Part shown: positions 1-64,000 of the stretch, in pieces | Layout of the letters: each line of letters opens with the position of its first letter | How positions within the stretch are numbered: position 1 is the stretch's first letter | Assembly (NCBI GenBank): GCA_051942245.1 | Contig: JAVECL010000001.1 | Coordinates: forward strand, 124,001-188,000 | DNA: 64,000 nucleotides | Reading direction: 5' to 3' | Source: Trypethelium eluteriae | Taxonomy: Eukaryota | The notes under the pieces: generated by a model | What the model was told of the DNA's origin: nothing | The model's input: only the letters and a program-made list of their open reading frames with translations | Databases searched by the model: none | Position numbers and translations under genes: made by a program

Positions 1-509
1 ATTTTAAGCATGAAACTGCCGAAGAGTCAGTGTCAGTAGCTCGATGACATCGTTTTTACCCTCGACGCAACCTAAGCGTAGCTAACGCCGCTTTTCTATA
101 ATCTGCCATTATTCTTTCTCAGGGACCAAGAAGGGCCGTCACTTCTCAGCATCATGTGCTGTACGAAAGGTCCCTGCGTAATCATTTTTCTTCTGCGACT
201 ATAATAGATAATCAGCACCATTATGCATGTCAGACAACCAGTTATGATTATTGACAAGGCGAAAACCTCAAGCGCTTCGGGTTTTCTCCCACGAGTTTGT
301 TGAAAAGCAGACCTCCCATTCGACCGACATTTCATTTCCAAGTGAACTTTTGACCACTGTCCCCTCTTCCGCATCTTGTACTTAAATTGATTTAATAAAC
401 GATTTTGTTTGGTCACTATAGAACCTCGCATCTACAAAACCTAGAAGGACATCTATTCTACAGTAATCGGTATATCTGAAGATAAGCCCCAGCCATTGAC
501 GTTGGAGGA

Positions 510-1480
510 TTACTTCTTGCCATCGAACAGTCCTCTGACTTGATCCATGAGTCCACGTCTTTGCTGTATCATCTCTGACTCTCTCTTATTATCGGCCTGC
601 TCGCCCTCTACGGCTTCCCTTACTTTCTTGTCACCTTCTCTTGCGAGCGTCCCTGGTTCTTCCTGCACCTCCACTGCGGCCTTTCGATCTTCCTCATCCA
701 AAATCCTGTCAAAAGCCTGTACCTCCCTTTTCGTTTCCTCATCCACCTCTGGCTCCCCAATCGCCTCTGCCCTCTCCTGCAACGCATTTCCCTCGTCAAA
801 CCCCCTCTTTCCTGTCCCCTCCAATTCCTCCTCCACCGTATCCAGCATCCTCGCACGTCTCGCTTGACCCAGCCAATCCTTCTCCCGTTTCCCAATCCCA
901 AATCTCTTTCTCATCACCTCGGTCTGCAGGATCCTCCATCTCAGCGCCCACCCCGTTACCCCCAATTCTCGGATCCTTGCGCTCGTATTACTTCCGACCA
1001 AGTACTCATCCAATCCGCCGACTTTGTCGATTGTGCGCAGGACACGTGTGGCAACTCGGAGGCGGACCGGGCGTCCAAGGGCGCGTGAGTAGAGGCTGTG
1101 CGGCTGGATATTGGGATGCCAGGTTCGGCGGGTTTTGATGGCGAATTTCTCGCCGATATTGTTACCGTGTTGGATCATGAGGCCGCCGTAGAGACCTGCA
1201 GGCGAGCTTGTCAGTAGCCCGGCCAGTAGAATAGAGTTGGCGGAAGCAAGGCATAGGAGGCGGTATGGAAGTGACCTTTATTGGATTGCTTAAACCATCG
1301 CGCCGGGCCGTATGGATAATTAGGTATCTCACGCCGGTCTTTAGGAAGCACTCGTCGAAGGGCATTCTTAACGTAGATGGGGCGTGAAGACGTTATAGAG
1401 AAGGAGCGGCAAGTGGACCGTTGCGCTGAGCGAGTACAGCAGACAGCTGCAGGTCTGATTGATGTGCTCGATTGCATCAT
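510..1480 (-). CDS. MRPL24: Mitochondrial ribosomal protein bL28m (L24/L28 family); exons 1480-1276, 1195-510
   Basis: Spliced product reads ...[37 protein letters not shown]...LRTIDKVGGLDEYL, typical of L28. GT..CTGAC..CAG intron at 1275-1196. Ser/Arg-rich N-terminus resembles a mitochondrial presequence. Confidence 0.9.
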
Positions 1481-1781
1481 CGAATTTGAGATTGGAGGGG
1501 GAGAAAAATACAAAGACCTCTCCTGGAGCTGCGAGGTCTACGTAGGTGGATGTTAGTGGTGCTGTGGAGTTGCTACACTTGAAAAGTTCCGCCTCGGTGA
1601 ACATTTCGCCGCAATCAAGCTGCCAGACCTACCTAGCTGCCCACTGCTGTTCATACACCACGTCTCTCTCAGGATACTCATAGCGTATTCTAGTCTCTTG
1701 TAATCAAACATGACGACGAGATAGCAGCCCCTTTTGCGAGGCTGTTTACCTAGACAGCATTTAAGTGAAGATTTCGGCTGG

Positions 1782-2460
1782 ATGGCTTTCGTGCCGGATC
1801 GCCCTCCTCCTTCTACTGCGGCCGTGGCCCTTGCTACTGGCATTGTTGGACTAGTCACAGGCTATTTCATCGGACAAGGCTCTTCAATTGGTCTATTTGG
1901 TGGTTCGAAAACGTCAGAGTCAATGCTTGCAAGGGAGCTGGACGAAGATGAAGACGAAGACGAAGACGAAGATGAAGCAGAAGATGCGAAGCAGGAGTTT
2001 AGCACGTTCTCAGACAGCAATGAGGAATGCAAACTAGTGTTGGCAGTGAGGACAGATTTGGGTATGACCAAAGGTAAGAGGATTCGGGCTTTCGCCTAAT
2101 TCCAGCTTCTTTTTCAAAAGATACCACCTAACGCTTAAATGACTCTTTCTAGGCAAAATCGCGGCCCAATGTTCTCACGCCACGCTTGCTTGCTACAAGG
2201 CATTCCTCCGCCAGTCTCCAGACTCATCCATACTCAAGCGCTGGGAACGCTACGGGCAAGCAAAGATTGCAGTGCAAGTCAAGAGCGAGGATGATCTTCT
2301 GATGCTGCAGGCCCAGGCAGTCAGTCTGGGCATTTGCGCCCAAGTTATACATGATGCAGGACGGACACAAATCGCCAGTGGAAGCGCTACAGTTCTTGGG
2401 GTCGGGCCGGCACCGAAAGGGATGGTAGACCAGGTTACGGGCCATTTGAAACTGTTGTGA
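1782..2460 (+). CDS. PTH2: Peptidyl-tRNA hydrolase 2; exons 1782-2073, 2153-2460
   Basis: CKLVLAVRTDLGMTKGKIAAQCSHA and IHDAGRTQIASGSATVLGVGP motifs; N-terminal TM helix and acidic DE run; intron 2074-2152. Confidence 0.95.
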
Positions 2461-3166
2461 GGCGAGTTTGGAGGCTCTAGGCTATCAGCGGTTATAAGAG
2501 AATGGCGCGAAAGGCAAGATGCTATTTATGCCAGTCCCAGCCAGGCGGTCGGACTCTGCCAAAGGCTAGTGCACGAACGAAATTGTTGATAATCACAGCT
2601 TTTGGTACTTGATCTTCGTTTCAAATTGAAGCATGAGAAACCCCTAGACACGGGATATAAGGAATGTACGCAGCCATGGTTTTTCTAAGCATCACAGCAC
2701 AACGCGCATCAGCCGTAGACCAGAATATGGCGCGCCTGGTCATCCCAACACTTACCGAGCTCACCCACAGGGAGCTCAGGCAGGGAGTCAGAATGCCATG
2801 TCGGTCTGAGATCTGTCGGCTGGAAGATTGACACCACATAGGTTTGGATGGCTCCTTGATGCCGAACTGTCCCGGACTCAGACCAAACAAGACCCAATGA
2901 CCAAAGCCAAAGTGTGCTGGGAGTTCTGGACACAGATCTGGGGAAGAAAAAATTTGATGGTGTTGCGTGGAAGGTTATAAAGGCTTCCGACGAACCACTA
3001 GTCTCATAATGGTAAGGTGGATTCTTGCCGCATCCTTACCTAGGTAGGCACTTGCGCACCCGCAACTTCGCCTTATTTCTATCCAACCCCCAACTTGCTC
3101 GTCGCATAGGGAGCTTCACTTTGGTCTATCAATCGAGAGCTCAGTTGTTCTACTTCATCGCGCAAA

Positions 3167-5176
3167 ATGGCAGAAGGCTTGGATCTTGAGGAAGCCAACC
3201 GGGTCCGCAAGGCCCTTGGTATGGCACCACTGCCAGTAAGTGGCACCTCTTCAGGTCCAGTGTTCAAGGAATCCAAAGATGATAACAGCTCCTCCGATGA
3301 AGACGAGCCTGCAAGTACCCTAGAAACGCGTGAGGCTGCGGGTTTCAATAATTGGGAAAAACTCAAAGGGGAACAAGAGGCAAGAGCCAAACGTGAAGCC
3401 CAGAAAGAAGCTATTAGAAAGGCACGGGAGCATGCGCAGCGGTTCTCAAAACTTGAAGGCAAGGGACTAGGTGAAGCAGATGATGCTGGTGATGTCGACA
3501 CAAAGACCTGGCTGAGACAGCAAAAGAAGAGACAGAAGCAGATTGACAAGGCAAGGCGGTTGGAGGAAGAGTTGGCGGAGCGAGAGAAGCAGGCGGCGTA
3601 TACATCAGCAGACTTGGCTGGTGTCCGAGTCGGACATGAGGTCGATGCATTTGGCGAGGAAGCCGAACATATTCTCACACTTAAGGACACAGCGGTTGAT
3701 GACGAGGATGAGCAGGATGAGCTTGAGAACCTTGACCTAAAAGAGCGCGAGAAGCTACATGAAAAGCTCGAACTCAAGAAAAATAAACCTGCTTACAATC
3801 CAAACGACGTCGCCGCCGCCGCCGAGAAAAAGTCCTTGCTCGGGCAATACGACGAAGTCATCGACGGCAAGAAAGAGAAGAGGTTCACCCTCGATGGACA
3901 AGGCAGCACGAGAGAAGTACCAAAGTTAGAGGAAGACTTGGCGCCTAGGCAAAAGGGTGTTAAGATCAGTCTAGATCTATTCAAAGATGAAACTCCCATC
4001 TCGGACTATGTGGATCCTTCCGAAATCAAAGTCAAGAAACCGAAAAAGAAGAAATCAAAATCAACACGTCAGAGACCAGTTGACGAAGATGAAGACAAGT
4101 TCCAAATGACGGATTTTGCGGCATCTGCGAACGCCATGGACGCTGACGGAGCTGGCCCAGGCCCACACAAAAAGCGAAATCTTGATGATTTTAATGATGA
4201 TGAAGACTTGCAAGCCCAGCTAGCTCAGCAACGACGTCAGGCTTTGAAGAAGCGCAAAAAGATGCGTCCCGAGGATGTTGCTCAACAACTGCGGGAAGAA
4301 GGCTCTGCGACCCCCGCTCCTGTCTCAACCATCGAAGACAGAGAGGAGGAGCCTGGTCTCATTCTTGACGAAACTTCTGAATTCGTTGCTAATTTACAGA
4401 ACCCTGTGGAAAAGGAACCCCATCGTCGATCATATGCTCACGCTCCATCTGCGCCGAGCGGCTCTCCCTTCTCTGACGAGGAGGCAAGCAAGGGCGGGCC
4501 TGACGATTCCTATGATGCTGTTGCGTCAGACGAGGAGGGATCTAAAGCTCGCATTAGACGCGAGTCTTCCACAAACGGCCAGGAAATCACCAATACTGGT
4601 CTCGCCGAGGAAGAAACGGTCAACGGCAGCATAGGCGGTCTCCTGAATATGCTAACGAATCGTGGTCTTATCGACCGCCGTCCTGAGGAGCATGACCTCA
4701 ATCAGCAACTTCGCGACCGTCAGGCCTTCCTTTACCGCAAGCAGAAGCGTGAGGAGGAGATTGAACGTAAAGCACGTGAACAGCGCGAGCGAGATAGGAA
4801 ATCGGGTCGTTTGGATCGCATGTCCAACCGGGAGCGCGAGGAATATGCACGTCAGACGAACCAAAGCCGTGAGGCACTTGAATCCCGCACCACCTCTACT
4901 ATTTTCGAGAAGGAATACAAGCCCAATTTCGAGCTCAAGTACGTGGATGATTTCGGACGGCACATGAATGAAAAGGAGGCTTTCAAACATCTTAGTCATC
5001 AGTTTCACGGCAAGGGCAGTGGGAAGCAAAAGCAGGAGAAGCATCTGAAGAAGGTTGCGGACGAGAAGAAGAGAGAGGCGCAAAGCGCGTTGGATAGCAG
5101 CCAGGCTACAGGAATGAACAATGTGGGCGCTATCAATGCAAAGAAGAATCGGTCTGCGGGTGTGAGGCTGCAATAG
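3167..5176 (+). CDS. SNU66: U4/U6.U5 tri-snRNP protein SART-1/Snu66
   Basis: N-terminal HIND-like motif (LDLEEANRVRKALGMAPL), LTLKD, and C-terminal YVDDFGR...KEAFKHLSHQFHGKGSGKQK; single-exon 669-aa ORF. Confidence 0.95.
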   Translation: MAEGLDLEEANRVRKALGMAPLPVSGTSSGPVFKESKDDNSSSDEDEPASTLETREAAGFNNWEKLKGEQEARAKREAQKEAIRKAREHAQRFSKLEGKGLGEADDAGDVDTKTWLRQQKKRQKQIDKARRLEEELAEREKQAAYTSADLAGVRVGHEVDAFGEEAEHILTLKDTAVDDEDEQDELENLDLKEREKLHEKLELKKNKPAYNPNDVAAAAEKKSLLGQYDEVIDGKKEKRFTLDGQGSTREVPKLEEDLAPRQKGVKISLDLFKDETPISDYVDPSEIKVKKPKKKKSKSTRQRPVDEDEDKFQMTDFAASANAMDADGAGPGPHKKRNLDDFNDDEDLQAQLAQQRRQALKKRKKMRPEDVAQQLREEGSATPAPVSTIEDREEEPGLILDETSEFVANLQNPVEKEPHRRSYAHAPSAPSGSPFSDEEASKGGPDDSYDAVASDEEGSKARIRRESSTNGQEITNTGLAEEETVNGSIGGLLNMLTNRGLIDRRPEEHDLNQQLRDRQAFLYRKQKREEEIERKAREQRERDRKSGRLDRMSNREREEYARQTNQSREALESRTTSTIFEKEYKPNFELKYVDDFGRHMNEKEAFKHLSHQFHGKGSGKQKQEKHLKKVADEKKREAQSALDSSQATGMNNVGAINAKKNRSAGVRLQ

Positions 5177-5987
5177 TTGACGCTATGTTGGTGACTGCGT
5201 GCGAGCTGTCCCCGCGCTTTGGGCGCCCAGACTTGCTACGAAGGGCAAGTAGATGAGGCACTCGGTCATAGTTGAGCCTCAATCAGACAACGAGCATTTC
5301 GATACAAGTGGCAGAGAGGGACAACGATCACTTTGGTCTTGGCCATCATTTATACTTATTAGACACCATTGTATCGTCTCTCAATAATTATCGACGTTTA
5401 GCCCATCGACAAATTTATATAATGGAAGGGAGGATCACCCCTTGCGGCCGACCAGGCAAGCTATAATCACTTTGCAAATTCATAGATCGCAAGTGTAGAT
5501 AATTCCTAAGGATGCCGAGCCAGCATAGAATTGGAACACGAGAGGGAAAGTGTATTGCAATTTATACGTGAGTGGGTACGTGGACAATAGACACCAATGA
5601 TTCATAATATTAGTCTCATAAGCATGCCGACACCCAAGCCTTGGGCTTGTGGCATCATTCCTATGCAAGGTCGAGAGTACTGCTCTCCAAACAATAGCCA
5701 CCAGACATCAGCAATAGGAGATCTAATTCCAATATAGAAACGATGGCAACATGCAGAGGGATTTCAAGTATGGGCAAACAGATTTTTGACATCCAAACTG
5801 GCTCAATTTGCGCACTCAATTCCAGAAGTTGTGCCCATTACATCGTCCCATATAATTGTAGCTGCATAACCAGAGGGTATTCAAACCTCCTCTATTCTCC
5901 AAATAAGGCGTCAGAAACTTAGAACGAACAATTCTCCGGTGAAACTCCTGCATTCATTCATGTAATCCAACATTTAAACCCCTACAC

Positions 5988-8263
5988 TTATTTTTTCTTG
6001 GAAGCTTGGACAGTCTCGATGATCTTATCAACAACACTTGGGTCAGACAGCTGAACTTAGTTAGTGATCTGCTTCAAACGGATTTCTTCCATGTACGAGA
6101 ATCAAGACACATACCGTGCTTGTGTCTCCCAGTTGGTCTTCTTCGCCTGCTAGAATCTTCCTCAGAATTCTCCTCATGATTTTCCCGCTCCTCGTCTTCG
6201 GCAAATCTGGCACGACAAAGACAGCTTTCGGGGCGGCGAAAGGCCCAATGCTCTTCCGGACCTGCATTATCATGTCCTTTCTCAGCTCTGGACTGTTCGG
6301 ATCGTTAGTCGAAGGGTCCTTGATGGCAACGAACGCATTGACAGCTTGGCCAGTGAGTTCATCTTGGATACCGACGACGGCGGCTTCCGCAACGGCGTGA
6401 TGCTCGATAAGCGCGGCCTCAATTTCAGCAGTGGAGAGGCGGTGACCAGATACATTAACAACATCGTCGACACGACCTCGGATCCAGTAGTAGCCCTCGT
6501 GGTCACGACCAGCGCCGTCTCCGGTGAACTGCGCTTTGCGTGAGTTTCAATCCCGTGCGAAGGCGGTCGGACAAATCATGGAAGACACTTACGTAGTAGC
6601 CCTTGTACACATTCAAGTAAGTATCCATGTACCGCTTGTGTGCGCCCCAAACGGTACGTGCCATACTTGGCCAAGGTTGCTTAAAGGCAAGGACGCCTTC
6701 AACATCATTGCCATGGATTTCTTCGCCAGAGACTGGATCAATGATGGCGGGCTCAATGCCGAAAAAGGGTAGCGATGCACTGCCGGGCTTGGTAGGCGTG
6801 ATGCCTCCGAGAGGAGTAATAACGTGAGAACCAGTCTCCGTTTGCCAATAAGTCTGTACCAAACGTTGAGTTTTTCTGTGAAGAGTGAATGCCAGGACGG
6901 AGAGGGATGACGTACGTCAACGATATGTGCTGCCTCCTTCCCGACGATTTCGAAGTACCACTTCCACACCTCTGCCGCAATCGGCTCACCTACACTACCC
7001 AGCACCCTTAAGTGCTTCATCTCATGCTTGACATGTTCATCACCCGCCCTCTTCAATAACCGCAGGGCTGTCGGTGCTACATAGAATTGAGTAACATTGT
7101 GCTTCTCAATCACATCCCAATATCTGCTGAAGTTGGGATAGGCGGGAGTACCCTCGAACACTACAGTCGCAACACCCAGCAGTAGCGGTGCATAGACAAC
7201 ATAAGTATGGCCTGTAATCCAGCCGACATCACCACCACAGAAGAAGATGTCACTGTCATGGATATCGAAGACATATTTGCCCGTCATGGCGGCACCCAGC
7301 AGGTACCCAGCAGTCGTGTGCATGACGCCTTTCGGCTTACCCGTTGAACCAGATGTGTACAGCAGGAACAAGGGGTCCTCTGAGCTCATAGACTCAGGAG
7401 CAATATAGGCAGGGTATTTCTCCGTCTCCTCCGACCACCACCAATCTCGCCCTTTCGTCATGGGCACCTCGGCACCTGTACGCTTGGACACAAGGCAATG
7501 TGTTACATTCGGACACTGCTTGAGCGCTTCGTCTACAATTTTCTTGGTACCTATGACTTTACCACCCCGCTTGCCCTCGTCCGTGGTGATGACGACCTTG
7601 CTCTGAGCATCGAGGATACGATCTCGTAAGGAGTCGGATGAAAACCCGGCGAAGACGACGGAGTGCACAGCTCCAATTCGTGTACACGCAAGGAAAGCAA
7701 TGAGTGCCTCGGGGATCATGGGCAAGTACAAAGCTACCGTGTCGCCCTTTTGCACGCCCATCTGCTTGAGGACGTAACTGAGCTTGGAAACTTCGCGGAG
7801 GAGCTCAGCATATGTGATTGTTCGGCCCTCATCCGCCTCATCGGCTTCGTAGATGATAGCTGGTTTGTTTGGGTGCTTGGCAACATGTCGGTCAATGCAG
7901 TTGTAGGAGGCATTGAGGCGGCCTTCGAGGAACCAGGCATTGTCGCCGTGCTCGAAGGTACCGGTGTGGACAGTTTGGAAATCGCGCTCCCAAGACAGGA
8001 GGTCTCTAGCCTGGTGGGCCCAGAATTTGTGGGGTTGCTCAATTGATTCCTTGTAAAGCTTCTTGTACTCATCAAGATCTTTGAGGTGGGGTTGCTTGGG
8101 ATGCTTCCTGCGAGCACACAGTCAACCCCTCGCACCCCCGCAACCAGCGCGACAAAGAAAGCAGTGTGACTTACTGGAAGAAGGCTTTCGGGACGTGAAA
8201 AGTGTCAACGGCATGGGCTTCGGCAACCACAGGATGAGGTGGTTTAGCATCGCCTTCGGACAT
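5988..8263 (-). CDS. facA: Acetyl-CoA synthetase (acetate-CoA ligase); exons 8263-8175, 8107-6916, 6853-6593, 6528-6115, 6050-5988
   Basis: AMP-binding motif [21 protein letters not shown] and [12 protein letters not shown]; four canonical introns restore the frame. Confidence 0.97.
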
Positions 8264-8297
8264 GTTGAAGTAGTGGCACGTGGGAAGACAATTGAGG

Positions 8298-8698
8298 GTG
8301 GAGAGGCGTAGCTGCAGGAAGGAAACCAATGCCAGGGACGTATGCCGAAGCTCAGGCAGCTTTATATAGGACCGGCCGGGGGTGTCCAGAGATCCAATGA
8401 AGAAGAGGGAGCGGCAGGCGGCGTTCTAGGCGAAGCTATTGCGGCTATCATACAGAGCAATGCCGCCTGAAGGGGGTGAAGGCTCCCCGCATCACTCCAT
8501 CCGGTGCACCGAAGGCGGAGGAGCGCTGCGTCATCCTCATCCTGCTTCCATCCTTATTCTCATTTGCCTATGTTGACCTGCGTCCCGTCTTGAGCTCCAT
8601 CAGAGCCAGCCAATGAAGTCGCCATCGCTCAATGCTGGAGGCGAGGGCACCGGGAGTCGTGAGAGTACGGAGTACCCTGGTAGTTATGCCCAGCGGAG
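8298..8698 (-). promoter_or_regulatory. Acetyl-CoA synthetase promoter: TATATAAA (8368-8361) and several CreA/Mig1-type SYGGRG sites
   Basis: TATA box about 100 nt upstream of the ATG. SYGGRG matches at 8298-8303, 8376-8381, 8490-8485, 8515-8520, 8635-8640 and 8693-8698. Carbon-catabolite repression of ACS is established, but the motif is short. Confidence 0.5.
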
Positions 8699-9869
8699 CA
8701 GATCTGACCGAGGGTGTGCGGAAGATCTCGCGTGCAGCATGAAGCTTACGCTGCCCCATGCGTGCTTACCCTGATACATGTAATACTCTACTCTATCTAC
8801 CTACCTATACCTACCTAGGTAGGGTGGTAGGTAATGATAATAAGACAGCACACGGCTGAATCCGGCGCACGTATCTTCCTAGTTTCACACAGGGTAATAT
8901 GTTTCGGCTCTCAGAGATACATCTCTCGACCGACTTCGTTCTCAAGGGAACCCATCTGTTTCTTACACTTGGATAAGTACCGATGTATTGTGAGCCTTTC
9001 TCTGAACGCCCCTGAGGAATTTACAGAGATGGCTATGGGGGACCAATTGATCGTGGCCGATGCATTGTGACACACACCGTTGAAGCACTGAATGAATGAC
9101 TACAGGAGCAGTCCAAAGGAACACAAGCAGTCACGTAGTACGTCAATAGATCCGTTTATTCCGTGCCTGATGGCCAGCAGATTTTCCAGCCGTCAATCCT
9201 ATCACGAACCCGGTGATCCAACTTTTACTCGCGAGACTTGGCAACTGCACCGCCGCAGACGTTGATACTAACGGCCATGCGTTCATACGTCTTGGCCGAT
9301 TCATGAATTTAGAGGTAGTCCGAGTCAATTATGTTATCAATCTTTGCTATTGGGCTAATCTACAGGAGTGTGGATGGCGCTGTTGGAAGCGACATTCGTG
9401 GTGAGGCAGGCAGGCTGAAAAGCCAGTTTGGTGATAACTGCTTGGTATGAAATGAAAGTGTGAATCTGACTGTTTCAATGATTGTACGAGAGTAGCAGGA
9501 GATTACAACGAACGCACACTGGGAATCGAACAAAAACGAGTTAGGAAGCGAAATCAAAGGTCGAAACCATGAAGGTTGATGAAAATGATACCAACAAACG
9601 TACATATACCGTCTTACAGATCAATGCTTCGGGATAACCCGATTTAGGCATTTTGAGGTGACTCTTAGAGCAGAGGTCTCCCGGTCCGAGCTCTCGAGAA
9701 GGTGATTCGAAGGGCTTTAATGGCTTCATGACATTAATCTGAACCGGCTAGAAAAGTCTCATGCTACCTCATACAAAAGCTAAGAAGACATCACATCGAA
9801 TCGACAAATAAGCTCCAAAACGCCTTGCAACCGAAGCCATGGAAATTGATATCATCCATTACAGTTCCC

Positions 9870-10841
9870 TCAGCGACGAAAGAATGGAGACCGACTCCGG
9901 GAGCGACCGATCAGCTGGAGTGTGATGATCAGTATCGGAGTTGCCGTGGGAAAGTCTACAAAGCTGTCAATGGCTTCGGTCGAGGCACTGGCCGTATTGG
10001 CCGTCTTTGCCGTCTCGCGAGCCGCGTCGTCTGGCGGGTACTTGGCTAGGTAGATCTTGACACAATTAGCATCGCATTTTCCGTCCGACATCTTGACCTG
10101 TGTCAGACACTCGATATAGTCGGCGAGAAGCAGTCGAATGCCACTGCTACCAAGCTGCTGTCGGGCCCACGCCCAGACTCGCTCCGGTTCTACCTTCGGG
10201 GCATCTAAGTGCCAGTGCCATCTTCTATGACCGCAGGCCAGCGCATCGGCAGTCTCGAGCTGCAGCTCTTGGTCCCGCGAGCCCTGGGGGTTTTGGTCAA
10301 TCATGGAGCATAGCGCCTCAGCGAGCTTTTTCGAGTAGCCTGGTGTGAGTGTGAATCCATCTCCAAGCTTATTTTTTTCATCGTCCTTGGTGTACTTGTA
10401 CGTGGCAATGACGTTAGCAGTTCCCCTGAAAATGCAGGGCGGCTGGCCTGGGATGGGTTCGTCCTGCTCTCGCACACGCCAGCCATGTATGGCAGGGTAG
10501 CGACCCCCGTCTACTCTGCCCTTGATGAAACCGTGTTGCCTGGCCGTGCCGCCCGGGATTTGGGAAGACTGGGTTGGAGCGGAAGTGGCAGCTGCATCGC
10601 ATTCATCTGGACTGCTCATGGAGTTGCTGGGAGGCTTGAGAAGACGGCCGGTTTTGGTCGGTTTGGTAGAGGTCGGTTGGCCATGGGAAGCAACTGTCGA
10701 CGTGGCTGGAGTAGTAGAAATCTCCGGTGTAGCACTGGCGGGCGTCGCCCTCGCTTGCGGGACCGGGGCCTTATCGGCTTTAGAGGTACCCTTTCCCTCC
10801 TTTCTATCCTCAACCATCCTTCTGTCAACAGGCTGAGCCAT
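9870..10841 (-). CDS. Hypothetical protein (~320 aa): low-complexity N-half, globular-looking C-half
   Basis: Long ORF 9870-10856 with first in-frame ATG at about 10841; no recognisable family; start uncertain. Confidence 0.5.
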   Translation of the reverse strand: MAQPVDRRMVEDRKEGKGTSKADKAPVPQARATPASATPEISTTPATSTVASHGQPTSTKPTKTGRLLKPPSNSMSSPDECDAAATSAPTQSSQIPGGTARQHGFIKGRVDGGRYPAIHGWRVREQDEPIPGQPPCIFRGTANVIATYKYTKDDEKNKLGDGFTLTPGYSKKLAEALCSMIDQNPQGSRDQELQLETADALACGHRRWHWHLDAPKVEPERVWAWARQQLGSSGIRLLLADYIECLTQVKMSDGKCDANCVKIYLAKYPPDDAARETAKTANTASASTEAIDSFVDFPTATPILIITLQLIGRSRSRSPFFRR

Positions 10842-11511
10842 CTGCCCTTCTCTCACTAGCGTTCGTTACGCTCCTCGGAACAAATTCGTACTCATGCAAA
10901 ATGCCATCCCTTTATGCCCTCGGGATGATTGAAACGGTGAAAGAAGTCGTCAAGCGAGGAACGTCCTCTTTGTGAATGCTCGTAATCCGACTCCGCTTGC
11001 GGTCAGACTGAACAAAGGTACAGGACAAAAGCAACCTGGCTTGCCTGTACGTAAACCTTTTCACAGCTCTTGATGAGGGACTTTGGTTCAAGGGCGTGTA
11101 TCGGTGCTTTGTATGCTGTTCCTTTGCGGACTCACTAACTTCCTTGAAACGCAACAAAGATGAGTCGTTCACATTATAGACTCACTGCATCGCCCTAGAA
11201 AGAGGTGGAGAGGACTGGTGCTGTTAGTAACAATGTGAGCCGCACTATATCGCCGTATTATCGTGTTATTCGTAGATGCATGAGCAATGTCCCGGTCCTC
11301 TCACCCGCTGGCGATCCTGAATCTGCCGCTCACCTGACAGATGTCATTTGACTTAGCAGGTGGGACGACCTGGCTCATAGATTTGCTCATCTGATAGGGC
11401 CAAAGTATGCATATGGACCTAGGTAGTCAATCACTCATAAGGTAATAACAGATACAATACCGGTATTTACACATTTACACTCCAGCAACTTAGGTAGTCT
11501 TTCCTCTATAC

Positions 11512-14500
11512 TCATGCTACCCCCTCAACTATCCTCCCTGGCCCAATACCACCCATCATCATCTCCCGCATCAGTCTACTCCGTCCCGCCAACCTCCTCC
11601 TCCTAGCAGCTCCGCTCCTCTCTTCTGCCCTTCCCATGCCCTCATCCACCCACTCCAGCCTCAGTATCTTGAAGCTCATCCCATCGTGATTCCCTCCCCA
11701 TCTCCGACTCTTCATTCCCCACCCGGTTGTCGATGCGTATTCCTCCAGTGGCGGCAGAATCAACACCGTGATGTGCAGATCTCTCCCATCCGGTGGCGCC
11801 ACAGGTCCCGATCTGGGAGCATGGGCCATCACAGCCTCATCCCCACCCGCAGAACCATCCTCATCGTCAAGGTCCCCAACGAAGCCATTACGACCGCTGC
11901 CATCGCTGCTTTCTTTCCCCAGTAACTCGCTATCGACATCCTCGCCCCATTCACCCTTCACCCAACCGCCATGAATGCACGCGGCAAGCGGATCCGAGTC
12001 GTCGGTGTACACGTCCGTACCCCAAAGACAGCGCGCGCCACATACCGCCTCCCGCTGCGCGGCGTGGAGGTAGTAACGGGGCACACGGATGGTAAAAGTG
12101 CAGTTCGCTTTGGAAGCGTCGAAGCGAGGAAGCGGACGGGCACGAGACGTGAACCCGTGTTTCAGGGTGATGGTCGAGGGCGTTGTCGAGGCCGGGGCGG
12201 AGACGCCCGGCTTGTAGAGAGCGGAGCCGAGATGATGACGTGGGAGGTGGGAAACGGAGGCGAGAATTGGTTGGGAGAGGATGCGGGTCCTTGGTCTGCG
12301 GTGGGGCTGGGAAACCGTATGGTGCGACTTGGGGGGATGGTGGTGGTGGTGTGGGGACGCATGGTGGTGATGGTGTCCATGGTGATGATGAGGCTGAGAT
12401 GGACTAGAAAATATTGGTTGGGATTGGTAGGTCGATTGAAATTTGAGAGGATTGAATGGCGTAGCGTTTTGTGGCATCGAAGGCGTTGAGCCAACGAAGG
12501 AGAGCTCATCGTCGGGAGGTTGAGTGTGATGATGACTTTTGGCTGTTAGCATCGATGCAGGACAACGACAGAAGGATACGTACTGATGGCCGTGGGCCGT
12601 GACGTGGAAATGGTGGCTTGGGTGGCTTGTCTTGGCTCTCTTGCTCCCTCGCTGACCAGAGAACCCTGGAGTCGCCCTGCTCTCACCACTGTCACTGCCT
12701 AACTTGTCTTCATCTTTGATCCTACGTCCTTTGCGACCACCCCGGGACACTTCTCTCACTAGACTGACCCCTTCCGGATCGATATCGAGACTAGGATTAA
12801 CTCTCTCTACTTCATCAAAAGCTCTTGTGGGCGTTTGGCGACCAGGTGTCGAGCTTCCATTTGCTGTCATTCCAGCAATGGGGGTGTTGCTTCCAACGCC
12901 ACTTCCCAGACCCGAGAACATTCTTCCAAATTCATGTTTAACTCCAGGGCCATCTCCTGGACCGGATCGGTGAGGCTGTGCACCCTGCACCGCCTGCGGC
13001 AACGGAGAACCGCGAGCTCGGGTCCGATTGAGCTCAGGACTCACACCAAGTAGACTTCGCTGCTGAGGCGAAGGGTCTTCAGATGCTGTCATTCGATGGT
13101 CAAATGATGGTAAACGGCTTTGAGAGCTAGGCCCATTGGCAAGGCTCGATACTTGTGAAATCGGATTGGCGATCCTCTCCGGCGACCGAGCCGAGCCAAA
13201 TAAGCCACCTTCGATGCGGTCGGTAGGCCTGTCCGCTGATCTGTATTGTTTGATATCGTCGGAAAGAGAACGAGAGTCAGTGGACGGAAATCGAGAGTTT
13301 ACAGGTTGGCTATGAAGGTTTGGTCGAAAAACGTCCGATGCGTGCTCTCTCGATAAATCTCGACTGTTCCTACCAAGAAGGCTTGGGGAATTCCATTCCT
13401 GCTGTTGCGATATTGGATGGCTATAGTCCCTAGATTGGTATGGAGCCACTACTCTTTCCCCAGGGGGACTGAAAGCAGAATGTGTTGTTGGCTGCATTGT
13501 ATTGGCACGTCCCCTCAGATTAGTTGGATTACTTGGTGATTCCTGAAAGTCGTGACTTCCAGGGTTCCGATTCGGCCCCTCTTGTAGCCTACGCGGCTCA
13601 AAGGCGACATCATGAAATACTCGAGCAATGTGACCGTCAGGCTTTCCTGGTTTGGCAGGTGAGAAGGTGGGTTCACGAGGACCAACAGGCTGGCTATTTG
13701 GTCGGGGAGGAACAGACGTGGAATTCGAACGGTTCTCGGAGCGATCCTGACTCTCACCACTCGGCGGCTGAAAGGAGCGAAAGCCCAACGCAGCCGAACT
13801 CTGAGAAATTGACGGTTGGAGCGACCGCGTGAATTCTGGAGACTCAGTCTTTGTATTGAAGGTATGTCCAGGTGAGCCTGCTCCCCCTGATTGTGTACCC
13901 TCCGATCTTGATCCATTACTACTGTACGGTTTATCGGATGAAGTTTGTTGGGAGTATTGCCCGAATGTGTTGGACAGCCGCCGGCGGGGTGAAGGGGGTT
14001 GCATAGGTCTTGCGGAGGTCGACGGCGCCGAAGATGCTGCAGCTGAAGAACTTGAAGATACATGATTCGGCGCTGATGAGTCCGACCCGAGCATAGAAGA
14101 TATAGACATGCTGCTACCTGGCCGGTGCGCTGCGTTCAGAGGTACCAAGTCCCGCGCCGGTCCAAAACTAGACGGTGGGGGAGGGTGACCTCGAGACAAA
14201 GGGTTCGAGAAGGCACTAGAGGCGCTTGGCTGCTGAGAAGAAGACGGTGGCAACATTGTACGTCCTCCTAAGGATGGCGGGTGAGGCGGTGGTGGTGGAG
14301 GTGGTGGAGGATCCAGGGGAGCTAACAACGCCGACAGAGATTAGAAGAGTTGATTCTGGTGCTGTGGCGGGTTTCAATGCCAACATCTTACCTCCATATT
14401 GATGCGCCGCAGTTCCAGCTCCAAGAGAACGTCTTCGGACAGTATCGAACGAATGCGACATGTAGTCAGGGCCGTTGGCAGTGGTCGGGGGAGATGGATG

Positions 14501-15299
14501 GAGATTATGCGTAACCGTTCCTAACCAAATTAGGAGCACGTGTCAGCTAAGCTTCAGAATGGTTAGCGCGAAGCGGGGACGGAAGATTAGCGTTAGCGCG
14601 GCAGGGATCGGAAAGCCGCATCGTCAGGGCACAAAGAGCGATCTGGTCATCATCCGGATTTCGCCCATGGTACCCTCGCGCTGCTGACCAGGTTCGACCC
14701 TTTGCATCGCTGCCACGTCACTCCATAGTAACCATGACCATTCAACGAGATCTCATGGGCCTCAGGCACGGACCGAGATTCAGATGGAGGCCTGTTCATC
14801 CTGGTTCGAATTGCATCATGACGGGCAGGCGGAATGTAGAGGTAGAGAAGACGAGCGATGATCGCTACATGGAGTCTTCGTAGATGAGATCGAAATTGGT
14901 ATGCGCATGGCGATATTGTCACGGTGCTCCCATAGGACGCGTGAAAAGGCGCAAAGATGTTGCAGTAAATTTTGAACGGACAGCATTTCACCGTCGCTTA
15001 CCTGGAGTTTTCATCCACACACCACGATCGCCTGAGCTTCCTTGCCCAGTATCTCTGTTCTGAAAGCCATAGCTATCCCGTCTGTTCTGCTGATTTGAGC
15101 CTATGAATGGGTCTCGTCGCGAAAATGGGTCCGCAGAGAATGGAACGTGTACAGGAGCTTGTGACACGGGCGGTGGAGGGAAGGACGGGAATGAGTGCGC
15201 TTGGTGCGGTGGTGGCTGCTGGTGCGAGTTGTGCACAAGACCTCGCTCGGGCTGTCGTGACTGTTGTAGCTGCTGCGATTGATGTCTTTGGTGGTCCAT
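11512..15299 (-). CDS. RXT3: Rpd3L histone deacetylase complex subunit Rxt3-like; exons 15299-15002, 14520-14392, 14321-12584, 12535-11512
   Basis: C-terminal Rxt3 signature LWGTDVYTDDSDPLAACIHGGW and DLHITVLILPPLEEY...SRRWGGNHDGMSF; long disordered poly-His N-region; phase-consistent introns. Confidence 0.85.
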
Positions 15300-15857
15300 G
15301 GCGATGTTTCCGTCGACAGCGTTGGATGAGCTGGTCGAGTCAGTGGCTGGAAAGACCGAATGTCAAATCGATGGACGGGACATGACGGGTGTCACTCGTG
15401 TACGATCGAGTGAATATGGTCGGCGGAGGAGGTTATCACGACGTAGGGGAGGAAATGGGATGCGGTGAGCAGGCGTGAGTTCGGGCAAATCCAGAGAGGC
15501 ACGAGACGGGGAAGAGACGATCACCTTGAGCTTAAAATCTAGTCGCAATCAAGGTTGGGTCGGTATCCCTGCTTGCTGCCAATGCCCTGGATCTTGGATC
15601 CCTGTCGGTGCCCGTAGCTTGATGGCTTGATTGCTTGCGCCCTGAGACATGATTCGCCCGTCATTTGGATCTCACGTGTCACTACGCCGCAATCCCAAAT
15701 CTCAGGCAAACTCGCACCCGGAAACACTGCAAATGGCAGGCTGACGAGCGACCGGTGTGTAACACCAACGCCGACCAATGCGAGGTTTTCTTCTCACCTA
15801 AAGATCTTGTTGTCCCTTCTCTTGCAGAGCCTCAGCCTCAGAGCATCTGAACTGACA

Positions 15858-17262
15858 ATGCTTCCTGTTCCAGGTTCTCCTGCCTCATCCATATCAATTT
15901 ATAACGCCCGTCTACGGGCTATCTTCGCAGGTGCTGACCCTTATGTGTGTGCGGCTTTTTGGCTCTTCGGTACGTTTTGGATTCAGCTATCTTTCAAAGC
16001 GGGTGGTTGATTTTCTGTTTCTAGGGTCGGTCAACAACATTCTCTACATAGTCATACTCGCTGCCGCGCTCGATCTCGTCGGTCCGGCTGTCCCAAAAGG
16101 CATTGTGCTGCTCGCCGACATAATTCCTGGATTCATCGTCAAGCTTATAGCGCCCTACTTCATCCATGTGGTGCCTTATCGCAGTCGCATACCCGCATTT
16201 GCAGCCGGATCTTGCTGTGGTATGCTTTTAATTGCACTTACTCCGGGTTCCAAAAGTGCTGGCGCAATCGCCGTCAAGATGGTTGGGGTTGGGTTGGCGA
16301 GTGCATGTAGCGGCGGAGGGGAGTTGAGCTTTCTTGGTCTGACAAATTACTACGACCAGTTCAGTCTGGCCGCTTGGAGTAGTGGGACAGGGGCTGCTGG
16401 ACTCCTTGGGGCGGGATTATACGTGCTGGCAACGACCGTCATTGGGCTTAGCATTCGCACAAGCTTACTTGCCTTTTCTTTGTTACCCGCGATCATGGTT
16501 GGAAGCTTCTTTCTTGTGTTGCCGCAGGGGCCTCTGCGCAGATCGACAGGTTCACAGACATCGTACCAAAGAGTGGAGGTAGATGAGGAAGAAGAGGAGA
16601 ACGATGATCACAGCGAACACCTACTAGGATCGGACAGTCTTTTGAGAGCACCGACTGCCACTGGTACAAAATCCCAAAGACATCTATACAGTGTCTGGAT
16701 AAGCTTCAAGCACAATTTAGCAAGATCGCGAAACTTATTCTGGCCCTACATGGTTCCACTGCTTCTTGTGTATATCTCAGAATACACTATTAATCAAGGC
16801 GTCGCTCCCACGTTGCTATTTCCTCTGAAATCTAGTCCGTTCAGCGAATATCGGTCCTTCTACCCAACATACAATGCCATTTATCAGATGGGTGTTTTCC
16901 TGTCCAGGTCGTCGACGCCATTTTTTCGGATCCATAATCTCTATACGCCCTCTCTGCTTCAGGTTATCAACTTAATTCTGCTAACGTTACACGCCCTCTT
17001 CAACTTTATACCTTCAGTTTGGATTGTATTTGGCTTCATTTTCTGGGAAGGGCTCCTCGGTGGCATCGTATATGTCAGTACGTTTGCCGAGATTACAGAC
17101 AATGTTCCGCAAAAGGATAGGGAATTCTCTTTGACCGCAACGACCGTGAGTGATTCCGGTGGCATTTGTATCGCGGGATTCCTGAGCATGGCGTTCGAGG
17201 TCTGGCTTTGCAATTGGCAAGCTCGCCACGGACGCGGATATTGCAAAAAGGTGCTTGTGTGA
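15858..17262 (+). CDS. BTN1: Battenin/CLN3 family membrane protein; exons 15858-15969, 16025-17262
   Basis: AFWLFG-SVNNILYIVILAAALDLV, GGGELSFLGL, WSSGTGAAG and YISEYTINQGV motifs; multiple TM helices. Confidence 0.95.
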
Positions 17263-17489
17263 AGATTGGAGAGCTGTTCTAGTATTTCCAACTCTTCCGT
17301 CCGGCATCCTGGACTAAGCGAGACCCTGAGTCTGTCGAAAACTCGCCCAGAGTGGAAGTCTCGTTTATCCAAAGAAAGTCACTCTACCTCCATATCCAGG
17401 AGCCATTAGAACTTGTCCTGATTTTCCACGTACATCCTCGTATTGGATCCCTAATGTCCCGCAAAATCACGCTGGGGACTCTGCTCGCC

Positions 17490-17507
17490 TACCTACCTAG
17501 GTAGGTA
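17490..17507. repeat. Perfect 18-bp palindrome TACCTACCTAGGTAGGTA (member of a recurrent intergenic motif)
   Basis: Direct inspection; related copies at 3037-3046, 8810-8823 and 11417-11424. Confidence 0.9.
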
Positions 17508-17745
17508 CTAAGCTAAGGGTAGCGGATAATCACTGAAGTACTATATGTGTTGACGGACACCTTCCGCAATTTCGGCAGCAGAAACGCGGCCAACGCAACC
17601 GCGACTCAGGCAACCGCGACTCATGTCAACATTCTACGACCTTTCCCATATCTCGACCTTTCACAGGCACCACGTACTCTACTTCTTCTCAGATCCCGCG
17701 ACGTTGCCGCTGCGATCTTATGAACTGATAGTGACTCACCTCATC

Positions 17746-20614
17746 ATGTCCTGCGTTTGTGATAACCCAAGCTCTCTACGTCTCTGAAGTATTATTTACA
17801 AATATGTCGTCGTGCACTTCCAAGCCTAATATTCATACTAACCAGGCACGAAACGCGGGTACCGAGCACCGTATCAGAGTCGCCTGTCTATCTGTGAGGA
17901 GATTCTGGGGGTGCTCTCCATCTGAAGCTCTCCCTCCGGGCTATCAGCCTTCGTTTGAACTCGGAAAGCAGTTCATAGAACGAATCAGTCGTCTTTCCAG
18001 GTTGGAGCACCACCTGGCCACTGCACGCCGACGCCTCCTCGACGCTTGCCACAAGAGACTCGTCAACATCCCTTCACCTCTCTCCAGCCAACTGAAGATA
18101 CAAAGGAAAGATCTAGACTACGTTATAGCACAATATCTCGCGGGGCAGTACACGGATAAGGCCAATTGCAGTACGAGGCGGAGCTCCCCACAGTTGTCCC
18201 CGGATATCGCCAGTGACGATTCCCTTTTCAATGAGCGATTTGAACAGCCGAATGGAACACTAATCCTTACTGAAACTCCTTTAGGGGCTATTGATACAAG
18301 ATTAGTGTCAGAACAAAAGCAAGCTAACTCCAAGCCCACCGAAGGTAGAAAAGACAACTTCGATTAGACTTTGCCGAGCTTCTTCACTGACTCCGTAGAT
18401 CTCCCTGCAATTCTTCCTTATCGTACTGTTCCAAAATCTTCAGCCACCAGCTTCAAAGCTCCATGTGCTCCGATGACAAGGCCTGCACTGGAATCAGCAT
18501 ATTTTCCTTCCGGGAGCTCCCTGACAGGAGATCCACCCAAGCAACCACCTCCTATGTCAAACAGTGAGAGCGGACGTGGAGAAGAAGCTGGACATCATCA
18601 TGACCCTGAACTACTCTTGGGAAGGACGTCCACATCTGCCAAAGCTTCTACTCCCTATCCCGATCCAAAGCGCCCCAGGGCTTACGTCAAAAAGACTGCA
18701 GTCTCCATGACGGGGACGCCTTTGTCGCAAAAGGAACAATCACGTTTCACTCACTCAGACGTGGTGCCGCTCAAACGCCATAAAATTTCCAGCAGCACTC
18801 CGCCTAGAGCAAATGTACCTTTCCGGAGCGTTGAAGAAGATGTGACAAGAGGAAATACCAAACAAAGACCAACCCTATCCTTCAATCATGAACTACAGCA
18901 ATTCGGTTCTTCCGTTCCTCCTATCTCTCTAGATAAGAACATTAAATCGCCAGCTGATGGTCGATCCAACGCGACGTCGAAACGAGCCCTTCCACCCACG
19001 CCAATCGGTGGCAGCAAAGGGGATCTGAAGCGACGCAAAACACTTTCCGAAGTGTCGTCATCCTCTAACAGCTCTGTGGACGTACGCATAACTCGCACGC
19101 AGAGCCGCAACAGAACATTGGAATTCCTCAGTCCCAAAGAGTCTTTTTCTACAGGTGCCAAAGAAGCCAAACATATCCCGGAACTCTATTGCCACATCGC
19201 AGATGTTGCTGATCCTGATGCAATTCAATATCCTGTGGCTGTAGCCTCCAGCAAGGGCATGTATGATAGAGTTGAAAATGCTACGGACCTAGAAGAGCTA
19301 AGACAAAGAGCCATCGCGGAACGCGAAGCCCGAAGGCAGCAGCAGTCGGGCCATGACAGGTCAGAGCCAGCATTCGAGAAATCCAAGACCGCGTCAAGCG
19401 AGGCACCCAATGTGCCTAGGATTCTGCTGGATGAAATGCACCAAGCCTTTGAGAACAAATTGTTCTATGTCGTCGGTCTTTCTCGATGTAGTGCACGTCG
19501 TGGTGACTTCAACGGAAGAGAGCATGATTACATGGACAAGATCCACCAAGAGTTCATCGAAGGGTTCAGGAAAACAAAGGAAAGCTTTGAAGAGGGCCTT
19601 ATCAGGTTGGGAGTCATCGAGAGAGACGACGGAAATAACGGAAGTGATGCTGTTGAAGTTGGAGCTGTTGCCTTGGACTCCCGTATTTGCGTTTTGCAAG
19701 AAGATACACACAAAAGCGATATTTCCCGCATGGTTCCAAATGCGAACCGCCGTGAAGAAGACTTCACTGCGAGTAGTCCTACTATTATTGATTTAGAAGA
19801 CTACCGTGAGAAGGAGAGCACTGGAGACACAGAGTATGTGGACGACTTCGCAAACTTCATGCGTGCATACGCAAGTGAGAGATCAGGACAGACCATTAAG
19901 GCGAAAATCACGGATCAGGCTGTCATTGACGTGCCCACCGCCACAATCCATCCCATCAAGGACCGCATCGATGACTATGCGACGACAGAGACGGCGGTGG
20001 TGATCGACAGAGAGGCCAATGTGCGCCCCATGTACCGTGCAGAGCCCAGCGTCAAACCTTCTAGGAAATATGACCAAGATCTGGGCACCGCTCGCAACAG
20101 CACTCCAGCAGGATTGCAGGCGCCCACACAGCCCGTGCATGCAAACGATGAACAGGATGACTTACAGGCGAACAAAGTTGAAGAAATTCTGGGATCATAC
20201 TCTAAAGCTCGGGTCCTGCGTCGAAGGACTAAGATACACAGTCTTAAGGCGGCTGACATTCGCTGCATTCGGAATATTTTTGAGGCCGATCCTGAGACCA
20301 TGGTAAATGAGACGGAATTCAAGAGAGCCCTCAGAGACGCCGCTTTAGAAACGACGAAGTCCAACAGCGCTGGAACCTCTCCTAGCAAGCCTGCCGAATT
20401 GAAGACAGGCTCAAAGGACGATTTTGTTGGTAAGCTGAGCTCTCAAGCTTTGTCAGCAAGTGAGAAAGGTGCTTCATTGCAAGCGACGGACTCGTCAAAG
20501 TCGATCAAGAGGGAAAGCGTCTCGAGTGATGTTCGCCGATCCAATGGCCCTTCTTCAGGCGCTATGTCTTTAGTGTCGCACCTGCATAAGAGGCGTGTTG
20601 CCCCGGGCAGCTAA
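17746..20614 (+). CDS. Hypothetical, largely disordered protein (~900 aa); probable exons 17746-17754, 17846-18344, 18399-20614
   Basis: Two long same-frame ORFs separated by one TAG that lies inside a 54-nt GTAGAA..CTGAC..TAG intron (18345-18398). First exon is tentative. No family recognised. Confidence 0.6.
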
Positions 20615-21404
20615 GGACTTGGTTGGCACTGGAAGGACCATTGAGACTGTTCGAAACAAGATTGAGGGTGGTGACGTGCGGATTGTGGAATATGACAGGA
20701 AAATGGTTACTTCAAGCATGATCGGGGGTGTGGGAGATCATGGTAATTCTTTACTGACGGATGGAAACGTGGTTTTCTATTGTACAAGTTGCTTTTTATA
20801 GACTTTTGCCTTCTAGGTAGCTTGTGTGCTTCTTCATGAATGCCATAGATATAGCTGATAGCTCTGAATTGTGAACCTCTAGTAGCAGCGTGGTCAGAGT
20901 GTCTTGGCTCCGCTTTAGCCAGAATAGAATTACCAATCCGTGATCTGAACTGAAGAATGTCATCAAAAGGTCTTCCAAGCTCTCCTCAGTTCTGCAACTG
21001 ACGAGCAAGCCCAACGGAATGTGTTTAGCCAATTGGCGCAATGCTGTGATCGATGTCGACGCTCACTATGTCGAAGGTTTTTTGTATAGCGGGTCTATTT
21101 CGTATATGGGCGTACATCGTTGAAGACCATCCATTGGCATCTTATTGTACGTATCCAGAGGGGACATCACGACTCATTGTCGGACTCAAGACTATACATA
21201 GAACTCTCGGGCTCGAACTTGGTGGTTTCTTAGCCATTGGTGCTGCTCGATTATTCAACCCACTATAAATCCGGGAAGGGTATGATGCCTAATTGCTATC
21301 ATCGTAGACGTTAGGAATGTTCCGAAGCGCTAGAAACCTTTACGAACACGCATATTGTATGTTTGAGACTCATCACCCTGGGCACATAGTCGAGAAATTC
21401 TTCA

Positions 21405-23038
21405 CTAGGGTATATTTGACATTTCAAAAGCTGCCGAATACTGGCCAATCTTGCTGGTGTTCACCTTTTCCCTCCGTCTTCCCTGAATGCCATGCCACTC
21501 GAGCCAAGTCAGAAATGCATGCCTTGGCCCAGTTCCCTCTCGATTAAGCTTGACCTTCTGAGCAGCAACGAAGTATGCAATATCCCAACATAGGAGGACG
21601 ACTGCTGTCATCGGAACGACAATGGCCCAGAAAGTGCCGAAATCTGGAGAGACCCAAACTGAGGTATTTGGTGTATTTGCAAAAAATGGGGTGCTAAACA
21701 TCGCCGCAACGGCTGCAAACGGGAGGAAAATCAGCGTTACAGTTGCGATCGTCCTCATGGATCTGCTATCATCTATTACAGCAGTATTGCTCTGTTGAGT
21801 GACGAGGTTGAAAGCCAAGTTTGCCATATCGCGCATTTTTTTCTCCATACTCTGGACCTGGAAGTTGAGAGACTTGAACAACATGGCCTTATGTTCGAAT
21901 GCATCTTCCGTCAGATGGAAAACTCGATTGGTGCAGTGACTGGGATTTCTTATGAAATACTTGATGTGATGACGACAAATCGCGTCCACTGTCTCCAGTA
22001 TTGCGCCACAGCCCAGGTGGTCAATGTGTTTGGCAACATTAGACATTGCAACAAAATCGAAGCTTTGCATCATCGATGAAGGAGATTTTGCTGATAGAAG
22101 GGTGTCTAACTCGATCTTGTTGACCGCTCTGCGCAGATTTTGCTTCTGTTTGTCCATAAGCGAAAACAGCTGATCCAAGATGATGGTTACTAGGATAAAT
22201 GGATCTTCAAGTGCTTCTTTCCAATCTCCTGAGTAAGCTATTTCAGCGAATCTCTCTTCCATCGCCCGCGGCACGCCCCAGCAGCATAGCGTCACATTGT
22301 CGAAGCGATGGTGCTGTTGGGGATCGTAATCCTCATCCTCGGAGAGACGCGGGCCATCATTCAATGTGAGACTGTGATAGTCTCGCCAGCTTAGAAAGAA
22401 CCCAGCTCTTTGCCACACATAATCTGCTTGGCTCAGATTTAGATGATTGTGGTTGACGTCTCTATGTTTGATCTCATCATGCTCATCGACTTCGATATCC
22501 TTGCACAAGAAATGAAACCATAAGCCTGTGGATGGTCAATACTAAAGCTGCAAAAATCGCTAGCGCTCCTACAATGGTGTCCGTTCTTGCGAGGCCGAGA
22601 ACCAAATCCACAAGTAACGGAATGTATTCTTTCATTCAAGAAGTCGCTCGGGACGGCAAGATGCCGGAAAAGCCTTAGAAGACCTCCGACATTCGAATCC
22701 GTCGCTATATCCAGAGGCGCAAAGCTATGAATTGCTAAGTCATTGTTCACAATGCCGCATGCGCAAGGCTGTCACTTACATCACTCGCAATGGCTTCTCG
22801 ACTTGTTTCTCGAGTTCCGCGACGTGGCTGAAGCTGGAAAACGCTCCATACTGCTGTCCTTGATCTTGAAATCAGTCATTGTCTTAATTATTTTGTGTCA
22901 ATCGGATTTAGCACCTCTGGACCATTCGACGATGTTTAGGTTGAGTTCATCTGTCTCATTCCGGCTGCGTGAGCTGACTTTGTTCGCAAAGTCGTAATAT
23001 CGCGATTCATCCTCAACAATATCAGTCATCACCTGCAT
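21405..23038 (-). CDS. Fungal CorA-like protein (~493 aa) with two C-terminal TM helices; exons 23038-22915, 22864-22780, 22724-22573, 22525-21405
   Basis: Coiled-coil stalk, then DSRSMRTIATVTLIFLPFAAVAAMFSTPFF...FWAIVVPMTAVVLLCW (CorA-type TM hairpin). Three short canonical introns give an intact frame. Confidence 0.8.
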
Positions 23039-23832
23039 GGAAACATTGCCAGCTCGTAATTAAGATAACGCACGCAATAAGAGGGGTCTCGCAGCCCTGT
23101 GCAGAATCGTGTCTTCGGTGTTTACCCAGCTAGGACCGACCAGCGAGCCAGGGACCCAGGCGCGTGGCTGATTTGGGGGCGAAGGCATAAGTTAGGTAAA
23201 TTGACTGTTGAACGACCAATCGGGCTAACAATCCTTCCATTCTAATTCCTCGCGGGCTGTTATTCAAGGGCTAAATTGCAGTCGCTAAATGAAGATCTGC
23301 AGCTTCTGCTCCTTTCCGCCCCTCTTTTATTGCCTTTCGATCAAGGCTTAGCAGCTTGCTTCTACCTGGAACAGCTGAAAACTCGTATAATGATGGCGTT
23401 CTTTCCTACCCTTCCGCAAATTTGGCCAGAAGTCAGCACCCATTATTTCCTTTCCCATCCAGTCTACACGCAGGCATTTTATTGCCCTCCTGAAAATTCC
23501 CGCAGATCTCTTGTCACCCGTTCACGGATCAAAGCATGAGCTCGCAAGGTACCAACCAGGCGAGTAGCTCTCACGGTGGCTCATACAACCCAAACGCACA
23601 ACAACCAACTGGATCCTGGCCCCCAAAACCACTTCAACAGCGCAAGAAGGAAGCAGAGACTTCTCCGAGCGTTCCTTCACAGCAGACGCAATCTCCGTCA
23701 AGCTCAGATCAGACAGGACGTTCGAATAGCTTGTCATAGTCTTGAGATCTACACCGGACCCGACAGAAGGGCAGTATCTCTGAGAACAAAAGTCGCTCTG
23801 AACTCTGTATTTGGCTACCTGTAATCTCTGTC

Positions 23833-26541
23833 ATGGCCTCTTACGCTTCGAAAGGGCCGAAACCCTTAGCATCAGATTCAAGTGAGCAGCTTCGACCAGC
23901 TCCGGACTCTGACATAGAGATGGGGGAGAGGGTGACCAGCTCGATCTACCAATCAAAGTATCAGCCGGTCGGGCATCAGCAGGCATTTGATCCTAAGCAC
24001 TTACGACAGCGCTTCAAGCCATGGCATGAAATCAAGGAACCTGGCAAGAGATACGTGACAAGCGAAATACTCCTTCATCAGGATGGTCATGGACGGGTAG
24101 AGAGCGCTCCTCCTACAGATTGCTATCTCAGTCCTTCTAGCGGTAAGCTTCGTGAGCTTGTTGTGCAAGCGACGGGCCGTATATTTACGACAGGTCCACC
24201 AACTACCTGGGCCCGAACGCCCTCCCGCAAAGCAGTGCCATGGTCAGCCAGATTATCTGATATGCCCTATGATCCGCAAAAGTCAGGAGGGGAACGCATA
24301 TTTGGGTACATGGGCGCTTGTCTCGGCTTACTCTTCGTGCTCTTCGTGCCAATCAACGACCCTGAAGTTCGCTATGGAGGCAACTACGCTCCTTTTCCTT
24401 ACACGGTAAGACGACTTCGCTCCTATGTTGGCCGCATCTGAAGCTCATCATTACTTCACCGCAGTATAGAGGATTTCCGAAAAGTGCCAAAAATGTGTTC
24501 GAAGACCAGGACAAGGAAGCGCCTCTGCAAATCGACAGAGTCAGGGCCGATAATGAACAATTCACTAATGCTCGCAACGCACTAAACAAACGGATAGGAA
24601 GGTCGATGGAACCTAAGCGACTGTGCATAAGAAAACCGCCAGGAGAACGGTTCCCTGATCAGCCAGAGTTCAAGCTTTGGGATGTTGCAGCGTGGAAAGA
24701 GGCAAATCCTGCAGAGCCTATCCCTCCATATCTATTTGTGTCTTTTACCAACGAACAATTCAACGAAACTGAATCTAGTTCGGCGCTGGATTATCTGCAA
24801 TTCATGGCTGAGTATGCAGCCCTCGACGCAAAGGTGGATGCCTTCTGGTGTTCATCCAGCTGCATCGCAAAGCAGGAGGATATCAGAGGTAGTGAGAGAT
24901 ATCCTGACCAAGAGGATGTTCACCGAATTAACGATTACATCCGAGGCGCCGTCGGAGTGGCTATAGTCCTTGCCGAGGTCCAGAATTTGAAGGGAGAAGC
25001 AGCCATAGAAGATTCGCCACTGTCTCTTAACCAGCGCCTGAAGGTCTGGGGAAGACGTGCATGGACTTTTAACGAGATATTGCTGGCTCGAAACAAGAAC
25101 ATACATATTTACACTGCTGGCATACACGCAATTCCAGGTCTTCCAAAAGAGGAGCAAAAGGCGCCCGACATTCGCAACAAGGGCACGTTCTACCAGGAAT
25201 GGGAGGATGCACCGCTTGCCCGCCAACTGACCGACCACTTTGAAGGGACCCTCATACTTAACAGACTAGAGCTCATGACTGTTGCGTACCAATGCCTGCG
25301 TAATCGGCGAGTCCGCAGCTGGGATAAAGCGTTCAACCTCCCCGGGGACCGCGCTTACGCTTTGGCTGGTCTTCTCCAAGAAAGACCCCAAGTCGATATC
25401 ACGGACTCCTCGTTCCAGGCTTTTGCCCGGCTGAGCTTAGCAAATAACAATGACCGTCTCCTTGAACGCCTGATCTGCGTCTTGCCTAGGGGGCCTGCTT
25501 GGGAGTTTCAACCTCAGCAGTACGGTTCCATGGAAGATATGCGGGAGTACGGCGAGCCTTGGTCTGCACTTGATGACGTCTGGAATGCGAATCTTTGGGA
25601 TATTGAACCCCGGTGTCAGATCTCTGGTGTTGGAAAGGGCGATACAGTGATCATTGATGGTGCCCGTGCTGCGTCAATACGATGGAAGGGCTTCAAATCC
25701 GTGGCCACAGTAAAGGGTTTCAGTTGGAAAAGGGCCCTTGCGAAGTTCGCGCTGCTCTTCACTCCCTATGCAATCTTTTCCGGAATCATACTCCTCATAG
25801 CGGGTGCTGCAGTGGGAAACGGAAGCAGCTCATGGATGACTGATTCAGTGGGAAGTATACGCACCCCATTGATGACTGTTGGAGCCGTTTTTCTCGTATT
25901 CGGATTATTACCATGGCTTCTCTCGCCATGGCTCGTTCATAGGATACTTACGGGGAAGTCATACGGCCAGCAAGCCTGGCTCTTTGGAGTTGAAGGCTAT
26001 ATGAATCTGCAAACTATCGAGCAACATATCTGGGGTACTTGGAAAAATCGCTTGAACTGGAGCCCACACGGTTCGTCGTTGTCGTCTCACAGAGCTGCGA
26101 AAGTTGGGTCTGCCGACATTTGCCTGGGGCTAGACGCGATGGAAGATGAGAAACTCGTGGCGAAGATCAAAAAGGCAGAGACGAATGGCCAAAAGGTATG
26201 TCTAGTCCAGTCGCCTACTCCGTATTGTTTCGGGGAGGACGCAGAAACTCTTAGCATTGTGTGACTGATCTTTTTCTCAGTTCTTCACGCTCGTTGACAC
26301 AGGGACGAACACGGTCTACCAATTCCTTGCTCAACGGCCGCCCGTCGCTTTGCTAATATGTGGGCAAGAAGGTGGCATGCAGAGAGCAGTCGGAGTGTCC
26401 TACGATTGGACAGAAAAGGTGCTGTACCGGGAGGCCGTCCTAAGAATGCCGACAACAGTACTCAGTCGGATGGGGCGGATACCGCGATGTCAGATTGGAT
26501 TCGCACGACCGCAGAATGGGACGTGGGCTACGATAGATTAA
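23833..26541 (+). CDS. Membrane protein with central HET (heterokaryon incompatibility)-like domain; exons 23833-24405, 24465-26195, 26281-26541
   Basis: Motif series YLFVSFT / AFWCSSSCI / INDYIRGAVGVAIVL / WGRRAWTFNEILLA / GDRAYALAGLL parallels the HET consensus blocks. One N-terminal and two C-terminal hydrophobic segments; canonical introns. Confidence 0.75.
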
Positions 26542-28182
26542 AGGCTCTGGCTATTTGTCGGTACTTGGTGCACTCCAGATCTGAATCGTGCGTCAAGCAA
26601 TCAGGGTAGTTTGAAGGTTGTCATTGATGATATATCTGTGTGAAATTTACAGACATCTTTTTCTCTTTCTCAATCAGTACATTGGATCACTATTGGTGCA
26701 AGAAGCTTACGAATGCATATTTGGCAACGTTGAGAGTCCCAGTTTGATATGCCATTGTTCTTCTATCGAAGGTCGTGTCTTTCGGCGCAGCGTCGCATTA
26801 TTTCCGAGTAGGTACTATCCAGCTGCCGAAAGAATAAATGGTTGTGGTAACCCGAACTGCCTGATATGAAAATCGTCCGTAGTCATCGTTGTTAATTGAC
26901 TACGATTCTTTAAAGCCTGTAATGGCGTCTTTGTTTCGCGTGGTTTGCTTCTAAAAGCAGATAGCCTGTCACTGGTCCATATTGATATTTCCATTAAGTT
27001 CAAAGTATTGCAGACATCAGAAGTACAGCATGAAGCAAGACTAGGTTTACATATGCGCGGTCCTATTAATGCCGAAGGATAAAGTATAGGTGCTCAGATA
27101 TTCCTGAAGCAAGATAGTCTACAGATATCGCATCCAATCCAGAGCAGGATAACAGATTTGCTTGCTAGGCACGGTGGAGCATTAATCTCATCTTGGGCGC
27201 GTTGGGCTTGACTTAAAGTTCTATGTACAGTATTATTAAATTCTAGCTAGTGATAGCAAGGATGATAGCTTCATTTTAATAATGATACAAACCGTAAAAG
27301 TAGTTCAACTCCAGGTTAGATCGACTCTACTCCGTACCCAGGTGGGCTAACTTAGCCAAGAAATTCTTACTTGGGGGCCAGATTTTGTGGATTCGAACCA
27401 TGCCTAATCTGAGGTCACCGGCACGGCGACATTTTCCGAAAGCCATCGCGTTTTGATTTCTCTCTTAGAATTCCGATCGGCTGAATGTGTCTTGTACATA
27501 TCCATCATGCAGTGTAAATTCTCTGACTCGTCCTTGATCCAGTGGTACGTAGTGATCACGAAGTTCTCGGCTTTTGGCTTCTGCCGTAATATCTGCCTTT
27601 AAAACTGCCTTGCTTTCATTGTTGGCTTGCGACTCTGCGGGTTCCGGCATACGCTGGATTCATTGACTTGAGCTGTCTTCTGACAAAGATGATCGAAGAA
27701 CGAGGGATCATCTAAATGGACTCTGGAAAGGGACGGGATGGCCAAGAACGAAGGCACCGCAACAAGCATACCAAAGAAGAGAAAGAGCAAAGTTTCAGTA
27801 ATGTCAGGCACGGTCGCGCACTCCTTGTATCGATATTGCTCCAGTACATATACCTCAGATCTAATTTCTTGGTATCAACCATTCCATCATCCCGTCTCTG
27901 TATCTTAGTGCGCCAATAACATTAGTCAATATACCATTTGCCCTCTATCGACATTGTGTGCCCAACGACCAAGAGCGTACAAACAGAGAAGCACAAAACA
28001 TCGAAATGGCCGCCCTGGGTATCTGATGCTTGATATTTGCCAACGCCTTATTCACGCCATAAATGCACCAATTATTAGCCGTCGCCACAATAATATTATA
28101 GCACAGTGCCACATAACAGAGGAGGGTTGGAAGCTCATCGCCTTGGTATGCCACCTCTTCTTTATGATCCTCTCCAACCCTC

Positions 28183-29409
28183 CTAATCCTCATGGACCTC
28201 CGGCTTCATCCCTGGAAGCGGCTCCAGAGTCCAAACCCACTCCCGTCTTCGCTTTCGCCGCCCGGCGATCGGTGTGCTGGGATACATGGCTCGGGTATCG
28301 CGCTCGCTTTCCTCGTCTTCGTCGTCATCCTCCGAGGATGATGAGTCGCGCTTCTCCCCGGTGCGCGGGCTGTTAGAAAGATTCGAGAGTACTGGCGAGG
28401 ATCTCGGTGATACCGGCGTGATACCTAGGGAGGGACCGCTGGTGGATAAAGTTGAGATGCGGGGAGAGAGCTTGGGAGTTGAGACTGCCGGGGCTACGGG
28501 TTCCAGAGAGTCATGTTTGGTGTCTTCCCGCGGAGAGGGGAGGCTGAATGTGAATTCAGGGGATGAGGAGGAGCCGGAGAGAGACGGCGGTCGCTCAGTG
28601 ATGGTAGAGCCAGTATCGAGGCGTTGGAGATGCAAGGATGGTCGGGACGTATCGTACATGGATGATGAAGTGGAAATCGAGATATGCGAAGCATCTGATT
28701 GAGAAGATAATTTGAGTCCGGAAGGACAGTGGGTGATTGAACCAGGCATCTGTCCCGCGGGGAGCACGTCCGTAGAGAGGCACAAGCTGGAGATGGTAGA
28801 AGAACTGGCCGAATCCAGATCAGAATGTGCTAATGTATACTTTTCTGTCTGGATCTCTTCGGCCAACGGGTTTCGAAATGAGACATGCTTAGTGGCAGGA
28901 AACAGGGGCCGACTTCTTGAGAACGACATTCTGCGCGAATCGATGCGTGGGACCAGGCTATTTGATAATATCGAGACCAGATTATGAGGTTGCTGATATG
29001 GTATTCTCACAGGCGTTCCGTCCGCTGAGGAGGCCGTGGAACTGGAAGTAGGAGTGGCGGAATTATTGGGTGCATCTGTAGAGAAATCTTCTACCTGTGG
29101 TGGCGCAGGGAGATTTGAACAGGATTCAGACAGACCAGAGTCGACGGGTGAATCGGGACTGGCAAAAGTATTGCAGAAAGTGTTGCGAACAGTGGGAGAA
29201 ACAGCAGAAAGAGTTTCTAAACGCAAGCTAGTTAGTCCTTTTGCGTAGAGTCGCTGGCGGCCAGTATTGAGGGTAAGCTTTGGCCGTTTCGAAGCAAGGT
29301 GCGAAGGCGGAACATATATTGGAGAGGAAGGCAGGAGCGTGACGGAGGTCAGGCTGCTCTCACTGGTCTCCATGTGTGGTGGTCGCATGGTGAGGGAGGC
29401 AAGCATCAT
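28183..29409 (-). CDS. Ser/Pro-rich disordered protein (408 aa) with short linear motifs
   Basis: Single-exon ORF with ATG; motifs RPKLTLNT, SPTVRNT, SILSNS, KHVSF, an acidic patch and STPIAGRRKRRREWVWTL. Confidence 0.75.
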   Translation of the reverse strand: MMLASLTMRPPHMETSESSLTSVTLLPSSPIYVPPSHLASKRPKLTLNTGRQRLYAKGLTSLRLETLSAVSPTVRNTFCNTFASPDSPVDSGLSESCSNLPAPPQVEDFSTDAPNNSATPTSSSTASSADGTPVRIPYQQPHNLVSILSNSLVPRIDSRRMSFSRSRPLFPATKHVSFRNPLAEEIQTEKYTLAHSDLDSASSSTISSLCLSTDVLPAGQMPGSITHCPSGLKLSSQSDASHISISTSSSMYDTSRPSLHLQRLDTGSTITERPPSLSGSSSSPEFTFSLPSPREDTKHDSLEPVAPAVSTPKLSPRISTLSTSGPSLGITPVSPRSSPVLSNLSNSPRTGEKRDSSSSEDDDEDEESERDTRAMYPSTPIAGRRKRRREWVWTLEPLPGMKPEVHED

Positions 29410-30183
29410 GTGCGACTCTGAGTAGGCATTGGACAGGAGGTATTCTTCTTCAGAGACATCCGGTATCGGAGAATTTGCGATACATGGCCACAGGACCAGA
29501 TGAGGTTGGGGATCGGAACCTGACTTTGGCGTTCGTATGGCTGCATTAGAGCAACGGAGGAGGGGAGGGCAGAGTATGTATCTGCGTAATGAAAAGCCTT
29601 AGGCGCAGGTACGAAGCTGACGAGGAGGCAGGCACTGGCAGGATGATGGGATCAGCAGGTCTGACCCAGGATCCCTCGAAATAGAATAGGGTACCTTAAG
29701 GAAGCGGGAGAGGAGGATGCCAACCCTGAGACGCAACCAACCGGGGGCTTGAGCGCGTCAGCCTCAATACTTTTGGCCGCGTATCTGTGCGGACGGATTC
29801 CAAATCGCGATCGGGCTGAAGGGCAAGCATATGAATGTCGGCCATGGAGCAGGCCAGCAGAGGATGGTTGAGCGGGCCTGGATTCCCCAGATGCTCAACG
29901 CAATCGGCGACGCTGGTCATTGGCGCGAGGAAAAGGGTGAAGAGTGAAGAGAGTGGCAGAGGGCAAGGAGATCTGACTATCGAACGCCCGGACTGTCTTT
30001 ATCGATTGCCATGGAAGCGATTTGGTGTGGGCGCTGATGGACGCTGATGGGCGCAGTCGGGCGCATTTGGGCGGGCTCGAAGCGGCTTAGTGGCTCCGAC
30101 GGCTGCAGCTGCTATTTATTGCCTCTACAAAGTGGTGAAGTGGCCAGCCCAGCGTACCTTCTAGGAGGTAGTATTATTGTTGC

Positions 30184-30230
30184 ACCACCACCACAACCAC
30201 TACAACCACTACAACCACTACTAACCACCA
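30184..30230. repeat. Simple repeat (CAC)n/(CAACCACTA)~3 in the divergent intergenic region
   Basis: caccaccaccacaaccactacaaccactacaaccactactaaccacca seen directly. Confidence 0.8.
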
Positions 30231-30532
30231 TGACGGCGATGGCTTTATGCTAACTTAAACACGGCTGCTCAGAACCAGCCAACGGGAAGCGCCGAAGAGG
30301 GTTGGCGCGTGCCCAGGCCCCCAAAGAAACCCCCCCGTCTGATCCGTTCTCTCTTTTTGTTTCATCTTGACCGTCGGACCCATGCCCTATCCACGGTTTC
30401 TCCTCCTGCCGACGGCTTAACCATCTTTTTCGTCCACTCACAAGCCGGCCTTGGAGGAGCAAAATAGCATCCAACACCCAGACCTCCAATCTTGCACCAA
30501 ATAGCCTCGACCTCTGCATTCCGACAGCGAAC

Positions 30533-32650
30533 ATGCCCCAAGCTGGACCGACCTCCAGGTTGCCAGCGCGCAAGGACGGAAGGATAATCATCCACTTCGT
30601 AAGTCATGCCGGTTCCTACTCCTCCGCCGGCGTTTGCACCTGACCACCACAGCATTCCGCTGGCTGACGTGTGGCATAAGGACTACGACTGCTTCTACGC
30701 ATCCGTCTTCGAGGCCGAAAACCCGGCCTTGAAGAGTCTGCCGCTAGCGGTGCAGCAAAAGCAGATCATTGTCACGTGTAATTATGAGGCTCGGCGCCGC
30801 GTAGGATCTCCTTTATCTTTGTGGCGAAGCATTTTACGAAGCATTCTACGAAGGCCGCCTAACATTCAGCAGGGCTTGTACAAACTTCAACTGGTCAAAG
30901 ATGCCAAGCTAGCCTGCCCCGACGTCGTTATCGTACTAGGCGAAGACTTGACACGCTTTCGAAATGCCAGTAAAGCATTGTATACCTTTCTCAGCCGCTT
31001 CTCCTGGAACAACAAGGCAGAACGCTTAGGCTTCGACGAAGTAAGTACTTGCCTCGGTGTTGGTTGTTTGCACTGCTGCCTTCATTGCCTAGTAGCCCTG
31101 AGATAGTAGTGCAGCCTTGTGATTCAGCCGTTTTCTTTCATATAAAGCTGGTGGTTAACAGATGTAAGGTGTGGATGGACGTGACTGACATAGTCGACTA
31201 CAACATCCAACTCGTAAACAAAAATGATCTTTCTCATTCTTTCTTTAATCTGTCAAAAGACGATCCAACTATCGGTTTTCCTTTTGACGCGTCTCTGGTG
31301 GCTGGTCACGTCATCCCTGATACTGATGATGGCCTTCGCCATACTGTCAATGCACACGATAACCTCAGCCTCCGCTTATGCATCGGATCTCATTTGGCTT
31401 TGTACCTTCGTCATGCGCTCGAGGAAGAGCAAGGGTACACGTCTACGGTCGGAATTTCGACGTCGAAGCTACTGTCCAAGCTTATCGGAAATGTCAATAA
31501 ACCGAAGGGGCAGACTACACTCTTGCCACCGTACGGATTGAAGGTGGACCACGACAACAACAACAACAACGTCACCGCCTTCCTTGATCCCCATGAGATT
31601 GGGAAAATTCCCAATATTGGCTTCAAACAGGCTCAGAAATTACGGGAATTCGTCTTGGGTCGTCCAGCAAAGTTCCATGCAGGTCTCATTTATGGTAAAA
31701 CTCAGGAAAGCGTTACGGTTCGCGATGTGCGTCTGCATCCCGACATGGCTCCAGCTTTGCTTGACAAAGTTCTGGGCGGTCCTGGAACCCCTCATGGAGT
31801 GGGAACGAGGATTTGGGAACTTGTCAATGGCGTTGATGACACAGAGGTCCACCAGGCGAAGCGAGTCCCGAGTCAAATTAGCATAGAAGATAGCTATATT
31901 CGTCTCGATACATTTGAAGAAGCAACAAAAGAGCTCCATATGCTGTCAATGAGTCTAATTAAGCGTATGCATCTGGATCTACTGGAAGACGAAGATGGCG
32001 CGGACCAACATAATGCGCCCGTGGAACAGACTGGCCAAACGCCACCTCGGCGATGGCTCGCCCTTCCGCGCACACTCAGACTGTCCACACGTCCGCGCGC
32101 TGCCCCTGCCCCTGACTGGACTCGATCACGAGCCTTTAATCGCATTTCCCGCTCCGCTCCAGTCCCAGGCTTCCTGTTCAATCTCGACGAGAGCGATGAA
32201 GCGCTTGCAGATAAACTGGTTCATGATGCATGGTTACCGCTCTTCCGTAAGATCCATCCGGAGAAGAGCGGCTGGAACCTGAGTCTGGTCAACGTCGCTG
32301 TCACAAATATGACCGATACCGCGAGTGACGACAAGAATGCGAGTGGGCGTGATATTGGAAAGATGTTCAAAATGCAGGACCAGATACTGCGAGAATGGAG
32401 AGTGGAGGATGTCAGCACTACTTCGAATGTCGCACCAACGAGTCCCAATCACTTAGCCTTTGTCGACGGCCCACATGGTGTTGAGAACGAATGTGTTCAT
32501 GAAAGTAGCCCAAACGTGCTCGAAGGTCACAACTGGGAAGAGGATGAAGATAGCGCGCCCGTTCCTGGGTCGACGTGTGAAACATGCGGCTTGACTGTCC
32601 CTTCATTTGCTATGTCAGCCCATCGACGTTACCACCTAATGGGTGATTGA
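30533..32650 (+). CDS. Y-family translesion DNA polymerase, iota-like, with C-terminal UBZ-type zinc finger; exons 30533-30598, 30681-30800, 30873-31040, 31169-32650
   Basis: IIIHF-DYDCFYASV, IVTCNYEARRRG, ERLGFDE-VWMDVT, KLLSKL..NKPKGQT, HhH KIPNIG; C-terminal CETC...HRRYH. Confidence 0.9.
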
Positions 32651-34503
32651 GGTTCAAGAAAGAATAGCTTATTACACCTTTGTCTCATGGGTCAGAGGAA
32701 GCACTTTTTTGAGTGATTGTTCATGTGTTCACGCCTCAATACGCATTCTGTCTCGAGCGTTGCCTGAGTGGGCTGCGATATCTTGAGAGTAAAAAAAGTA
32801 TATACCACCCGGAGGCGACGGAATACATCTGCCCATGATACAGTCGAGGCCCAATTTGGCCGGCATTTTACTTTCGCAGACTCAGGGACGCCCTAGTGAC
32901 GGCTTCAAGCAGTATTAGCCTTTGATAGGTACCAAGAGGTAAAATGTATGAACAAGAAGGCTTTTGTTGAAAGAGCTATAGTGCTTGTGCTTATCCGGCG
33001 GAAAGCGAGACAGTTCTGTAAATAACCAGTGGACTAATACTCACCAATGTCTAAAGATTCGCTGGCCCGAATAGCGTCGTCTTCCAAGCGGAGTAGAGAG
33101 GTTTGAGTCAGGACCAAAAGTGATGGGTTCCTACGCTGAGACGGCGTCCATACTCGAGGAAAGTCCTATCATTCTAAAGTTTGCTCTTCGTATGACCAAG
33201 GTCCATCCGTTCCCGTCTTTCTCGTCTCTTGCTATCTTAACTGCGTTCTCCGTACCAGAACCACTCCCAAGCAACCTACGCGACGTTCCGCCAGAGGGAA
33301 GCATAATCTATCAAGATGTGCAAGAGGGTGACTCACCAAACTGCCAACCGTCCAGCAGAAGAGACCCATTACTTTCACCCCAAAGCGATTCACCTCTTCT
33401 GCGAGCGGAAGTGGTCAGCGAAGATGTCGCGACTAATATGTGGAAGAAGGGATTATTCACTTTTTCTTCCTTTTGTTCGTCAACCTTATCAATCCGTTTC
33501 GACAGCCTATCCAGGATTTGCGCTTGTTTATTAAGCTTGGCAGCTGCATTTTGCAAGAGAATGCTTGGGTTTCGTTCGGATGCGGCCCTTCTGGATCCTT
33601 TAGCGTCCACTTACCCCTTGGGCTGGCCGCTGTTCTCTTCTACATACGCAGGTACGATTGCTGAGTCCGCGAACGTGCCTGCTTGACACTAGTGCAAAAC
33701 CCGATCTGGCTTGTATTTCCTACCAAAGGCTATTCTGCCAATTTTCCACTATGTGTTTTTGTGCACGATGGATTCCGAAGAGGAAAGCTCGTGGTCCGGA
33801 TCCGCATGAGAATGCGCAGGACAGGGCGGATAGTGCGAAGGCGGAACCAAAGATTTGCCATGTCTGATGTTCCCGTAAGAAAACGTGATAGAGACTTCCA
33901 TTTTCATACAGTGGGAGCGAAGGCTGAATAAATCATGTTTGAGAACGCGAGGATCTTTAGGGAGACTCTATTTGGTAACTCTAGGACTCAAGAGTACCCA
34001 GTTGTCTAAGGGAGCGATCACATTCGTAACTGGGAAGTTGTTGACGTAAAGCACTGGTATCGTATTGGTAGGCGGCATACTGAAGAGCATTGCTACGAAA
34101 GGTTGTTCCGACTTTATTGCCGCTATACGTCAAAGTTTGGACCTGACTTTATTTTATTGTATATGTTTCCATTTTCAGCTCATGGTATGTGTCGAAAAAT
34201 AAAATAGCTAGAGTTTGACATGTCTGACCAGATCTCTTCACGAGTGAAGACCAACACGACTTTTGGAAGGACTCTGGCTTAGACCAAGTTCTTACATGTG
34301 GCTAATTAGGAGGCTATATTGTGATGAGGTTTTAATAATTGAGGCGAGGCGAAGTGGCGAGTAATAAGATGGAGGGGTCGGGTCGGTTCCTCAGGCGGTG
34401 AAGCTAAGAATGTTTTCTGCCTCACAAGTTTCACAAGTGACGAAAATCCGTCCCTCGTAACTGACATTGGCAGGACCCGGAAATGCCAGCCACCTGATGA
34501 AAC

Positions 34504-37500
34504 ATGTCTCTTGAGGAGAGACTGGACAAGATTCGCTCATCACCAAAACTCCAAAACCAGCAATACGTGCGTCTATATCCTCTGAGTCTTTGCGCTCAAT
34601 CTAAATAACTCTAGACTGCGGTAATACTGAATGCAGTCGACGAAACTCTTCGAGGACAAAACTCGAAGCCAACGCCTACCGCCTATTTTGCAGCTCTTCT
34701 TTCGCTACTCAACCAGTACATAAATGCGCATGGCACCAACAACAAGGATTTGGCTCATGCTGTCGTCTACCTACTCGACCTTCTCGCTCCCCATGTCCCT
34801 CCCCCACTTCTGCGGTCCAAATTCCCCCAAATCCTTAACAATCTGGCCTCGCCATTGACCCATGTTGACTCTGAAGCACCCATATTGAAGGCGTCTATCG
34901 GCTGTCTTGAATCTCTGTTGGTTCAACAGGACTCGCAAGCATGGCACCTTCCAGTCAACCAAACAAGTCCCCGAGGCGCAATAGCAGGCCTGTTGCAGTT
35001 GGCGGTGGATCGAAGACCAAAGGTTCGTAAGAGGGCTCACGATGCACTCATCAAGGTTCTCCAGAATCCTCCCCCAAGCCCTTCAGTGGACCATCCAGCC
35101 GCGGATATGTGTGCAGAGTATGCACTAAGGAGCTTAAAAGAAATTGCCGAGGCGGATGGGAAGCAAAGAAAACATCATGGGCAACGAGAAGAGCAGCAGA
35201 AGGCTCCTGAGCTCGTTCATGCCATGCAGCTCGTTCGGACAATTGCCACAGCGTCAGGAGGCTGGCCCAGTAGAAAGATTGACTCGCTGTGCGAACTTCT
35301 GCTCAATATCGCGAAGTCAAGCAATCAATATCTCACAATGACCACCTTTGACGTATTTGAAGTGATCTTTTCCGGCATGGCAAACGAAGAGTCTTCCCCA
35401 AAGCTACCACGATTGATCGAGGTCATCGAGGAGCTTCAACCTTCGCGTAATGATTCCGAACTCCTCCCGCCCTGGATCGCAGTACTCTCTCGAGCCTACG
35501 ACGTCTCCAGCCAAGTCGTGCCGGAAGACACATTTCAAAAACTGCCCGAGGTATTTGCCAGTGTAGCTGGATTTCTCGACTCACCATCGCATAATATTCG
35601 TGTTTCTGCTTCAGAGTGCTTAATTTCGCTGTTTCACAACTGTATACCCCATTCTGTTGTTTTAGAACCCTCAATTTTTGACGAAAAGGTTCTCGAGAAA
35701 ATCGCAAAGACCCTGATGAACCTGCTAAGTGTCAAGTACCAATCAGCTTGGATGGAGGTATTCAACGTCCTCTCGTCTGCATTCGATGCACTCCGCTGGC
35801 GATCTAGTCCATTGCTTGCCCCCGTCATAAAGGTTATCGGTGATCTGAGAGCCAATGATGCATTTTCTGGCAAGAAGGAGGCAGATGACGTCCTTGTCAA
35901 AGCAATTCATGCTGCGGGTCCTGATAACATCATGGACGTATTGCCTCTAAATCTCGCCAAGCCAGCCCCGGATCGACCAGGTAGGGCTTGGTTACTTCCA
36001 CTAGTGCGGGATGCGGTCCACAACACTCGCCTATCTCATTTCAGATCTGAACTGGTGCCGTTGAGCGAGGCAATGTTCCAAAGGGTCCTGAATCATGGGG
36101 CGGCAGAGAAGACGATGGAGATCAAGATCTTCGAAACAATCGTCAACCAAGTCTGGTCCTGCTTTCCAGGCTACTGTGATCTTCCGTTGGATTTGATTAA
36201 TGCGTTCGATCAAAACTTTGCAGAATTGATATCCAACCTACTGTACCAGCAGACGGATTTGCGGGTGGCTTTATGCCAGGGGTTACAAAATCTTGTGGAA
36301 TCCAATCAGGCAACTCTCTCAGTGGATGAAGAGAGCGACCTCTCAGTACAAACACGAGTTACAAAAGAGAATGCCAAAGAAAATATTCGTCATTTGGGAG
36401 GATTTGCTGGTAACATGCTTGCTGTCCTCTTCAATGTATACAGTCAGACCTTGCCACAATATCGGGGGCCTATCTTGACTTGTATCAACGCGTATCTTAG
36501 CATCACCCCAGAACAAGAACTCACTGAAACGCTGCACCGTGTCACGGTCATGCTCGAAAACTCCATCGCTGAGGAAGCCCCAAAGGACCACGTGAGCAAA
36601 ACATCTAAGCCAGAGAACAGAATGCCGGCGACATCACACACCCTCATGGACCTTCTCGTTGTACTCTCCCCTCACCTGACCGCCGTGTCACTACCCTCCC
36701 TGCTCTCTCTAGCAACTAAAATTCTCCTCTCTAAGGATTTTGATCCTGCTTTGAAAAAGAAAGCGTACAAATTCATCCCTCGAATTGCCTCCTCACCAAC
36801 ACTCTCGTCACTGCTTACGGCACATTCAACGACCCTCCAACAACTCGTGCTCGACTCGGCTCCCCTTGTTGTAGCCCAGACCCGACGAGACCGACTCGCG
36901 GCGCTGAAGGAAATCGTGCAAAGACTACCGGAGAACGACCTGTGGTTCATCCCTGCTGTCCTTCCAGAAGTCGTTATTTCTGCCAAAGAAATCAATCAGC
37001 GCGCGCGGGAAGCCGGATTCGATGTGCTTGTCACAATGGGTGAACGCATGTCCCAGGGAGGCGTTGTCAAAACCGTCAAGGTCCCCGGCTTGGCTGAGCC
37101 AATTGATCAGCAGCAAACAAAAGGAGACGCAACCATGCATATCGACCAACTGCCTTCGCAAACGACAACAGGGGACGGAGAAGGTGGTGACGTGCCGGCA
37201 TCTCTCGATGAATACATTACCATGCTCTCCGCCGGTCTTGCGGGCTCCTCACCCCACACCATCGCGGCAACCATTACCTCCCTGTCACGCGTCCTCTTCA
37301 CCTTCCACGGAGAGTTATCCCACCCTACTCTTACTGATCTCCTTGACACAGTCAGCCTCTTTCTGTCCTCCTCCCCCAACCGTGAGATTGTGCGATCTAC
37401 CCTTGGCTTCATCAAAGTTGCTATCGTCGCCCTGCCCAATGATATGATGGGGGAGAGGCTCAGTGTCTTAGTTCCGACGCTGTGCAAATGGGCAAGGGAA

Positions 37501-38430
37501 CAGAAGGAGAGACTGAAGATGAAGGTGAAGAATATTTTAGAACGAATGGTCCGGATCTGGGGGTTCGAAGCGGTGGAGAAGTGGACGCCCGAGGAGCAGA
37601 GGAAACTGTTGGCCAATATTCGGAAAATTAGGGACAGAAGGAAGAGGAGGAAGGAGGCAGGGAAGGGGGAGATGGAAGACGAGGACGAGGAGGTGGAAGG
37701 GGTTGAGGCTGCAAATGGGAATAGCAGGAAGAAGCAATTCGAGAGCGAGTTTGATGAAGCAGTCTACGGGAGTGAAGACGAAGAAGAAATTGATGAAGGA
37801 GAAATGGAGATCGAGACGGGAAAAAGAGGCAAAAGGGGCAAAACGGAGAGGCAAGCGTACATCCATGAGGAAGAGGACGAGCCACTGGATCTTCTGGATC
37901 GGAAGGCATTGGGAAATATTTCGACGACGAAACCCCTCCAGAGAAGACAACCACCTGCGCAGAGGATGAAAGCAAAGGTAAATCTAGATGGTAAACTTCT
38001 CCTCGGCGATGATGAAAGTGATGATGATGAGGAGATGCAAACATTTGATGACGCTGGTAATGTTGAGGCGAAGCTGAATGCTAATGAGGCATCGCTTGAG
38101 GCGGGTATTGATGCGTACGTCTCGGCCATTCGAGGAAAGGATGCCGGGCATAGAGGGCAAAAGGGCAAGTTGAAATTCAAGCAGAAGGGAAGAGAAGATC
38201 ATGATGAGATGGAGGTCGATGCTCGGCAGGTGGCTACCGCTCAGAAGCAGAAAGTGGCTATGAATGTTAACAGGGGAAACCCTACCCCATCGAAAGTACG
38301 CACTGAGAGGGTTGGCAAAGGGAGCATCGCAAAGAGAGCCCAGCGACCGGGTTTAGGCGCTACGAAGATGAAGCATGATGGTGTGGGCAAGAAGAGAGGT
38401 GGCCGGGATGGAAGAACATGGCGAAGTTGA
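34504..38430 (+). CDS. RRP12: Ribosome biogenesis HEAT-repeat protein Rrp12 (NUC173); exons 34504-34566, 34615-38430
   Basis: MSLEERLDKIRSSPKLQNQQ start, D.RPKVRKRA, GRAWLLPLVRD, QVWSCFPGYCDLP; acidic/basic tail. Confidence 0.95.
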
Positions 38431-38926
38431 GATACCACATCCAATGACATTTTACAATTTTCCACAGCGTTGCTTTTAATCAAGGCATACATGTTGAATG
38501 TGAGAGATGTGTGATTGGCGAAAAGAGAAAGTTAGTACTCTGTCGCGATCTCTTGCTCGACAGTAATACTTCGCGAGCGTCTGTGTTCCGTAGTGTTCTA
38601 GGCAACCGCTTGACATGTCAAGGAACTCTGAACAGGTTCATGAGCTGAGGCTTAGTGAATTGGATTGACTTCATTGTTCGTAGACAAGTATTTCAAGCAT
38701 TTGAACCATGACAAATGTGTAATAGAACAGAGGCACCTTGCTGGAGCCTCAACAAATTTTCCAAAGTTCCCAGAGGAGCGCACAGACGAAGCCGAACCAT
38801 CACTGCAGAGGAAACATTCTATACTCCCTCCAAAGCCACCGGAACACCACGCCGAGGTTTACGCAATACTGACGTTACAATTGCACGACTGCTAGTCACT
38901 TGCAAAAAAGAACCGCTCTTTTTCAG

Positions 38927-40215
38927 TCACTCCTGTGCCTGCTTCTCCTCTCCCTTCGACCCTGATTGCTCCTCTGGTACATACGTCGTCTCTCCCAGCC
39001 CTGCCGCCGTCGCCTGGCCTTGCGTCCCCAAACTCGGCGTCTGCACGCTCGGCGTCGTTCCCAGCCCTGGGGTCCTCGCCCCACCAGGGGTCTTCGGTGT
39101 CATTCCTCCCGCCCCTCCAGCAGGCACACCACCGGCTTGCAGCCTCTGATCCAGCGCCTTGAGTGCAAGGGCACGTCGTCGCTCCGCTTCAGCACGGGAG
39201 CCACCGAGGTTACGGCCGCCTCGCGCGGGATTCATGATGCTGGGGAGGCCACCCTCGGCGCGCGCCGAAGCCTGCTCATTGTGGGACTCGATGTCTTCCG
39301 TAGAGAAAGGGGTGCAGATGCGGACTGCTACCAACCCTTCATAGACGGCATCCGCGACCTTAGCGACGGGCGTGTGGAGCGGTTCAGGGAAGAAATAGGC
39401 AAAGGCAAAGGTGTCGCTGGCGTCGCCTTTGATAGCGGTGGCAGCAGTAGACGAGTCGGTGAGACTGGGCGAGGTCTTGTAGAAGCGGAGATAGGTCCAG
39501 GAGGTAAGGAAGCCGAAGAGGGCAAGGATGAGGGAGGTGTGGGTGCCAAGGAGGAGGGCGCTGACAAGGTGGAAGAGTAGATGCAGGACAGGGAAGTGCT
39601 TGACGCGGATGCGGAGGAGGTTGCGGAAGAGGGAAACGGTATGCTCAGGGACGAGTTGTTTGAAGGAGACAAGGAGGGCAGACTGGAGCGCGGCAGTACC
39701 GTTAATTATGGGGTTGCTATAAAATGGGATGTCAGCATAGATGAAGGTCTGAGATAACCGCAGCATCTCAACCAAAGGTCGTTGGTGAAATTGAGGGCTG
39801 GAGGCAAGACGTACTGATCGCTGATGGATGCCGCAAGAATGAAATAGATTACAAAGCTCAGGAAATTGGGGATAGTCGCCGTGACAAGCATGAACTTGGC
39901 GAACTCAGCCGAACTCCATGCTCTTTCGAGATATCGTCCTCCGAAGAATATGGTCACGCCAGAGAGAACTAGGCCGAGGATATTTTGCTCAATGAAAGTG
40001 GCAGTGAAGAGTACCCATGGATAAAGATAAGAGTACTTTGGGAAAATCACCAGATAAGGCTCGCTGACTATGCTACCATATTTGACGACATTGGCCTTCT
40101 CTGCGGAGATTGCAAGATACTCGCGATATCGGAGTAGGCCGTTGAGGAACGAAAGTGATACGAGAGCGACAATGAGGCCACGAGTGAGAGGAGGGACATT
40201 CAGTCGAGGAGGCAT
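38927..40215 (-). CDS. DUF1751 rhomboid-like membrane protein (TMEM115 family); exons 40215-39815, 39716-38927
   Basis: YPWVLFTATFIEQN, GRYLERAWSSAEF, VSFKQLVPEH, SWTYLRFY, GDASDTFAFAYFFP and AERRRALALKALDQRL motifs. Confidence 0.9.
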
Positions 40216-40671
40216 GGCGGGCCTCGCGCAAATGAAGGACTATCGCATCAGCAACGAGATGATAAGGAGGAAGGAAACGAAGGGTTGTAGAGCTCGTAAG
40301 GGTAAGGTGATGTAGGGACGTAACGGAAAGTTGGTTGTTGACACGAGACACGAAGCTTACCATGAGGTTAATTTACTAATTCTAGACACTTTAGGTATTC
40401 TTAGGGGGTGCAAGCTGCTTGGCTCGCTTAGATGCAAGCCATGATCGGCATGACATCAGCCACACTTACCATCAGTCTGGGCATGATGTGGCTTGTAGTC
40501 AAGTGTGGCTTGCCCTTTTCAGGTTCCCATCCCCAGTGCCCCCATCCACAAGCACCCGAAGGCAGCTAGCACATGCAGCTTTGATTCATCCACCTTACAG
40601 CCTCCTCTTCCATCCGCGCTTGCAATCCTTAATACGCCACTTCTCGGCTTCTACACATGAGATGATGCGAC

Positions 40672-42889
40672 ATGAGTGCTGCAGATCTCGAGTCGGATCA
40701 TCTCAATTATCTGATCTGGCGGTGCGTGAATGTATCCAGCGAGCCGCAATGTACCCATGCTAATCCTCTCCACATAGATACCTTCAGGAATCTGGACCAC
40801 GTGAGTGCAGCCTTCTGTCAATGATGCGTCTCTTGTGGTGTTTGCTCATGTTTGTTAGGCTTCCGTAAGGCGGCGGACCAGCTTCGACGCGATTGGGAAA
40901 TTAATCCAGAGGACCTCCCGTTCGCAACTTCCGTACAAACGGGTGATCTTGTACGATTAGTGCTCGATGGCCTTCACCATGACGAAATTGCAACGACAGC
41001 CATGCGGGCGCAGATGCGCGCCAGCGAGGGAGGCGCCCGGCGTCTAGATGCCTCGCGGACGGAGAGAAAGTACAAATTCATATCTCAGCCTGGCAACCGG
41101 GAGCTGGCAATAAGGACCGCCCCTTATCTTCCAAGGCCGTCTGAAGACCGAGAAAGGTGTGAATCTCCATTGAAGCGACAACGTGATGGCGTCAACGGTG
41201 CTTCAGCGGATGGTATGGGAAGACCTCCAGCACCAAAACGCGTGAGGAAGAGCACGGCCGCTGAATTGAGGGAACGGGAGAACATTACTACGGCTAATGG
41301 TGTTTTACATGCGGACGAAGAAGCATCCACGCGACCAGACGAGGACGAATCCATGATTGAGGATGGACCACTACAGCCGGTTTCCACTCTCGAAAACGGC
41401 ACCAGTAATGCCGCCCAAACAGAGTCTAACGGTTTCGCACAGCCAGAGGAGCTGACAGCTGAAGAGCATGAAATCACTGCATCTGATTCCGTGATCATGC
41501 ATGCCAGTTGGTCACGTAGCAATACGGAAGAATTACTGTTTGTGGGGGACGAACACACCGCCAATCTGTGGCACTTTCCAAGCAAAGATGGTGTCCATGA
41601 AGTTGATGCTATACGACTCGACATGCCTTCGAATGGGCCACACAATATCACCTCTCATCTATGGGACTACCGAGGAAGCGAATTGCTACTCAGCCACGAT
41701 CATTCTAACAGCACCGGGCCATTTGGCCTCGTTTCCTTCAATCGCGACACTAGTAGAGTGGAACTAGAGAATCTTGATCAGAACTCATCCACATGCCTCA
41801 GTCTACGCCAGAACCCTGTCACACATATGGTTATTGCTTTCTCGGTCTCGGCTGGCGATCAGAGCGATCCAAGCGAGTCAGGCTGTACGCAAATTTGGCA
41901 GGAAGATTTCTTAACGAATAACTCGCCTATCGGAATCACCAACCATGCAAGAATCATTTATGACGGTGACTGGATTGATCATACACGCTTTGTGGTCTCT
42001 TGTGGCTCGAATGTGGAGCTCTACCAATGCATTCCGAATACTTGGGAGAGAGACGAAGAACCGAGCGTAAGCGATATGCGTTCAGCTTCAGCTCTAGATC
42101 TGAAGCTGGCAAGTTCGGCTCTCCTGGACATATCCTACGCATGGGATATAGTCAGACATGTTCCGGGGACTACTAAGATCATCAGCGTCTCAACCGAGTC
42201 TTCGGCTGTTGCTTGGGCCGATGCCAAGACACTTGAAACATCAAGTCTTGCTTGGAATGTGGAAGAAAACGGTCTCATTCTTGGGATGGACATGCAATCA
42301 GAGCGAACACTAACGGGACAGAATCAGGGTGCCTCCCAACAGAGCAACGGCGCAATTCAGCCCGCTGAAGCAATTGAAGCACGTTGTTTCTTTGCCGTTC
42401 TCACTGATTTGGGTAAAATTTTTATCTACGACGCTTTTTCATTTGCGACGCCTTCAAAAGGGAAGAGTGGCTGGAAACCTCGCGAGTTCCATCACTACGA
42501 TATAGGGCCAATCCCTGCCCTATCTGTTGCTTTTTCGAACAACAATAGATTCTTCGCGATTGGCAGCCTAGAGAAAGTCTTCATCTACGACTTGAATCGG
42601 AATTCTGGAGGAGGTGGACAGCCAGCAGCTATTTGGACAGGGGAGCCCTCTGTTTGGGCAAATGGACTGGCTAGAAATGTGAACGGGGTTGACTCTCGGG
42701 ACACGGATGAAGAACTGACGGAGCATTGTCTCAGCTGGAATGAAAATGATACGAAGTTGGTATATGCTCTAAATAATCGAGTAAGTATCACAGCAGCGTC
42801 TACTTTCCGTCAGCATCTAATCGCAACAGACGTCATTAATTGATATACCGGAACACATAAGTAAAGCTACCTACGAAAGAGATTTATGA
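40672..42889 (+). CDS. LisH plus divergent WD40 protein, Sif2/TBL1-like; exons 40672-40721, 40778-40800, 40859-42780, 42830-42889
   Basis: Spliced N-terminus LESDHLNYLIWRYLQESG (LisH) followed by LPFATSVQTGDLVRLVLDGL; beta-propeller-like C-half. Confidence 0.75.
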
Positions 42890-43581
42890 GGCTTCTCTAC
42901 GGCGTCTATGCACGAAACGCCTGTTCTACGATGATACCCAATTCCTCAATGCTTGCTGGGTTTCAGGCCAAGTGAGAATGATGTCAGGTGGTCCATTGCG
43001 CTGAAAGAACATCCTCACTAATGGCACCGCGGCGTCGACATCGTGCCGACAACCGCACCCAGTCATTTCTGTATGTTACCACCCGAGGGTCAATCCTGAG
43101 TTTCTCTTGTGCGGAGCAGAATGGAGAAGTGTGACGGAAAAAATGTATGCACGCTCTTCAAAGAATAATATACGGCGATAGAAAATGGCGACGGACTTGA
43201 TTGGCCGAGGAGAGAGTTTTTACAGGGGTGTTCTAGATCCCCACAACCCCAACAACCCCACATTCTTTCCGATGATACCTACTACATCTAGTCCCTCACT
43301 AGCATCACTCTTCCTACTCCGCGGTTGAATGAAGCTATCATCCTCCACATTCGCGGGGGCCAACCAAGCCACAGACTACCATGTCTTATGGACAAGTTCC
43401 GCCTTCAACTACCGAAATAATGGCTATTTGCCCTTAGTTTTTGTCAGGAAGCCACATGAGTCTCCACACAAATTACCTATATGCCGTGTACCCCAGGCTC
43501 CATGTACCACGTAGAAAGGCGCCTAGACCGCCGTAAAAGCTGAGCTGCAGTATCTTCATCCTCTTTTATGCTCTGGCCGTC

Positions 43582-45640
43582 ATGTCAGCCTTTCCCAATC
43601 TCCCCGAGAGCGTAGCCCACGCTGTCATCTCAGACCCAGGCGAAGCTAAACCCAATGGTGCTACAAAGTTGAAGGAGAATGGGGTCACCGGTGGCGAAGA
43701 CACGGCTGTGCCAAATGCTCTTGCGCAAAATGCTGAGCCCCAGATCCGCGGTTCTTCTCAAAATGGCTCGTGGAAGCTTCACGATGTTGCAGTCGAAAAC
43801 CACCGTCCCATGAAAGTAATTGTAATCGGAGCTGGGTACTCTGGCATCTATTGCGGCATCAGAATACCAGAAAAGATAAAGAATTGCGAGCTATCAATCT
43901 ATGAGAAGAATGCAGGCTTCGGAGGAGCATGGTATGAGAATCGATACCCTGGGTGTGCGTGCGATGTGCCTTGTGAGTATTCCTGACGAGGACGATTCGA
44001 TTTCTCAACCATTTGCTGATCATTCTGAGACCAAAGCACATTCATACCAATATTCTTTCGATCCTAATCCAGCATGGTCGTCCCTATATGCACCCTCTCA
44101 CGAGATACGAACTTACCTTGATCGCGTTGCGCGCAAATACAGTGTCGACCGTTTTACTAAATTCCGCCATGAGATTGTGAGCTGCGTGTACGATGAAGAT
44201 GAGGGCAAATGGCATGTCAGGGTCAAAGACCATACGACCGGACTCGAGTTTGAGGATGTATCCGATGTGTTGATTAGCGCACGAGGCAATTTGAATAACA
44301 TAAGCTGGCCAAACATTGAAGGACTCCGCGATTTCAAAGGCGAAATCATGCATTCTGCGCAATGGAACGAGAGCTACGATTTTACAAACAAGCGAATCGG
44401 TATCATTGGGTCCGGCAGCAGCGCAATCCAAATCATCCCCAATCTTCAACGCGTCCCAGGCGCCCAGCTCACCTGCTTCATCCGCAGCAGAACTTGGATC
44501 TCCCCGCCCTTCGCTGAATCCCTCTTCAAAGATCTCGGCCTCAGCGACTTCAATATCCCGCCCTCTCGTATACAGCAATTCCTCGACGATCCCTCCAACT
44601 ACCACGCCTTCCGTATGCTCGTCGAGGAAGACGGCAACAACATTCACGGCGTCACCATCAAGGGCACCCCCATCCAGCTCGAAGGCCAGAAACTCTTCGA
44701 GCAGGGCATGCGCGAACGCCTGGCCCCCAAACCCGAAATCTACGACAAGCTCATCCCCTCCTTCTCCCCCGGCTGTCGGCGTCTTACCCCCGGGCCGGGC
44801 TTCCTCGAGGCGTTGTGCCAGGACAATGTTCTGTTCGCGGCTGACGATATCGCGCGGATTGAGCCAGAAGGTGTCCGAACTGCAGATGAAAAGTTGCACG
44901 AGATTGACGTCCTGGTGTGTGCTACGGGCTTTCACGTCTCGGCGCCACCGCCGTTCCCTGTGGCGGGATCAGGCGGGAAAACAATAAGGGAGCACTGGAG
45001 TAAGAGAGCCAGCACATATCTTTCCCTGGCGACAGACGCGTTTCCGAACCACTTCATCATGTTAGGACCGAATGCGGCGATAGGGTCCGGAAGTCTGACG
45101 ATGATGATCGAGAGCGTTGGGGACTATATCGTTAAGTGTGTGCGCAAGCTGCAGAAGGAGAATCTGAAGAGCATAAGTATTAAGCCTGAGCGAGTCGAGG
45201 ACTTTGTTGAGTATGCAGATCAGTATTTTGAGAAAACGGTTTTCAAGGATGAGTGTCGGAGCTGGTACAAGACGGCTATCGAAGAAGTAGACGAAAAAGG
45301 AAACAAGGTCTTAAGAAAGGTGGTGACGGGATTGTGGCCCGGGAGCACATTGCATTGTATTGAGGCATTGAGGAGTCCCAGATGGGAGGATTATGATTAT
45401 GAATATCTTCCTGAGCAGGATGATGAAGATGCCAGAAACGGCGTTTTGGCCACGGTTGGTGGCTCAAAGAAGAGCAGAGTCAATGCGATGGGTTGGTTAG
45501 GAAACGGATGGAGCCAAAATCAATTAGAGCAGAGACACATGGCGTGGTATCTAGAACCAAGATTTCTGGATCCGGTGAGACCATCGGCACCTCGACCAGA
45601 AGAGAATCCAGAGTTTGCAGCAAGGGCGTTCTCCCACTAG
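43582..45640 (+). CDS. Flavin-dependent monooxygenase, Baeyer-Villiger type; exons 43582-43972, 44037-45640
   Basis: Rossmann motifs GAGYSG and GSGSSA; fingerprints GGAWYENRYPGCACD and FKGEIMHSAQW; CATGF; GCRR. Confidence 0.92.
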
Positions 45641-46313
45641 ATAGGTAGGGATCCTGAGCGCTGTATTATCAGATCATTTCTTTTCAATTGATCACACTGA
45701 GAACCCTGTCATTCGTGCTTGAATGCCGTCGATGCCGGATTGATGATCTCTGCTAAGTCGAAAAAGCAGGCGCCGAAGCCAGACTACTTGTTGATGTCTT
45801 AGTAGTGTTATCAGAAAGCTATCCAAAGAAGACTAGATGCCGTAGCGTATACACCCTTGCAACAGGCCCACCAAGGAAAATATTTAATTGCTTCCCTATC
45901 TGGTAATTGGACACGGCCGTTGGTGTAAGAGTCCGTGAATCAATCGCCGGCGCTGTCACAAGCTGGCCATCTTGTCTCCTTCGAAAGCTTTCTTTCGATG
46001 TCTAATGAGACTTCTTTGCGGGATCTACAGTCAATTCCACAAAATCCATAGGGAAACGATGATTTCCAAAATGCTCCTTTTGACATGGCAGATGATTGAC
46101 GGTATGAACAACCGGCCCACTCCGCGATCAAGGACTACTGCATCTCGAGCCTGGAAGACTGCGAACTGCTTTTGATCCTTTCAAGTAGTAGCATACGTTG
46201 CTTCCCACGTACACCGTTGTGCAGTCACTTCTGCTTCGTCGTGTTCCTCGCCATTGCCCTTCTTAGCCGGGTTCCTCCATTCCCGAAGTTCTCCACATCA
46301 ATCCGTCATCTTT

Positions 46314-46571
46314 CTATCTCACCCGTGTCTCTATGTAGTACCCGGGGTCTGGCCTCCTTGACACCTTCATCTCCTCCTTTGTCATCTTCTCGGCCACCTC
46401 CTGGACATCTACCAGCTCCTTAACTGCGAAGATCTGACCGGCTACCTGGGCGCTCACTGGGTGATAGACGGTCGCCATTCGTTTTCTGAGGCCAAGAGCT
46501 TGCAGGACACCAGCGCGAGATCGAGGGAGACCAATGGCGCTGCGAAGGAGGGTTATGCGAAAGTAGGGCAT
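46314..46571 (-). CDS. MRPL33: Mitochondrial ribosomal protein uL30m
   Basis: MPYFRITLLRSAIGLP...LQALGLRKR...GQIFAVKELVDV...RRPDPGY. Confidence 0.95.
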   Translation of the reverse strand: MPYFRITLLRSAIGLPRSRAGVLQALGLRKRMATVYHPVSAQVAGQIFAVKELVDVQEVAEKMTKEEMKVSRRPDPGYYIETRVR

Positions 46572-46878
46572 CTTTAGCGAGTTGACTGGTTTAGCTGCAA
46601 TGAGTCTTTACAGTGCATTAGCAGATGCAACCAGAAGATAGTACTTGGAGTAGGGTGAAGTTACCTAGTATGCTAACGAAGCATTTTTGAGGACTTTCCC
46701 GTTTGTTTGATTAACAAAGCCTGGCAAACAAAACAAGGGAGGGTTTTTCTTGAGAAGAATATCCCAGTTGTCGGAATCGCGGCGATCCTAGCCTCGCTCC
46801 GCAACACCTCACGTCAGACAACTCCCCAAAACAACTCCCCAACACTCCCTCCAAACCATGCAAATACGATAGCATATC

Positions 46879-49176
46879 ATGAACGATGTCGAGACCGTCA
46901 CCGTCAAGCTCGCCGAGCTTCTCCGGCATCCGGAAGACTTGGATAAGATCGCAGGCCTCAAATCCGAATTCACGCGCAAAAAAGCCGCCGTAGATGATCA
47001 ACTCAAGCTGGGGCTCAAAGAGCAACTAGAAATTACACAGACCGGCATGTCTGCTATCACAGAAGGTCAACGAACTGTCAATCTCATCAAGGAGGAAATG
47101 ATGAAAATTGATAAACTCTGTGCCGAAGCGCAGAATATGATTCGCGACTTTCCACACATCAACATTGTCCAACAGACGCATACGAATTTTGCGAAGGTAG
47201 AAGAGATGAAGGAAAATATCGAATCGTTTGGGGTGCGTCTAGATGAGCTAGAGACGCTGTTGAGGGAGGATGATGCGGATCTGGAGAATCAGCCCAACCT
47301 GTTGCAAATTCATTACGGATTGACACAACTAAGAGATGTCAGAGACTCGGCAATGAGCCAGCTCAATGGTTCTGATGATGCGGATGCCACGCTAGAGCTC
47401 ATCAACAATCTACCCTTAGAAAACGGGGGCACATTGCAGGATCAGTTTACGAGGTTAGATGAGGTGGTAGACTGGTTTGATGAGCATGTGGGTGCTGCAT
47501 GCATCAATCTAATTGCATTGGTTCAGTCCGGTAACAATGGTTTGGTGGTGAGACTGGCGTTGGTAGTTGAAGAGGAGGAGAAGAAGGATAAGAAGGCACA
47601 GGCGTTGCAAGATGCGAAGAAAGAATTCAAGGATCTGGCTTCAAGATTCAAATCAATAGAGAGTGGGCAGCAGGAGTTGAGAGGCTACAAGGAGAAGTTT
47701 CTCAAAGCTATCGAGTTGAATGCACAAAGTCAAATGGATGCGTCGAACGAAGCGTTTGCCGAAGATTCGGATAAACTTGAGAAGAACGTGAGATGGTATT
47801 TCAATGATTTGAACACTGTCAAGCTTGGGATGCAGACCCTCATGCCAAAGAAGTGGAAGATTTTCAAGACTTATGTGAATATCTATCACAAGCTCATGCA
47901 CGACTGGCTGGTTGCCAAAATTGACGATCCTTCATTAACACCCAAAGACATGCTGGCCATTATCAATTGGGGCGACAAATACTACGCGAAGATGCAGAAG
48001 CTTGGAGTCTCAAAAGGAGAGCTGCAACCTGCTCTCATCGATGAAAGGGAGGCCGAATTAGTGCGAGATTACCAGAGGATCATTACGAAGGCAGTCGAAG
48101 AATGGACAGACCGCATGGCTGCAACCGACAGACAAAATTTCTTCAACCGTCTGGATCATCAAGAGGCAATCGACCGAGCAGGCGAATATCGTACCAAGAC
48201 CATGCCAGACATGTGGAATATGCTTCGGGAACAACTCATCGTTGCTGGCAATTCCTCGAGGGAGGATGTAGTGGAGGGGACCGTAGATGCGATGTTTACG
48301 CGTCTCAAAGTCCGTCAGAAGATGTGGCAGCAACTCGTGGATGATGAGGCTGCAAAATACACTAATGCCAAAGATCCTGTGGCCCCTGACGAATCGTTTC
48401 CTGCATTCCAAGACTGGCTCATTGCTCTTGCAAATGACCAAATTGCTTGCATTGATGATGATGAGGCCAGCGGCACCGAATCATTTATCTCCCGCTTCCG
48501 CTTGGAATATAGCGAACTCGTATCACCTGGCTACGCAAGCTCCTCCACTAGCGACCTTGACACACTGCGTAACGGATACGTTGATCTCTCCACACACTGC
48601 CTTTCCGTCTTTGCCAACCTCATCTTCGCTGTCGACTTCCGCAGCACCCTACCCGAATTCTTTACGCCAGCCTGGTACTCCAAGAAAGGCATGGCGCAGC
48701 TCATCAACACCTTCGAAGACTATCTCGAGGAATATGCACCCGCAACCCATCCTTCGTTACGCGACATTCTGGTCGAGGAAATCTCGGATACCCTGCTTCG
48801 AAACTACCTTCAATGTGTTCGCAACCGATCTGCCAAATTCCGCAGGACTGATCCGTTCACCGACAAGATTAAAGACGATGTCATCAGCGTTTTCGACTTC
48901 TTCTCCCGCTACGATGCCGTCTTTCCGGAGATCAAGCAGAAGTGGCGCGTGGTGGATGGATTCGTACGGATGCTAGAATCGGACAAAGCCGCGATACCTT
49001 TGGTATTCGAGGAGTTCAGGCAAGAATACTGGGATGTCCAACTGGGTTGGGTCGAGGCAGTGCTGAGGGCAAGAGATGACTTTGAAAGGGCGATGGTGAG
49101 CGCTGTGAAGGCAAGGGCAGCAGAGATGCCGGTTGAGAGGGGGAGAATGGAGACGATCATGGGGAAAGTTAAGTAG
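46879..49176 (+). CDS. SEC6: Exocyst complex component Sec6
   Basis: LLRHPEDLDKI...RKKAAVDDQLK N-terminus, PKKWKIF, LIALANDQI, EYWDVQLGWVEAVLRARDD; 765-aa helical ORF. Confidence 0.95.
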   Translation: MNDVETVTVKLAELLRHPEDLDKIAGLKSEFTRKKAAVDDQLKLGLKEQLEITQTGMSAITEGQRTVNLIKEEMMKIDKLCAEAQNMIRDFPHINIVQQTHTNFAKVEEMKENIESFGVRLDELETLLREDDADLENQPNLLQIHYGLTQLRDVRDSAMSQLNGSDDADATLELINNLPLENGGTLQDQFTRLDEVVDWFDEHVGAACINLIALVQSGNNGLVVRLALVVEEEEKKDKKAQALQDAKKEFKDLASRFKSIESGQQELRGYKEKFLKAIELNAQSQMDASNEAFAEDSDKLEKNVRWYFNDLNTVKLGMQTLMPKKWKIFKTYVNIYHKLMHDWLVAKIDDPSLTPKDMLAIINWGDKYYAKMQKLGVSKGELQPALIDEREAELVRDYQRIITKAVEEWTDRMAATDRQNFFNRLDHQEAIDRAGEYRTKTMPDMWNMLREQLIVAGNSSREDVVEGTVDAMFTRLKVRQKMWQQLVDDEAAKYTNAKDPVAPDESFPAFQDWLIALANDQIACIDDDEASGTESFISRFRLEYSELVSPGYASSSTSDLDTLRNGYVDLSTHCLSVFANLIFAVDFRSTLPEFFTPAWYSKKGMAQLINTFEDYLEEYAPATHPSLRDILVEEISDTLLRNYLQCVRNRSAKFRRTDPFTDKIKDDVISVFDFFSRYDAVFPEIKQKWRVVDGFVRMLESDKAAIPLVFEEFRQEYWDVQLGWVEAVLRARDDFERAMVSAVKARAAEMPVERGRMETIMGKVK

Positions 49177-49476
49177 ACAGATCAACTGATTTTTGGAATA
49201 GTAAGAAATGGTCAGGCAACATTGATTTCAAGTGACTTTTTTTTTTACCCGATAAAGTTATAGCCAAATAATTCGGCAAAAGGGATTCGGGCCATGCCGA
49301 TTGGAGAGTTCGCTATGAGGGGCGGAGATGACATGTGAAGTTCACCGAGTCACGGACTTGTTCTTGTCCGCATCCTTTTGTTGCTAAAACGAAAACTTGC
49401 TTGGAACAGTCACAGCAGATATTTGAAGCCGATCAAAGCGCTCAGTGCTTGCTGATGTATAGACGTGCTGCCCATT

Positions 49477-51304
49477 ATGGCTGGAGCGTCAAGTCTTGCG
49501 GCAAAAGTGCCGGCGAGCATACGTGACCCTACTCGACGCAGAGAGCTCCTCTTAATCAATATCAACATGTACGATCTCAACGCTTCAACCCCTTTATTTT
49601 TTTCTCGAAAACCGAGATCAATAGCTGACATGTGGCGCCCAGTCTTCGCAACATTATCTTTGCACTTTTCCTCCTTCGCTGGACTCGTAAATTCCTTCTC
49701 CAACTTCGCGGCCATGGTGTCCTTGGTACCCTAATCCTTACCTACAAAGCCACTCGCCGTCACCTTTACGGCGTGTTTCTTCGCCTGCCCGGCGTTCGCT
49801 CCCGCGTCGCCAATGAGGTCGCCTCCAGTGTGGCCAACATCGAGCGCAAGCTTGTCCCATCGGGGCCTGGCGTCACGCGGTACACGTCGCTGCCTGCCGA
49901 GGGTTGGAGCGCCGAGCAGGTGCGGGCGGAGATGATAAAGCTCGTGGAGATGAAACACACGCGGTGGGAAGATGGCTTTGTATCTGGAGCGGTCTATCAT
50001 GGCGGGGACGAGATGACCAAGTTGCAGACGGAGGCTTTTGGGATGTTTACCGTGAGCAATCCCATCCATCCAGACGTCTTTCCAGGGGTACGGAAGATGG
50101 AGGCCGAAGTGGTGAGTATGGTACTGGGTATGTTTAGCGCGCCGGAGGGAAGTGCTGGCGTGAGTACTAGTGGAGGGACGGAAAGCATATTGATGGCATG
50201 TCTAAGTGCGAGGAATAAAGCGCGGAAAGAAAGGAGTGTGACGGAGCCTGAAATGTATGTCTGCTTGCAAATGTGCCTAGTTTTGAAGGGCATCAACTAA
50301 TGAACCACAGGATCATACCGGAGACAGCTCATGCTGCCTTCTTCAAGGCTGGCCAATACTTTTCAATCAAAGTCCACCTGGTTTCCTGTCCTGCCCCCTC
50401 CTATCGTGTCTCACTTCCCGCAGTCTCTCGCCTCATCAACAGTAACACCATTCTCCTCGTCGGCTCCGCCCCCAATTTTCCCCACGGCGTCATTGACGAC
50501 ATCCCAGGCCTCTCTCGTCTCGCACTCCGACACAAGTTGCCACTGCATGTCGACTGCTGCCTCGGCTCCTTTCTCATCCCCCACCTCGCCCGTGCAGGCT
50601 TCGAGTCTGTCGACTGCGACTTTCGAGTGCCGGGTGTTACTAGCATCAGTTGCGATACGCACAAGTACGGGTTTGCTCCGAAAGGGAACAGTGTAATCAT
50701 GTATCGCACCGCGGCCCTACGACGCTATCAGTACTTCGTCTTTCCAGACTGGACGGGTGGTGTGTACGTCAGTCCTTCAATCGCAGGGTCACGGCCTGGT
50801 GCACTGATAGCAGGGGCATGGGCTTCGTTGATGAGCGTTGGAGAGAATGGCTATGTTGAGGCCTGCCATGCCATTGTCGGGGCCGCCAAGGCAATCGAGT
50901 CTGCGATTCGCGAAGACGATGTGCTGTCCGTGGATCTCAAGGTTCTGGGAAAACCGCTCGTGAGCGTGGTGGCCTTTACATCGGACACACTGGAGGTTTA
51001 TGATATTGCGGATGCAATGGGAGAGAGGGGATGGCATTTGAACGCCCTACAAAGCCCCGCGGCGATCCATGTTGCCGTGACAAAGCCAATGGTGCTGAAC
51101 GTTGAGAAGCTGGTGCAAGATCTGAGGGAGGTGGTTGAGGCGCAGCGGGAGAAGGAAAGGGTAATGGTGGCGGAGGGTAAGGGAAAGGCCAAAGGGAAGA
51201 AAGGAGACGCGGCGGCATTATATGGAGTTGCGGGTAGCTTGCCGAATAAGAGTATTGTGGTAGAGTTGGCAAATGGGTTTTTAGATACGCTCTATAAGGC
51301 ATAG
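49477..51304 (+). CDS. DPL1: Sphingosine-1-phosphate lyase (PLP-dependent); exons 49477-49568, 49643-50254, 50311-51304
   Basis: VSGAVYHGG, SNPIHPDVFPGVRKMEAEVV, TSGGTESI, LHVDCCLG and the PLP-lysine motif SCDTHKYG. Confidence 0.95.
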
Positions 51305-51611
51305 GCGAAGTACTGTCGACGGCATAGGTCACGATCATGGGGGCTCAAGGGCGTGGGGGTGCGCAGATGAGCCCGCCATGAGCGCAAAGGCACTGCATAT
51401 TGAACTAATTGTAAATATTCTGTACTCAGTTCAAAATGAAGAAATCAATCAGTCAGTCTGAGGGTAGCAACATAGTGAATGGCGTTGCATTTGACTCGGC
51501 AATGCTAGACGCAGCCTTAGCACGGCAATTTCTTCATCTGACAGCTTCACCAATTTTCAAAGATAAGAGCCGTCTCTGTGCTCATCCTATAAGTAGTATC
51601 ATACATTGTAT

Positions 51612-52195
51612 CTATTGATCTAGACGTGTTGGAAAGGTACCATTGTCTATCAATCAATTAGTTGTGACCTGCTGTTACCCGTTGCAATCAGGAGAATCAC
51701 ATACCACGCTGATCGTCCCATCGCTCCACCCAGGCGCTCGGGCAGAGTGATCGGTATGCAAGGAGAAACTGGACATTCGTCAATTGAGAAGCTATCGCGA
51801 CCAAGGCTCTTCTTCGTACCTGGCGGCATGGAGCAAAATCCTCGCCCTTGGCTAGAATGCACTTGTGGTAATCGACATAATTTTGCCAGCAGTGCTTAGT
51901 TTGGTTTTGGTTGGGAAAACGGGCATCGAAGCCTATCAGTAAGGGATCATCAGTATCAGACTGATAATCTGGGTCGCATTTCCTCTCTAAGGAATTTCCT
52001 CAGGGGTATATAGGCTCTAGCTAAGACTGATGTGGTTTTTCGAGGTCAGGTAGGGAAGAGCTGTAAAGAACGCACCGGCTAGAGATAGATGTCTGTTAGC
52101 ATCGGGATTACTAGGGGAAGCTCATCTTGGAAAAGGTCCTCACCAGTGACAAACTTGAAAGGCTTGGTCTCGAGTTCTTGGTCCTCGTCCGACAT
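51612..52195 (-). CDS. COX12: Cytochrome c oxidase subunit 6B; exons 52195-52144, 52078-52076 (3-nt microexon), 51932-51820, 51768-51705, 51646-51612
   Basis: Spliced product [43 protein letters not shown]...[36 protein letters not shown], with the CX9C-CX10C pattern. Confidence 0.95.
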
Positions 52196-52468
52196 GATGG
52201 TAGCTGAGAGATACGGTCGGGTCACGGTAGAACGAAGAGAGTGGCTTGTGAGGAAGTACAGACGTGAAGTCAAAGTTGAAGTGGTAGAATCATCGAGCTG
52301 CCGCTGCTGGCCACGCTAGTGGCCTAGTGTGTACCTACTTTGTGCAGTTATGCGTTCGACAAGGGCAGAGCTTCGAGTCGGACCCTCTGATGTTTGATTG
52401 AGCGGCTTCTTCAGATCACCTCCATTCCTTGTCACCTCAACGGTCTTTACTCTACTCCTTCAGTCAGA

Positions 52469-52987
52469 ATGTCGGCTATCCGAGCAACCAAAGCTCCCAT
52501 GCAGGCACTCAGGATGCGTGCTACGCCAATTATGCGTGTGCAGCCTTCGAGATTCCTTTCGATGCGGGCAACCGCTCCCTTGAGACGGGCAGTTCCGGTA
52601 TGTCCCACCCAGTCCAAAGCCAATCGAGTATCTTGACTAATAGAAGTGCAGAAAGAAGAGCACAGTGGTTAGTTATGCTTGAACAATGCTGAGCATACTT
52701 GAAAGTAACAACAATAGCCCACACCATCTCCCAACGGCTCCGCACCTTGAAAAAGATCCCTCCTGAATTGATCCCTCTCGGTAGGTGAACGAGCTCCAAA
52801 AACCTGATGATAATTTATTGACAGAGATGCATAGGCGTTGTCCTTGCGTAAGACTGGCCCCATTTATCTACTGAGTCATTGTTCACAATAGTACAGCGCT
52901 GCAATTCTAGCCGCCATCTACTCAATGCTCCGAAAATTCTGGGTGGATAAAACCCTGCGCCTAAGTCGCCAAGGTAATCGTGAATAG
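52469..52987 (+). CDS. NDUFA4/MLRQ (B12D, COXFA4)-like small mitochondrial membrane protein; exons 52469-52597, 52652-52667, 52718-52780, 52835-52847, 52897-52987
   Basis: Arg-rich presequence-like N-terminus, then KEEHSAHTISQRLRTLKKIPPELIPLGVVLAAAILAAIYSMLRKFWVDKTLRLSRQG. The ELIPL-TM-D pattern is characteristic of the family. Confidence 0.8.
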
Positions 52988-53129
52988 ATGAGGAAGATAT
53001 ATGGATGGGATCACGGCGGGTGTCAAATTTCAGTCACTGTGAATACATCAACGATATCCAAATCTGTCTTCCCCAAACACCTCTGACGCCTGTCGCTATT
53101 ATGCAGCATTTACAGAATCAAATGGATGA

Positions 53130-53643
53130 TTAAGCCGGCTTCGGTCCTGCAACATCTAAACCTTCCAGCCCTTGCATCGGGTCTTCGGTCCTCAACTCTG
53201 AGCTTGCATGCGCCTGTTCTGTCACCTGGCGGTCCTCTTCGCTGACGGCATGCTTGGCAAGCCAGCCCTCCTGGGAGATGATCAGTGAATATGGCTCATC
53301 TGAGAAATTCGGAATAACTGACCTGCTCCCAAACTGCGGTCTTGCTTCCTAAGCCCTCGTTCTGTTCCTTTTGTGGCTTGGCTTGTGCAACTTTGATTAC
53401 CCTGCCGTAGAGTTCGCTCTGATCCATATTATCGATGGCTTCCCGCGCATCTTCTGCCTCTTGAAATTCGACGTAGCCAAAGCCTCGATGCGGGTCTGTA
53501 TTTGACGGTAAATCCGGCTTAGGCAACGAGATGTCCACAATCTCTCCAAAGGGCACAAAAGCGGCATGCAGTGTATTGGTGCTCACGGCATTGTCTAAGC
53601 CCCCAACATAGACGGTATTCTTGAGTCGCGAAGCCTCTGACAT
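53130..53643 (-). CDS. RRM protein resembling the N-terminal half of cyclophilin E (CYP33/PPIE); exons 53643-53323, 53270-53130
   Basis: TVYVGGL (RNP2), HRGFGYVEF (RNP1), AIDNMDQSELYGRVIKVAQAKP..EGLGSKTAVWEQEGWL; no cyclophilin domain before the stop. Confidence 0.85.
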
Positions 53644-53948
53644 GTTGGGTATAGTGGAATTTTCCAAGGACTTGCGAACTGAAGGTAAGCGATGGGCTAC
53701 TAGGCGACGCGAAACTGAAACATGAGATTTTGATATCACGTGCGTCGCGGACCAAGAGCAGGCTAGGGTGCCGCACCACTGGACGCTGATCTCTAAGGCC
53801 AAGTGGACGTACGAAGGGAGCCTATTTACATGCACCCGGTGCAATAATTAATTCGGCTGCGCATTTTCGCCTCAGACCGCTAAGCTTTGCTGGCTTCAGT
53901 CCATATGACGACCATATCCTGAGGAATAAACAATTCGAAACATCCAAA

Positions 53949-56900
53949 ATGGTCCGTCTACGAGAGATTCCACGGACTTCAACTTTTGCGTGGTTTCCAG
54001 GCTCGGGACTACCACTTATTGCTACTGGCACAAGAGCTGGTGCAGTGGACGCAGATTTTTCAAGCAAGACAGAGCTCGAGCTATGGGATCTTGGTCTGGA
54101 CAAAAACAGTCAAATCGGGGACTTGGAGCCAGTAGCTAGCATAGGAACGGACTCGAGGTGAGCAAGGCCGACTTCTACAGCCAATTCAGACAGGACGATA
54201 CAGATGCTAACTTTCCGAAGATTTCATGACATAGCGTGGAGTCAACCAAACAGCGACCACGAGCAAGGTATCATTGCAGGGGCTCTTGAGAATGGTTCAC
54301 TTGATCTCTGGGATGCTGAGAAGTTGAGAAATAACTCTAGGTGAGATAAAGCAATAGCTGACTTGCCTCAACTCTGATCTGACTGTCATTAGTGACGCAC
54401 TCATCTCGCGAACATCCAAGCATACCGGGGCAATAAAATGCCTACAGTTCAACCCCTTTCGGCACGAGCTCCTCGCTACTGCTGGAGCAAAAGGCGAAAT
54501 ATACATATCGGATATCAATGACACTGACAAAGGCTTCAGACTGGGCGCAAATGCTGCAAGAGCCGAGGACATCGATTGCTTGGACTGGAATAAAAAGGTC
54601 CCGCACATTATGGCCACCGGCAGTAGTGGGGGTTTTGTCACAGTCTGGGATGTCAAAGGAAAGAAAGAGAGCGTAACACTGAACAACTATGGAAGAAAAT
54701 CTGTCAGCTCGATCGCGTGGGATCCCGACTATCCAACAAAATTAGCGACCGCAATACCAAACGATCAAGATCCCCTAATTTTGATGTGGGATTTACGGAA
54801 TTCCAATGCCCCGGAGAAGATATTGAAGGGGCATGACCAGGGCGTCCTTTCTCTGTCTTGGTGTAAGGAAGACACGGATCTCTTACTGTCTTGTGGCAAA
54901 GATAACAGGACAATTTGCTGGAATTCGCGGACTGGCCAGGCCTTCGGTGAATTCCCAGTCGTTACCAATTGGACATTTGAGACAAGATGGCATCCTCATC
55001 ATTCGTATCTTCTCGCTACGGCTTCATTCGATGGGAAGATCTCCGTCCAGACGATACAAAATACGAAGCCGGACGCAGCTGCAACGACGAACGAGCAGGC
55101 GCTGGACGGTGAAGACTTCTTTGCAAACGCACCAAAACAACCCCAAGGGGCTTCCTTCAGCCTACCGAAGCCTCCGAAGTGGCTCCAACCCCCAGCAGGC
55201 GTCTCCTTTGGCTTTGGTGGCAAGGTGTTAAAATTCGGACCCGTCGAAGAGGGATCAAGAAAGTCAAAGCTCAGCATCGATACTGTGGCTATCGATTCGG
55301 CTATTGGTGATGCAACGGAGAAGTTCGAGAAATCACTGAACACTGAGCGACTAGATGACCTGTGCGAAGCAAAGATTGCCAGCGCCAAGAATAATGAAGA
55401 AAAGGCTGATTGGAGGGTTATTGAGACTCTGATTTCAGGAAATTCCAGGAAGAAGCTTGTCGAGTATCTAGGGTTCGAGAAGTCTGGCGACGGACTCTCC
55501 GAAAGGGCGGATGCGGATAGGAAAGATGGCGACCCTCAGGTAAATGGAACTACTCCAGCAAAGGATGACGGCGGGTCTGCATTCTTTGACAATGCTGATA
55601 ATGCTGACGGTGATAACTTTTTGGCCGACTTGGCCGCTTCTAAAGGAGCCAAGACTAACAGCCCATTCCAAATCTACACAGGCTCGGAATCTGACGCCGA
55701 CAAGAAAATTACGCAGGCGCTTATTATGGGTTCTTTCGAGGAAGCTCTGGACACTTGTTTAAAGGAGAATAGGATGTCGGACGCGTTCATGATCGCGATC
55801 TGCGGTGGTCAGAATTGCATTGACAAGGCCCAGGCTGCTTATCTCAAGAAGAAATCTCAAGGACCGAACTATTTGCGGCTACTTGCCTCCATAGTCGGCA
55901 AGAATCTCTGGGATGTAGTTCACAATGCTGACTTGGAGAATTGGAAGGAAGTCATGGCAACTCTCTGTACCTTCGCCGATGAAGCAGAATTTCCGGACCT
56001 CTGCGAGGCTCTCGGCGACCGACTGGAGGAAGGCATAAGTGGAAGCAGAGACCCCAAGAGTCTCAGGAGAGATGCCTCTTTCTGCTTCTTGGCTGGATCC
56101 AAGCTTGAGAAGGTTGTCTCAATCTGGACACAGGAGCTTGAAGAGTCTGAAAAAGCCGATATGGAGGAGACTGACGACGACTCAAGCTTTTCCATCCACG
56201 CCAAAGCACTTCAAGACTTCATCGAAAAGGTGACGATCTTTCGACTGGTCACGAAATACCAGGACCCGGAGCAGAGGAAGACGGCAGACTGGAAATTGGC
56301 TCCGCTCTATGCCAAATACACCGAGTATTCCGATATTGTAGCCGCCCATGGCCAATTGGCCGTCGCCGAAAAGTATTTGGACCTCCTTCCTGATCAGTAC
56401 CCTGCTGCACAAACGGCAAAGGAACGTGTCAAGCAAGCGATAAAAAAGCCAGGAGCTACTCCGCGCCAGACCATTCAAACTGGACGCAACGCTCCTCGCA
56501 GTGCCGCAGTCGCAGCGCCTGGCGTCCAGCCAACCCCGGGCCCTCAGGTGCCTTCAAAGGTTGGAGGACCCTACACTCCGGCGACCTCTACCTCGTCTCC
56601 TGGGAATAACCCCTACGTGCCCCCAAGCACCACTGGATATTCCCAACCCGGCTACTCCCAGCCCGGTTATTCACAGCCACAGATAAACTCTCAATATGGT
56701 ATGCCTCAATCAAACCAATACGGTCACGGCGCACCAGCGGCCCCTGCTGGAATCCCGCCACCACCTCCAGGAACAACTCCAGCTCAAGGGATACCGCCTC
56801 CGCCCAAGGCTGGTACTGCAGCAAATTGGAATGATCTTCCAAGCGATTTTGGGAGCAAGCCTCCTACTCGACGATCCACTCCAGGGGTTGCTCCCACACC

Positions 56901-57961
56901 AATCAACGCCCCTTTTCCTGGTCAGCAGCCTGCAATGATGTCCCCACCCCCTCCGCCTTCTGGTCCACCGTACGGGCAAACCAAATCACCACCACCCCCT
57001 CCAAAAGCCGGTCAGGCTCCTCCAACACCTTCATCTGGTCCTCCGTCCATGATGCAACCACCTCCACGACCATCGTCTTCTGCTGCCAATGTATATGCCC
57101 CACCACAGCTGTCACAGCAACCTCAACAGCCTTCTCAAAGCTTCGCACCCCCCATGCAACCTCCCATTGCTCGTGGGCCATCACCTTACAATCCACCTCC
57201 GTCGAACGCCACTAGCATGCCTCCATCTAATCGCTACGCACCTGCTCCTAGCGCCTCGCCTGCTCAACCGACGTCAGGCATGGTACCTTCACCCCTATCA
57301 AGACCGCCTCCTGCCAACCCTTACGCTCCATCTCAAAGTCCTTATGCTCCTCAACAGCAACAAATCCCTTACGGCCAACCTCCATCTCAACAACCTCCAC
57401 AAGCGCAGCCACCACCCCAAGCACCCCCTCAAGGTCCACCGAGAGCAGGTCCAGGTCCTCCTCCCGCTGGGCCTCCACGGAACACGGCATCCCCCGCTCA
57501 ACCTCCGCAGCCAGTTCAGCAAACACGGTCATCGCCTGCTCCACCTAAACACCGTAAGTTTTGAATACCTTGTCGATGAGGGAAAGATGGATTGTTAATC
57601 AGTCATAGCACCTGGTGACCGCTCTCACATTCCTGCCGCCGCCCAGCCCATCTACCAAATTCTCAATGGCGATATGCAGCGCGTGAAAGCGAAAGCGCCC
57701 TCCTCATATCGCAAAGAGGTGCTCGACACAGAGAAGCGGCTCGGCCTCCTGTTCGATCACCTAAACAATGAAGATTTGCTGAAGGAGGACACCGTGCAGC
57801 AGCTGGTGCAGCTGAGTCGCAGCGTCGAGGGGAGGGATTTTGAAAGTGCGCAGGGCCAGCTGATGGGGTTGATGAAAACCAAGTTGGAGAGCGAAGGTGG
57901 GAATTGGATGGTTGGCGTAAAGAGGCTGATCGCCATGAGTAAGGCCACCCCAGTGGGGTAG
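53949..57961 (+). CDS. SEC31: COPII coat protein Sec31; exons 53949-54157, 54221-54340, 54393-57553, 57609-57961
   Basis: [15 protein letters not shown]...[16 protein letters not shown]40 repeats, [18 protein letters not shown], Pro-rich region with WNDLP, C-terminal GDRSHIP...WMVGVKRLI. Confidence 0.97.
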
Positions 57962-58976
57962 TTAGCGGAGGAATGATGAATTGCCTACAAGGCTAAGACT
58001 GGAGCGGGACAATAAGCTAGGAGCGAAAGGTGGAGTCGACGGTCTGTTAAAAAAAAAGTACGGGTAGGGAGCCGGTTGCTATTTTGATAGATTAGTAACT
58101 TATGGAAAGGAAAATAGAGTTGATTGTCTTGGCCCACTCAGCTTCTGATATCACTGTGTACAACGTACAATGTGGCGAGGGGTGAAGTGGATAGCAAATT
58201 CAACGAGACGCACTGACACAATTGTAATTGAAGAATCGATTAGCAGCGCCTCGCTCACTTCTCTGGGAGTTCCCCATTTACGAAGCCTCTCATTTCGTTA
58301 CAATTCCTGTTGCGCTTGAATCCGACCGTACCGAGCTCCCTTCGATATCATCTCCGCCTAAATACTACATTTATGCTCAATCGACTTCGCGACCTCACTG
58401 CCCGTTCTCGAGGGTCTTCAAATCCATTTCTTTCTCCGTTAAGTTTCTTCGAATTCCTGAAGACTTCTGCAATCTCAATTTCTCGCGACCCGGCACTCGG
58501 TCGTTTACGAATCACGTTTTGTCGTCTAGGTTTTTTTACTTTTGTTCAAGAAGTCTTCGTAATCAAAAGTCAATAGAACAACACTCACATGAAAATCCAC
58601 TTCGGGTAGAATACACGGTGTTTTTCCAGCCGACCGTATCTTTCTTAGTTTCACGACGCTGTAAAGATCTACGCAACAGTCGTGCTTTATCCCTGCACAA
58701 TACCGAAGAACCCGAAGAAGATTCTGAGCTAGGACTATTCACCTTGTCCTTGAAACCCGACATACTCTGCCAACGTTTCGTATTGAATCGCCTAGCATGG
58801 TAAGGCAATTGATTATTTAATAACTTGACATTACGAGTAATAGTCTCCGCCTGCTATTCGAAGAAGAGATAAGAGATGGCCACGCTATGCAAAAATACTC
58901 AGACGAAAAGCAATTCTCCGTAGAACCCATGAAAAAAATCATGTCCAAGCATTCCCACAGTAAGCCTGACTCAGAC

Positions 58977-59012
58977 CCACCCGAGCCAGATCCAGATCCC
59001 GATCCAGATCCA
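58977..59012. repeat. Hexanucleotide-like repeat (GATCCA/GATCCC)
   Basis: ccacccgagccagatccagatcccgatccagatcca, just downstream of the stop of the minus-strand gene. Confidence 0.6.
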
Positions 59013-59033
59013 AGTTTTATGCAACGCCCTAGA

Positions 59034-61711
59034 CTAGTAGAAAAAGCTTCTCCTTTTCTGCGTGCCATCATGGCCGCCACTCTCCAAATACACCTTCTCT
59101 CCCTCAGCCCGCACAAACCAGGGCGTCTCGTACTGTCGTCCCTCAGGCCCCACCCACCGCCCGCTGCTCTGCACCTCCTTGGCCTCCTTCGGCGGACTGT
59201 TCACCGCGAGCGCAAATAGGTTCAACGGTTCGGAAAAATCAGTCACCAAGCCCCTGTGGGAGAGGAGGTAGACGAGGATGACGACGTTGGTAAGGAAGAC
59301 TAGGAGAAGGACTGGATAGAAGACACGTTGATAAGGCGAGGAGGGCCCTGACGCGTATTGCTGGGCTGAAAGGGCAATAGGAAAGGTTTCGTAGACGCCA
59401 GGAGTGATGGTGCTGTTGTTGGTGTAATTCTGTTGGGAAATTTAGCAAGAGGAGGGGAAAGCGTGGGGGAGAAGGGATGGGTCATGGAAGAGATACGTAC
59501 CCATTGGGGGACAAAGGGAGAGTCTTGGATACTCATCAACAGAGTGCTGCCGGCCATGACAGCCAAAGCTTCGGCCATGCTTGGTAATTTTGGCTGCAAG
59601 GTAATCCTTGTGTTGCTACTCGAGTATTCTGGCAGCATCAAGTCCGTCAAGAGACGTGCGTTGCTCGCCTGAGCGTCTGTGATGCCTGATTGCAGACTCA
59701 AGGTTGTTGCCCACTCCTGAACGAGTTCAAAGAAATCCTTGCTGGCATTTGTAGCTGGCATATGTGCAGCCTCATTCTGGAAAAGTTGCGCGTACGTGAA
59801 GTCCGTGCTCCCTGGAGATACATCGCAGTTAGCGGTCAAGTTACCGCCGCTAGAAGTGACATTGTAGTACGTTGAACAGTTGGGTGTCAGATAAGCTCTC
59901 AGTCCGCAGAGCGCATAGTCATCTCCCTGTGCTGGACTACCCTTTCCAAGAATGTAGATCCATTCCCTTCCGTATTGAGAAGTCTGGTTGAGCACGGTAT
60001 TATAACTGATGGGATATTTGGGGAAGATAGGTGGCCATTGTCCAGTCGAATTGCTCCAATTGAATATTTGGTCTACTTTAGTCCCGGTCAAATTGAACTT
60101 GTATCCTGGAGCGAGATTGTCGAGCTGTTGTGGCCAGGATGATGTATTGAGGATTGCGCCTGGGAACTCGGAGTAGACTAGCGGCTTCAGTTCGTCCTCG
60201 GTCATTTGCACGCACAACGCGTTGACCACAGGAGAAGGAACAGCGGCTTTGAGGTTATATATTCCAAGACCATCGAGATCCTACGTCGGCATTAGTTATA
60301 GGGAGAATGTAGTCTATTGCAGGTGTTGCTTACGCTGGGCTGAAGTATACCATTGATTGGATCATGCGCGGCTTGAACAACCCCAGCATGAGGCATTGCC
60401 ATACTGATGTTATTGATGGTCCGTCCATAAGTCTCGGAATCTTCAGTAACATTAGCGATTTCGATCCAGGCGGCATGAACGTCGGTGGCTCCGTTGAACT
60501 GGCCGACACCCTCGGGCCTAGTGGTCAAGTCGGTCGAACCATTGCTCGAATTTGCAAAGTTCGACCAATTAGATATGTACCGGCCATAATTGTAGTAGCT
60601 ATTGGCAGCAAAATCGACAACATCCAGGCAGTTGTTGGTACCATATTCTGGATCGAGGGCGGGAATGACAGGCGTCTGGCAGTTAGCCTCGATGTATTGC
60701 GCGTTGGCAAAAGAGGTATTGACCATGCCTTGCAAGCCTCGGTAGCGCCAAGAGTCGAATCTGAGCTGGGGCTTAACTATTGGTAGGGATCAGCTTTGTG
60801 TCTTTTTGCAATGAAGGAATAATTCTGACGGAGCCGGAAGGTTGATGCATACCTAAAGCATCGGCAGCAGAGGTATAAAGCATTGCAACAATGGCCGATA
60901 ATAGCGCGGCTATCCCGAGTACGGAGACGACGGCGTATCGCACGCTTTCCCAACGAGTGACCATGAGGCCAGGCTGCATGATCCAGACCCGCATGTTCAT
61001 TTCAGCCAGAGTGATTCCGAGGGGTTGGCCCGTCTTTGCCTTGAATGCTTTCCTTGATAAGACTTGGCCAACGAATGCGACCATGACGGTGACGAAACTC
61101 ATTTCAATTGACTTTGCAATGATCTGAGTAAGCAGAGAAGCACCGGCCGAGTTGAGGGATCCTCCTGTGCGGACAGCCCTTCCATACCTTGGACCGAGAA
61201 AAGCAAGGATCAGATATATGCCGGAAAATAATGTCGAGTAGACGGAGAGAAGGATCAAAACAATATAGAGCCAGTGTCGGCGGGGTAAGTAAATTTGCTT
61301 GGGATATCCACGCGCTTCGTTGCGTGGGAGATCTGGGTCGCGGGTCAGTACGAGACTACCAGTGGATGGTGGTGAATTTCCCTGACCATTGTAAATTGGC
61401 CGCGATGGTGTCGCGCCAGCGGGTCTGTACTCTTCTGACGAAAGGTTTTCATAAAATGATGATTTCGGCGTTTGACTTCCAGATAGGCCATGGAAATGGG
61501 ATGCGGTTCGGTCGGGATTCTCATTCAAGTCGGGAGAAGGCTGGTAAGTGGTAGGGGGAGATAGCAAAGGTTCAGTGCCCGAGAAGTTAGTCTGCTGTAG
61601 ACCAGGCGTGTGTCCGGGTGTATCTCCTGGAGTCGACGTCTCGACGCTCTGGTCAAAGAGTTCGCTCGAATACTCCGTAAGTTCCTGGTAGTTCCCACGA
61701 TGCTCCGTCAT
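59034..61711 (-). CDS. Fungal multi-pass membrane protein of unknown function with large luminal N-glycosylated domain; exons 61711-60853, 60776-60334, 60280-59501, 59429-59034
   Basis: Three N-terminal TM helices (AKSIEMSFVTVMVAFVGQVLSRKA...YTSAADAL), many N-X-S/T sequons, and a C-terminal TM followed by GLVTDFSEPLNLFALAVNSPP; canonical introns. Confidence 0.8.
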
Positions 61712-62886
61712 GTTTGACGAATTGTGCTGGTCGCTCTCCAGCGATGTTAAAGCTCTAATCCATCCTCAGTGCGTGGTCCGATCCGAGGGAAAAGATTGTA
61801 AGGTAGCGAAGGGGAGAAGAAGTAAGTAAAGAGGCTGGATCCAGGTCTTAGCCATTCTACGCAGCCGTGGCGCAAGACCTTACTTTACGGGAGCGATGCC
61901 GAAACGACGCGCGAAAAAGGCCGTTTACCTCTTAAGTACTCGGTAGATTCACAAATCTGTAGCTCTTACTGACAGATCCGGATTACTCTAATATGCTCAG
62001 CTCCGCCACATCGATCTGTTTCCCCACCGTTGGCCGCGTGCGGTCGCGTAATCACACCAACACTGCAGTGTCCGGGCTGAAGCAAAATACTTTGATGCAT
62101 CATTTCGGTGAGTTAGTGCTTTTGCGCTGCAGTTCATACATTGGCGGTGATATCGGAGGAATCAAAGGAGAGGATTACGGCCAGGGCAAACAGACGATCG
62201 CCTAATTACATACCATCGCCTGCGCTAAAGCCGGGCAACGGCGCAAGGTGCTGGATATGGTCGAGGCTGAGTCCGAGAGCCGCAATCGTAATTATAGCAA
62301 TCCTTTGCCCTCTCATCATTCGTCCAGCGTTTTCGCTGAGCAAGCATGCTGGCTGATCGTCTCCTCATCGGCTATAGTTACTACCCACGCTACCGTATTG
62401 CCTACCCAGAATCCCTACCTAATTATTCTTACTTCTCACCTTCTCGTCACCATCGGATCTCCACCCTTGACCCTTCATTTCTATCCATTTCCAGGCGGAA
62501 GAGGAGACGGTCGTAGATGAAGGACACATCTTCACCTAAGTATACCTGTTAGGCGAGTCCTTTCCCTTGGGTTGACGGGGCTCAGTTGCCTCCACAATCG
62601 AACAGGTGGCGCTGGTCTGGATTCTGTTTGCTGGTGTTCCATGTTTTGGCAGCACAAGGTCTAGGCCAGATCCGTAAATCATTTCCGCCTGCAGGTACGG
62701 AGTACCTCTACGACCTGCTTCCCCACGCTGCAAACTGGAAGCTGGGAGCTGGAAGCTGGCGGCCCGACAAGGAACGAAATATCGTCAAAATATGTGTTGA
62801 CTTCTACAAGTCAAAGCTCAAGTATCGCAGCGTTCTAATTATCTAGCAACGGGGTATCTCTAATAAAATTGCTCAAGGAATCCCTC

Positions 62887-64000
62887 TCATCCAACTACGA
62901 TCGTGGGATCAGATGATGGCACTTGCTCTGTCTCCTGCACCTTCTGCCTTTTCGCCAACCTCTCATCCTTCCCCATCCTCGGCGTCCGCCCTGGCTTGAT
63001 CTCCCGACGACCCTCGAACAGCCACGGACCCTTCACGTTCCTCGGCCTTCCGGCTCTGTCAAATAACTGCTGTGGCTCCTCTATATATGCTACCTGTCCA
63101 TACATCCCTCCTCTCTCGTCGTCCATGTCCGTCCGGATTGGTTTCGACTGCTGGATGATCGCCTGAATTCCCTGGTCGTCGTCCAAATTCTTTGCGTCTG
63201 TATGTTCGCGATTCGTCATCTTCTGACTACGATCGAACATGGCCTCCTCGATCGTATCTTTCAGTACCAGCGTCTGCACCTCCACGGGACGTGTTTGTCC
63301 GATTCGATGTGCCCGCTTCAGCGCCTGCGCTTCGACCTCGGGCCGACAGACCGGGTTCACAAAGTATACCCGGCTGGCGACGCTGGCGTGCAGTCCTCGC
63401 GCACCTTGTCGCAAATCCATGAGGAGGATCCGGATACTGGCGTCCTCGTTAAAACGTACGATCCATTGCGAGCGCAAGTACGCTTGGATGGAGTTGGCGT
63501 AGATGAGGTATTCGATGTGGAAGATGTCCAGAACTTGGGCAATGTAATAGGCAATGTTGTCGCCTTCGTAGAAGATGATCATCTTTTCATCGCGGTGGTA
63601 TTTGAAGATCTCGTTGAGCAGGTAACTGAGTTTGGCAGACGTCGTCCCAATGATTCGAGCCCCGGCGATAGTAGAGTCCTGGATGAGTTCGCTAGCTTTG
63701 GCGGGCGCTGTCGAAGTGCTTTCCACAGTCTTACGCTTCTTTCCTGCCAACGCGATCTTAATTTTAGTCTCTTTGGTAGGACTGTCTTCGCTTTGGCCCG
63801 AGGGTCTCTCGGTAGGTGAGGTGCTAGAATTATGCTTGCTGCTGATCGCTGGTTGTTTCTTGCCGGGGGACGCAGCAGAGCGTCTGGTTACCGCAGGTTC
63901 GCCATTGATACTAGATGCTGGCATTCCAGTCTTGGCCAGTATTGGCTTCTTGGAGCCTTCCTCCAGAGGAATCGACTCAGAGCGCAATGGGGCTAGAGCT
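62887..64000 (-). CDS. SNF2-family helicase/ATPase, C-terminal HELICc portion (5' part outside window)
   Basis: SAKLSYL, EKMIIF, ILLMDLRQGARGLHASVASRVYFVNP, EAQALKRAHRIGQTRPVEVQTLVLKDTIEE (motifs IV-VI). Confidence 0.9.
   Translation of the reverse strand, partial: ALAPLRSESIPLEEGSKKPILAKTGMPASSINGEPAVTRRSAASPGKKQPAISSKHNSSTSPTERPSGQSEDSPTKETKIKIALAGKKRKTVESTSTAPAKASELIQDSTIAGARIIGTTSAKLSYLLNEIFKYHRDEKMIIFYEGDNIAYYIAQVLDIFHIEYLIYANSIQAYLRSQWIVRFNEDASIRILLMDLRQGARGLHASVASRVYFVNPVCRPEVEAQALKRAHRIGQTRPVEVQTLVLKDTIEEAMFDRSQKMTNREHTDAKNLDDDQGIQAIIQQSKPIRTDMDDERGGMYGQVAYIEEPQQLFDRAGRPRNVKGPWLFEGRREIKPGRTPRMGKDERLAKRQKVQETEQVPSSDPTIVVG

Follow-up and report, generated by a model that had tools for sequence, protein, structure and literature searches.

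A conserved head-to-head gene pair encoding a membrane-anchored HET-like protein and a GMN-less CorA-like protein in filamentous ascomycetes

Few gene families of filamentous fungi are as abundant as the HET-domain genes, and few are as poorly understood. The HET domain (PF06985) is regarded as a relative of TIR domains and as sufficient for cell death, and reviews describe its enzymatic activity and downstream partners as still undetermined (PMC12881547, PMC10197012). In published accounts, canonical HET proteins are soluble or form the N-termini of NLRs, het loci are few per species, and the copy number of the HET-domain family varies strongly between species (PMC10197012). Among the fungal two-gene units on record, in which a cell-death-type domain gene and its partner gene are tightly linked, are HET plus partner, NLR plus HET-S and gasdermin plus protease (PMC10197012, PMC10890737); at het-B, for instance, a PII-like protein accompanies a protein that joins HET to a lectin fold (PMC10890737). 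In prokaryotic type III CRISPR systems, SAM-AMP activates a membrane effector of the CorA family (PMC10600005, PMC12255297), while in fungi the CorA-domain gene mimpvic32 of Morchella importuna has been described as a candidate vegetative-incompatibility gene (PMC8940278).

The window analysed here, a stretch of 64,000 nucleotides from contig JAVECL010000001.1 of Trypethelium eluteriae, contains a gene pair that recalls both groups of systems. The first-pass annotation had described two intact, divergently transcribed genes about 800 bp apart, and both open reading frames were indeed found intact, with 794 bp from ATG to ATG. The CorA-like gene lies on the minus strand at 21405-23038 (P0076, 491 aa) and was modelled by reading open reading frames and splice sites: its last exon covers 21405-22523 with the stop codon at 21407-21405, and three short exons lie upstream as far as the ATG at 23038. 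The resulting translation matches P0076, residues 120-491 of which are 100% identical to the window by tblastn. The gene for the HET-like protein, a membrane protein with three transmembrane (TM) segments (P0001), lies on the plus strand at 23833-26541, with exons at 23833-24405, 24465-26195 and 26281-26541, introns at 24406-24464 and 26196-26280, and a stop codon ending at 26541. The annotated start of P0001 is at 23920 (825 aa), and we placed the start at the upstream ATG, 23833, because the Trypethelium homologue P0002 begins like it. Between the window and P0001, 1 of 825 residues differs (V for F at residue 713). The region between the two gene models, 23039-23832, is the presumed bidirectional promoter of both divergent genes.

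The arrangement is not confined to this contig. We collected 80 metagenome loci with HET-like peptide patterns only, and a CorA-like gene was found upstream on the opposite strand in 32 of the 36 loci whose upstream sequence reached 4 kb or more; dereplicated at 90% nucleotide identity, these loci come down to 18 lineages, 15 of which have the gene. All 118 CorA-like ORF matches lie no more than 6.7 kb upstream of the HET-like gene and on the minus strand, and not one was found elsewhere in about 444 kb of flank (356 kb downstream and 88 kb far upstream). No other flanking ORF family is common to more than 4 of 22 representatives, and the eight largest ORFs between the two genes matched no Pfam family above cut-off. 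Adjacency was also found in two Ascochyta genomes, A. lentis (EKO04_000282/000283) and A. rabiei (EKO05_0008696/0008697), and in Trypethelium (Q9165_006298/006299), so that the repeated adjacency for which the first-pass annotation proposed a search does occur in fungal genomes. The proteins of the linked lineages are only about 35-45% identical, with mean identities of 44% and 35% for the two genes, and the pairwise identities of the two genes correlate with each other (Spearman 0.47 over 97 locus pairs, a value that none of 2000 label permutations reached). Because 15 of 18 lineages keep the pair, no CorA-like match occurs elsewhere and no other neighbour is common, the HET-like and CorA-like genes are a conserved two-gene unit and not a chance neighbourhood, which bears out the earlier suggestion that they are more than unrelated neighbours. 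Such conserved linkage points to a shared job of the two proteins. The linkage of these families is a new result: literature searches returned no published description of a HET-like/CorA-like pair, and the gene identifiers of the pair were not found in papers. One text match to 'cora' (PMC4986451) proved to be the word 'coral'.

The CorA-like product closely resembles the CorA Mg2+/Co2+ channels (PF01544; Thermotoga maritima CorA) along its whole chain. Hydropathy places TM1 at residues 377-399 of P0076 (21684-21752, minus strand) and TM2 at residues 415-439 (21564-21638, minus strand), the latter coinciding with a model helix at 413-444. The AF2 model (pLDDT 86, pTM 0.76) has 59 Foldseek matches in the PDB at E <= 0.001, the best with an E-value of 3.4e-9 and probability 1.0, and the top matches listed are all T. 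maritima CorA, with 404-431 aligned columns. As modelled, the protein is a complete CorA fold, comprising an N-terminal alpha/beta domain, a long stalk helix and two C-terminal TM helices, and it is presumably pentameric. In the structural comparison proposed earlier, the model aligns with T. maritima CorA over more than 400 columns. At the sequence level, the window ORF scores 10.4 bits against PF01544 (E 0.41), below the gathering score of 27 bits; PF01544 is matched by 5 of 8 relatives (best E 1.1e-6), and 8 of the 16 proteins found in a further search carry a precomputed match to it.

The family differs from CorA channels at the selectivity motif. The peptide AMFSTPFF lies at the end of the first of the two C-terminal TM helices, and in a profile alignment its STP (S396-T397-P398; codons 21687-21695, minus strand) stands in place of the GMN of T. 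maritima CorA, a weak match (E 1.6) in a search in which 7 of 7 matches were CorA. The replacement of GMN by STP within a CorA-type stalk and TM hairpin, as first read from the window, was therefore upheld by the STP at the GMN position and by the whole-chain Foldseek match. GMN is absent from all 21 sequences compared (10 dereplicated loci, 10 named proteins and the window; three locus rows lack this position, the ORF being cut by an intron), and at this position the relatives have GSQ, GTQ, GSN, GGA or STP. The N-terminal domain further carries nearly invariant, family-specific motifs, such as P93 and W121. A profile search with the family recovered 4556 representatives at E <= 0.001.

The HET-like protein, all features of which are on the plus strand, has hydrophobic segments on both sides of a central domain. 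By hydropathy, TM1 covers residues 128-146 of P0001 (24301-24357), TM2 residues 589-612 (25743-25814) and TM3 residues 630-654 (25866-25940). The four HET-like blocks that the first-pass annotation had placed between TM segments were all located there (YLFVSFT at 24729, FWCSSSCI at 24843, INDYIRGA at 24927 and WGRRAWTFNEILLA at 25047) and lie within the HET/TIR-like core (24717-25184; model residues about 85-240). The core is followed by an extension up to TM2 (25185-25742), mostly helices and then strands in the model, with many nearly invariant columns. Beyond TM3, residues 655-825 form a highly conserved, family-specific C-terminal domain (25941-26541, with the intron 26196-26280 inside it) that matches no Pfam family. 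Its structure look-alikes at TM 0.74-0.86 are four Ascomycota clusters whose aligned part has no family, and the other matches listed reach TM 0.30-0.35. Lys/Arg-rich stretches precede TM2 and follow TM3, so that by the positive-inside rule both the central domain and the C-terminal one are probably cytosolic.

Several comparisons bear on the kinship of the central domain. Neither P0001 nor the window exon matches any Pfam family at E <= 1 (PF06985 gathering score 22.5 bits), the family profile has 0 matches at E <= 10 among PDB sequences, and 11 of 40 family members match PF06985 weakly (best E 2.9e-4). When a 75-row family alignment was compared by hhalign with five canonical HET proteins from the loci, the match had a probability of 68% and an E-value of 4.9e-5 over 82 columns, with three HET blocks in register, including the Trp-x-Arg-x-Trp...Glu block. 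The AF2 model of the domain (pLDDT 78.5, pTM 0.80) has a beta-alpha-beta core. Foldseek returned no match to it at E <= 0.001, the SARM1 TIR domain appearing with probability 0.77 and E 0.07. A VIA wide search aligned 104 residues with SARM1 TIR (Z 5.4, rmsd 3.6) below a top match to 1t1j at Z 6.0, Z values of 5-6 being a range that VIA itself calls common; by their titles, the 50 matches listed include 21 TIR chains, 3 SEFIR and 8 of deoxyribosyltransferase type. The TIR-like match is a weak one. Taken together, these comparisons argue with moderate strength for a central domain that diverged from HET and is built around a TIR-like core.

Six residues, W290, D319, R322, R360, W362 and E366, are invariant in 40 family sequences. 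The glutamate of the third HET block, reported at first reading as retained, is E366 (25074-25076), shared by all 40 of these sequences and conserved in at least 90% of the rows of the 75-row alignment; judging by the order of secondary structures in the model, it may correspond to the TIR catalytic glutamate. Unlike canonical HET proteins, this family does not keep the Asp and Gln of the W-I-D-x-x-C-I-x-Q block, and its domain is set between TM helices and followed by the conserved extension and the C-terminal domain.

The pair also invites comparison with the type III CRISPR effectors, in that a CorA-fold membrane protein is linked to the gene of a putative nucleotide-processing enzyme. The likeness is one of analogy: the partner enzyme is HET/TIR-like here and Cas10 there, and the host here is a eukaryote. 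When the PADLOC CorA models were run against four fungal CorA-like proteins, 0 of 4 matched at E <= 0.01, P0233 reaching E 0.03-0.05 over the TM region only, and these models gave no specific kinship of the family to CRISPR CorA effectors. PADLOC and NCBIfam scans returned nothing beyond such weak CorA matches.

We propose, with moderate confidence, that in this conserved, divergently transcribed unit of filamentous ascomycetes a HET/TIR-like trigger or enzyme and a CorA-like ion output act together at one membrane. We infer this signal-enzyme-plus-pore mechanism, and with it the enzyme activity, the gating, the topology and the physiological role. In outline, the three-pass HET-like protein would hold its HET/TIR-like and C-terminal domains on the cytosolic face, where the HET/TIR-like domain could serve as the trigger or enzyme, its invariant Trp/Asp/Arg/Glu set being what is expected of a nucleotide-cleaving (NAD+-type) site. 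The output would lie with the CorA-like protein, which would conduct ions and be gated by the enzyme product or by direct contact, and the outcome would be a controlled ion flux or, at the extreme, regulated cell death. A complex prediction for CorA-like residues 65-445 and HET-like residues 210-825 scored 0.00 in two runs and, being without alignments, controls or the CorA pentamer, speaks neither for nor against binding. A more specific version is offered only tentatively: the pair may be an ancient pathway of filamentous ascomycetes in which the membrane-anchored HET/TIR-like protein is an enzyme that produces or degrades a nucleotide signal, and this signal gates the CorA-fold channel that lacks GMN and is encoded on the other side of a common promoter. 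Such a pathway would be a eukaryotic counterpart of the bacterial coupling of a signal enzyme to a CorA effector.

A fixed genomic partner is rare for fungal cell-death domains, and a HET-like family that has one at 35-45% identity is a concrete two-component system to test. The pair also gives a large orphan group of GMN-less fungal CorA-fold proteins a candidate functional context. If the coupling is real, eukaryotes too would have the combination of enzyme and CorA effector seen in prokaryotic immunity; if the nucleotide-signal pathway is true, a biochemical activity could be assigned to the HET domain, together with the first effector dedicated to acting downstream of it.

Other explanations of the linkage are to be weighed against joint action at one membrane. 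The two genes may be co-regulated and mechanistically independent, with a conserved bidirectional promoter through which both answer the same cue (e.g. ion or membrane stress). We think this somewhat unlikely. The head-to-head orientation, kept in all 15 linked lineages, is what such a promoter would give, and from promoter sharing one can conclude co-regulation at most, which falls short of a common mechanism. On the other hand, no promoter motif rose above shuffled controls: across 16 between-gene regions, which in the metagenome loci also contain undetected first exons, the best shared 8-mer occurred in 9 of 16, equal to the maximum over 100 shuffles. Promoter sharing alone, moreover, rarely keeps genes together at 35-45% protein identity while other neighbours change.

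It is also conceivable, though we regard it as doubtful, that the pair is a homeostatic module with no part in cell death, in which the TIR/deoxyribosyltransferase-like domain would act as a nucleoside or nucleotide hydrolase and the CorA-like protein as a cation transporter of altered selectivity, the two jointly maintaining ordinary ion or nucleotide balance at the plasma membrane or in an organelle membrane. Nucleoside 2-deoxyribosyltransferase-type chains score about as well as TIR chains in VIA (Z 4.3-4.9; top match 1t1j), a housekeeping-like role would suit a pair so deeply conserved across its clade, and a VIT-family metal transporter takes the place of the CorA-like gene in one lineage. 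The sequence kinship of the central domain, however, is with HET, which is tied to cell death, and not with deoxyribosyltransferases, and GMN is lost in every partner examined.

A two-gene allorecognition (het) locus, with the CorA-like protein as the polymorphic partner of the HET gene, appears improbable. Immune and allorecognition genes usually evolve fast and turn over quickly, unlike this deeply conserved pair, so its conservation counts against an allorecognition role and also weighs against the main proposal. The pair is kept across distant lineages and is not lineage-specific, and homologues in related Trypethelium and Bathelium are 82-87% identical. Like known het loci, the window pair combines a HET-type gene with a tightly linked partner, as at het-B (PMC10890737), and 4 of 21 representative loci have canonical HET genes no more than 10 kb away; the described two-gene units have other partners, whereas the window pair keeps its partner across distant lineages. 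In M. importuna, two genes are candidates for vegetative incompatibility, and the CorA-domain gene is one of them (PMC8940278). Its product is likewise a fungal PF01544-domain protein, candidate only for non-self recognition, and differs, as compared by its description, in its length of 765 aa (text) or 773 aa (Table 5), its 8 introns and a paired candidate without a recognised domain (PMC8940278).

That an ordinary Mg2+ transporter merely lies beside an unrelated gene in an inherited gene order is extremely unlikely: taken by itself, the adjacency seen in the closest relatives (Trypethelium and two ENA contigs) could come from shared descent, but chance neighbourhood is contradicted by linkage in 15 of 18 lineages with no other neighbour kept and the remaining flanks empty of CorA-like matches, and GMN is absent from the CorA-like protein.

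The HET-like family extends beyond the linked lineages. Against the proposed joint action, three related lineages (L050, L054/L056 and L060/L064) lack a CorA-like gene in the 10 kb upstream of the HET-like gene. In a quick tree (SH-aLRT support, midpoint root; L034, L041 and L066 excluded, their longest HET-like ORF being <350 aa), 12 CorA-linked loci and the window protein fall in one 29-row clade (SH-aLRT 93), and three CorA-less loci fall outside it. In one lineage without a CorA-like gene, the VIT-family metal transporter lies at the same upstream, opposite-strand position.

The CorA-like and HET-like genes proved to be linked across lineages, and this linkage is the main result of our analysis. 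Loci were retrieved by scanning metagenomes with three peptide patterns, all taken from the HET-like family only; of 406 stretches carrying a pattern, 259 proved to be relatives, and we kept the best 80 of these 259. A CorA-like HMM was run on every six-frame ORF of the 80 loci. Thirty-six loci extended 4 kb or more upstream of the HET-like gene, and a CorA-like partner was revealed in 32 of these 36, with the matches invariably upstream and on the opposite strand. After dereplication at 90% nucleotide identity, which left 48 clusters, the partner was present in 15 of the 18 clusters that reach this far upstream (13 of 16 at 5 kb). At the ORF level, 118 of 118 CorA-like matches lay within 6.7 kb upstream of the HET-like gene and none in 356 kb of downstream and 88 kb of far-upstream sequence, and no downstream match occurred in any of the 34 loci that extend 4 kb or more on that side. 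As a synteny control, an all-against-all ORF comparison of 22 representative loci found only the two genes, and antisense ORFs inside them, to be widely shared; the sole other shared ORF family was the canonical HET, in 4 loci. No Pfam family above cut-off was matched by the 8 largest ORFs lying in the interval, and the gap between the ends of detectable homology, which includes poorly conserved first exons, was 1.5-5.3 kb (median about 2.2 kb). Recurring adjacency in other fungi, which the first-pass annotation had looked to for its proposed module, was found in 15 of 18 lineages with no other neighbour conserved. These data show that the CorA-like and HET-like genes are a conserved, divergently arranged two-gene unit.

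The database proteins that match the window's at 100% identity carry the name of Viridothelium virens, a lichen-forming ascomycete. In the window, the CorA-like gene lies on the minus strand, with its last exon at 21405-22523 (gene end at 21405) and three short upstream exons up to an ATG at 23038, and encodes a 491 aa protein, P0076. The HET-like gene lies on the plus strand, from an ATG probably at 23833 to 26541, with introns at 24406-24464 and 26196-26280. The annotation of its product P0001 begins at 23920, probably too far into the gene, because the N-terminus from the ATG at 23833 matches the Trypethelium homologue P0002; judging from this sequence match, 23833 is most likely the true start. 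The ATGs of the two genes are 794 bp apart, and the four HET-like sequence blocks lie at 24729, 24843, 24927 and 25047. Hydropathy predicts three membrane segments in P0001 (residues 128-146, 589-612 and 630-654) and two in P0076 (residues 377-399 and 415-439). The two divergent genes first described at this site are confirmed, with their spacing, all four blocks and membrane segments. Residue 713 (window 25074-26195) is Val in the window translation vs Phe in P0001, the single mismatch along 825 residues; the window is thus slightly unlike the database record (strain, assembly or cluster representative). The ordinary flanking genes of the window, an acetyl-CoA synthetase-type AMP-binding enzyme (6613-8121, minus), Rxt3 (11512-14340, minus), CLN3/battenin (15856-17262, plus) and RRP12 (34615-38430, plus), do not recur beside the pair in any other locus.

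The linkage is also deep. Between linked loci, the HET-like genes share a mean pairwise identity of 44% and the CorA-like genes one of 35%. The identities of the two genes correlate (Spearman 0.47, 97 pairs; 0 of 2000 permutations reach that value), a pattern that joint inheritance of the pair would produce. The top-scoring named proteins for the loci come from Dothideomycetes, Sordariomycetes, Leotiomycetes and Cirrosporium and are 28-75% identical, so class placement is only suggestive. Judged from consecutive locus tags or accession numbers, the genes are adjacent in Ascochyta lentis (EKO04_000282/000283 and XPS68044/68045), A. rabiei (EKO05_0008696/0008697) and Trypethelium subeluteriae (Q9165_006298/006299), and three more match pairs, each probably on a single contig, fit this arrangement. 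A quick maximum-likelihood tree was built from 37 HET-like sequences, omitting L034, L041 and L066 for their short ORFs. The 12 linked loci that it could include and the window protein fall in one 29-row clade (SH-aLRT 93); the three unlinked lineages lie outside it, beside Leptodontidium and Hypoxylon proteins. Upstream of the HET-like gene, unlinked locus L060 has an aspartyl protease and an aldolase-II-type gene, and L054 has no recognisable gene. Unlinked L050 carries a VIT-family metal transporter (6978-7988, minus; PF01988, E 5e-42) at the usual position of the CorA-like partner and on the opposite strand, a single case that may be coincidence.

The first-pass annotation had read P0076 as a CorA-type protein with STP in place of the Mg2+-selectivity motif GMN, and this is upheld. 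P0076 itself scores 10.4 bits against the Pfam CorA model (PF01544), below the cut-off of 27; the model was matched by 5 of 8 relatives (best E 1.1e-6), and 8 of 16 proteins from a later search carry precomputed PF01544 matches. An AlphaFold2 model built from a 74-row alignment (pLDDT 86, pTM 0.76) has an N-terminal alpha/beta domain followed by helices at 319-394 and 413-444. Among the matches listed by Foldseek against the PDB, the top rows are all T. maritima CorA (best E 3.4e-9, probability 1.0; 404-431 aligned columns). In a weak profile alignment with T. maritima CorA (E 1.6; 7 of 7 matches CorA), STP stands opposite GMN. GMN is absent from all 21 CorA-like sequences aligned at the motif position (10 dereplicated loci, three of them intron-truncated, 10 named proteins and the window), which have GSQ, GTQ, GSN, GGA or STP. 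Because the CorA fold matches and GMN is missing, P0076 is a CorA-fold protein without the feature that defines Mg2+ selectivity. The family is large, a profile search returning 4556 representatives at E <= 0.001, of which 295 reach E <= 1e-30, and we found no specific kinship to CRISPR CorA effectors.

Evidence for the HET-like protein is of moderate strength. A Pfam search of P0001 returned nothing at E <= 1, and 11 of 40 aligned relatives matched PF06985 weakly (best E 2.9e-4). Compared profile to profile with five canonical HET genes present by chance in the retrieved loci, the 75-row family alignment matched with 68% probability (E 4.9e-5), three blocks being in register. The AlphaFold2 model of the central domain (24465-25724, 420 residues; pLDDT 78.5, pTM 0.80) has a beta-alpha-beta core. 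Foldseek gave no match to it at E <= 0.001, the highest probabilities being SARM1 TIR chains (0.77 at E 0.07). A Foldseek-independent structure search gave 1t1j (Z 6.0) and SARM1 TIR (Z 5.4), and its 50 listed rows include, by title, 21 TIR, 3 SEFIR and 8 nucleoside-deoxyribosyltransferase-type chains; Z below 8 is commonplace according to the tool's own warning, so these matches are consistent with a TIR-like core and are no proof of one. W290, D319, R322, R360, W362 and E366 are invariant across 40 HET-like sequences, which fits a putative retained active or binding site. E366 may correspond to the catalytic glutamate of TIR NADases, judging from how the secondary-structure elements succeed one another in the model rather than from residues superposed one by one. 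Residues 655-825 form a C-terminal domain that is strongly conserved and was assigned to no known family by Pfam or structural look-alikes. Lys/Arg-rich stretches ahead of TM2 and behind TM3 suggest, by the positive-inside rule, a cytosolic location for both the central and the C-terminal domain. Of the earlier description of a HET-like domain between membrane segments, the blocks and segments stand, and the HET/TIR resemblance has moderate support (68%, Z 5.4).

In 4 of 21 representative loci, canonical HET genes also occur at most 10 kb away from the HET-like gene (L027:350-3226, minus; L054:19325-21112, plus; L060:12835-15144, plus, and 16743-19112, minus; L061:12552-14570, minus), and the four scanned matched PF06985 at E 4e-18 to 8e-32. 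These 4 of 21 loci hint that the pair may tend toward HET-rich regions.

We consider functional coupling of the two proteins at one membrane the most likely reading, with about an even chance of being right. In this reading the HET/TIR-like domain would act as trigger or enzyme, and the CorA-like protein would conduct ions as the output, with either a product or direct contact as its gate. The first-pass annotation proposed one form of such coupling, a signal enzyme and pore effector serving immunity or cell death, which we judge less likely than not. HET kinship weighs for it, as do reviews that regard HET as a cell-death domain related to TIR (PMC12881547, PMC10197012) and, by analogy, the CorA-family effector gated by SAM-AMP in prokaryotes (PMC10600005, PMC12255297); a CorA-domain gene among vegetative-incompatibility candidates in Morchella (PMC8940278) is a further hint. 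However, a pair conserved so deeply, and HET/TIR evidence of moderate strength, weigh against it. The divergent, conserved arrangement might instead reflect co-regulation only, without a common mechanism, which we judge somewhat unlikely. Rather less likely still is that the HET-like and CorA-like proteins serve as a homeostatic nucleotide and cation module, and a two-gene allorecognition locus seems improbable. Adjacency by chance, set beside a partner recurring across lineages, is very improbable indeed.

Known fungal systems likewise join a gene for a cell-death-type domain to a linked partner. Among the papers listed by full-text searches of the literature, we found no description of a HET-like/CorA-like gene pair or of a membrane-anchored HET family of such architecture. 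Several HET-like members (P0241, P0252, P0255, P0257, P0259 and Atlas clusters) carry the UniRef or automatic cluster name '3-hydroxyisobutyrate dehydrogenase protein', which is backed by no Pfam or structural result here and looks like a propagated misannotation. The STP form is seen in the V. virens protein P0076, in Bogoriella and in two Penicillium proteins (P0076, P0081, P0083, P0084), the glycine being kept in all other aligned partners. The Trypetheliales HET-like clade (P0001/P0002/P0005) has a long stem branch of 1.42 changes per column, and this stem and the STP form may reflect joint change of both genes in that lineage.
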